In this document: positions 1 to 64,000 of the stretch, piece after piece | How positions within the stretch are numbered: position 1 is the first letter of the stretch | Layout of the letters: each line of letters begins with the position of its first letter | From: Eledone cirrhosa | Lineage: Eukaryota | Direction of reading: 5' to 3' | DNA length: 64,000 nt | NCBI GenBank assembly: GCA_964016885.1 | Contig: CAXHJY010001510.1 | Span: 1-64,000 of the forward strand | The notes under the pieces: model-generated | Seen by the model: only the letters and a program-made list of their open reading frames with translations | The model's database searches: none | What the model was told of the DNA's origin: nothing | Made by a program: the position numbers and the translations under genes

Positions 1-1447
1 ATAACCTACACACACATATAACACACATATATACCTAAAATATACATACACAAACATATATACATACCCTACACACACATATAACACATATATACCTATA
101 TATACATACATACACACACATATAATACACATATATACATACACATATATATACCTACACACACATATAACACCTATATATACCTATATATACATACACA
201 TCCTTATATAACACACGTAAATACCTACATATACATACACACACATATAATACACATATATACATAACACACATATATACATACCTACACACACATATAT
301 ACATACCTACAAATACACACGTATACATACCTATATATACACACGTATGCATACATACACATACATATACTCACGAATACATGCTTATATATAGATACAC
401 ACATATACATACCTACACACACATATAATCACACATACATACATTACGCACACACACACGTATACATACGTACACACACACATAATCATGCAATACATAC
501 CTGCACACACACACACGTATACCTACTTACACTTACATACATACACGCGTATACATACCTACACATACAGACATATACATACCTTCATACATATACTCAC
601 ACATACATGCCTACAAACACACACACACACACATACACACACACACATACTATCCTATACATTCACCTACACACAAACACACTTACCTACACATACACAC
701 AAATACGCGCGTACACACACACCTTACTATACTTACACATACACACAAATACGCGCGTACGCGCACACATCTACACACACATATGTGCGCGCACACACAC
801 ACACATACCTACACACACACATACATACCTACACACACACACACTATATATATATACATGTGTGTGTGAGTAGGTGTGTGTGGTGTGGGTGTAGGTGTGT
901 GTGTGTGTGTATGTGTGTAGGTGTGTATGTGTGTGTGTAGGTGTGAGTGTTTAGGGTGTGTGGGTGTGTAGGTGTGTGTGTGTAGGTGTGTGTGTGTGTG
1001 TGTAGGTGTGTGTGTGTGTGTAGGTGTGTGTGTAGGTGAGTGTGTGTTCGTGTGTGTGTAGGTGTGTGTGTGTGTAGGTGTGTGTGTGTGTGTAGGTGTG
1101 TGTGTAGTGTGTGTGTAGGTGTGTGTGTGTTCGTGTGTGTGTGTGTGGGTTGTTGTGGGTGTCTAGGTGTGTGTGTGTGTAGGTGAGTGTGTGTTCGTGT
1201 GTGCAGGTGTGTGTGTAGGTGTGTGTGTGTTCGTGTAGGTGTGTAGGTGTGTGTGTGTAGGTGCATGTGTGTGTGTGGGGGGGGGGGGGGGGCGTGGTAT
1301 TTGAATGTCTAAATACCATAATATTAATGGCTGCCGATATTTAGACAGATGGCCACCAATGAGAGTGGAAGATGTAAGTTGATGTTATCAACCCCAGTAT
1401 ATGACTGGTAGGAGCGATTGTTATTGGTCTCAGAAGAATGGAAGGGA

Positions 1448-1662
1448 AAACAACAACAACAACAACAACAACAGCAGCAGCAGCAGCAGTAACGACAGCA
1501 ACAACAACAACAATTTAACCACCACCATCACCACCAACACCATCACCAACAACAACAATGACAACAACAACAACAATTTACACCACCACCACCAACACCA
1601 TCACCACCCACAACATCACCACCACCACTAACAACAACAACAACAACGACACCACCAACATC

Positions 1663-1693
<31 letters not shown>

Positions 1694-1918
1694 CCAACGC
1701 CACCACCACCAACACCACCACCACCACCACCACCAACAACAACAACGACACCACCACCACCACCAACAACAACACCAAAACACCACCACCAACACCAACA
1801 CCACCACCACCACCACCAACAACAACAACACCAACACCACCACAACAACAACAACACCAATACCACCACCAACAACAACAACAACACCACCAACAACAAC
1901 AACGACACCACCAACATC

Positions 1919-1949
<31 letters not shown>

Positions 1950-3100
1950 CCAACATCACCACCACCACCAACAACAACAACAACAACACCAACAACAACA
2001 ACAACAACAACAACACCAACAACAACAACAGCACTATAAAAACAACACCAACAACAACACCAACACCACCAACAACAACATCACTACCACCACCACCAAC
2101 AACAACAACACCACCACCCACCAACAGCAACGACACCACCAACATCACCACCACATCACCAACAACAACAACAACACCAACAACAACACCACCAACAACA
2201 ACAACAGCACTATAAAAACAACACCAACAACAACACCAACACCACCAACAACAACATCACCACCACCACCAGCAACAACAACAACATCACCACCACCAAC
2301 AACAACAACAACACCACCACCACCAACAACGACACCACCAACATCACCACCACACACCACCAACAGCAACAACAACAGCACTATAAAAACAACACCAACG
2401 ATGACAGCTGAAGAAGTGAAATGCTGCTGTTGTCAATGACAACGGTCTCGAAAATGACGGCCATGATGTAGATTGAAAATGACAAAATTAGCAGAGAACT
2501 GATTGTTCGTGGTGGTGGTGGTGTGGTGGTGTGGTGGTGGTGGTGGTGGTGGTGGTGGTGGTGGTGGTGGTGAGGTGTGGTAGTGGTGGTGGTGGTGGTC
2601 GGGTGGTGGTGGTGGTGGTGGTGAGGTGTGGTAGTGGTGGTGGTGGTGGTGGTGGTGGTGGTGGTGGTGGTGGTGTGGTGGTGGTGGTGAGGTGTGGTAG
2701 GTGAGTGGTGGTGGTGGTGGTGGTGGTGGTGGTGGTGTGGTGGTGTGGTGGTGGTGGTGGTGGTGGTGTGGTGGTGGTGGTGAGGTGTGGTAGTGGTGGT
2801 GGGTGGTGGTGGTGGTGGTGGTGTGGTGGTGGTGGTGAGGTGTGGTGGTGGTGGTGGTGGTGTGGTGGTGGTGGTGAGGTGTGGTGGTGGTGGTGAGGTG
2901 TGGTGGTGGTGGTGAGGTGTGGTGGTGGTGGTGGTGGTGGTGGTGGTGGTGGTGGTGTGGTGGTGGTGGTGAGGTGTGGTGGTGGTGGTGGTGGTGGTGG
3001 TGGTGGTGGTGAGGTGTGGTGGTGAGGTGGTGGTGGTGGTGGTGAGGTGGTGGTGGTGAGGTGTGGTGGTGGTGTTGAGGTGTAGTGGTGGTGAACTGAT
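1448..3100. repeat. Trinucleotide low-complexity blocks (CAA/CAC)n then (GGT)n
   Basis: Direct inspection. Confidence 0.9.
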
Positions 3101-3439
3101 TGGTGGTGGAGTGGGTCGTGGTGTTGTGGTGGTGGTGGTGTTGGTGTTGTTGGGAAGTGGTGTGGCGGTGATGTTGGAGTGGTGGTGGAGTGGTGTTGTC
3201 TTGGAGTGTGGAGTGAATGGGGGTGGTGGTGTTGTGGGGGAGTGGTGGAGTGTTATTGTGGGGTGAGGTGGTGCGGTAGTGTGGCGTAGGATGATAGTGT
3301 GGTGGTGTGGTGTGGTAGTCTGTTGGGGTCGTGGGGGTATGGGGTGGTGTTGTGTAGTTCTGGGGTGCGTTGGTGTGGTGGTGTAATGTGGTTCTGGGGT
3401 TGTGTTGTATAGTAGTTGGGTGGTGTTGAGTGGGTGTGG

Positions 3440-3566
<127 letters not shown>

Positions 3567-3587
3567 ATATATATATTTATATATATT

Positions 3588-3622
<35 letters not shown>

Positions 3623-3717
3623 ATATAAATATATATATATTTATATATATATATATTTAAATATATATATATTTATATATATATATATTTATATATATAT
3701 ATATATATATATTTAAA

Positions 3718-3801
<84 letters not shown>

Positions 3802-3832
3802 AGAACAAAATATGGTTAAAGGAGTTCCATGT

Positions 3833-3901
3833 ATTTTATTATGCGCATTTCAAAAACAAATATCATCATGCAATAATATTTGTGTTTTCATCAGATAAAA
3901 C
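3833..3901 (-). ncRNA. Type I hammerhead ribozyme
   Basis: GUUUUAU CUGAUGA AAAC ACAAAUAUUAUU GCAU GAUGAUAUUUGU UUUU GAA AUGCGCAU A AUAAAAU. It has a 7-bp stem I, a long stem II and a palindromic stem III. Confidence 0.8.
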
Positions 3902-4266
3902 AGGAGGACATGATATGAAGGCTAAAAAACACTTGTGGATAGTTCAGTTTTAAATCAACATATGAGAAGTAGTTTTAGATTGATGTGTGATATTGGGAAA
4001 AAATATTTTATTTAGAGGGGGGTGGGGTGGAAAGGATGAAAAAAAGAGGAGGAGATGAGAGTGAAGGTGGGGGAGGGGAGGAGTATAATGAGGAAGGATG
4101 AGATAGGAGGAGAGATGGGTGATAGAGAGAGAGATAGTTTTTATAACTGAGAAAGATATATTGTTTTACATAGAGAGGTTGAAAACCGTTGGAAGATAAT
4201 GTATAAATTAAAAGAATTTGAAAATTAACGAAGGGAAAAATATGTGCTGTAGAATCTCATCTCTAT

Positions 4267-4460
4267 ATATAGATGAGATTCTACAGGACTAGAACTGTTT
4301 CATTCTTTAGAAATCATCAGCGATTCCTGATGATTTCTCAAGAATGAAACAGTTCTAGTCCTGTAGAATCTCATCTATATTAAAACTTTTATACTCTACT
4401 ATGTATTGAGTACCTTACTTACTGTGGTTACCTCCGATTCAACCCGGAATAACTTACCTA
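4267..4460 (+). mobile_element. Short HHR-bearing element (family A) with an inverted 5' copy, ending in (TA)n
   Basis: Inverted arms at 4267-4320 and 4327-4380. The same sequence recurs at about 35150-35320, 41205-41341, 49901-49962, 52090-52135, 57660-57750 and 63337-63513. Confidence 0.8.
4322..4370 (+). ncRNA. Type I hammerhead ribozyme (family A)
   Basis: GAUUC CUGAUGA U UUC UCAA GAA U GAAACAG UUCUAGUC CUGU A GAAUC. Stems I and III pair fully, the triplet is GUA, and there is a U.U at the base of stem II. Confidence 0.75.
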
Positions 4461-4518
4461 TAATATATATATATATATATATATAAATATATTATATATA
4501 TATTATATATATATATAC

Positions 4519-4555
<37 letters not shown>

Positions 4556-4635
4556 TTATATATATATATATGTGTGTGTGTATATATATATAATATATAT
4601 ATATATATATAAATATATATATACATATATATATG

Positions 4636-4670
<35 letters not shown>

Positions 4671-4791
4671 ACATACATATATGTATATATATACATATAA
4701 ATATATACATATATACATATACATATGTATACATATATATATATACATATATACATATATATAATATATATATATACATATATATAAATAT

Positions 4792-4826
<35 letters not shown>

Positions 4827-5198
4827 CATATATATAAATATATACATATATACATATATATACATATACATATATACGTATATATACATATATACATATA
4901 TATATACACATATATACATATATATACACATACACACATATATATACACATACACACACATATATATATACATATATATACACATACATATATATATACA
5001 AATATATACACATACAATATATATATATATACATACATATATATACACATACATATGTATATATGTATGTACATACATATATACACACATACATATATAT
5101 ATGTATATACATATATATATACATATACATATATATATACATATGTATACATATATATATATACACATACATATATATACATATATATACATATATAT

Positions 5199-5236
<38 letters not shown>

Positions 5237-5344
5237 CTATATATATATATATACATATTCACATATATATACATATCCATATATATATATATACATATCC
5301 ACATATATATATATACATATCCATATATATATATGTATATCCAC

Positions 5345-5375
<31 letters not shown>

Positions 5376-5630
5376 CATATATACACACATATATATATAT
5401 ATATACACACACATATATAAATATACACTCACACACATATATATACACTCACACACATATATATATACATACATATATATACATATATATATATATACAC
5501 ACACATATAAATATACATATATATATATATATACATACACACACACACAGATATATATATACATATATATATGTATATATGTACATATATATATATATAT
5601 ATATATGTGTATATATGTACATATATACAC

Positions 5631-5705
<75 letters not shown>

Positions 5706-6336
5706 CATGCATACATATATTTAAAGAGATCAAAAGTTTGGCATGATTCCACACTACAAGCATCCAAGTCACTCTCCATAACTCTGGCAATTAACTCTGA
5801 TTGTCTTCGATTTGAAAGCAACGAAACGTCTTGGAGTGGGATTTCAATCAGAATTGTGGCAAAACTAAGAATTCTTCATTGAAATGAAAGTCTCAAAGAC
5901 ATTTTACCAAAATTCTTTTACGCTACGTTCTTAATTAGAAGAAGCATCAGGTGGGGTTTCACAAAGTGTTTCCTATTTTTCTAGATTCTGCTAGCATGCA
6001 AACTGACCAAAGATGTAACTCTCGCTTTCATGATAGTTATTTTCTCACCCTTTCTCTTACTATCTTTCTCTCACTCTCTCTCTTACTCTCTTTCTCTCAC
6101 TCTCTCTCTTACTATCTTTCTCTCACTTTCTCTCGTACTCTCTTTCTCTTACTATCTTTCTCTCACTCTCTCTCTTACTATCTTTCTCTCTCTATCTTTC
6201 TCTCACTCTCTCTCTCATACTATCTTTCTCTCACTCTCTCTCGTACTCTCTTTCTCTCTCTATCTTTCTCTCACTCTCTCTCTTACTCTCTTTCTCTCTC
6301 TATATTTCACATACTCTCTCTCTTACTATCTTTCTC

Positions 6337-6392
<56 letters not shown>

Positions 6393-6675
6393 GCTCTCTC
6401 GCACATTCCCTCTTTAGCTATGTATTTCTTCATCCCTCTCTCTCTCTCACACACACACACACTCTCTCTCTCTAGAGCTATCTATTTATCTATCCATATC
6501 TCTCTCTCTCTCTCTATCTATCTATCTCTCATACACACTCTCTCTCTCTAGATATCTATTTATTTATCCCTATCCCCCCCTTCTCTCTCTCTCACACACT
6601 CTCTCTCTAGCTATCTATGTGTTTATGTATCTCTACATCTCTTTCACTATATATATATACATGTTTGAGCATGAG

Positions 6676-6730
<55 letters not shown>

Positions 6731-6743
6731 GTTTTTATCGCTT

Positions 6744-6834
<91 letters not shown>

Positions 6835-6878
6835 CGATAAAAAGAATATATATATATATATGTATGTGTGTCTGTGTG

Positions 6879-6911
<33 letters not shown>

Positions 6912-7607
6912 TATATTTGTGTGTGTATGTATATGTGTGCCTGTGTGTGTGACTGTCTCTGTGTTAGTGTGTTAGTGTGTATGTATGTGTATCCGTGTGT
7001 ATATATGTCTGTGTTAGTGTGTGTGTATTAGTGTGTGTGTGTGTGTGTGTGTGTGCGTGTCTGTGTTAGTTTATGTGTGTGTGTGTGCGTGTCTGTGTTA
7101 GTGTGTGTGTGTGTATGTGTGTGTGAGTGAGTGTGTCTGTGTTAGTATGTGTGTGTGTGTATGTGTGTGTATCCGTGTGTATATATGTATGTGTTAGTGT
7201 GTGTGCGTGTCTGTGTTAGTGTGTGTGTGTGTGTGTGTGTGTGAATGAGTATGTCTGTGTTAGTTTGTGTGTGTATGTGTGTGTATCCGTGTGTATGTAT
7301 GTATGTGTTAGTGTGTGTGTGTGTGTGGCGTGTCTGGGTTAGTGTGTGTGTTGTGTGTGTGTGCGTGTCTGTGTTAGTGTATGTGTGTGTGTATGTCTGT
7401 GTGAGTGAGTGTGTCTGTGTTAGTGTGTATGTTTGCGTATCCGTGTGTGTGTGCGTGTCTGTGTTAGTGTGTGTGTGGGTATGTGTGTGTATCCGTGTAT
7501 ATATATGTCTGTGTTAGTGTGTCTGTGTTAGTGTGTGTGTTAGTGTGTCTGTGTTAGTGTGTGTGTGTTAGTATGTGTGTGTGTGTGCGCGTGTCTGTGT
7601 TAGTGTG

Positions 7608-7639
<32 letters not shown>

Positions 7640-7884
7640 CTGTGTTAGTGTGTGCGTGTGTGAGTCGTGGGGGGGGCGTGTACGTGTGTTTGCATATATG
7701 ATTAATGGAGAGCACGAAAAGAGGAACACGAGAGCATAAACCTTTCAGTACTAAACCAATGACGATCTTTCACAGGTGGACCAACTAATTTGCATATCCA
7801 CGTGAGATTGTCAGAGAGTTAAGAAATTAGCTAATGCAAACAACCCAAACGATATGAGAATTAAACCCACGTAAGAATAAACGT

Positions 7885-8094
7885 TTCTTATATTGGCACA
7901 AGGCCAGCAATTTTGGGGGAGGGGGAAAGTCGATTAAATCGACCCCAGTGCGTGACTGGTACTTTATTTTATCGACTGCGTAAGGATGAAAGGCAAGGCT
8001 AACCTCGGTGGGATTTGAACTCAGACCATAAAGGCCCGTAACTCTTTGCTGCAAAGCATGGCGTCCGACCCTCTACCGATACTGCCAATCCACC

Positions 8095-8096
<2 letters not shown>
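7885..8096 (-). mobile_element. tRNA-derived SINE with a Meta-like central domain
   Basis: Reverse complement of TGGCAGTATCGGTAGAG...GTTCAAATCC...GCCTTTCATCC..GTCGATAAAATAAAGTACCAG; (ATT)n adjacent. Confidence 0.8.
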
Positions 8097-8133
<37 letters not shown>

Positions 8134-8199
8134 TGTTTCTACTTAACATACACACATACATATATGTATATATATATAGGAAGAATTTATATACATATA

Positions 8200-8241
<42 letters not shown>

Positions 8242-8252
8242 CATATATTATA

Positions 8253-8330
<78 letters not shown>

Positions 8331-8353
8331 CATATACATATATATATATATAT

Positions 8354-8389
<36 letters not shown>

Positions 8390-8417
8390 CATATATATAT
8401 AATATATATACATATAC

Positions 8418-8489
<72 letters not shown>

Positions 8490-8509
8490 CTGCACCTATG
8501 ATTGCGTAA

Positions 8510-8564
8510 GCATCTGACGAAGTCGCATGAATAACCATCCATGTGACAGAAATATATATCATGC
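8510..8564 (+). ncRNA. Type I hammerhead ribozyme
   Basis: GCAU CUGACGA A GUCGCAUG AAUAACCAUC CAUGUGAC A GAA AUAUAUAU C AUGC. It has an 8-bp stem II and an AUC triplet, and starts about 20 bp after a (TA)n tract. Confidence 0.75.
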
Positions 8565-9060
8565 AATTATGGGGATTTAATCCCGTCTTAACTTTTCCCA
8601 TTATTCCTCAGAAAGAATTCACCTCTCAATGAAGGAACTGAAATTCTTCCAATATTGATTATTCCAAAGTCTTAGAATTGCCGATGTTGTATCTTGTGTT
8701 CCAAAAACCATGGCCGGGGTATATATATACTAAAAATTTACCTAAACGTGTGCCAAAAGTTTGATGGATAGGAGTAAAAAAGCGAGTGTAAATATTTATA
8801 AGAGCTACACGGCCTTGTTTATGGATTTTGTTATTTACTAAGACATGTATTTTGATACATGGAATCTGTGATATTACTGTATTTCATTGTGTTGTTGTTT
8901 TTATTAGTTTAGAGATCTGTTGGGCTTCTGCTACTGATACAGTACTTTAGACTCTGGCTTGAATTTCAAGTCCTTCAAAAGACGTGTAAATGTAATAGTG
9001 GACCCCATTAGTTAAAGCTTAAAGAAAGTGTAGAAAATTCGACTTTTTTTATTTATCACG

Positions 9061-9133
<73 letters not shown>

Positions 9134-9175
9134 TATATATATATATATAATATATATATATATAATATATAATAT

Positions 9176-9252
<77 letters not shown>

Positions 9253-9343
9253 TATAGTAATAATAATAAATTTGAAGACTAAAATCCAAAGAGGGCTCGA
9301 TAAGGATAAATATATATCAAATATATATAAAATATATATATAT

Positions 9344-9375
<32 letters not shown>

Positions 9376-9398
9376 ATATATATATATATAATATATAT

Positions 9399-9459
<61 letters not shown>

Positions 9460-9528
9460 TATATAATATATATATATATATAAAATATATATATATATAT
9501 AATATATATATATAATATATATATATAT

Positions 9529-9597
<69 letters not shown>

Positions 9598-9646
9598 TAT
9601 ATATAAAATATATATATATATATATATATAATATATATATATATAT

Positions 9647-9678
<32 letters not shown>

Positions 9679-9703
9679 ATATATTATATATATATATATA
9701 TAT

Positions 9704-9736
<33 letters not shown>

Positions 9737-9886
9737 ATATATATATTATATATATATATTATATATATATATATATATATTATATATATTATATATATAT
9801 TATATATATATATTATATATATATATATTATATATATATATATGTATTATATATATATATATTATATATATATTATATATATATTA

Positions 9887-9917
<31 letters not shown>

Positions 9918-9985
9918 ATATATTATATATATATATATTATATATATATATATGTATTATATATATATATATTATATATATATAT

Positions 9986-10017
<32 letters not shown>

Positions 10018-10054
10018 ATATATTATATATATATATATTATATATATATTATCG

Positions 10055-10236
10055 TGGATTGGCAGTATCGGTAGAGGGTCGGACGCCATGCTTTCCAGCA
10101 TAGTTACGTCCCTTTACGATCTGAGTTGAAATCCCGCCGAGGTTGACTTTGCCTTTCATCCTTACGGGGTCGATAAAATAAAGTACCAGTAATGTACTGG
10201 ATAATTGCTGGCCTTGTGCCTAAAGTAGAAACAATT
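10055..10236 (+). mobile_element. tRNA-derived SINE (same family)
   Basis: A-box-like TGGCAGTATCGG, B-box-like GTTGAAATCC, GCCTTTCATCCTTACGGGGTCGATAAAATAAAGTACCAG, tail GTAGAAACAATTA. Confidence 0.85.
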
Positions 10237-10942
10237 ATATATATATACAAATAAATATATATATAAATATATTTATAAATATATATATAAATATATATAT
10301 ATAAATATATATATATAAATATATATATATAAATATATATATATAAATATATATATATAAATATATATATATAAATATATATATAAATATATATATAAAT
10401 ATATATATAAATATATGATATATATAAATATATATATATATAAATATGTATATACATATATATATATATATATAAATATATATATAAATATATATATAAA
10501 TATATATATAAATATTTATATATATATATATATATATATATAAATATATATATACATATATATATTTGATAAGCTCATAGCCTCATTGATAATGCAACGG
10601 TTATACATTTCCACAAAGTACGAGGGAAACTGCCGATAGTCGAGACTAGAGGAATTTTTGGTAACATTTATCTATTATTTCTTCAAACTTACATATTAAA
10701 CTTATTTCCGTTTAAATGATTATTTGTCTAGTTAATTTCTACGGACTAAGAAGAAAAACTGGGTAAATTTTATCTGACTGTTCCTCATAAAGGAATATTG
10801 GTAACATTTATCTGTTATTTCTCAAATTAACCAGATAAATAATCATTTTAAACTTAACTCCGTTTAAATGATTATTTATCTGGTTAATTTCTACGGACTA
10901 AGAAGAAAAACTGGGTAAATTTTATTGACTGTTCTTCAAACT

Positions 10943-11011
<69 letters not shown>

Positions 11012-11285
11012 GTCTTTTTAAGACTATATAGAGCATTTGTAGTTTTTCCAAATTGAAGGATGAGTATTTAAACTTTATTTTATTCTGAGTTAAGACTCTA
11101 TTGGTTTTTTTCCCTGGATTTCACAAAATCTCTGAATAAAATCTCTGTCTTGATTTTTTTTTTAATTGAGTTTGAATTATTTTCCCACATCTTACGTTAA
11201 ATATTTTCCATTTTTACGTTATAGTCACTTATATATTATGAAATACTGTTGGCTTCTTGCTCACATTAATTCCTCTACTTTTATT

Positions 11286-11443
<158 letters not shown>

Positions 11444-11824
11444 TGTGTGTGTCTGTAAGCCGCCCAACCAATTCTCCCTTTCCAACGCCGTAAATAATTT
11501 AATGTTAAAAATGTTCAATCTTATCTTTTTTCCTTCCACAAAACGTAAAGATATTTCCGTGTAGTTCACCGGAAGTGGTGGTAGAATTAAGGTCTGGTAC
11601 ACTTCCGCTTTGAATTAAGATGGCATTCCTAAATACTACTTCCGTTTCACATATGGAAGATCTGTATGTATGTGTATATATATGTATGTATATATATCTA
11701 TGTATGTATATATATACATATATATATATATAAATATGTGTGTGAGTAATGTGTGTGCAACTTCTCAAAATAACATCTCTCTCTCTCGATATATATATAC
11801 ATATATACATACATACATACATAA

Positions 11825-11891
<67 letters not shown>

Positions 11892-12064
11892 TCGAAACGG
11901 CCGGAGCTCAGCCGTCGGGGTTTTGTGTCTGTTCCTATATATATACAGAGAGAGGGAGAGAGAGAGAGACAGAGAAAGAGAGCGGGATATCTATACATAA
12001 ACACACAGACAAATATATCGACAGATAGGTAGATAGAAAAATAGATAGATAGATAGATAGATAA

Positions 12065-12101
<37 letters not shown>

Positions 12102-12844
12102 TTTCTTTATTTACCACAAGGGCCCACTAGAAAAGGGGACAATAGAAAGACATGCCGGGGATTTTACATACAATCGTGTAAAAAATATAAAACAAACAAA
12201 TATTTGATAGATAGAGATATAGATAGATAGACAGATAGATAGACAGATAGATAGATAGATAGACAGATAGAAAGATAGATAGATAGACAGATAGATAGAC
12301 AGATAGATAGATAGATAGACAGATAGATAGACAGATAGATAGACAGATAGATAGATAGATAGACGGATAGATTGTTACAGTTGAGTATATATCTATTTTT
12401 CTATAAACAGATGAAAAAGTTTACATTGACCAAAGAGAAACACACACATAAAGACTGACAAACCCACATATATACATATGGACATTACAGGATATATATA
12501 TACATACACACCAATATATATATATATATGTGTGTAGACTAAGTGAAAATTATGTAAAAAAAATATACACAATTACGACACATATGGTGTGTATGAACGT
12601 ATATCTGTATATATAGACGTGCGTGTAAGCACACAGATGATTACAGGAACGTATGTATATATATATGTATATTCATAAATGTATGCACACACTTACACAT
12701 ACACACACACACACACAAATATATATATATATATATATATACGTACATACATATATACATACATACATATATACATACATACAATCTGCCTTCAGCATAC
12801 TATCGACTCACATTGCACATTGCGTAGCCACAACTTTGGTAGAA

Positions 12845-13875
<1,031 letters not shown>

Positions 13876-14008
13876 TACACAGTTATATAAATAAATAGAC
13901 AGATCCCAAACGACGTAGCGGAGAACAGAGAGCTTCCGGCAAAGTAAAGTATGGTAGCATTTAGTTTGACAACTTTCTGGATATGATGACAAATAGATCA
14001 CCTCCTTA

Positions 14009-14044
<36 letters not shown>

Positions 14045-14051
14045 ATATATA

Positions 14052-14116
<65 letters not shown>

Positions 14117-14197
14117 ATATATATGATATATATATATATATATATATATATGATATATATATGATATATATATATATATATATATATGATATATATA

Positions 14198-14243
<46 letters not shown>

Positions 14244-14280
14244 CAGAGACAGAGCAAAGAGCAAATGACAGGTGGACGGA

Positions 14281-14332
<52 letters not shown>

Positions 14333-14356
14333 TTATATATACATATTTATATATAT

Positions 14357-14393
<37 letters not shown>

Positions 14394-14597
14394 GATATAT
14401 ACATATACATATATATACATACAAATACATACATATACACATATAAATACATATATATATACACATATATATACACACACACACACATATATATACATAT
14501 ATACACACATTATATATACACACACACACATATATATACATATATACACACATATATATATATATACACACACACACATATATACACACACACACAC

Positions 14598-14719
<122 letters not shown>

Positions 14720-14878
14720 ATATATACATATATATATACATACATACATACACACACATATATATATATACATAAATACATACACACATATACATATACA
14801 TATATATTCATGTATATATATATATATATATTCATATATATATATATATATTCACATATATATATATATATATCTATA

Positions 14879-14910
<32 letters not shown>

Positions 14911-15064
14911 CACATATATACATACGTATGCAGAAAGAGAGTCACGAGAAGAAGTCTCGGTTTGATAATTCTTTTTTTTTTTTAACTTTTTCTATCAGAA
15001 AAATATTTTTTTAGTTTTTTGTTCCCATTTCATTTTTTTTTACTTTTTAATACATTATTATCAA

Positions 15065-15104
<40 letters not shown>

Positions 15105-15898
15105 TTTCACTTTTATTCAGTGAGTTTCGTTAATGTTTGCTGCCAGCCTCGAACTTTCCCCTCGCCCGCTGTTAATACATGTTAAAAAGTTCAGTCCACG
15201 TTGACTAATATCTTGAAGCAATTTGTCAAATAGTTATACGAAATAGTGAAACGAACGAAACGAAACGAAACGAAAAACCAAGAATCGCCAAAGCCAACTC
15301 TATTAGATTTTATTATTTTATTTTATCTTGTATTCATTTTTTATTAGTTATTTTTTTACCCCAAAAACTATTAAACAGTGATATTTTTATTTATCTATTA
15401 ATTTATTTATTCGTTTCAGCAAATCGATATTTTTTCTTCTTTTTTTTACAAGAGGACATAGATTTCAGGGGAAGTGATGGTATATGGTATTGTTTTGTTG
15501 TTGTTGTTGTGGTGGTGGTGGCTGCAAGTGGTTCTGGTGATGGTGGTGATGGGAGTTGGCTGTGGTGATAGTTTGGTTAAAAGTTTGATACGGGTTTGGG
15601 TGAGGTGTAGCAAGATAAGATTTTTGGCTGAAATTTTTCGAAGACCGTTTAGTTTGTCAAAATGTTGGCGGATATGACGAAATTTTGTGAAGATGATTGT
15701 GGAGGTGGTGTTAGAGGTGGTGGTGGTGGTGGTCGGTGGAGTTTGGAGGAGTTTAGTGGGGGGTTGTGCCAGGTTGGTCGGGTCTGGTAGAGTTTGGTAG
15801 TGGGGCTGATGAGAAGCGTGATAATGCTGAACGAAGATGGTTTGGTTTTGATGAAAACTTTTTGAGATTTGTTATTACACAAACACACACATGTATGC

Positions 15899-15953
<55 letters not shown>

Positions 15954-16179
15954 CATAGATACCCAAATACATGTGTATGTGCGTATGGATACACACACAC
16001 ATATATATATATGTGTATGTATGTATATATTGCATATATTTGCGTAGAGATTTCACTATCGACTCACGCACAGTTATGCCTATATACACACAAACATATA
16101 TACACATATAATTGGTTATTCTAGTCAGCCGACGGCCTGACATTCCACATTTGCTCAAAACACATTGGAACACATAAGC

Positions 16180-16279
<100 letters not shown>

Positions 16280-16287
16280 ATATATAT

Positions 16288-16332
<45 letters not shown>

Positions 16333-16342
16333 ACTCTCTCTG

Positions 16343-16397
<55 letters not shown>

Positions 16398-16641
16398 GTA
16401 TCTCAAAGTTTCCTATAAGACTTTTACATAAAAAAAAACCCAAAAAATTATGTTCCTAAGTTTGCTCCCCTTTAGAAAGACCACGTGATTTAGCGGGCAT
16501 TTATCGATTACCACATATCACGATTGTTATGTGAGTGTGTGTATGTATGCATGAATATGTATGTGCGCGTGTGCGTAAATATGTGTGTCGCATTTAACGC
16601 TTTGGTAGACATATTTCAACATGTACGTATATATATATATC

Positions 16642-16977
<336 letters not shown>

Positions 16978-17215
16978 TGTATATATATATATACATGTGT
17001 ATATATATATATACATATGTGTATATATATATATATACATATGTGTATATATATATATATACATATGTGTATATATATATATATATACATATGTGTATAT
17101 ATATGTATATATATATTCATATGTGTATATATGTATTTATATATATATATACATATGTGTACATATATATATGTATATATATATATAATTATATATATAT
17201 ATACATATGTATATA

Positions 17216-17517
<302 letters not shown>

Positions 17518-17560
17518 CATATATATATATACATATATATATATACATATATATATATAC

Positions 17561-17636
<76 letters not shown>

Positions 17637-17946
17637 ATATATATATATATACATATATTGTATCATACACATGCAAACACGAATTTCTGGAAAAAATATC
17701 TCCATATTTCTCAACCTTTACTCGGGTCAGTTGGTACAAATGCCAACGTGGTGCACGTGGTGAACTCTGACCAAAGGTGAAGTGCACTTTTATGCATACC
17801 ACGTATTCACACCTATATGGATATATTACATTGTTGAATTCAACCTCTGCTTGATACTTATTTACACCTGCATTAACCCGTGACATTCATCAGTTCAAAC
17901 GTTTACAGCTCTCTCTCTATATATATCTGTTAAATTGCTCCCCTCC

Positions 17947-18002
<56 letters not shown>

Positions 18003-18112
18003 AAGAGAGAGAGAGAGAGAGAGGGGGGGAGACAGACAGACAGATATATATCTATATATATATATACACATATCTCTATATATATATACATATATATATA
18101 TATATACATATC

Positions 18113-18221
<109 letters not shown>

Positions 18222-18300
18222 ATATATATATATATATATATGCATGTACATTCATATATATACATATACACACATAAATATATTTATATAAATACATACA

Positions 18301-18351
<51 letters not shown>

Positions 18352-18634
18352 TACATACATATATACATACATATACATATATATACATACATATACATAT
18401 ATGTATATACATACGTACATATATATATATACATATATATACATAATACTTATATATACATATATATGCACACACACACGCACACAAGTATATATACTTG
18501 CGTCCACCTGGCCCCCACCAGGTTTTGTACTGTGGTCAGATCTATTCATAAGTCACCTGTTGTCATCTGTCGTAATGTCCATTTTTCTTAGAATAAAAGA
18601 TGCTAAACGTTATTTAAACATTACGTCACATAAT

Positions 18635-19210
18635 TCTAGAAAATTATTTAGAACATCTAAGAAAATTATTTAGAATATCTAAGAAAATTATTTAGAATAT
18701 CTAAGAAAATTATTTAGAACATCTAAGAAAATTATTTAGAACATCTAAGAAAATTATTTAGAATATCTAAGAAAATTATTTAGAACATCTAAGAAAATTA
18801 TTTAGAACATCTAAGAAAATTATTTAGAACATCTAAGAAAATTATTTAGAACATCTAAGAAAATTATTTAGAACATCTAAGAAAATTATTTAGAACATCT
18901 AAGAAAATTATTTAGAATATCTAAGAAAATTATTTAGAATATCTAAGAAAATTATTTAGAATATCTAAAATAATTATTTAGAATATCTAAGAAAATTATT
19001 TAGAATATCTAAGAAAATTATTTAGAATATCTAAGAAAATTATTTAGAATATCTAAGAAAATTATTTAGAATTTCTAAGAAAATTATTTAGAAGATCTAA
19101 GAAAATTATTTAGAACATCTAAGAAAATTATTTAGAAGATCTAAGAAAATTATTTGGAACATCTAAGAAAATTATTTAGAATATCTAAGAAAATTATTTA
19201 GAATATCTAA
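18635..19210. repeat. 22-bp minisatellite, about 26 copies
   Basis: Unit CTAAGAAAATTATTTAGAAYAT. Confidence 0.95.
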
Positions 19211-19852
19211 ATTCATAAATTAATATGGAAAATAATAGAAAAATATATTCTTCGTAAATTAAAAAGCATTTAGAGAAATTCTTTCTAACTTTTTTTCTTT
19301 GGAGCAAATACGAAGAGTTTGTGGGGTCTTCCTAGTCTGGAATAACCTACATACAATGGACCGTGTGTTAATGGAACGAAATCTTGTTGGCTATGTAACT
19401 CAGAAAAGCAGAAATACTCTCACAACTGGCTCCAGAGAAACACTGCTTAAATACACGCCTTGACTGTTTCAGTTGCTGTCCGAACGAAGCGGAATTCATT
19501 CTAAGAAAATGGTAAAGACCAGACTAATTAATTTGAATATCAAGGAATATATTTTTTTTTAATTACTGCCTCATATGAACTTCAAGGAATTAGATTTCTT
19601 TGAATTAATAACTTAGCATAAATTCTCTACATTTGGTATTAGTTTTAGGATAGTTACCTTCCTTTAATGTATTTAATAATTTTGTTTATTTATAGCTCAT
19701 ATATATACATGTATGTATATATACATATATATATATAAATACATACATAGATATAATATATATACATACATATATATATATACACATACATATATATATA
19801 CATACATAAATACATATATATACATACATATATACATATATTTATATATACA

Positions 19853-19883
<31 letters not shown>

Positions 19884-20460
19884 AATACATAGGTACATAT
19901 ATATATACACATACATATTTATGCATACATATACGTACATACATATACATACATATATATATATGTATACGTACATATATATATGTACATACACATACAT
20001 ACATATACATACACATATATATATATACATGCACACGCACACCCACACACACATACATATATAAATACATACATTATCTCTCCTCTCTCTTTCTCTCTCT
20101 CTCTATATATAGTTATGTAATAAACAACATAAGGCAATTATTCCATTTACCAGTGGTTTCTTAAAAGCAAAAAAATTTGCTTTCAATCATCAGAATGAAA
20201 AAATCTATTTAAGTTAAATAAGATCTACATACAACTGTATCTGCACCTCGGCGGCAAGCTTGCTGGCGTGCAAATTCGTGCATCAACGTGGTATTGCAGT
20301 TGTAATGCCTGTTTGTCCAATAGATGTGAAAACCGGTCTGTTTGTTAGATGTGTGTGGGAGAAGATAACCAAATGCAGAATGGGCAGGAATATTTACAGG
20401 TGTCTTTTGATAAAAAACCGAGATGAATGCAGTTAAAAATATAGATATAAATATAGACTC

Positions 20461-20500
20461 TCAGAGTTCTTTCGTCACACACCCGTGACATCATCAGTGA
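20461..20500 (-). ncRNA. Minimal type I hammerhead, with a diverged inverted partner at 20527-20566 (+)
   Basis: UCA CUGAUGA U GUCAC GGGUGU GUGAC GAAAG AA CUC UGA. The partner reads CUGAAGA U GCCAC..GUGAC GAAAG GA CUC and has a weak stem I. Confidence 0.65.
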
Positions 20501-20987
20501 TACTATTGTTAGGAAACATAATAGTATCACTGAAGATGCCACAGGTGTGTGACGAAAGGACTCTAAGAGATGAATATATGAAAATATTGCGACTAGATGT
20601 AAATAAAGAGAGGTACCATGTAAAATGTGCAACATGCCACACACACACATACATATATATATATATACACAGACAGAATGAGAGAAACAGGGATGAGCGT
20701 GTATATATATATACATATATATATATATACACACACATATATATATATACATATATATATACACACACACACACACACATATATATACATATATACAAAC
20801 ACACACCCACATATATATACATACATATACAGACACACAAATATATATTCATATATATAGACACAGATATATATATACATATATAAATATATACACACAC
20901 ATATTTATATACACACGCACACATATATGCATATATGCATATACACATCAACATATATATATATACATATATACGCAGACACACACC

Positions 20988-21032
<45 letters not shown>

Positions 21033-21255
21033 GTATAAACATATATACACACACACACATACATATACATACACACACATACATATACATACACACACAT
21101 ACACACTCACACGCACACACACACACACACATATACATATATGTATAAACATACACACACACACACACATACATATACATACACACACATACACACTCAT
21201 ACGCACACACACACACACACATACACACTCACACGCACACACACACACTCACACG

Positions 21256-21320
<65 letters not shown>

Positions 21321-21863
21321 ATATATACACACATATATATATATATATATATCGAAAAAAAAATAACAGAACACAAAATGGACGACAAGAAAGGAAATAA
21401 AATAAAATAAAATAAAATAAAATAAAATAAAATAAAATAAAATAAAATAAAATAAAATAAAATAAAATAAAATAAGATAAAATAAAATAAAATAAAATGA
21501 AATAAAATAAAATAAAATAAAATAAAATAAAAATAAAATTTTAAAAAAAATTAAGAGAGAGGGCGGGGGAGGGGGCGTTAAAATCCAACAATGAAATTTG
21601 AAGGAGATACTTGAGGAAGGAAACAAAAATGAGTGAAAGAGAAAGATAATGAGTGAGTGAAAGAATAAATTTGAATGAAACATGGTGATAGATATCATTA
21701 AGGAGAATGTGGTAGTTAGTAATGGTAATTACGTTAATGAGGATTGTGATAAACAAGAACGCAGACGACCGATATTACAATATGGACGACTCGACACACG
21801 GCTACTAAGGAGACATTTACTTGGTTGGTTACTGTAGGTGGATATATATACATACATATATAT

Positions 21864-21903
<40 letters not shown>

Positions 21904-21957
21904 CGTTTCTGAATTTGTTTAGCAAGATTCTTTATCTGAAAACGTGTGTTGAAACCG

Positions 21958-22395
21958 ATATTGTTATACTTTGGGAGGGTCATGTTGCCAATAAGAAACA
22001 CACGCACCAGTTGCTTTCACTTCAATTTATTATAATAAATTTAAAAATTTAGGAATTTATAAATTTTCGGTTGGTTGGTTGGTTGGTTCCACAACCAGAT
22101 GGTTGTTTATATATTGTCAAAGTTCTTTCGTCACATATTCTGTGACCTCTTCAGTGGCTGGGGATTATTTTTTTGTTTTTTGTGCCTCTCCTTTGTTCTG
22201 TCCCCAGTCACTGAAGAGGTCACAGAATGTGTGACGAAAGAACTTTGACGATATATAAACAACCATCTGGTTGTGGAACCAACCAACCAACCGGAAATTT
22301 ATAAATTCCTAAATTTATAAATTTATTGTAATAAATTGAAGTGAAATCAACTGGTGCGTGTGTTTCTTATTGGCAACATGACCCTCCCAAAGTAT

Positions 22396-22403
<8 letters not shown>
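21958..22403. repeat. Fold-back inverted repeat, arms about 205 bp, 36-bp spacer
   Basis: 21958-22164 is the reverse complement of 22201-22403 with few mismatches. It lies between (TA)n tracts. Confidence 0.93.
22207..22249 (+). ncRNA. Minimal type I hammerhead, with an inverted partner at 22116-22158 (-)
   Basis: GUCA CUGAAGA G GUCAC AGAAUGU GUGAC GAAAG AA CUU UGAC. Confidence 0.75.
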
Positions 22404-22476
<73 letters not shown>

Positions 22477-22477
22477 G

Positions 22478-23045
<568 letters not shown>

Positions 23046-23074
23046 TTGGTGCTCTGAAATAGCCATATATATAT

Positions 23075-23306
23075 GAATGTATATATAGTGCATTTTGCAA
23101 TACACTTTATGCTTAATTAAAAGCATTTCGAAGACCTTATGCTATTGTTTTAGAGTAGTGACAGACTGACTTACTTTAATTTCAGCAAACTGTTTGCTGA
23201 AATTAAAGTAAGTGAGTCTGTCATTACTCTAAAACAATAGCATAAGGTCTTCGAAATGCTTTTAATTAAACATAAAGTGTATTGCAAAATGCACTATATA
23301 TACATT

Positions 23307-23308
<2 letters not shown>
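23075..23308. repeat. Near-perfect palindrome, arms about 116 bp, 1-nt loop at 23191
   Basis: ...ACTTTAATTTCAGCAAAC T GTTTGCTGAAATTAAAGT...; flanked by (TA)n. Confidence 0.93.
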
Positions 23309-23359
<51 letters not shown>

Positions 23360-23571
23360 TATTTATGTATCGAGAGAGAGAAAAAAAGAGGATAGGTGAT
23401 ACATATAGTTATTTGCCAAGTAGCGTATGCCAAAGTTGCTCGATACTAGTGCCGGCAGTATTAAATATTCGATGTGTTAATATTTAGTGGGCTAGAGAGT
23501 TAGCAGAGCGTAAGCACGTGGGAAAGTAAGAAATCGGAGAATAGACCGTTAAAACATGTTTATTTAAAACA

Positions 23572-23611
23572 GCACCTACGTACGTTTCGCCCAGTTGGGC
23601 TTCTCAAGGGC
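23572..23611 (-). ncRNA. Type I minimal hammerhead ribozyme, U3-A8 core variant, in the PLE 3' region
   Basis: Minus strand reads GCCC UUGAGAA GCCCA AC UGGGC GAAAC GUAC GUA GGUGC. Stem III is palindromic (ACGUACGU), the cleavage triplet is GUA, and AAUAAA follows shortly after. Confidence 0.75.
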
Positions 23612-23979
23612 ATAAATAATCAAAAGTGTTCCCTACATTGCTCGGAAAGAGTTTTTGGGGTTAAATCCACGTCAAGGTTCATTGCTCGCAAAAATAGCTT
23701 GTTTTGGTTTTGCAGCAGGTCAAGAGAGGTAACTCTGGCCGGTGTTAGGGCAGTCTTTCCCGGACACATTTTTTTATCCGCTACGAGATGAGGTTACAAC
23801 CTTACCATTGTCGATACGCATGTAATCAACGCTTATTTTGAGAGTTTTTTTGCCGCATCTGTTTGTCTGAGTCGTTTGAGGCTGGGTCTGGTATGCAAGG
23901 ATAGTTTCCTGGGTGTTATTTTGCAGCGCCTGCCCGCCGGGGTGTTAAGACTTGTTGCAGGGAGATCCGGTGCACGGTT

Positions 23980-25428
23980 TCACTCCTCATCCTTAACCCA
24001 TCTGAAGAAGGATATTTTTAAGCGATGTGTACAACTTATCGCTGTTTCAGCTCTGCTATTGATGAGCTCGTGTGGTGCAGTTATGATGTGGTAGAGCTCC
24101 ATGAGGCAAAGATCGCATTTCCTCTTGAAGTTGTACGGTGCAGCCCTGCCGACAATATCCCAGTGCGTGGAGAAGCTGATGTTTAAGTCCTTTAGTGATG
24201 TGATGTAGTCCGCGTGCGAAGTGGAGTGTCTTAGTTTTTTATTTGTGAAAGAGTGGAGATGTGTTCGAAACCTAATTTTGAACGGGCCAGAGGTAGCCCC
24301 TATATAATGTTTAACGCTATTGTGGATAGTTATAGTGCTTCTATATATAACCCTATCAGTCAAGCAGTATCCTCTAAGAAGGCAGCGTCCTCTGTCGCGG
24401 CAGTTGCAATTTCCGTCGCGGTTCCGTCTATTTCCCACGGTAAGGCTATCGTTGTTGCTGCCTACGTTGTTACCTACGCTACCGCAGCTGTCGTTAGCAC
24501 CATTACAACCCACAGCACGCGGGGTGGTGCGATTGTTATTCCGCACGTCATGTCCTGCATGTTCCCCAGTCATTTCGCGGTTATGCTGGTTGCGTCCGCG
24601 GATGCCGTTCCCAACACTATTGGATGCTGCCAGGGAGTTGTTAAGGTCGATATAGTTATTGTCAGGTGTAGGTGCGTCTGTGTCGAGTTGCTGTGTCTTG
24701 GTGATCTTACTGTGGTTCGTTGTTCCTATGATGTCTTCTAGGTTAGGAGTAGTAGACAAGGATATTTTTATATTGTTCCTATTTAGAATTTTTCTATACC
24801 TATAGTTGGGCGGGAAGTTCTTCTCTAAGGCTTCGAAGAACATCCCGGTATGTTGGAGGCCACACTCCGAGAGTAGGAGGGGGTGGAACCATAGGACGTT
24901 ACGGTGGCGATTACATGTCCTTGTACGTTTGCTACGGGTGGTTCCATCTAGGTTACCGTTCTTATGTGTGTTAATGCGCAGTCGCCCGTTCGGTGCCCCT
25001 TTCACTTTATGCTCGGGTGCACTCTTCCTACCTCTTCCATGTTTATGTACAAGAAGATGTCGTTTGGAAGGCGTTGGTAGTAGGCCGTCGCCTTTGTTGG
25101 TTTTGTAATAGGGGAATAGTTCGAGTAATCTACAGTGGTCACCGTCGCCGGGGTCGTGATATTTAGTGCGGTTATCTATTCCATTATATCCGACTTCAAC
25201 GAGGTCGCCGCGTGATCGGTTATAGGTATGGCTTACTATAACGTTCGTTTTATGAGGGGGGGGGGGGGTTCTAGAGCTAGCGTTAAGGATGTAGGAAATT
25301 CCTCGGTTAAAGCCGGCGCTTATCAAGGCCCTATTGTAGTAATCTGCCGCTTGGTTAAAGATATCCTCATTGGCGGATAGCCTCGAGATTCTATGTGAGA
25401 TACTATAGACTATGGAGTTGAGAGTCTG

Positions 25429-25430
<2 letters not shown>
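23980..25430 (-). pseudogene. PLE polyprotein C-terminal part: RT thumb, linker, Cys motif, GIY-YIG endonuclease
   Basis: The frame is open from the TA junction: QTLNSIVYSISHRISRLSANEDIFNQAADYYNRALISAGF ... RNVLWFHP ... KILNRNNIKISLSTTPNLEDII ... CNCRDRGRCLLRGYCLTDRVIYRSTI..KHYIGATSGPFKIRFRTHLHSF ... KCDLCLMELYHII..INSRAE..CTHR. VIY-YIG and the conserved R, E and N residues match PLE GIY-YIG domains. The RT catalytic core is missing. Confidence 0.9.
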
Positions 25431-25513
<83 letters not shown>

Positions 25514-25744
25514 GCAAGTCTGAAGAACTATTAGATAAAATATATACAGTACTTCCTCTCCTAATCAGTATACATATATGCATATATGCAGAGTTTATAT
25601 TTAATTTGTTGGGATTCAACAAGCTTAAACATTTTTATAATTGATATAAAGCACTCAACAGATAATGGATCTATCCAGGAAGCTCCAACCGTTAAGGTTG
25701 TCTTTTTTTCCGGTATGTCAATATTTATTCATAAAACGAATCTG

Positions 25745-25810
25745 TATTTTATCTGATGAAAGCGCACCATAATTTGTCTTGGTTGCCCTTGAAATATGTA
25801 TAATAAAATA
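25745..25810 (+). ncRNA. Type I hammerhead ribozyme (family B)
   Basis: Nearly identical to 22756-22821 with an intact core. Confidence 0.72.
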
Positions 25811-26252
25811 AATATGGGTTTATAAATATAGTTTCCATTTATTAATATATTGTATATATATATATATATATATATAAATACATACATATATATATACATA
25901 CATATATATATATATACATATAATATATATACATATAATATATATACATATAATATATACATATATATATATACATATATACATATACATATATATATAT
26001 ATATACACATATATATATATACATATATATATATATACATATATATATATACATGTATATACATATATATATACATATACATATATATATATACATATAT
26101 ACATATATATTTACATATATACATATATATTTACATATATACATATATATTTACATATATATATAAATATATATATATAAATATATATATATAAATATAT
26201 ATATATAAATATATATATATATAAATATATATATACATATATATTTATAAAT

Positions 26253-26307
<55 letters not shown>

Positions 26308-27059
26308 TATAAATATATATATATATAAATATATATATACATATATATATATAAATTAATATATATATATACATATATATAGATATATATATATACATAT
26401 ATATATATAAATATATATATACACACATATATATATATATATACATATATATATATGAATATATATATACATATATATATGTAAATATATATATATACAC
26501 ATACATATATATATAAATATATTATTCAAAATGTTAATTGTAAAATTGTATTCGTTGAGTAATCAACGAACCATACTAATCTTTGGTTATATATAAATAT
26601 ATATATACATGTAATACAGTATATATAAATATATATATACATACATATATCTATATAAATATATATATATATACATATACATATAAATATATATATACAT
26701 ATACATATAAATATATATATACATACATATATATATATATACATATATATTCATCCTCCTCCTCCTCCCCTCCACCACTTCCCCACCCTTTCCTCCACCA
26801 CCCACACCTATACCTAAGGTGTGTGTGGGGATGGGTGGGTGGGGGGTGACGACCACACCGACCAACCAACCAAACAACAGCAACTTCCCCAACAACCTCA
26901 CATTACCCAACGCTCTACCAACCAATTCTACCAACCTTACGTCATTCCATATATTACTATCTAATTAAAGGTGTGTTACATGAAGGTAAATCCCAACATT
27001 ATCGCTCATTAAATCACCTGATAATCACCTGATAATGAAGCCGACGGAAACGATAATGT

Positions 27060-27480
27060 GCATTTTATTTATTTATTTTATTTATTTACTCATTTCATTT
27101 ATTTATTTTATTTATTTTATTTATTTTATTTATTTATTTTATTTATTTACTCATTTCATTTATTTATTTTATTTATTTTATTTATTTTATTTATTTATTT
27201 TATTTATTTTATTTATTTATTCATTTCATTTATTTATTTTATTTATTTTATTTATTTATTTATTCATTTCATTTATTTATTTATTTATTTTATTTATTTA
27301 TTCATTTCATTTATTTATTTTATTTATTTATTCATTTCATTTATTTATTTTATTTATTTTATTTATTTATTTTATTTATTCATTTCATTTATTTATTTTA
27401 TTTATTTTATTTATTTATTTATTTATTTATTCATTTCATTTATTTATTTTATTTATTTTATTTATTTATTCTTTCTTTTC
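27060..27480. repeat. (ATTT/ATTTT)n microsatellite; (AAAAT)n also at 21395-21538
   Basis: Direct inspection. Confidence 0.9.
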
Positions 27481-28681
27481 ATTCATTGGTTTCCACTCTT
27501 TCCGTTCCGCCTTTGCCCCCCTTCCCCCTCCCCTTCCTCTCCCACCTTCTCCTCCTTCCTTTCATCATTTGCATCGTCATCATTACCATCATCATCATCA
27601 TCATCATCATCGTCGTCGTCATCATAATCAAGATCATCGTCGCCATCATCATCATCATCACCATCGCCATCGTCACCATCATCACCACCGCCATCAGCAT
27701 CATCACGACCATCATCACCACCATCACCACCATCATAATCAATCGTCCCCATAATGCTCATCTTTTTCTTCATCTCCCCCTGACCCCTCCCGCTACCGCC
27801 ACCTGGTGGTGTCCAGCAGAAGCAAGCGGGACAATCGTCGATGCATTTCCAACTGAACTGGTACTCATCAGGACGATCGCTCCATTCTTGCAACTGCTGG
27901 ACTTTGAAAATAGGCGAGAATATATAGTTTTCTCGTCTGTGTAAATGAGGTGATTAATCACATTTGTATATGAAGCTGTATAACTTGGCTCAACATAAAA
28001 TAGAATAGAAGTAGAATTTAGCTTCGAACATAGCTGCATACAGATATGTACTGGAATTTTGAAATTCTAAAGAAATACGGTATGTTTTATAAATAAACAT
28101 TTAGAAAGCTGTAGCTATGCAAAAAACACAGGCAGCTATCGTCACCCGATGGTGTCCAGTAGAAGCAAGAGGGACAATCGTCGATGCATTTTGAACTGAA
28201 CTGAACTGGTTCTCATTAGGACGATCGCTCCTGCTCTTGCAAATGATGGACTTGAAAACAGGTACAAAAAATGTGTACACACACATACGCATATCTAAAT
28301 AAACAACACAATGCACTCTATCCGTATACGTGAGAAGAAAATGAAAAGAGAATGGAAAACATGCAAAATTGTCGACATAATAACTTCCTTTATCAAGGCG
28401 TGTGGCCTGAAGTGGTTAGATAATTGGATTCACAATCTTGAGGTTGTGAGTTTCGATTCCTGGACCGGGCGATGCCTTATGTCCTTGAGCAAGACACTCT
28501 ATTTCACGTTGCTTCTTCTACCTGGAGTTGCGACCGATAGATAGTATTAGCAACTGGAAAGACCAACGGAAACATTGTTTCCTCGGTCCGATTTGACAAA
28601 GTCGATCGATATATATATATATTATCAGCGGAGCCAAACGACGTACCTTCTGTGTTTTGCTAAAAAGCTTCACATTTTGTA

Positions 28682-28852
28682 ATTGGCAGTATCGGTAGAG
28701 GGTCGGACATGCTTTCCAGCATAGTTACGTCCTTTTACGTTCAAATCCCGCCGAGGTTAACTTTGCCTTTCATCCATACGGAGGTCGATAAAATAAAGTA
28801 CCAGTAATGTACTGGGTAATTGCTGGCCTGGTTCCAAAAGTAGAAACAATTA
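28682..28852 (+). mobile_element. tRNA-derived SINE (same family)
   Basis: Same head, central domain and tail. Confidence 0.82.
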
Positions 28853-28945
28853 TCTACTAAACAGGAGGCTGAAAGTCATTGCCACTAATGAGCTGGATGA
28901 TCACCTTTAGATTAAAGCCGACATATACTCTTGTTATTAAAAGTA

Positions 28946-29487
28946 CTAGCAGAAAAACCACTATTCGGGTGGTTTTCTGCTAGCATGTGTAGTGTGTATA
29001 TTCATATTATACACAGGTATATATACAATGTAGATATGATACATCAAATAAAATCGTAATTGAACGAAGACGTTGTTACACTGTCTTATGTAATCAGTAA
29101 AGTAATCCATGATAGATTAAAAAAAGACGATATTATATATAAACTGCATTAGGAGAAAATTAGTGACAGAAAATTAGTATGTTTATTTAAGTAATCGCCA
29201 CCGGAAGTGTTGACATCACACACTCTCTCTTTCTATATATATGGTAGTTGAAGTGGTGGTGGCGGTGGCAACGATATACCGGAAGTGCAACTTTGAAAAG
29301 AAGTCAATTTTAAATTATTTATTTTTACGAAATTATTTTTGTTTACGAAATTTAGTCGATAAATTATGTAATATTCATTCATTATTTATTCAAAGTAATT
29401 CAACTTATTTTACTAACGGGATAAAAAAAAACAAAAAAACATAAACCGTACGCAAGTCCCGCAGACCTTCCTTTATTATAGTTTAGA
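28946..29487 (-). mobile_element. Non-autonomous Helitron (about 542 bp)
   Basis: The minus strand begins A|TCTAAACTATAATAAAG. It ends with the hairpin GCAGAAAACCAC-CCGAATA-GTGGTTTTTCTG and CTAG|T. These are canonical TC...CTRR ends in an AT target with no TSD. Confidence 0.7.
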
Positions 29488-29613
29488 TTTATTGAATAAT
29501 TCATGCACATTATATAGAACGCACCTACACATTCTACTTTTCACCCACTCCTCTCTTTTGATATATAAACACACACACGTATACATACATATACATATAT
29601 ATATAATATATAT

Positions 29614-29693
<80 letters not shown>

Positions 29694-29797
29694 CATGACC
29701 GCGGTGCCGAGCGGTTTCAGCTTATGTGTTGTTCTGAATTGCAAGCCATTTGATTAAAGGTTTCCCCGGTCTAAACAGCGCAGACTTTCTCTCTCTC

Positions 29798-29860
<63 letters not shown>

Positions 29861-29879
29861 TATGTATATATAATATATG

Positions 29880-29932
<53 letters not shown>

Positions 29933-29971
29933 ATATATGTATATATATAATATTATATATATATGTATATA

Positions 29972-30017
<46 letters not shown>

Positions 30018-30036
30018 ATATGTATATATATATATA

Positions 30037-30108
<72 letters not shown>

Positions 30109-30159
30109 ATATTATATATATATATATATTATTATATATAATATATATATATATATATA

Positions 30160-30530
30160 CAATATTAAATAAATGGAAACTATATTTATAAAACCATATT
30201 TATTTCATTATATATATTTCGGGGATATCATATTAACAATATGCTATGCCTTCCTCAGACAAAATACAATATAAACAGTTTTATAGATAAATAGATTCGA
30301 CATACCGTTATAACACCGACTTCCATTTGAAGAGGTTTAGACTGCCAGCCTAAACCTCTTCAAATGGAAGTCGGTGTTATAACGGTATGTCGAATCTATT
30401 TATCTATAAAACTGTTTATATTGTATTTTGTCTGAGGAAGGCATAGCATATTGTTAATATGATATCCCCGAAATATATATAATGAAATAAATATGGTTTT
30501 ATAAATATAGTTTCCATTTATTTAATATTG
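30160..30530. repeat. Near-perfect palindrome, arms about 185 bp, centred near 30345
   Basis: ...CATTTGAAGAGGTTTAGACTG C CAGCCTAAACCTCTTCAAATG...; the right side continues into the family B tail to about 30620. Confidence 0.93.
30424..30489 (+). ncRNA. Type I hammerhead, with an identical inverted copy at 30201-30266 (-)
   Basis: UAUUUUGU CUGAGGA AGG...CCCC GAA AUAUAUAU A AUGAAAUA. Stem I keeps pairing through G-U substitutions relative to family B. Confidence 0.68.
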
Positions 30531-30617
30531 TAAATATACTCCAAATATTTGTCGAGTGCTTTTATATCAGTTATAAATATTTACTAGTTGTAACCCAACA
30601 ATTTAAAATATAACTTT

Positions 30618-30685
<68 letters not shown>

Positions 30686-30689
30686 TATG

Positions 30690-30768
<79 letters not shown>

Positions 30769-31014
30769 GTAAGTATGTATGTATGTATGTATGTATACGT
30801 ACATACATATATGTATACAGACGTACAGTAGTATGTATATATATAAATACACACATATATATATGCACGTATCGTGTGCATGTATGTATATATATACATA
30901 CTACTGTACGTCTGTATACATATATGTATGTACGTATACATACATACATACTTACATTTAAGTAAGTGCCGTACTAAGAGTGAGAAATGAAATTTCGTTT
31001 CATTCTATTCCATT

Positions 31015-31064
<50 letters not shown>

Positions 31065-31090
31065 TTGTATATATATGTATGTATCTCTTC

Positions 31091-31164
<74 letters not shown>

Positions 31165-31181
31165 TTTATATATAGATACAC

Positions 31182-31213
<32 letters not shown>

Positions 31214-31649
31214 GACACACAGACAGACACAGGCGCACACGCATAGAGACCACAATTACGCACACACAGTCACACACACACATACACACACAGACACACA
31301 CAGACAGACAGACACACACACACACACACACACTCAGACACACACACTCATAACAGGATCCTGTTCAGTTAAGGACCAATTTACGAAGAAGGATTAAGAT
31401 TTCTCCACTTTTACCATCAGGGCTCTCTTTCGCCCCCCCCCCCCCCAAGCACTGATGGAAAAGGACCCTATTGTTGTTGCTGTTGTTGTTGTTGTTGTTA
31501 TATTTACTGACCTCATACGTCAATCTGTAGGGTGTGGTAGAACAGACACATCGTCAGACGATGACTGCTTTCTTTTTTTACAATTTCCTTTTTCGTTCCA
31601 ACATGGCGGATACGTAAATGCGTTCGAGAGTTTTATATCGAATAGTAAC

Positions 31650-32246
31650 AAAGGGCCATAACTCTGTTATGCAAAGCATGGTGTCTGGCACTAACATGAT
31701 CAGGTAATACATTGTTTAAGAGTTGTTTCTACTTTTTGGCACAAGACCAGCAATTACCCCCAGTGCATTACTGGTACTTTAATTTTATCGACCCCCGTAA
31801 GGATGAAAGGCAAAGTTAACCTCGACGGGATTTGAACTCAGACCGTAAACGGCCATAACTCTATGTGGCAAAGCTTGGTGTCTGATCCTAATAATAATTG
31901 TTTCTTTACTTTTTTGGCACAAGGCCAGCAATTACATCAGTGCATTACAGATACCTTATTTTATTGACCCCGTAAGGATAAAAAGCAAAGTTAACCTCGG
32001 CGGGAACTTAGAACGTAAAGGGACATAACTCTATTCTGCAATATCTTTATAGGTGGATTTGCAGTATCGTAGAGCGTTAGAGTTACGGCCCTTTATGTTC
32101 TGAATTCAAATTCCGTCGAGGTTAACTTTGCCTTTCATCCTTACGGCATCGATAAAATAAAGTACCAGTAATGTACTGGGTCGATAATATCGAATTTCCC
32201 CCCTCTCTCCCAAATTGTTGACTTTGTGCCTAAATCAGAAACCATT
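31650..32246. mobile_element. Cluster of three or more SINE copies (two minus, one plus)
   Basis: Central domain at about 31770-31820 (-), 31950-32000 (-) and 32120-32170 (+). Confidence 0.78.
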
Positions 32247-32349
32247 CATTAGTCCAAGCAATATACAAACAAAGACCTTTATCACTCGACCTTTAAACAG
32301 TGTATCTAACGACAACGTTATCTAATATGTCCTACATTTAAAAAAACCC

Positions 32350-33978
32350 TTTAACCCCTTTTCATTACCATATTTCTAATGAAAGACACAGTCTATGTTT
32401 AACCCTTCCATTACCATATTTCTAATGAAAGACACTGTCTATGTCTTTAACCCTTTCGTTACCCTATTTCTAATGAAAGACACTACCTATGTCTTTAACC
32501 CTTTCGTTACCATATTTCTAATGAAAGACACTACCTATGTCTTTAACCCTTTCATTACCATATTTCTAATGAAAGACACTACCTATGTCTTTAACCCTTT
32601 CATTACCATATTTCTAATGAAAGACACTGCCTATGTCTTTAACCCTTTCATTACCATATTTCTAATGAAAGACACTGCCTATGTCTTTAACCCTTTCATT
32701 ACCATATTTCTAATGAAAGACACTGCCTATGTCTTTAACCCTTTCGTTACCATATTTCTAATGAAAGACACTACCTATGTTTAACCCTTTCGTTACCCTA
32801 TTTCTAATGAAAGACACTACCTATGTCTTTAACCCTTTCGTTACCCTATTTCTAATGAAAGACACTGCCTATGTCTTTAACCCTTTCCTTACCATATTTC
32901 TAATGAAAGACACTGCCTATGTCATTAACCCTTTCATTACCATATTTCTAATGAAAGACACTGCCTATGTCTTTAACCCTTTCATTACCATATTTCTAAT
33001 GAAAGACACTGCCTATGTCTTTAACCCTTTCCTTACCATATTTCTAATGAAAGACACTGCCTATGTCTTTAACCCTTTCATTACCATATTTCTAATGAAA
33101 GACACTGCCTATGTCATTAACCCTTTCATTACCATATTTCTAATGAAAGACACTGCCTATGTCTTTAACCCTTTCATTACCATATTTCTAATGAAAGACA
33201 CTGCCTATGTCTTTAACCCTTTCATTACCATATTTCTAATGAAAGACACTGCCTATGTCTTTAACCCTTTCATTACCATATTTCTAATGAAAGACACTGC
33301 CTATGTCTTTAACCCTTTCGTTACCATATTTCTAATGAAAGACACTGCCTATGTCTTTAACCCTTTCGTTACCATATTTCTAATGAAAGACACTACCTAT
33401 GTTTAACCCTTTCGTTACCCTATTTCTAATGAAAGACACTACCTATGTCTTTAACCCTTTCGTTACCATATTTCTAATGAAAGACACTGCCTATGTCTTT
33501 AACCCTTTCCTTACCATATTTCTAATGAAAGACACTGCCTATGTCATTAACCCTTTCCTTACCATATTTCTAATGAAAGACACTGCCTATGTCTTTAACC
33601 CTTTCGTTACCCTATTTCTAATGAAAGACACTACCTATGTCTTTAACCCTTTCGTTACCATATTTCTAATGAAAGACACTACCTATGTTTAACCCTTTCG
33701 TTACCATATTTCTAATGAAAGACACTGCCTATGTCTTTAACCCTTTCCTTACCATATTTCTAATGAAAGACACTGCCTATGTCTTTAACCCTTTCCTTAC
33801 CATATTTCTAATGAAGAACACTACCTATGTCTTTAACCCTTTCCTTACCATATTTCTAATGAAAGACACTGCCTATGTCTTTAACCCTTTCCTTACCATA
33901 TTTCTAATGAAGAACACTACCTATGTCTTTAACCCTTTCATTACCATATTTCTAATGAAGGACACTGTCTATATTTAA
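32350..33978. repeat. 48-bp minisatellite, about 34 copies
   Basis: Unit TTAACCCTTTCVTTACCATATTTCTAATGAAAGACACTRCCTATGTCT, with 46-bp variants near 32395, 32777, 33399 and 33685. Confidence 0.96.
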
Positions 33979-34334
33979 CTCTGAGCATCGAAAACACAAC
34001 CCGAAAAGAAGAACTGGTCAACATCATCCGAACCTGCAGGACTTTTTTCAGGGTTTCCCTCTCCTAGAAAGTTGTGATAACAACTGGGGGCCTTCACTCC
34101 CAGGTGAAATAAAAGTTCTATTTTGATGGCATGGCCGTTGATTCTGTTGAGTTCCTCCGCCCTTCGCCGAGTCTTGTATTTCATCCCGTAGGGTGTCCAA
34201 ATATCACCCTCCTCACCAAGCAAGCTTGGTGGGGCTGCCGGTTTAGTCGCCGACGACCCGACCATTAGACAGGTTGTACTGGGTTACATGTTACCAGTAG
34301 CATTCGAGAGCGACCTAACATTACATACATACAT

Positions 34335-34670
34335 AAATACATACATACCCTGACTATACCTTCAGATTTATACCTGTGATTATTGGGGCACTGGGGTATG
34401 TTAGTAACTGCCACAGTACAAATCTTGAGAAGCTGGGCTTCACAGAAATACATACATACCCTGACTATACCTTCAGATTTATACCTGTGATTATTGGGGC
34501 ACTGGGGTATGTTAGTAACTGCCACAGTACAAATCTTGAGAAGCTGGGCTTCACAGAAATACATACATACCCTGACTATACCTTCAGATTTATACCTGTG
34601 ATTATTGGGGCACTGGGGTATGTTAGTAACTGCCACAGTACAAATCTTGAGAAGCTGGGCTTCACAGAAA
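34335..34670. repeat. 111-bp tandem repeat, 3 essentially identical copies
   Basis: TGACTATACC recurs at 34351, 34462 and 34573. Confidence 0.93.
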
Positions 34671-35115
34671 CAGAAAGAACGTGATTAGTTAGGAAATTAC
34701 AAGTACAATCCATTAATGGAACAATAAAAATATGTAAAACATTCCCAAATTCTGCATCTAATAACTGCATATACACATGTAGAGATACAAAACGTAGGTA
34801 CATTCACACATATATAACTCAACACATACACATACACACATACAATAACACCCCATACCTGCACATGCATGCAGACATACATATCTACCTAGTTGATGTG
34901 TAAATTATAAAACCAGAAACATACATATAATGTATTACACACACATATACATATAATATATATATATAATATATATATATATATACATACACACACACAC
35001 ACAACATATTATATATATATATACACACACATACACACACACTATATATATATATATACAGACACATACATTATATACATACATACGCACATACATACAG
35101 ATATATGTGCGTGTA

Positions 35116-35147
<32 letters not shown>

Positions 35148-35470
35148 CGTACGTTATTCAGGGTTGAATCGGAGGTCACCACAGTAAGTAAAGTACTCAA
35201 TACATTGCAGAGTATAAAAGTTTTAATATAGATGAGATTCTACAGGACTAGAACTGTTTCATTCTTTAGAAATCATCATCATCATATCAACTGTTTCATT
35301 CTTTAGAAATCATCATCATCATCATATATATACGCACATATGTCTGTACGTATGTGTGTGTGTATATATATATATATTATATATATATACACACGCATGT
35401 AGAGACAGGGTGACAGTCAGACAGTGAGGTGCGCGACCGTGTGTGTGTGTGTGCGTGCGTGCGCGCGTCA

Positions 35471-35502
<32 letters not shown>

Positions 35503-36245
35503 TGTATTGTACCACACTGTATCGTCCTTGTACCGTCTTTAATGTTTTCTTAATGTGAGCCATGAAGGTTTAATATAGAAAGTATTGTGATGGTGGGGTG
35601 GTAGTAGTAGTAGTAGTGGTGGTGGTGGTGGTGGTGGTGGTGTGTGGTAGTAGTAGTAGTGGTGGCGGTGGCGGTAATAGTGGTGGTGGGGGGTGGTAGT
35701 AGGGGTGGTAGTGGTAGTAGTAGTGGTGTTTGGTAGTAGTGGTAGTGGTAGTAGTAGTAGTGGTGGTGGTGGTGTTGGTAGTAGTGGTAGTAGTAGTGGT
35801 GGTGATAGTGCTGATGAGTATGTATACCTGCGTGTATGTGTGTGTATGTATGTATGTATGTATATATATAATATATATGTGTGTGTATATATCTGTATAC
35901 CTGCGTGTATGTGTGTGTATGTATGTATGTTATATATATATATATGTGTGTATATATCTGTATACCTGCGTGTATGTGTGTGTATGTATGTATGTATATA
36001 TATATATATATATATATGTGTGTATAATATATGTTATACCTGCGTGTTTGTGTGTGTATGTATGTATGTATATATATATATATATATATGTGTGTGTATA
36101 TATATGTTATACCTGCGTGTATGTGTGTGTATGTATGTATAAAGGGGCAAGGAGGAGCTCTTAAGAGTCAATGGCCATCCAAAATCACCGGGAGAGATGA
36201 CCCCTTAGCCTTTGTCAAGGCAAAATTCTAAGGAAAACTCTGATA

Positions 36246-36597
36246 TAACACCTGCAACTCTGATGGTATCCAATGATGTTGACTTGTTCTTCTTTTTGGT
36301 AAATATCATCTTGGGTTAAGAGAGTGGGACTGGCTTTGTGCAGTGCCTTTGCTCACTATAAAAGCTTCACGACACAGGCAATTGCTTTATATTTTGAGAT
36401 CTCTCTGCAGTTGTCATCACATGGTACCATGGGCCCAGCACTATGTGTCAATAATTGTCACAAGTGTAGTGTTTGTACCAGAGTTTTCAAGTCGCTGGCT
36501 GAACTAAAAAGTCACACTCGTTCAGCCCATCGGTAGGGGTTCTCCTACATGGATATAAAGTAGTGGCCGTACTCGAAAACGAGTTGGCAGCCACCAT
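36246..36597 (+). mobile_element. RTE-like LINE 3' end fragment, copy 1
   Basis: Encodes a terminal C2H2 finger [23 protein letters not shown], followed by a short 3' UTR with the hairpin ACTCGAAAACGAGT and a microsatellite tail. Confidence 0.55.
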
Positions 36598-36659
36598 ATA
36601 TATATATATGTGTGTATATATATGTATACCTGCGTGTATGTGTGTGTATGTATGTATAT

Positions 36660-37010
36660 ATAACACCTGCAACGCTGTTGGTATCCAATGATGTTGACTT
36701 GTTCTTCTTTTTGGTAAATATCATCTTGGTTAAGAGAGTGGGGACTGGCTTTGTGCAGTGCCTTTGCTCACTATAAAAGCTTCACGACACAGGCATTGCT
36801 TTATATCTGGAGATCTCTCTACACTTGTCGTCACATGGTACCATGGGCCCAGCACTATGTGTCAATAATTGTCACAGGTGTAGTGTTTGTACCAGAGTTT
36901 TCAAGTCGCTGGCTGGACTAAAAAGTCACACTCGTTCAGCGCATCGGTAGGGGCTCTCCTACATGGATATAAAGTAGTGGCCGTACTCGAAAACGAGTTG
37001 GCAGCCACCA
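36660..37010 (+). mobile_element. RTE-like LINE 3' end fragment, copy 2 (local tandem duplication)
   Basis: Near-identical direct repeat of 36246-36597. Confidence 0.55.
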
Positions 37011-37013
37011 TAT

Positions 37014-37066
<53 letters not shown>

Positions 37067-37158
37067 TATATGTGTGTGTGTATATATCTGTATACCTGCG
37101 TGTATGCGTGTGTATGTATGTATATGTATCTGTATACCTGCGTGTATGTGTGTGTATG

Positions 37159-37193
<35 letters not shown>

Positions 37194-37216
37194 ACCTGCG
37201 TGTATGTGTGTGTATG

Positions 37217-37261
<45 letters not shown>

Positions 37262-37445
37262 ATATATATGTATACCTGCGTGTATGTGTGTGTATGCATG
37301 TGTGTGTATATATATATATATGTGTGTGTGTGTATATGTAGTGTATGTGTGTGTATGTATATATATATATGTATATATATGTGTGTATATATCTGTATAC
37401 CTGCGTGTATGTGTGTGTATGTATGTATATATATACATATATATC

Positions 37446-37525
<80 letters not shown>

Positions 37526-37854
37526 CACATATATATATATATATATATACATATATACACATATATATATATGTGTATATATATGTATACCTGCGTGTAT
37601 ATGATGGTAGCATTGACTCAGCTGTCCTGGTCTCTGATGAGGCATGCGAGAAGAGATAAGATCGTAACGTGTCAAGTTCAAGACCCGGTTTCGATTCCTG
37701 GTTGAGGACCTTTCACCTCACTAACGCAGCCAATGCCCTTGAAATCCTATCTTCACCGCCTCTTCACCAGAAATCGATATTTTTCATTCGTTGCCAATGT
37801 AAAGCTAATGCATTTTTATTATTATTATTGTTGTTGTTGTTGTTGTTTTTTTTT

Positions 37855-37918
37855 TTATAGTTATCTCTGTGTCTGTGTGTTTGTACGTCTTTATATCTCT
37901 CTCTCTCTCTATAGTGTT

Positions 37919-37950
<32 letters not shown>

Positions 37951-37980
37951 GTTTCTCTCTCTCTATCTATCTATAGTGTT

Positions 37981-38030
<50 letters not shown>

Positions 38031-38058
38031 CTCTCTCTCTATCTATCTATAATGTTAA

Positions 38059-38097
<39 letters not shown>

Positions 38098-38210
38098 GTG
38101 TTATCTGACTCTCTCCCTCTCTCTCTCTCTCCCCCTCTCTCTCTCTATCTATCTATAGTGTTAACTGACTCTCTCTCTCTCTTTCTCTCTCTCTCTCTAG
38201 TGTTATCTGA

Positions 38211-38241
<31 letters not shown>

Positions 38242-38254
38242 GTGTTATCTGACT

Positions 38255-38295
<41 letters not shown>

Positions 38296-38392
38296 CTCTC
38301 TCTATCGTGTTATCTGACTGTTTCTCTCGGTTTATTTACTTGTCACTCTCTCTCTCTCTATATATATAGTGTTATCTGACTGTCTCTCTCTC

Positions 38393-38457
<65 letters not shown>

Positions 38458-38540
38458 ATCGTGTTATCTGACTGTCTGTTTCTCTCTCTCGGTTTATTTA
38501 CTTGTCTCTCTCTCTCTATCTATAGTGTTATCTGACTGTC

Positions 38541-38577
<37 letters not shown>

Positions 38578-38580
38578 ACT
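37855..38580. repeat. TAGTGTTATCTGAC core interspersed with (CT)n
   Basis: The core recurs about 10 times. Confidence 0.85.
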
Positions 38581-39197
38581 TGTCTGTCTGTCTCTCTCTC
38601 TCTCTCTCAATCTATCTATCTATTTACCCATATATCTATCTATCTACCTGTCTATCTATCTAGTCTATATGTCTCTCAATCTATCTATCTGTCTATCCGA
38701 TATATCTACCTACCGACCCACCTACCCTCCTACCCACCTACTTACCTACTACCCATCTACCTACCTACCTATCTATCTATCTATCTATCCATCCATCTAT
38801 TTCTAACGTTATATCTATATATATACACCTGCTAGTCTCGTAGCTAGCTACCGTTCTTCTCAAGCTTTCTACCGGTACACACATTTAAAATGGCAGACAA
38901 CTACACGTGCTTTTTCTCTCCATTTTCTCTTTCAGTTACCTTCTCTCTCTCTCTCTATATATATATATATCTCTCTCTCTCTCATTTCTTCTCTCTTCTA
39001 AACATCTTTTCTTCTCTCTGTGTAACTACCTTCCGATGAAGGACTAGTGTCCGAAGCGTTTACATTCTTTTCTGACATCCTAAATATCGTATCCTGGATA
39101 AACGTATATAGGAAGTTAGAAAAGAGTGTAAACGTTTCGGAGACCAGTATATTTCTCCAATGTACTGTGTTGTTTCCTTTATTATTTCTATTTACCG

Positions 39198-39572
39198 GTG
39201 GATTGGCAGTATCGGTAGAGGGTCGGACGCCATGCTTTCCAGCATAGTTACGTCCCTTTCCGATCTGAGTTCCGCCGAGGTTGACTTTGCCTTTCATCCT
39301 TACGGGGTCGATAAAATAAAGTACCAGTAATGCACTGGGTAATTGCTGGCCTTGTGCCTAAAGTAGAAACAATTATTTCTATTTACCTGGATTGGCAGTA
39401 TCGGTAGAGGGTCGGACGCCATGCTTTGACGCATTGAGTTACGGCCATTGCCATTCTGAGTTCACATCCCGCCGAGGTCAACTTTGCCGCTCATCCTTAC
39501 GGGGTCGATAAAATAAAGTACCAGTAATGTACTGAGTAATTGCTGGCCTTGTGCCAAAAGTAGAAACAATTA
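39198..39572 (+). mobile_element. Two tandem SINE copies
   Basis: Copies at 39198-39372 and 39388-39570, separated and flanked by TTATTTCTATTTACC. Confidence 0.85.
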
Positions 39573-40269
39573 TTTCTATTTACCTTTTACACACTCTCAC
39601 ACACGCAGTGGGGAGAGAGTTGAAGGTATGTGTTGCGTATGCGCACGTTTGAGCATTGAAGCCAACCAACCAACAAACCAGCTAGACAACGACCCAGCCA
39701 ACTACCCAGCCAGCCAACCAGCCAGCCAGCTAGAGAACAAGTCAACCAACCATCCAACGAACCGGATAACCAACCAACCAACCAGCCAGCCAGACAACCA
39801 ACCAACCAGCCAACCAGCCAGACATCTGGACAGGCAGTCAGCCAGTCAGCCAGTCAGTCAAACAGACATCTGGACAGGCAGTCACCACCACGACCACCAC
39901 GACCATCGTCACCACCACCACCACCGCGACGACGACGACGACGACGTCCGCCGCCGCCACCACTACCAACACCACGACGACCATCACCATCACCATCACC
40001 ATCATCACCCCCATCACCACCGCCAACTTAATCCACTTCCAAGTTCATCTTTTCTAAGCTACCCCCCCCCCATCTCCCCCCCCCCCATCATTATCCTTCT
40101 CCTCCCCCTCCTCCTTCTCCCTCCCCCTCTCTCATTTCGTCTAATATACCTCTACCTCCGCCACCACACTCCGCTGGTGGTTGTTCGCGCACTTTCGCTT
40201 CTCTCTCATTCTCACACGCTTGCTTCTCTCACGCACAATGTTCTTTCTTTCTTTCTTTCTTTCTTTCTT

Positions 40270-40462
40270 TCCTTCTCTTTCTCTCCAACTCTGTGTTTCC
40301 ACTCTTTCCTTCTCTTTCTCTCCAGCTCTGTGTTTCCACTCTTTCCTTCTCTTTCTCTCCAACTCTGTGTTTCCACTCTTTCCTTCTCTTTCTCTCCAGC
40401 TCTGTGTTTCCACTCTTTCCTTCTCTTTCTCTCCAGCTCTGTGTTTCCACTCTTTCCTTCTC
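40270..40462. repeat. 37-bp pyrimidine-rich minisatellite, about 5 copies; a second ACCATGTATTAG-core array at 40665-40980
   Basis: CTCTGTGTTTCCACTCTTTCCTTCTCTTTCTCTCCAR repeated. Confidence 0.88.
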
Positions 40463-41102
40463 TCTTATACTTCTCTCACGCACATTTTTCTTTCTTCCTT
40501 TCTTCCTTTCTTTCCTTCATTTTTTTCTTTCCTTCTCTTTCTCTCCTCTGTGTTTCCACTCTTTCCTTCTCTCTCATTCTCACACGCTTTCTTACTTCTC
40601 TCACGCACATTTTTCTTCTTTCTTTCTTTCTTTCTTCCCCCCCCCTCCCATCTCTCTCTCTCTACCACCACCAACATGTATTAGTCTTTCTGCCCCCTCT
40701 TTCCACCACCACCACCACCACCATGTATTAGACCCTCTCCCCCCTCTCGCCACCACCACCATGTATTAGACTCTCTCCCCCCTCTCACCACCACCATCAC
40801 CATGTATTAGACCCTCTCCCCCTCTCACCACCACCACCATGTATTAGACCCTCTCCCCCCTCTCGCCACCACCACCATGTATTAGACTCTCTCCTCCCTC
40901 TCGCCACCACCACCACCACCACCATGTATTAGTCTCTCTCTCGCCACCACCACCACCACCACCACCACCATGTATTAGTTCCTCTCCAGCTCCTGCACAA
41001 CACATTCTTCCATCTGGAACTCCCATAGAACCCATTCGTTCCTCCCACATTTGCCGTACCTATTCTAAACTATTACCCTGTCTCCTCTCCACTGTTTCTC
41101 TC

Positions 41103-41203
<101 letters not shown>

Positions 41204-41206
41204 TAG

Positions 41207-41257
41207 GGCTTCCTGATGATTTCTCCCGAATGAAACAGTTCTAGTCCTGTAGAAACC
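41207..41257 (+). ncRNA. Type I hammerhead (family A)
   Basis: GGCUUC CUGAUGA U UUC UCCC GAA U GAAACAG UUCUAGUC CUGU A GAAACC. Confidence 0.7.
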
Positions 41258-41338
41258 ATTTCTATATTAAATATTTATACTCTGCTATGTATTGAGTACC
41301 TTACTTACTGTGGTTAACCCCCGATTGAACTCGGGATA

Positions 41339-41384
<46 letters not shown>

Positions 41385-41386
<2 letters not shown>

Positions 41387-41630
41387 GTTGTTCCCCAGTA
41401 TTCGCGGAAGTTACGTTCATAGAACACCTGCGAAGAGTGAAAAACAAACAAAACAACCGCGAATATTGGACGTGGTCTATAAAAATGCCTATAAATGTCA
41501 AAACGACGTAAAATATAGGCCGGCAAATACGGTATATTGTTATTAATTTCGCGTTAAAAAGCGTGAAAAAAAAATATATATATATTGCCACGAAAAAAAG
41601 CTATAAAAAATCGCAGAAGATATTTATATA
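41385..41630. mobile_element. Truncated copy of the same MITE family as 58706-59086
   Basis: CAGTTGTTCCCCAGTATTCGCGGAAGTTACGTTC...GGACGTGGTC...AAAAATGC...ATTGCCACG aligns by eye. Confidence 0.65.
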
Positions 41631-42325
41631 TGTATTTGTGTACGTGAAGACACGTGGTTTAAAGTTTAGAGTGTTCGGCTCACAAACCGTAAGACCGTGA
41701 GTTTGATTCTCGGCAGCACGTTGTGTCCTTGAGCAAGATACTTTGTTTAATGTTGCTCCAGTTTACTGAGCTGAGCTGGGGATGGAGGTGGAGGAATAAG
41801 TTGTACCTATAATACAAATGGCCTGCATTGCCAAACAAACACTGTGTCACTGCATTTTTCACAGAGAACTGCGCTAAGCGTGCAACGTATCTATCTGCAC
41901 ATTAACTTTAGAAGTAAGCAGCTCCGTTGTTTGAACAACTGGAACACTCATCATTAAAACTGACGGAGACCCCCCCCACACACACACTTTAACTCTCATT
42001 ACTCTTCTATCTTTATCTCTCTCTCCCTCTCTCTGTTTAACTTACTATTCCTTCCCACCTCCTACTCCTATATATCCCCTCACGTATAACAGACACTTTA
42101 ACTTTACCATTTCAGCCTCTTACTCTGCCTGCAGCTCAATTTTAACCACCACCTTTATATTCCTTTCCTCTTACTTCGCCTCCGTACAGCCAGCGATTCT
42201 TGCACACACACACACACACACATACATAAACACACGCACACACACATAAATATACGCACAAACACATGCACACACGCACAAAATCTATCTCTCTCTCTCT
42301 CCCGACCTTTATCTATCTATTAATT

Positions 42326-42360
<35 letters not shown>

Positions 42361-43163
42361 GTATACATATATATATACGGTCCTGTAGATAATTTCTGTA
42401 TAAAATACGATATATATATATATACTAAATGTATGTATGACCTATTCATCTATCTGTCTGTCTAACTAGCGTCTCGCTAACACCCCCTCTCTCTTTTTCT
42501 CTTACTCCCCCTCTAATTCTCCCTCAACCTAACACTCACACTACACTCCCCTTCATTAAGCTTCACTTTACAAGTTTTACTCCTACAGAAACATTTGCTA
42601 CCTCTACGTTCAACATACCTCATACACCCCCTCTCTCATTTTCTTTATATATTTCTTTACATCTTATACACTCTCTCTCACTCTCTGTTCCCCTCTCTCT
42701 AAATCTCCCTCTCTCTCTGTTCCTCTCTATTCTCTTCTAGCACCCCCCTCTCTTAACTATTTCAATCACTTTTACTTATTCGCTTCTTCTTCTAGTCGCT
42801 TCTTCCTCTCTTTCTCTCGTTATCTTGTTAGGCTTGAGCACGCACACATACACACACATATATATATACATACACATTATACACACACGCATACATATAC
42901 CCAGACACACACGCATGCATATATATATACAGACACATACATACCCACAGATACACACTCATACACATACATATACCCCACACACACATACATATATAGA
43001 CACACACTCATAGACATACACATACACACAGAAGCACACACGCATGCATACACCTGTTCATACACACACATACTCATACACATACATATGTATACAAACA
43101 CATACACACGCATGCATACATATGTATGTATATATATATATATATACACATACACAGGCATGC

Positions 43164-43195
<32 letters not shown>

Positions 43196-43344
43196 ACATG
43201 CATACATACACCTGTTCATACACACACACACTCATACACATACATATGTATACAAACACATACACACGCATGCATACACATGTATGTATATATATATATA
43301 TACACATACACACACATACATACACCTGTTCAGACACACGCATG

Positions 43345-43398
<54 letters not shown>

Positions 43399-45429
43399 CA
43401 CATGCATACATACACCTGTTCATACACACACATACTCATACACATACATATGTATACAAACACATACACACGCATGCATACATATGTATGTGTATATATA
43501 TATATATATACACCTGTTCATACACACATATTTACCTATAGACTAAAGTGTGCGTATGTCTACATGTGTATGTGTTTGTGTGTGTCTGTCTATGTATATG
43601 TGTCGTTGTCGTTGCATGTGTGTGTATCTGTGTATGTCTGAGTGTGTGTGTATATCTGTGTATGTGTGTGTGTCTGTGTATGTGTGTGTGTGTGTGTCTG
43701 AGTGTGTGTATGACTATCCGTGTCTGTGTATGTCTGCGTGTGTGTGTGTATGTCTGAGTGTGTCTGTATGTGTATGTCTGAGCGTGTGTGTGTGTGTGTC
43801 TGCCTGTGTATGTGTGTGTCTGTGTGTGTATGTCTGAGTGTGTGTGTGCATATGTGTCGCGGTGAATGTGTGTATGTATGTTTGAGTGTGTGTGTGTATC
43901 TGTGTTTATTATCGTGTGTATATGTGTTGCGGTGAATGTGTCTGTATGTGTGTCTATGTATGTCTGTATGTGTATCTGTATCTGTATGTGTGTGTATGTA
44001 TGTCTGTATCTGTGTGTGTGTATGTCTGTATCTGTGTGTGTGTCTGTATGTATCTCTGTATCTGTGTGTGTCTGTATCTGTGTGTAGGTCTGTATCAGTG
44101 TATGTATGTATCTGTGTGTGTGTGTGTGTGTGTCTGTGTGTGTCTGTATCTATGTATGTGTATGTGTGTTCGTGTCTTTTTGTGACACTGACTATCTACT
44201 TCAGAATACCTTCCTCTCGCTTCTCCCCTTTATCGCGGCTTACTCACACCTTTCCTCACGCACCTACACCTTCCCCTCCTTACCACTCAGCCTTTCTCTC
44301 TCACTAACACCCTCTCTTACATTTATACCTCCTACTCTCTCACTACAAACACACACATACATATATATATATATAATGAAAAAAAAGTGTCTCACACACA
44401 CACATATATATATATATATACACATACATACACAAACTCCGGTTCTCACTACCTTCTTTCTCGTTATCTTCCTCCTCCTGCCTCATCCCTCTTCTCTCTG
44501 GTTGCCCCTCCCTTTATAATTTAACCTCCCCTTCTTCCTCCCACTACCACTCCTTCAATCATGATTATTTTCTATACCTCTCTCTTACTCTTTCACTATT
44601 TACGTTCTTTATATTCTGTCTTCCTCTCTTTCTCTCTCTCTCTCTTTCCCCCCTCTTTTCTTCCTACTTCTTTCACTCTTACTTACACTCACACACAAAT
44701 TGTTAATTTGCCCTTCCCCCTCTCTCTTTTTCCTTTCCTCCTTCTTCCTCCCCCTCCTCCTCCTTTGCCTACTAATTACCGTCAGCCTAGCCACCACTAC
44801 CAAACCACCACCATTACCACTACCACTACCACTACTACTACCACTACCACTACCACTACCACCACTACTACTACTACCACTACCACTACTACCACTACTA
44901 CTACCACCATTAGCACTATTGTGACCACCACCGCCACCACTTTCTTTAATCCAGCCACCTCCACCTCCCCCATTACTTCTTCAGACACACCTCTTTCCTC
45001 CCTCCCTCTTCTTTCATCACCCTCTTCAACATCATCATTATAAAATCATCATCATCATCATCATCTTCCTCATCTTCATCTCATCATCGTTATTATCTAT
45101 CCTCCTTCTCTCTCTCTCTCTCTCCCTCTCTCTCTCTCTCTCTCCCGTCCCCGTAACATTACCGCTACCGCCCCCCTCTCTCCGTCGCACACATACTCAC
45201 CGCTGTCACCCCACCCCCACCCTCTCTTTATCTATCTATCTATCTATCAATCACGTTAATCACTGTACCATTACCACAACTACAACCGCAACTGCCACCA
45301 GCACCACCGACACCACTGTACAACCACCAGCACCACCGACACCACTGTACAACCACCAGCAACACCACCATCACCATTATCACTGTACCACCTCCACCAA
45401 ACACCAATACCATCACCACTGTACAACCA

Positions 45430-45955
45430 CCACCACCAGTACTAGCGCTGTACAGTGACCACCGCCGCCACCACCACCACCAGTACTAGCGCTGTACAAA
45501 TGACCACCGCCACCATCACCAGTACTAGTGCTGTACAGTGACCAACGCCACTACCACCACCAGTACTAGTGCTGTACAAATGACCACCGCCACCACCATC
45601 ACCAGTACTAGTGCTGTACAAATGACCACCGCCACCACCAACACCACCATCACCAGTACTAGTGCTGTACAAATGACCACCACCACCACCACCAGTACTA
45701 GCGCTGTACAGTGACCACCGCCACCACCACCACCATCACCAGTACTAGCGCTGTACAAATGACCACCGCCACCACCATCACCAGTACTAGCGCTGTACAG
45801 TGACCACCGCCACCACCAACACCACCACCATCACCAGTACTAGTGCTGTACAAATGACCACCGCCACCACCATCACCAGTACTAGCGCTGTACAGTGACC
45901 ACCGCCACCACCACCACCATCACCAGTACTAGTGCTGTACAAATGACCAGCGCTG
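45430..45955. repeat. About 40-bp variable minisatellite
   Basis: CCAGTACTAGYGCTGTACARDTGACC plus (CAC)n. Confidence 0.88.
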
Positions 45956-46735
45956 CTGTTAAGTCACAGACTTAGTAAAAGTTTTCGGCTTTATTTAGCC
46001 ACAGGTCATTGCTGATCGTCGCAAGACCAGTCTAGCTTTCACTAACCAATATTTACTTCCGCGTTTTTAAAAATTGTTTTTACCGTAAAGACAACAGTGT
46101 ATGATTTGAGATTTGACTGCTATTTTTAGGAGGTAAAGCAAGCACATAGAGGCACACGTTCTTTGGATCTAAGTTTGTAAAGTTGTTGTTGCTGTCGTTT
46201 TTTTTTTTTTGTTTTTTTGGTCACAGGTAATTTATGACGGAGCTACCTATAAATTCTAGGTGCAAATAGTTTATCTCAAAACTACTATATCGCTCTGACA
46301 ATGTGTTCTTCCTCTTTTGGTGGGGGTTTTAGAGATAAAGAGAGGTGTGTGACTGCTCTTTCTAGCATGTCCCCCGACCACCAAGCTTCACGGGTTAGTT
46401 TAAAGTTAAAAGACCATGAGGAGTTGTAGACATGAACCAGCTTCAATGACAGTCAGAGATTTTCTAAGCACTGCATGTAGTAGAAATAGATAGATAGATA
46501 TATATATATATAGAGAGAGAGAGAGAGGCGACATCTCTCAATGACATCCCACGGAGAATACTACTACTACTACTACTACTACTACAGCGTAATACACGCA
46601 TATCCATAATATATTTATATATACATATATACATAATATATATATATATATACACACATATATATATATACACACACACACACACATATATATATATAAA
46701 TATATATATATACACACACATATATAAATATATAT

Positions 46736-46807
<72 letters not shown>

Positions 46808-47490
46808 GCACCGAACGCAAGCACATCTTTCTCCCTCTCTAACACTTTCTATCTATCTGTCTCTCTCTCTATATATATATATATATATCACAAACATGCT
46901 TCTACGCACACATGATATAATCAAACATGCACACACACGCACACATTGTAATTGATAGATAGATAAAATGAGAGAGAGAGAGAGTGTGTGTGTGTAAGAG
47001 AGAGAGAGTGTGTGTGTAAGACCGTACTGCCACACCAGCCAGCAAGAGAGATAGTGCGCCAAATGTAAAGTACGGTAGTACTACAACTATCTCCACCACC
47101 ACTACTACTAGTAGTACTATTACTACTACTAGTACTACTACTACTGCACTAACACCGCCACTCCCACTCACCGTTTCTAGACCACTAACATTACCACTAC
47201 TACCATCAGTATCACTACTACTACTACTACTGCTGCTGCTGCTCTAGTGATACTACGATCACCACCACCACTACTACTACTATAACTACGACTACTACCA
47301 CTACAGCTGCTGCTGCTGATAACGCGGCCACCACTACTACGACCACGACTACCACTACTACTACCACTACTACTACTATTGTAACAACCACTATTACAAC
47401 CACCACCACCACTACTATTAGAATTAGAACTGTCAGCGTGCTTAAGTGTTATCAACACAGTGTGTGCCAAGAGAGAGAACGAGTATATAT

Positions 47491-47532
<42 letters not shown>

Positions 47533-47645
47533 AAATATATATATTTTATATATTACCGTGGATATTTTCTTAAAGAAGAAATACCAGGAACAACAACAAA
47601 AAAGAAACGGAACGAAAAATTTAACACAAACATATATATATATAT

Positions 47646-47704
<59 letters not shown>

Positions 47705-48663
47705 TTGCTACCTTTTTACTTTGGTGCCCAGAATTTTTGATTATACATACATATATATATATATATATATAAAGCGGTTTTTTGTTTTGTGTGGTGCTTT
47801 TCTCATTGGGGGGTCCCAGCGCTAAGGATTATTTACCCGCGCATATACATACATACATATACATATGTATATACTCGCCCGATCATACGTATATAATTGT
47901 ATATACACAATCGTGATTATGTAATTTTTAACAACAAACGCAAAGGAAAGGAATATACATACGTACCCGCGCGCACATGTACACATAAGACTAAAAATAT
48001 ACATAATACATAATATATATTTATACATACACACATATATATATATATATTTACAAGTATATATACATATATATTTATGTGTGTGTGTGTCTGTTATATA
48101 TGAAATCTATTGACATGATGTGTGTGTGTGGAGTTTTAACGGAGATTTTTCGATATGCCACTTGACTAACAAACATTGGAACACATGTATGTTTACAAGA
48201 CGTATCCGGTATATATATAAATATATATACATATATACACACATATATATATTAACGTGTGTGTATATGTGTATGTAATGTATGTGTGTGTATAATTAAT
48301 ATACATACACTTTAATATGCTTGTACCAAGCAATGAAGGAGAAAAAATTGCATGAAAAATACTTCATCTTTGCTTAAGTTAATACTGAAGATGGATCCGT
48401 CTATTTGACACAGAAACGGTGGTATTTCAGAATTTTATTCCGTCGATCTATCATTATAAGCTACCTACCTCTATTATACACATAAATATATGTATACATA
48501 CACATATAAATATACACACACATATGATACAAATATATACTTATATAAACACAACACACGCACAGTACACATCTATCTATAAATACACATACACACATAT
48601 ATAATTATATATATACACACACATACATATACAAATAAATATTTATATATAAACACAACACGC

Positions 48664-48717
<54 letters not shown>

Positions 48718-48862
48718 TACATATAACGATGGATATGCGTGTATATATTGTATATATTTATGAAGACTTTAAAAACGAATTGCTGAAATTTGGTTGAAAA
48801 TTAAAAATTTCTCTCGAACACGAGTGGATCGTATGGATATTTATATTTAATTCTATTTCCTG

Positions 48863-48921
<59 letters not shown>

Positions 48922-48929
48922 AATATATT

Positions 48930-48965
<36 letters not shown>

Positions 48966-48991
48966 CAAAGGTCCGACGAGAAAAAATATAT

Positions 48992-49036
<45 letters not shown>

Positions 49037-49374
49037 AAACAAGGAGGAAGGATGGCCTGGAACTCTTACCATTTCACTAACAACAATAAATATACTCATC
49101 TGTGTAAGTTACTTAAATATAATTTTATAATTCTTGACGAAATGAAACGGAAAATAAGATTGTGAAAAAAAATATATATATATATATATATTTTTTAAAA
49201 ATCACAGTAAAAAGCAAAAACAAAAATTATATAACACACATTTCGTAACAGGCCACAGTTATTGCTGCATACTATTATAAACATAGCAGATATATACATA
49301 TTACATATACACCTTGTTATCCTAAACACACACACGCACTTATATATATATAAACACACCACATATAACATTGT

Positions 49375-49424
<50 letters not shown>

Positions 49425-49532
49425 CACATATAACATATACATATACGCTATCCTAAACACACACACACACACGCATATATATATATATAAACACCACATA
49501 TAACATTGTACACATACACATCACAGCACTAA

Positions 49533-49563
<31 letters not shown>

Positions 49564-49862
49564 CACACACCACACATATATATATACACATACACACTAC
49601 ATATAGCATTGTATACATATACACCTTACAACAATAAACACACACGCACCGTACTATTATAAACATACCATAACACTACAGTACACACACACGCACCATA
49701 CTATTATAAACATACCATAACACTATAGTACACACACACGCACCATACTATCCCAAAACACTACAACATTATATACATCATACTCTCCTAAACACACCAT
49801 ACTATTTTGTATACATCACACAACACTATATATATATACCATATAGCAATAAATACATTAGG

Positions 49863-49902
<40 letters not shown>

Positions 49903-49959
49903 TCGATGATTTCTAAAGAATGAAACAGTTCTAGTCCTGTAGAATCTCATCTATATTAA

Positions 49960-50006
<47 letters not shown>

Positions 50007-50247
50007 AACATCACATAACTAGAACCAGTCTACGTTAATCACATTTATATATACACAGCTCAGAAAGAAATATTACACCACGTTGTATACACGCGTCACA
50101 CTATAATATACACATCAACGGAATCGTACCATACCCATACATTATATACGCACTTAGTATGGTTCGTGTGTGTATATATGTACTACATCACACTCTACAT
50201 TAGTATAAACACATACAATAACAGTACACACACACACGCACACATAT

Positions 50248-50282
<35 letters not shown>

Positions 50283-50425
50283 CACTTACATCAACAAAAT
50301 TACGTGTACCACACCACCACGTCCCACAATGTTATCAACACAATTAATATTAACTAACAAGCACTTGCTAAACACCCTAACCTTAACCAAACAAAACAAC
50401 ACATATACATAGAATAAAAGCCTGT

Positions 50426-50510
<85 letters not shown>

Positions 50511-50902
50511 GACACACACATATATATATATATGTCTATATATACATATATACATCTAAACACGCCAGATATATGTGTGTTCTTTTTAAAAATATAAATA
50601 CATGCTTTGAAAGCAAGAAACGTATATATAAATATATATATGTATATATAAAATATATATTATTGAAATAAAGACGAATTAAAAGGAGGAATGGAATAAA
50701 ATTTGAACGAAATTGGATCTACATTTATCAAAGGTTGTTAAAGAATCATTTTTGTGAAAGGAGTAAAAAAAAAAAAAAAAGAGAGAATTTTGTTTTTAAA
50801 TTTCTGCAACAATAATAATAAAAATAATTTTTAATCATCATCATCGTCATCAACATCAACATCGTTATAATTATATAAAAATTGATAATTAAAACATTCA
50901 CT

Positions 50903-51301
50903 ATGGATATAGAATCGAAACTGGCTTCTCCGGATGACGTGGACCCAAGTTTTAAACCACAGATGCGTGTTCGTTCCAACACTTGGCCCCTACGACCTCA
51001 GGAAGTTAGCTCCGGCGACGGACCCGATCCACAGAACAGTCCGTTGCACGAGGAAGCTGTATGTCCGGTCGCTATAGGCGACAGTGGCACCCCAGGTAAA
51101 GATGCCTTGTCTGTCAACAACAAAAAGTCGTCATCTAGAAGGAATGCGTGGGGCAACCTGTCGTACGCTGATCTTATAACCAAAGCCATACAAAGTTCCC
51201 CGGAGCAACGACTAACCTTGTCGCAAATTTATGAATGGATGGTTCAAAACGTGCCCTATTTTAAGGATAAAGGAGACAGCACGAGCTCTGCAGGATGGAA
51301 G
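50903..51301 (+). CDS. FoxO: Forkhead box O transcription factor, first coding exon (133 codons; gene continues beyond the intron starting at 51302)
   Basis: MDIESK...[14 protein letters not shown] contains the FoxO N-terminal Akt/14-3-3 motif RxRSxTWP. It is followed by [57 protein letters not shown], the N-terminal half of the FoxO forkhead domain. The frame meets AAG|GTTAGT, a phase-0 donor at the conserved FoxO intron before NSIRHNLS. No second exon was recognised in the remaining 12.7 kb. Confidence 0.97.
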
Positions 51302-52053
51302 GTTAGTATCTCAAAACTCCTTTTTAAAATTAAAAAAAAAAAAATTATGTCTTTTTTTTCAATTTAATTTAATATATTTATTTACATGTGAAACACAACA
51401 CACAACCTCATTCCACATTTCTTTTTGTATTTATATATTTACATGAACATTTCGTATTTATAATTCAATATACAACACCAGTCATATATGCGTTGGCTTG
51501 TGTCAGACGCTGTGACCCCGGGTGGGCCAGCAGTACCGTTGGTAGGGGTCGAAACTGCCAAAGTCCACCCCAACGGCCGATGACCCCGGAGTTCTCTGTC
51601 CTTCGTTTTTATTTTTAAAAGATAATTTTTTAAGGTTTCTCCCTTAAAAAAAATTTGTTTTTCGTTCGTTGTCTTGTCCTCTCTATTATTTTTCTTAAAT
51701 AAATAAATATATATATATACACACCATAATAGTAGTGATCGACTAGTATATATATATATATTTATTCATATACACACAACACTCACACGTGTGTGTGCGT
51801 ATGTATACATATATACACTCTGTATATATATATATACATTCATTTCTATTTGTAGTAATTTTGGGGTTTCGATTTTGCTCCGCCCCATCTGATAACTCGT
51901 GTGTGCCCACATGTGTATGTATACATCGAGTTACGCTTGAGGGTGGAGCGAGGCAACGTGTAAGAAAGTTACGGCATTTTTGTATTCATTATTTAAAGAA
52001 TTCCTGTATGTAGTATCTTGTGTTGTATTATTAACGAAACATATCCAACATTT

Positions 52054-52089
<36 letters not shown>

Positions 52090-52659
52090 TTAATATAGAA
52101 ATGGCTTCTACAGAACTAGAACTGTTTCATTCGGGATATATATATATAATTTCGTTTTTAAATATAAAAACTGGAAGGAAATAGGTGTACAAGTTAAAAC
52201 AGCTCAAAATACACTAATTTATTATAATAAACAGTACATAAGGCTGCGTAGCATACTTCCTTTAAATTTTTTCAAACAAGCATGTGTATAAAATCCTATT
52301 GTGTTGAAAATAATTACGCGTGAAGCAAATTATTCATTAAAGTATTAGCAAATGGTACATGTTTAGCTTATATTTCGTCTGAAGGTTTAATAATAGTAAT
52401 AATAATAATGATATTAAACATACCAGTAATATGCCAAGGGTTCTATCCTGTCTGATCCAATCAATTTTACACGCCTCCTAAATTATTTGACCGTGTCATA
52501 TTGTTAGAAGAAAAACGAAAGAGAAAAAAAACTTATTTTCCGTTTTAATCATTTACGTAAACGACCCTTCCCCTTTTTTACTGTTTCTCTATATTTCTAT
52601 CGTTCTACATGGTTCCGGCCACAGTGGCCCTTAAGGAAATAAAAAAAAGGGGGGGGGGA

Positions 52660-53897
52660 CTGGGCTGTAGCTTGACAGAATCGGTAGATCGCCCGACAAA
52701 TTGTTATTGCGTGATCGATAAAAATAACGTTATCAGTCAAGTACTGTGGGTCGATATATTAAATTGATTTAGTCTCTCCTCACCACTCACCCGTATTGAT
52801 AGCTGTGTGTCATTGTTAGAGAGAAATTGTTATAGTAAAGGACTGTAAGATTTGCAAAATCGGTAGAGCGTCCGACAAAATACCATTGCAGTAGTTAGTT
52901 CTTTACGTTTTGAGTTCAAATCCCACCGAGGTCAGGTCGATAGAATAAAGTACCAGGGTCAATTTAATCGACTTTCTCCCCCCCCCCCCCATCCTTCCCT
53001 TCAAAGTATCGGTCTTGGGCCAAAGTAGAAACAACTATAAGATTTGCAGAATCGGTAGAGTGTCGTGTCGTAGAGAAATGCCATTGCGGTATCTAGGTAG
53101 AGTTCTTTACGTGTTGAGTTCAAATCCCATTGAGGTCAAACTTCACCTTTCACCATTTCAGAACCAATAAAATAAAGTACCAGTCGACTACTGGGATCTT
53201 TATAATCGATTTGGTCCCTTATACCCCCCAGAGCCAATAGAATAAAGTACCAGTCGACTACTGGGATCTTTATAATCGATTCGGTCCCTTATACCCCCCA
53301 GAGCCAATAGAATAAAGTACCAGTCGACTACTGGGATCGTTATAATCGATTCGGTCCCTTATACCCCCCAGAGCCAATAGAATAAAGTACCAGTCGACTA
53401 CTGGGATCGTTATAATCGATTCGGTCCCTTATACCCCCCAGAGCCAATAGAATAAAGTACCAGTCGAATACTGGGGTCAGTATAATCAATTTGTCCCTTA
53501 GACCCCTCCTCCGACTCCATCCGCCACTTTCACTCACAAATTGTTGGCCTCGTGCCAAAATCTGGAACTGTTATTATAATTGCAAAGGGCGGTGGGTTGG
53601 CAGCATTAGTAGAGGGTCGGACGCCATGCCTAGAAGCACAGAGTTACGTCTCTTTACGGTCTGAGTTAAAATCCCGCCGAGGTTAACTTTGCCTTTCATC
53701 CTTACGGGGGGGGGGGGGGGGGGTCGATAAAATAAAGTACCAGTAATGTACTGGAGCATAGAGTTACGTCCCTTTACGGTCTGAGTTAAAATCCTGCCGA
53801 GGTTAACTTTGCCTTTCATCCTTACGGGGTCGATAAAATAAAGTACCAGTAATGTACTGGGTTAATCGCTGGCCTTGTGCCAAAAGTAGAAACAATT
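52660..53897 (+). mobile_element. SINE cluster in FoxO intron 1 (five or more copies or partial copies)
   Basis: Repeated AATCGGTAGAG heads and GATAAAATAAAGTACCAG domains. Confidence 0.8.
53164..53490. repeat. 70-bp tandem repeat, about 4.7 copies, derived from the SINE central/3' domain
   Basis: CCAATAGAATAAAGTACCAGTCGAC recurs every 70 bp. Confidence 0.92.
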
Positions 53898-54179
53898 ATT
53901 ATAATAACAAAGTGATGGTGATGTCGTGGCTTAGGATGTCAAATGTGCCACTAATATGTCGTTCTAATATTTTACGTTCGATTCCTGGTGGGTCGATTTA
54001 TTTATTTTCCTTTTATTGTTTTTTTGTTGTTGTTATTTGTTCAGTTCTTTCTCATCGTTTTTTATTTTTAGTCCTCTGCTATTTATATATGTGAATTAAG
54101 GCCCTTCTTGCTATATCAAGCGTTAACCTAATATATCCCTTCCATATACTGTACCGATTGTGTTGTTATTTCTGTTTAC

Positions 54180-54213
<34 letters not shown>

Positions 54214-54214
<1 letters not shown>

Positions 54215-54312
54215 AGAGTGTCCCCAAAAATTTATACACACAGGCTGTGCATTCTAATAAATATTGCCTGTACAGGATATCAAAGTGTGTATACGTTTTT
54301 TGGGACACCCTA
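54214..54312. mobile_element. About 100-bp Tc1/mariner-type MITE
   Basis: TIRs CAGAGTGTCCCCAAAAATTTATACACAC and GTGTGTATACGTTTTTTGGGACACCCT within (TA)n. Confidence 0.6.
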
Positions 54313-54343
<31 letters not shown>

Positions 54344-54392
54344 GTAATAATAATAAATTTGAAGACTAAAATCCAAAGAGGGCTCGATATGG

Positions 54393-54436
<44 letters not shown>

Positions 54437-54491
54437 GAAAATGAACGAACAAAACACAGGAGGCAATTGTACACAGTTATATTAGGTCCAC

Positions 54492-54523
<32 letters not shown>

Positions 54524-54572
54524 GGGAGTGTAACTGTAGGTATACAAGCATACACATACCTGTCTCACTCTG

Positions 54573-54616
<44 letters not shown>

Positions 54617-56038
54617 TGTGACTAAAAAATTATATATATGTGTGTATATATATATTTATTTTTATGCTATGACTGTTTTAGTTCTTCAGATGAATTCATA
54701 TTGTGTGAAAATTATATTAAATTATAATTAAAAAATATAAGTTAAGGCATTCTTAAAATTCTTCTAGCACATGTCCCTACAAAGATAAGGAGAAAAATTA
54801 TAGGAGAGGAATAAAAATGGTAAAATAAAAAACTCGCTCAAGCTCCATTATATATATATATATATATATTTATGTGTGTGTGTGTGTGTGTATATTATAA
54901 CCTGAGTATTGACATGAGGAATTTGGTATTAAACATTAATCCTACTCAATCATATATATTATAAGAATTCTCTGCCCTACAATCGTGAGGTTGTGAGTTC
55001 GATTTTTTTGGTGACACCCTGTGACATTGGTCTGTGTCTAGGAAAAAGACAGGATGATCATGATTGGATTGTATTTAATTATGCGTCTACTTAATCATGA
55101 CTGACTTATCTGAGAAAAAAAAACTAACAACAGCGCCTTATTAAAAATTTAGGCTTGTTAAAGAAATAACCCTTAAACTACACCCCGACCATCTTTAAAA
55201 AACAGCATTGGACATATTGGTTAATTTAGAAAAAGAAAATCGACAGGATAGTCATGGAAAGAATGCCTTTGATCATAGGTCGGTGTGAATACTCGTAGCT
55301 GACCTGGGGTTAAATAACAACAACGAAGACGGTGACTTGAAAAATATGTTGCACATAAAAACAAGGTGTATTTCGTAACACGTGGTGGAACTTATATTTA
55401 AAAGAATGTGTATATCTTTGTGTTGTTATTGTTATGGTTGTTTACTTGTGTGCCTAACCTTATCTAGCTAACCCTTGGACCAACGACATTCCAGCCATAG
55501 CCATCCCGTCTTCTTAAAAGCTACCTATAACTGCTACGTTATCTAATGTGTCCTTCCTGTTCATTTGTATTTTGGGTTGTTTATTTTTTTGTTTTTTAAA
55601 GATGATATTGTGATGTTAGGGAAGCTTTGGCTGTTATCTCGAGCAGGTCACGTCTCCTTGTAGAGGATCCCTTGAACCCCTTTATTATCCTTTATTAGTT
55701 AACACGGGATGGTCACGACCGGATTACCTATAGAGGTCTTGCTCGATCAGAGCTCACCTGGACGTTGACACTAACAACAAACAGCAACAAACTTAACTGT
55801 TGTTGTTTATTTAGCCCTAGGTCAGACACCTTAATGGGACGTTCCAACTGTGACCATCTCGCTGTGTAGGTCTGATTTGCCTTGCATTACGTTATCCAAT
55901 TTTTCTGTTTCTTTTTAATATAATAGTGTGTGATATGAAGGGGATTTTGCTAATATTTCTAGCATGTCAAATGACCATGTAACGATTTTTCCTCGTGGCT
56001 ATGTTTTGTTTTGATCTGCTGATATGTGTGTATGTATG

Positions 56039-56109
<71 letters not shown>

Positions 56110-56701
56110 TCCCCTCACTAAAGGTTTTCTACCTAAATCCTTGCAGTAATTCAACCCTCACCTCTTTTTCTTTCCTTCTCCCGGTTCTACAACTCGGACA
56201 TTTCAAATCCAAGCACAGCTGCACACGGACGGAGCATTCACCTCTTCCACAGTGCTCCCACTGCTTACGACCGGTTGCTGACTCACTCCTCTCGCTAGTT
56301 TCGTGTAGGAGTGATGGTGGGGCTCATTTGACACTTCAACCGCTTCTTGTGGGTAGTTCGTGTGGCCTAGTTGTTACGGCGCTGAATTGGACTCACGATC
56401 ACAAGGTTGTGTGTTCGATTTCTGAACCGCGCAGTGGGTTGTGTTCTTGAGTAAGTTACTTTATTTCACATTGGTTTTTTATGGTAGGATTGAAGTGGGG
56501 CCCTCTTCCCCCCATCCAGAAGATTCCTATGAGATAGATTACAAACAGTGTCTAGGTTAGGGTCACCCTCCCACGGGGCTTCATTTTAAAATCATTTTTA
56601 TTTTATCATGAGTTTTTATTTTTTAACACCAAAACATCCTAAAGATATTTTTTCCAATTCCACCCCGCTCGTCCCTTCAATCTATTTTTTTTCTCATTCT
56701 T

Positions 56702-56737
56702 TCTTCTGATGAAGGACTAGCGTCCGAAACGTTAAGA
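56702..56737 (+). ncRNA. Minimal type I hammerhead (family D)
   Basis: UCUU CUGAUGA A GGAC UAGC GUCC GAAACGUU AAGA, with a palindromic ACGU mini-stem III. A degenerate relative lies at about 39031-39065, and the tail alone at 54105-54184. Confidence 0.78.
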
Positions 56738-56846
56738 CCCTCTTCCTGCTATTGCAAGCGTTAACCTAATATATCCCTTCCATATACTGTACCGATTGTG
56801 TTGTTATTTCTGTTTACCTTTTACACAGACACACACACATATATAT

Positions 56847-56926
<80 letters not shown>

Positions 56927-57307
56927 CGAAGGAAGTGTGGTAAGGAACCAGGTGGACCATAACGCATCAGAGTACTCAATACTTAGGGTAGTAGAGTGGG
57001 TAATAGGGAAATGTTCAAGACCACGGCGGCAGAGCTCGAGCCGTTTCGACTGAAGTATGTAAACATTTTGGGGGGACACCTTGTGTGTGTGTATATATAT
57101 ATGTCTGTGTATATATATTTTATTCTTTATCATTAACATTAATATAAAACAAATGATAATTATATCTTTTTAGAGAAGGGCCTCAGATTTCATAGAGTTT
57201 AGGGCCTTAGCAAGTGAAAGTCCTGCCCTGGTGTGGACTGTAATACAACACAACAACGACACATGAACACGCAGTAAAGATGGTGTACCGATACAATCAG
57301 CTCACCC

Positions 57308-57502
57308 CAGACCTGTCAACTCCCCCCGTCCGACGAGGAGATCTCCTACCCACTTTGGAGTGGGTGAGAGATGTCTGCTCTTGTCAAAATGGGTATAGCT
57401 TTCATTATGTAAAATCTCCCCATTTTGCCTGATTTCTCCCCGTTTTGGGGCACTTTTTTTCATGGTACTCCTCGTTTGGGTTTTTAGAGGTTGGCAAGTC
57501 TG
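57308..57502. mobile_element. 195-bp MITE, superfamily uncertain
   Basis: TIRs CAGACCTGTCAAC and GTTGGCAAGTCTG, with CACCC directly on both flanks (possible 5-bp TSD). Confidence 0.55.
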
Positions 57503-57673
57503 CACCCCTACCTGCTCGTTTCTGGTCCAAATCTTTATATACTGATACCCTCAACCTTGATGTTAATTGTTGTCGTTTAGTACCAGGTCAGGGCAATGCC
57601 GGGCCTTCCAGCCGTGAAAATCTCATCTTTTATTCTCAGTCAAGGCATACATATCGTGTTTAACATAGAAATA

Positions 57674-57723
57674 GCTTTTACGGGACTAGAACTGTTTCAT
57701 TCAAAAGAAATCATCAGGAAAGC
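57674..57723 (-). ncRNA. Family A hammerhead, probably decayed
   Basis: GCUUUC CUGAUGA UUUC UUUU GAAU GAAACAG..CCGUA AAAGC, with mismatches in stems I and III. Confidence 0.45.
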
Positions 57724-57750
57724 CCTTACTTACTGTGGTTACCCCCGAAG

Positions 57751-57835
57751 GGTCTGACGAGCCGTGGATTACAGAGTCGGGCTAGATCGATACAGATCGA
57801 ACCTTGAGCTGATCAGTGGCGAAACGCGCGTCACC
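57751..57835 (+). ncRNA. Type I hammerhead with a long stem II insertion
   Basis: GGU CUGACGA GCC [54 nt] GGC GAAAC GCGC GUC ACC, followed by AAUAAA at about 57840. Confidence 0.75.
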
Positions 57836-58673
57836 AACCAATAAACGTAATGAAGGAGTAACCAATCGTCCTTGTTTTATTTTACTATATATATATATGA
57901 CTACACAATTCAAAGTGTTCTTCGTTTAAAAAAAAAAGATTTGATTGAAACTTAGCTTCTATTTCTAGTGAATCAAATTTTCACTGGGAGGTTCGCTCTT
58001 TGATTCTCGAATCCAATGTGTGACTTTCATTTTTAATAGGTTATAGTGTGAATTGATTAGAATTTAGTGTCTATTTCTTGCAGGTCGAAGGTCCAATTTG
58101 CTCTTTGAATCTCAAATTCAATGAGGTCCTTCCTTTTCAAGTAGATATATATTGTGTAATTTGAGTAGAATGTAGTATCTATTTCTAGCAGGTCGAATGT
58201 CCACTTAGAGGCTTGCTCGTTGAATGTCGTTTAATTATTCAAGTATTTTCTATTACGTGCCCACGCATACAGTGCTGGTCACTTTGGTAACAAAACTCCG
58301 TTTTAACTCGAAGGATGGTATGTTATGTTACGTTTCGCCGCTGTTCCGTGTTTTCTACACAACCCCAAACGTTCTCAATATTTTTCTTGTTTATATACTT
58401 AAAAACCATTATTGTCCAAGTCCCAAATCCCAATATATTTCTTTCATCCGTCGTAATCGCCTCTCAAGTAATATATATACGTCTAATGTACGGCTATTTA
58501 GGTTAATTAAAAAACTAAAACAAAACAACACAAACGAAACGAAGCCAAACACAAAATAAACTGCTTTCTGCGTGTTTTCTTACATATAAACACGCACACA
58601 CGCATATATATATACACACACACACATATATATACACACACACACATATATATATACACACACTCACATACAT

Positions 58674-58704
<31 letters not shown>

Positions 58705-58705
58705 C

Positions 58706-59086
58706 ACAGTAGTCCTCCGGTATTCGCGGGGGGTTACGTTCCTAGAGCACTCGCGAACAGTGAAAAACCGCGAACATCGGACGTGGTCCATAAAAATGCA
58801 TATAAACGTCAAAATATAATGTAAAATATAATAATAAAAAAAAAGAGGGACCGTCTTATGCGAAGGGGCGTCCAATATGCCGGCAAGTACGGAATATTGT
58901 TATTAATAATTTAGCGTTAAAAATATATATTGCCACGTAAAAAGCCATAATAATAATCGCGGAAGATATTTACGATTCCGCGAATAAGCAGTGTTTTCCA
59001 CGAACACCGCTTATTCGCGTTATTTAGTTAGGTGTCTAAGGAAAGTTCCGCGAATAACCGGACTGCGAATGCTGGGGGGTACACTG
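58706..59086. mobile_element. Tc1/mariner (pogo/Tigger-like) MITE
   Basis: Imperfect TIRs CAGTAGTCCTCCGGTATTCGC and GCGAATGCTGGGGGGTACACTG in a TA/CA context, with an internal hairpin at about 58979-59019. Confidence 0.7.
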
Positions 59087-59444
59087 TATACATATATATA
59101 TGTGTACACACACTCACTCATAGGCGCAAGTGTCATCTGCTACAAAGTCTTAGATTCACCGATGCCATGAGTGTATGTGTGGAATTTGGTAGTGGGGGAA
59201 ACTGCAGAAGCCCGCCCAGTGTATGTCCGTGCCCGTGTTAACGTTTGGGTGTGCCTGTCCTTGTGTCTCATAACTTAGCGGTTCGACAAACAAAGACTAA
59301 AGTATCGAACTTGAGAAATATATACTGGGGGAGGGGGGGGGGGGTTCGATATGATCGACTGAGCCAAGGTAGTGCTCCAGCATGGCCTCGCAGTCTGCTG
59401 ACTGAAAAAAGGAAATGAATCTGTGTGCATATATATATTTATGG

Positions 59445-59782
59445 AGACACATGGCTTAGTGGTTAGAGCATTGGCCTGGCAATCGAAAGGTTGTGAGTTC
59501 AATTCTCAGACCGGGTGATGTGTTGTTTCCTTGAGCAAGACACTTTATTTCACATTGCTCCAGTTTACTCAGCTGTAGAAATGAGATGATAGGGACTGGG
59601 GTACATATCATTCCACTGTAAAGTGGTCGTGGAGCTGCCACGGCAAAAAAGCACCCAGCACTCACTGTAAATGAGGTTGGTGTTAGGAAGGGCATCCAGC
59701 TGTAGAAATCAAGCCAGAATCAGTTCCCGTCCCACCCTTGCAAACAGGGAAAAGCGGACTTAAAACGAAATGATGATGATGT
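59445..59782 (+). mobile_element. Second tRNA-derived SINE family (CORE-like); other copies at about 28397-28520, 41650-41965 and 56360-56472
   Basis: TGGCTTAGTGGTTAGAG..GAGTTCAATTC..CCTTGAGCAAGACACTTTATTTCAC, then GGAAGGGCATCCAGC and a (GAT)n tail. Confidence 0.7.
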
Positions 59783-60169
59783 ACTCTACAAAATTATAGA
59801 AGTCATGTCTAAGAAATATATATAGCTGATCTCTCGGACTTTTACGAAGCGCTGAGGGGATAAATTTAATATAGATTGTGGTGTGTTCATGCGCGGAGAT
59901 GTTATGAAATAGGGTGATGCAAAGTGGTCGTGAAGTTCACCCAGTTCACTCAGCTGTAGAAATGAGTTTACCCAGCTATGGGCCAAATAGCCTCACCAAC
60001 TCACAATTGGCCAAGCATGGTGGGTACGGCCTACACCCCTGACATGACCAAAACCAACACAGAAAATGGTGGATGTCAATGAGGGAGGGGTTCCTCCGGT
60101 AGGAGTGAAAAGGCCCTGGATTGAATGTATTCAAAATTATTTTTTAAAAAGTCAAGGATATGATTCCTA

Positions 60170-60390
60170 GTATAAGCATAAGGCCAGCAATTTTTTCTTC
60201 TTTTTTTTGGGGGGGGGGGGGTCGATTAAATCGACCCCAGTGCATTACTGGTACTTGATTTTATCGACCTCGTAAGGATGAAAGACAAAGTTAACTTAGG
60301 CGGGATTTGAACTCAGACCGTAAAGGGCCTTAACTCTATGCTGCAAAGCATGGTGTCCGACTCTCTACCTATACTGCCAAACCACCGCCA
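60170..60390 (-). mobile_element. tRNA-derived SINE (same family); partial copy at 60755-60855
   Basis: Reverse complement of the family consensus. Confidence 0.8.
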
Positions 60391-60945
60391 GGATATTAGA
60401 TTATTTTTTTATTCTCTCAATTCTACACACATTTCAATATGACTAAAATATCACATTTATTTGTAGAACAACTGGAAATGATCAATTACTAATTATGTAC
60501 AGGGTGGTCCGAAAGTCTTGTCACCCCCGACCAAAAAGTAATGAGAAACAGTTTATGCTCCGATCGCAGTATCGTCCTCTTCGGAGGAGCTGGTTTGCCG
60601 AATCTTGCAGTGAAGTAATGTCACACATCCTCCATCCTATTACTAGAATGCACACGATCATGTGTCCATACACTTGCAAGCCGCCTCTCTTCCAAAATGT
60701 AGGAGCTATGAAATAGAAAATTATATTATTATTATTATTATATATTATAATTAATTGTTTCTACTTTTGGCACCAGGCCAGCAATTACTCCAGTGCATTA
60801 CTGGTACTTTATTTTATCGACTCCGTAAGGATGAAAGGCAAAGTTAACCTCGGCAATGATATTATATTATATTATTAAAACAAAAAATAATGAAAGTTAA
60901 AACAATACGTGACAGGGGTCAGGCGTCGGAGTCCTGACTCTTCTA

Positions 60946-61045
<100 letters not shown>

Positions 61046-61969
61046 GAGTCAGGACCCCGACGGCTGAGCTCCAGCGGTTTCGACAGTTAGATATGAACTA
61101 AACCAGTAGTTCTAAACAATTTGATTTAAATTTTATAATATTATGGTTTGGTAGATCTATATATATATGAGGTCGATAAAAAAAGTACCAGTTTAGTACT
61201 GGGGTCGATTCTTCCTCTATATATCTTTCTCATCCCCCCCCCCCCTCTCTCTCTCTTTATATATATATATATATCTTTCTCTGGAAGAAATCTGCTGTAC
61301 TCAGGCCGGGACAGGGATAGGATCTGCCAGGTTTAACTTGCCCAAGAAACGCTGTATGTCAGTCAACACGGTGTCACTATGACTCCATCAGGAGTTACGG
61401 GACCATATCCCCCCCCCCCCCCCCACACACACACTCCCTAGCAATTATTTGTCTCATTATATGGGTTATAGGTAGATGGCGGGGATTAATATCAAAAGGG
61501 AAGGGTGACAAAAATAACGGACAAGGTGTGAGCAACATTCCATCAATATATCTCGTGTTGGTGGAGATCTACTTACACACACACACACACACACTGGCTG
61601 CATCTCGGTTTCGAGAATTGCCATCCCTTGACCTTTTCCCCATCAATGGGTGAGACTAAGGGCCTTGTTTCAGGGGGGTACCAGGGGATAAGTCCCCTCG
61701 CTTTTTCAAACGTCTATATTTTATTTTTTGTTTATTTGATATAATAAATTATGTTTAAGCTTATTTTTTTATATCTGAACTTCATTTGAATATATAAAAT
61801 TTAGTTAGCGTAAAATTTTACTTATGTGATAGGCACCATAAGCAATACTAACATGCTCCTTTAAGAATCAACAGATGTTGGTTTGTCCCCCTCACATTTT
61901 AAAGGCAAACGAGGCTCCTGGGTGAGACGAACATGACTTTTTAGTCCTGCCAAGGACTTAGATTCATTT

Positions 61970-62282
61970 CTGCAATGTCCTTGTTGTGAAATCTTCTCTT
62001 AGTCTCCATGTATCGAAAGATATTGTGTGTAGTTGGTAGATTCTTAACTAAGACCAGGTTTAAAATGTCCCATCTCTCTCTCATACTGGCAATGTCTCTG
62101 TTGTGAAATCTTCTCTTAGTCTCCATGCATCGAAAGATCTTGTGTGTAGTTGGTAGATTCTTAACTAAGACCAGGTTTAAAATGTCCCATCTCTCTCTCA
62201 TACTGGCAATGTCCCCGTTGTGAAATCTTCTCTTAGTCTCCATGCATCGAAAGATCTTGTGTGTAGTTGGTAGATTCTTAAC
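61970..62282. repeat. 117-bp tandem repeat, about 2.7 copies, with diverged units continuing to about 63030
   Basis: TGTGAAATCTTCTCTTAG at 61985, 62102 and 62219. Confidence 0.9.
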
Positions 62283-63619
62283 AATATATTCAGTGTTGGG
62301 TTTAGGACATATGAGGCCCTGTGCTGGTTAAGTTATGAGGCTCCTTACTCGTAAAAACATTTATCGTAAACATTTTTTTGGCTGGAATATGGGTCCTTTC
62401 CCCTGGCCAACGGGGCGGGACCCTGTGCTTAAGCACACCTTAGGACAATGATAAATCTGGTAATGAATAAATGGCACCTCCAATGTTGATTGTTTTTTTT
62501 TTAAATTCAAAGACCAGGTTTAAAATGTCCCATCTTTCTCTCATATTGGCAATGTCTATGTTGTGGAATATTTTCATGGCCACCATGTATCGAAAGAGCT
62601 TATTCGTAGTTGGTAGGTTATTAACAATATATACAGTGCTGGATTTAGGACAAATGAGGACCTGTGCTAGTTAATAGATCTTTTACAATACATGACATCT
62701 CAAATGTTGATAGTTTTTTTTATTCAAAGGCCAATTTGAAAACGTCCCATCTCTCTCAGACTGTTATTGTTTCTATTGTGGAATCTTTTAGTAGCTCCCA
62801 TGTATTGGAATACCCTATTTATAATTAGTAGATCCTTGATAGTATATTGTTTACATAATCTTGGTATTAAAATGCCCTCTCTCTCTCTCAGATTGGTAGC
62901 TTTTTAAAATAAATAGGGCCATAAATTTATAACATGTAAATTCTTGAAAATATATTAACATAATCTTGGCATTACTTTATTTCTTGAGACCAATTTTAAA
63001 ATGCCCCTCCTCTTAGATTTGTAGTTTTTTTTCACTGCCATACGTATTTAGAATAGTTTCCACAAGAACATAAAAAGGTTTTATCCTATACGCTCCATTC
63101 TTGATAAGGCCCGGTTCGAAACTAACAAAATCTTTGTTTCTTAAAGGGTCGTCCTCTGCGGCCCGTTTGGCTTTCTGAATGGTACACCTAATTTCAAAAT
63201 TGCTTTGAATGTTTTAGTAGTGCAGCCCGCCTTGTGATGAGCCACATCTTATGCGGCGAACTGCTCGAAAAGGGTTGCCCATGTCTGCCCTATGTTTGCG
63301 CTTGGGGTCCCGACTCTTATATATATATATATATATAGATGAGATTCTACAGGACTAGAACTGTTTCATTCTTGAGAAATCATCAAGATTCCAGGACTAG
63401 AACCAGTTCTAGTCCTGTAGAATCTCATCTATATTAAAACTTTTATACTCTACTATGTATCGAGTACCTTACTTACTGTGGTTACCTCCGATTCAACCCG
63501 GAGTAACTTACCTATATATAAGGGTTAAAATACTGGAGCGTGTTGGAGTTAAACACCCTCTTCGTATTATAGAAATGACAGTAAAAAGTATAGCTCAATG
63601 TAATTAAACAGAGCCGAAG

Positions 63620-63742
63620 AATTATGAAAGTAAAACAAAGAAGCCTTCAATACATCAAAAGTCTTTATTAGCCAACAATGTTTCGTCCATTGTTGGCTAA
63701 TAAAGACTTTTGATGTATTGAAGGCTTCTTTGTTTTACTTTC

Positions 63743-63747
<5 letters not shown>
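63620..63747. repeat. Palindrome with arms of about 60 bp abutting (TA)n
   Basis: ATTATGAAAG...GCCAACAATG tttcgtc CATTGTTGGC...CTTTCATAAT. Confidence 0.9.
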
Positions 63748-63839
<92 letters not shown>

Positions 63840-64000
63840 GAGTAGTTAGAGAATTGGACTCTATTGACTTATATTCAACATGCAGAAACAACACCTGAAT
63901 ATTTCTACAAAGAACATAACCGTACCTAACAGGAAGACATATTTAAAACTTCTTAACCAAGGTATCGTCTTCCTGTTTTCCTTCGGTTGCAAGGTTTTTC

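Follow-up and report, generated by a model that had tools for sequence, protein, structure and literature searches.

The window analyzed here, a 64,000-nt stretch of Eledone cirrhosa DNA, carries a hammerhead-like motif with a U3-A8 core downstream of the endonuclease ORF of a Penelope-like element (PLE). The question it raises is whether this is a working ribozyme of its host element, the remnant of one, a device at the RNA 3' end or a fortuitous resemblance. The whole type I motif, helix I arms included, occupies 23572..23611 on the minus strand, as do all features of the motif and its PLE given below. Core positions 3-9 (23601..23607) read U3 (23607), U4, G5, A6, G7, A8 (23602) and A9 (23601); all core bases besides U3-A8 are canonical, with A at H17. 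Stem-loop II (23589..23600) combines four Watson-Crick pairs (23600-23597 with 23592-23589) with a 4-nt loop, is closed by G10.1-C11.1 and is stable in every computed fold; the extra base after A9 (before 10.1) is absent. G12-A13-A14 (23588-23586) and a perfect 8-nt palindrome (23585-23578, positions 15.1-16.1) together cover 23578..23588. The palindrome is predicted to form an intermolecular helix III (duplex -9.8 kcal/mol), and within a monomer it amounts to 2 bp and a GUAC loop. By hammerhead numbering, cleavage is predicted 3' of A17 (23577). The 3' arm of helix I (23572..23576) faces 23608-23611, giving two contiguous base pairs, or four if one U is bulged. An AAUAAA hexamer (23564-23559) lies 12 nt beyond the predicted cut, and the motif starts 369 nt beyond the stop of the ORF at 23980-25527, on its strand. 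The UUGAGAA core, perfect stem II, AAUAAA, ORF strand and ~370-nt spacing described in an earlier note on this DNA were all confirmed on the minus strand. A register with C3, an inserted U and a missing N7 was set aside as less parsimonious than the published core.

Which element carries the motif? It had been called a coding PLE, and it is indeed a PLE with a GIY-YIG endonuclease, but a 5'-truncated fragment: the start codon and the RT core are absent, and the first 30-odd codons of the ORF are (TA)n. From its 5' end, truncated at (TA)n, the fragment comprises the end of the RT thumb and the "RNVLWF" block (24421..25430, with two in-frame low-complexity expansions), followed by a CxCX5C linker and a Hydra-type GIY-YIG endonuclease (23980..24420, without CCHH and with CxxC and CxH flanks; stop at 23980-23982). 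A 3' untranslated part, the presumed pLTR, then runs over 23360..23979 and ends at ~23360 beside (TA)n, compared with ~23516 in other copies. The accessible text of PMC8557442 gives as diagnostics of the Hydra clade a CxCX5C linker, the lack of CCHH, CxxC and CxH around the conserved E and N, and (TA)n insertion. These endonuclease motifs are all found in the window element, which has (TA)n at both ends; other copies have (TA)n loose ends.

Homology searches differed in their outcome. Pfam returned no family for the 479-aa fragment and word-index protein searches found no relative, whereas a full HMMER search with the 146-aa endonuclease recovered, at E<=0.001, 3590 relatives, the best of them at 1.8e-27. 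When metagenomes were scanned with an alignment of 12 proteins, 498 relatives came up, from which the best 80 loci were kept; among these 80, the window's thumb, WF block and endonuclease matched 17, 59 and 80, respectively. Of the two RT motifs that mark the Hydra clade, DKT is present in 21 and RWK in 12 of the 24 ORFs longer than 520 aa in the related loci. The window endonuclease sits on a long branch and shares no more than 44-47% identity with the loci it was compared with. In-window blastn detected no second copy of this PLE, and viral contigs yielded neither a related endonuclease nor an exact motif match. The two in-frame expansions (24421-25300(-)) are free of stops and measure 167 residues against 50-55, and 165 against 76-81, in related Hydra proteins, or about +114 and +87 residues. 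Since the 2.07-kb fragment starts at the thumb and carries ~200 extra residues, a full copy would exceed 3 kb; Hydra-clade PLEs are described in PMC8557442, as far as its accessible text goes, as generally short (<3 kb).

We then asked whether U3-A8 occurs in the hammerheads of related loci, using a clade descriptor left free at positions 3 and 8 and applied to the sense strand within 700 nt of the endonuclease. A hammerhead was found in 49 of the 80 loci, many of the other 31 being contigs that end too soon. Positions 3 and 8 formed C3-G8 in 47 of these motifs and U3-A8 in two (L024 and L080), with no mismatched pair; counted as distinct motifs, the figures were 37/39, 2/39 and 0. Compensation at positions 3 and 8, which the earlier note had proposed, is therefore real in the clade. 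The 49 hammerheads lie 73-538 nt past the endonuclease match, and the window motif lies 415 nt past it. When both strands were scanned, the count was 51 C-G, 3 U-A and 1 U-G. The third U-A motif, in L036 (L036:1783-1826), is decayed and carries G12A as well; the U-G match is antisense in the ORF region of L031 and probably arose by chance. A looser scan added two U-C and one G-C pair, all as second matches in loci where a canonical motif is present and all misfitting the clade descriptor. On an endonuclease tree of 40 rows, three of them U3-A8, the core pair required three changes, and a single origin was not rejected (p-AU 0.106). With L036 added afterwards, within a starred group that holds four C3-G8 rows, four changes were required and a single origin was rejected (p-AU 0.013).

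Several further observations concern these relatives. The closest relatives of L036 are C3-G8, and its G12A change also occurs, at a CpG, in C3-G8 copies (L074:2237-2344; L077:2257-2314). A Hydra hammerhead at L005:974-1017 is perfect except for G17. In the related loci L010 and L011 alike, the canonical motif is followed after ~90 nt by another hammerhead-like string, whose U3 and C8 form no pair and which is possibly a chance match. The same motif stands at both ends of L063 (10-63 and 2501-2546, separated by 2.49 kb), and in another five loci a hammerhead lies upstream of the RT, which agrees with the expectation for a pLTR. More broadly, hammerheads at both ends or in inverted copies were seen in the Hydra PLEs L063, L060, L034 and L077. 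The only match in genome contigs, on a bacterial chromosome (L081:1501-1529(-)), has a U3-A8 core, stem II and the GAAAC pattern, and could form stems I and III, though short ones; we set it aside, with ~1.6 such matches expected by chance according to a hand estimate.

Could a loosened hammerhead pattern have picked up the window motif by chance? A strict descriptor, composed post hoc with the motif already known, matched 0.02 times per 64-kb block-shuffled window (150 shuffles) and not once when the 620-nt 3' region was shuffled 5000 times. The motif is moreover the sole candidate in that region, has the AC...GU palindrome of the Hydra clade, and lies on the strand and at the distance typical of Hydra PLE hammerheads. 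Model scores spoke less clearly. A local Rfam scan of 23380-24000 reported no hammerhead family at E<=10, and a scan of the whole window was swamped by microsatellite matches (150 of 646 listed). We therefore built a Hydra covariance model from 23 C3-G8 motifs, those among the 37 in which stem II is short; the stems of these 23 covary (87% paired, 0/500 shuffles). This model gave the U3-A8 motifs of L024 and L080 ~29.5 bits (E 1e-7) and the window motif 11.9 bits (E 0.2 over the window). Weighing the silence of Rfam, the E of 0.2 and the post hoc descriptor against the shuffles, position and palindrome, we regard a chance match as extremely improbable.

Whether the variant core belongs to the family or to a single copy can be read from other copies of the element. 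Contigs from 4 of 11 sequencing runs (organisms A-D) were aligned to 23385-24430. In organism A alone 2408 contigs aligned, and the PLE family is therefore abundant; this run may come from the same source as the window itself. Among the 40 of 113 substitution rows listed, none falls in 23546-23622; the probability of 0/40 rows in 77/1046 nt is ~0.05, with the rows listed not a random sample. One contig of organism C spans 23390-23759 with 12 differences, 11 of them listed outside the motif, and is identical over 23531-23622; its motif is identical because the 14 changes counted in that run are all explained by listed rows. The main contig of organism B (23577-23764) has eight differences, seven of which are listed outside the motif, so that C3 and G8 cannot be present in it together. 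Another contig of organism B, of low depth, ends at the same base; from the way assembly graphs work, this suggests a difference at position 3 in one of these two contigs. In organism D, the main contigs break inside the motif, with two unlisted differences each. A depth peak at 23525-23594 in run X1 fits conservation or extra short copies alike. No full-length family member, and hence no 5' ribozyme, was seen among the aligned copies. Position 23516, within (TA)n and ~60 nt past the predicted cut, is where many copies stop (11 contigs of organism A and one of B); the window copy continues to ~23360.

Conservation across genomic copies, which the earlier note had put forward as a check, thus came out in favor of the motif: it is kept, and in organism C without a change. 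Judged from these alignments, U3-A8 is an inherited trait of the family and is not private to the window copy. The double change, which the earlier note had taken to suggest selection, is thus not supported as proof of it in this one copy, as it is an inherited family state.

Nor is the variant new. Natural U3-A8 covariation in several hammerheads, with activity in vitro cited, appears in the accessible text of Perreault et al. 2011 (PMC3088659); the window motif shares the covariation. Cervera and De la Pena 2014 (PMC4209133) describe, in the parts available, U3-A8 minimal hammerheads in Cercyon PLEs and ~1,300 in Schistosoma mansoni, with U3-A8 in 2/56 representative motifs and a 2-bp helix I in 6/56. 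The rarity claimed earlier, or novelty as a discovery, is therefore not supported, and the window motif is an ordinary further example of a form already published for PLEs. With the Cercyon U3-A8 motifs, as far as that paper's available parts describe them, it has in common the core pair, type I topology, a short helix I, a palindromic 15.2-16.2, the location in the PLE 3' repeat and presumed activity as a dimer. It differs in its Hydra-clade element, in its 4-bp helix II without an extra base after A9, in its 8-nt palindromic helix III, and in having A at N17, able to pair with U3. The extra base after A9 is also missing from several published PLE motifs (PMC4209133 and PMC8557442, accessible text).

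Similarly, the hammerheads of Hydra-clade PLEs described by Craig et al. 2021 (PMC8557442, in its accessible parts) resemble the window motif in their sense orientation, in their place past the GIY-YIG ORF and close to the 3' end, in their AC...GU quasi-palindromic helix III and in their (TA)n insertion sites. All 26 Hydra rows (25 families) in the available File S2 of that study are C3-G8 and were found with a canonical descriptor; the short motifs of the family studied here are absent from its supplement. Our literature search, with most subscription papers outside its scope, found no report of U3-A8 for Hydra elements. The Penelope hammerhead of Drosophila virilis (PMC4209133, accessible text) shares with the window motif a 2-bp CC/GG helix I and a small palindromic helix III; unlike in the window motif, its core pair is C3-G8, its helix II is long and bulged, and an intron ends at its helix I. 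A comparable intron end was considered for the window motif and dropped, there being no AG acceptor within 20 nt upstream.

Is the motif likely to cut? The MFE structure of the monomer is not a hammerhead: the GAAAC strand pairs with downstream sequence, which buries GAAA and the cut site. The z-scores of two shorter folds were -0.5 to -1.0. The hammerhead-compatible monomer fold lies 5.0 kcal/mol above the MFE, a gap that ranks 25 of 38 motifs and is mid-range for the clade. A constrained double hammerhead reached -31.8 kcal/mol, 3.8 lower than two monomers (-28.0 kcal/mol). This active fold is not the lowest-energy dimer, which lies at -34.4 kcal/mol, and pairing of U3 with A17 stabilizes each dimer by 2.2 kcal/mol. 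This pair is an analogue of the C3-G17 trap in PMC3884650, a paper whose accessible text reports that how well core changes are tolerated varies from one ribozyme to the next. Low activity is therefore predicted from the short helix I, the U3-A17 pairing in the ground state and the inactive best dimer fold. Weak cleavage would have company among published motifs: according to the available text of PMC4209133, minimal motifs cleaved weakly and only as dimers, and even canonical minimal PLE hammerheads are poor in vitro.

Taken together, we think it reasonably likely that the motif represents the 3' hammerhead, in the published U3-A8 form, of a high-copy PLE from the Hydra clade, with self-cleavage that is likely weak and confined to paired motifs. 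Where a full-length or tandem element places two motifs on one transcript, base pairing between their 8-nt palindromes would join them in a double hammerhead, in whose active fold U3-A8 would take the place of C3-G8. Cutting after A17 would then trim a tandem precursor to unit-length RNA, the role proposed by Cervera and De la Pena in the accessible text of PMC4209133. The window copy itself is probably an inert insertion, because it has lost the 5' end, the promoter and a second ribozyme.

The folding results bear equally on a second account, which we consider unlikely, though well above the other alternatives: the motif could be a relic, fixed in the family and catalytically dead or negligible, in which helix I of a U3-A8 ancestor eroded and the family spread without cleavage. 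Helix I is indeed weak (it has at least 4 bp in 35/39 distinct relatives, against two contiguous pairs here), the covariance-model score is low, and the competing monomer hairpin and the U3-A17 trap would both hinder the active fold. Naiad PLEs proliferate without canonical hammerheads, and identity over 80 nt is a weak sign of selection among copies that differ by a few percent. Against erosion, the other core bases, G10.1-C11.1 and the perfect palindrome are all intact, and the folding gap falls in the middle of the clade's range. The available text of PMC4209133 also records that the D. virilis motif, one with the 2-bp helix I seen in 6/56 PLE motifs, cleaved in extended form.

The position of the AAUAAA hexamer raises a further option, that the motif acts as a monomer controlling the RNA 3' end. 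Here a distal A-U stem that includes AAUAAA would extend helix I and create an internal loop able to contact loop II, and the poly(A) signal would be lost through the cut. By eye, 7 bp more of A-U stem can be traced past the bulged helix I, but this stem is missing from the computed folds. AAUAAA lies at most 40 nt past the cut in 8/36 relatives, compared with 5/151 for upstream windows and a mean of 2.0 after shuffling, yet the hexamer is absent there in the other 28. In addition, helix III of the monomer has only 2 bp, and the accessible text of PMC4209133 reports no cleavage by a single minimal motif. We hold this option to be very improbable.

A more elaborate reading is conceivable and, in our judgment, rather doubtful. 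Hydra PLEs would repeatedly swap C3-G8 and U3-A8 without mismatched intermediates, and the divergent, long-linker family studied here would have fixed a damped form, in which U3-A17 pairing joins helix I to helix III and the two are opened only by a partner copy or by a protein. If true, cleavage would be a gated step of retrotransposition.

The earlier note had also linked the hammerhead islands elsewhere in the window directly to this PLE. Wherever their core is intact these hammerheads are C3-G8, and they belong to several unrelated families; blastn (word size 7, E<=1) found no similarity between the islands and the studied PLE. The direct link is thus not borne out, and what connects the islands to the PLE is analogy only; they appear to be 3' stubs of other PLE families. 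One dispersed C3-G8 hammerhead-like family, unrelated in sequence to the studied PLE, has an unusually long helix III region and several copies decayed at position 3. Its copies lie at 4278-4325(-), 4321-4371(+), 35281-35322(-), 41207-41257(+), 49901-49945(+), 57656-57723(-) and 63344-63390(-). Two ~90% identical fold-back elements (22455-22870 and 25540-25860) flank the PLE in (TA)n, on the opposite strand, with C3-G8 hammerheads at 22758+ and 25747+; a similar motif occurs at 3834-3900(-). Further C3-G8 hammerheads, some of them inverted pairs in long palindromes that resemble inverted 5'-truncated PLE ends, were found at 20450-20560 and 21958-22403 (cores 20497-, 22154- and 22211+), and at 20142-20199(-), 27834-27877(-) and 56700-56739(+).

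These results open no new mechanism, as the variant, the PLE context and the dimer model are all in print. They extend the range of U3-A8 hammerheads among PLE groups to the Hydra clade, at ~5% of the distinct motifs sampled there, and indicate that the swap arose more than once within it. As the earlier note had anticipated, searches restricted to CUGANGA miss the window motif, and such searches undercount motifs of this kind. For the PLEs themselves, the swap makes a modestly stronger case for selection on the active fold of their hammerheads, as a predicted function.
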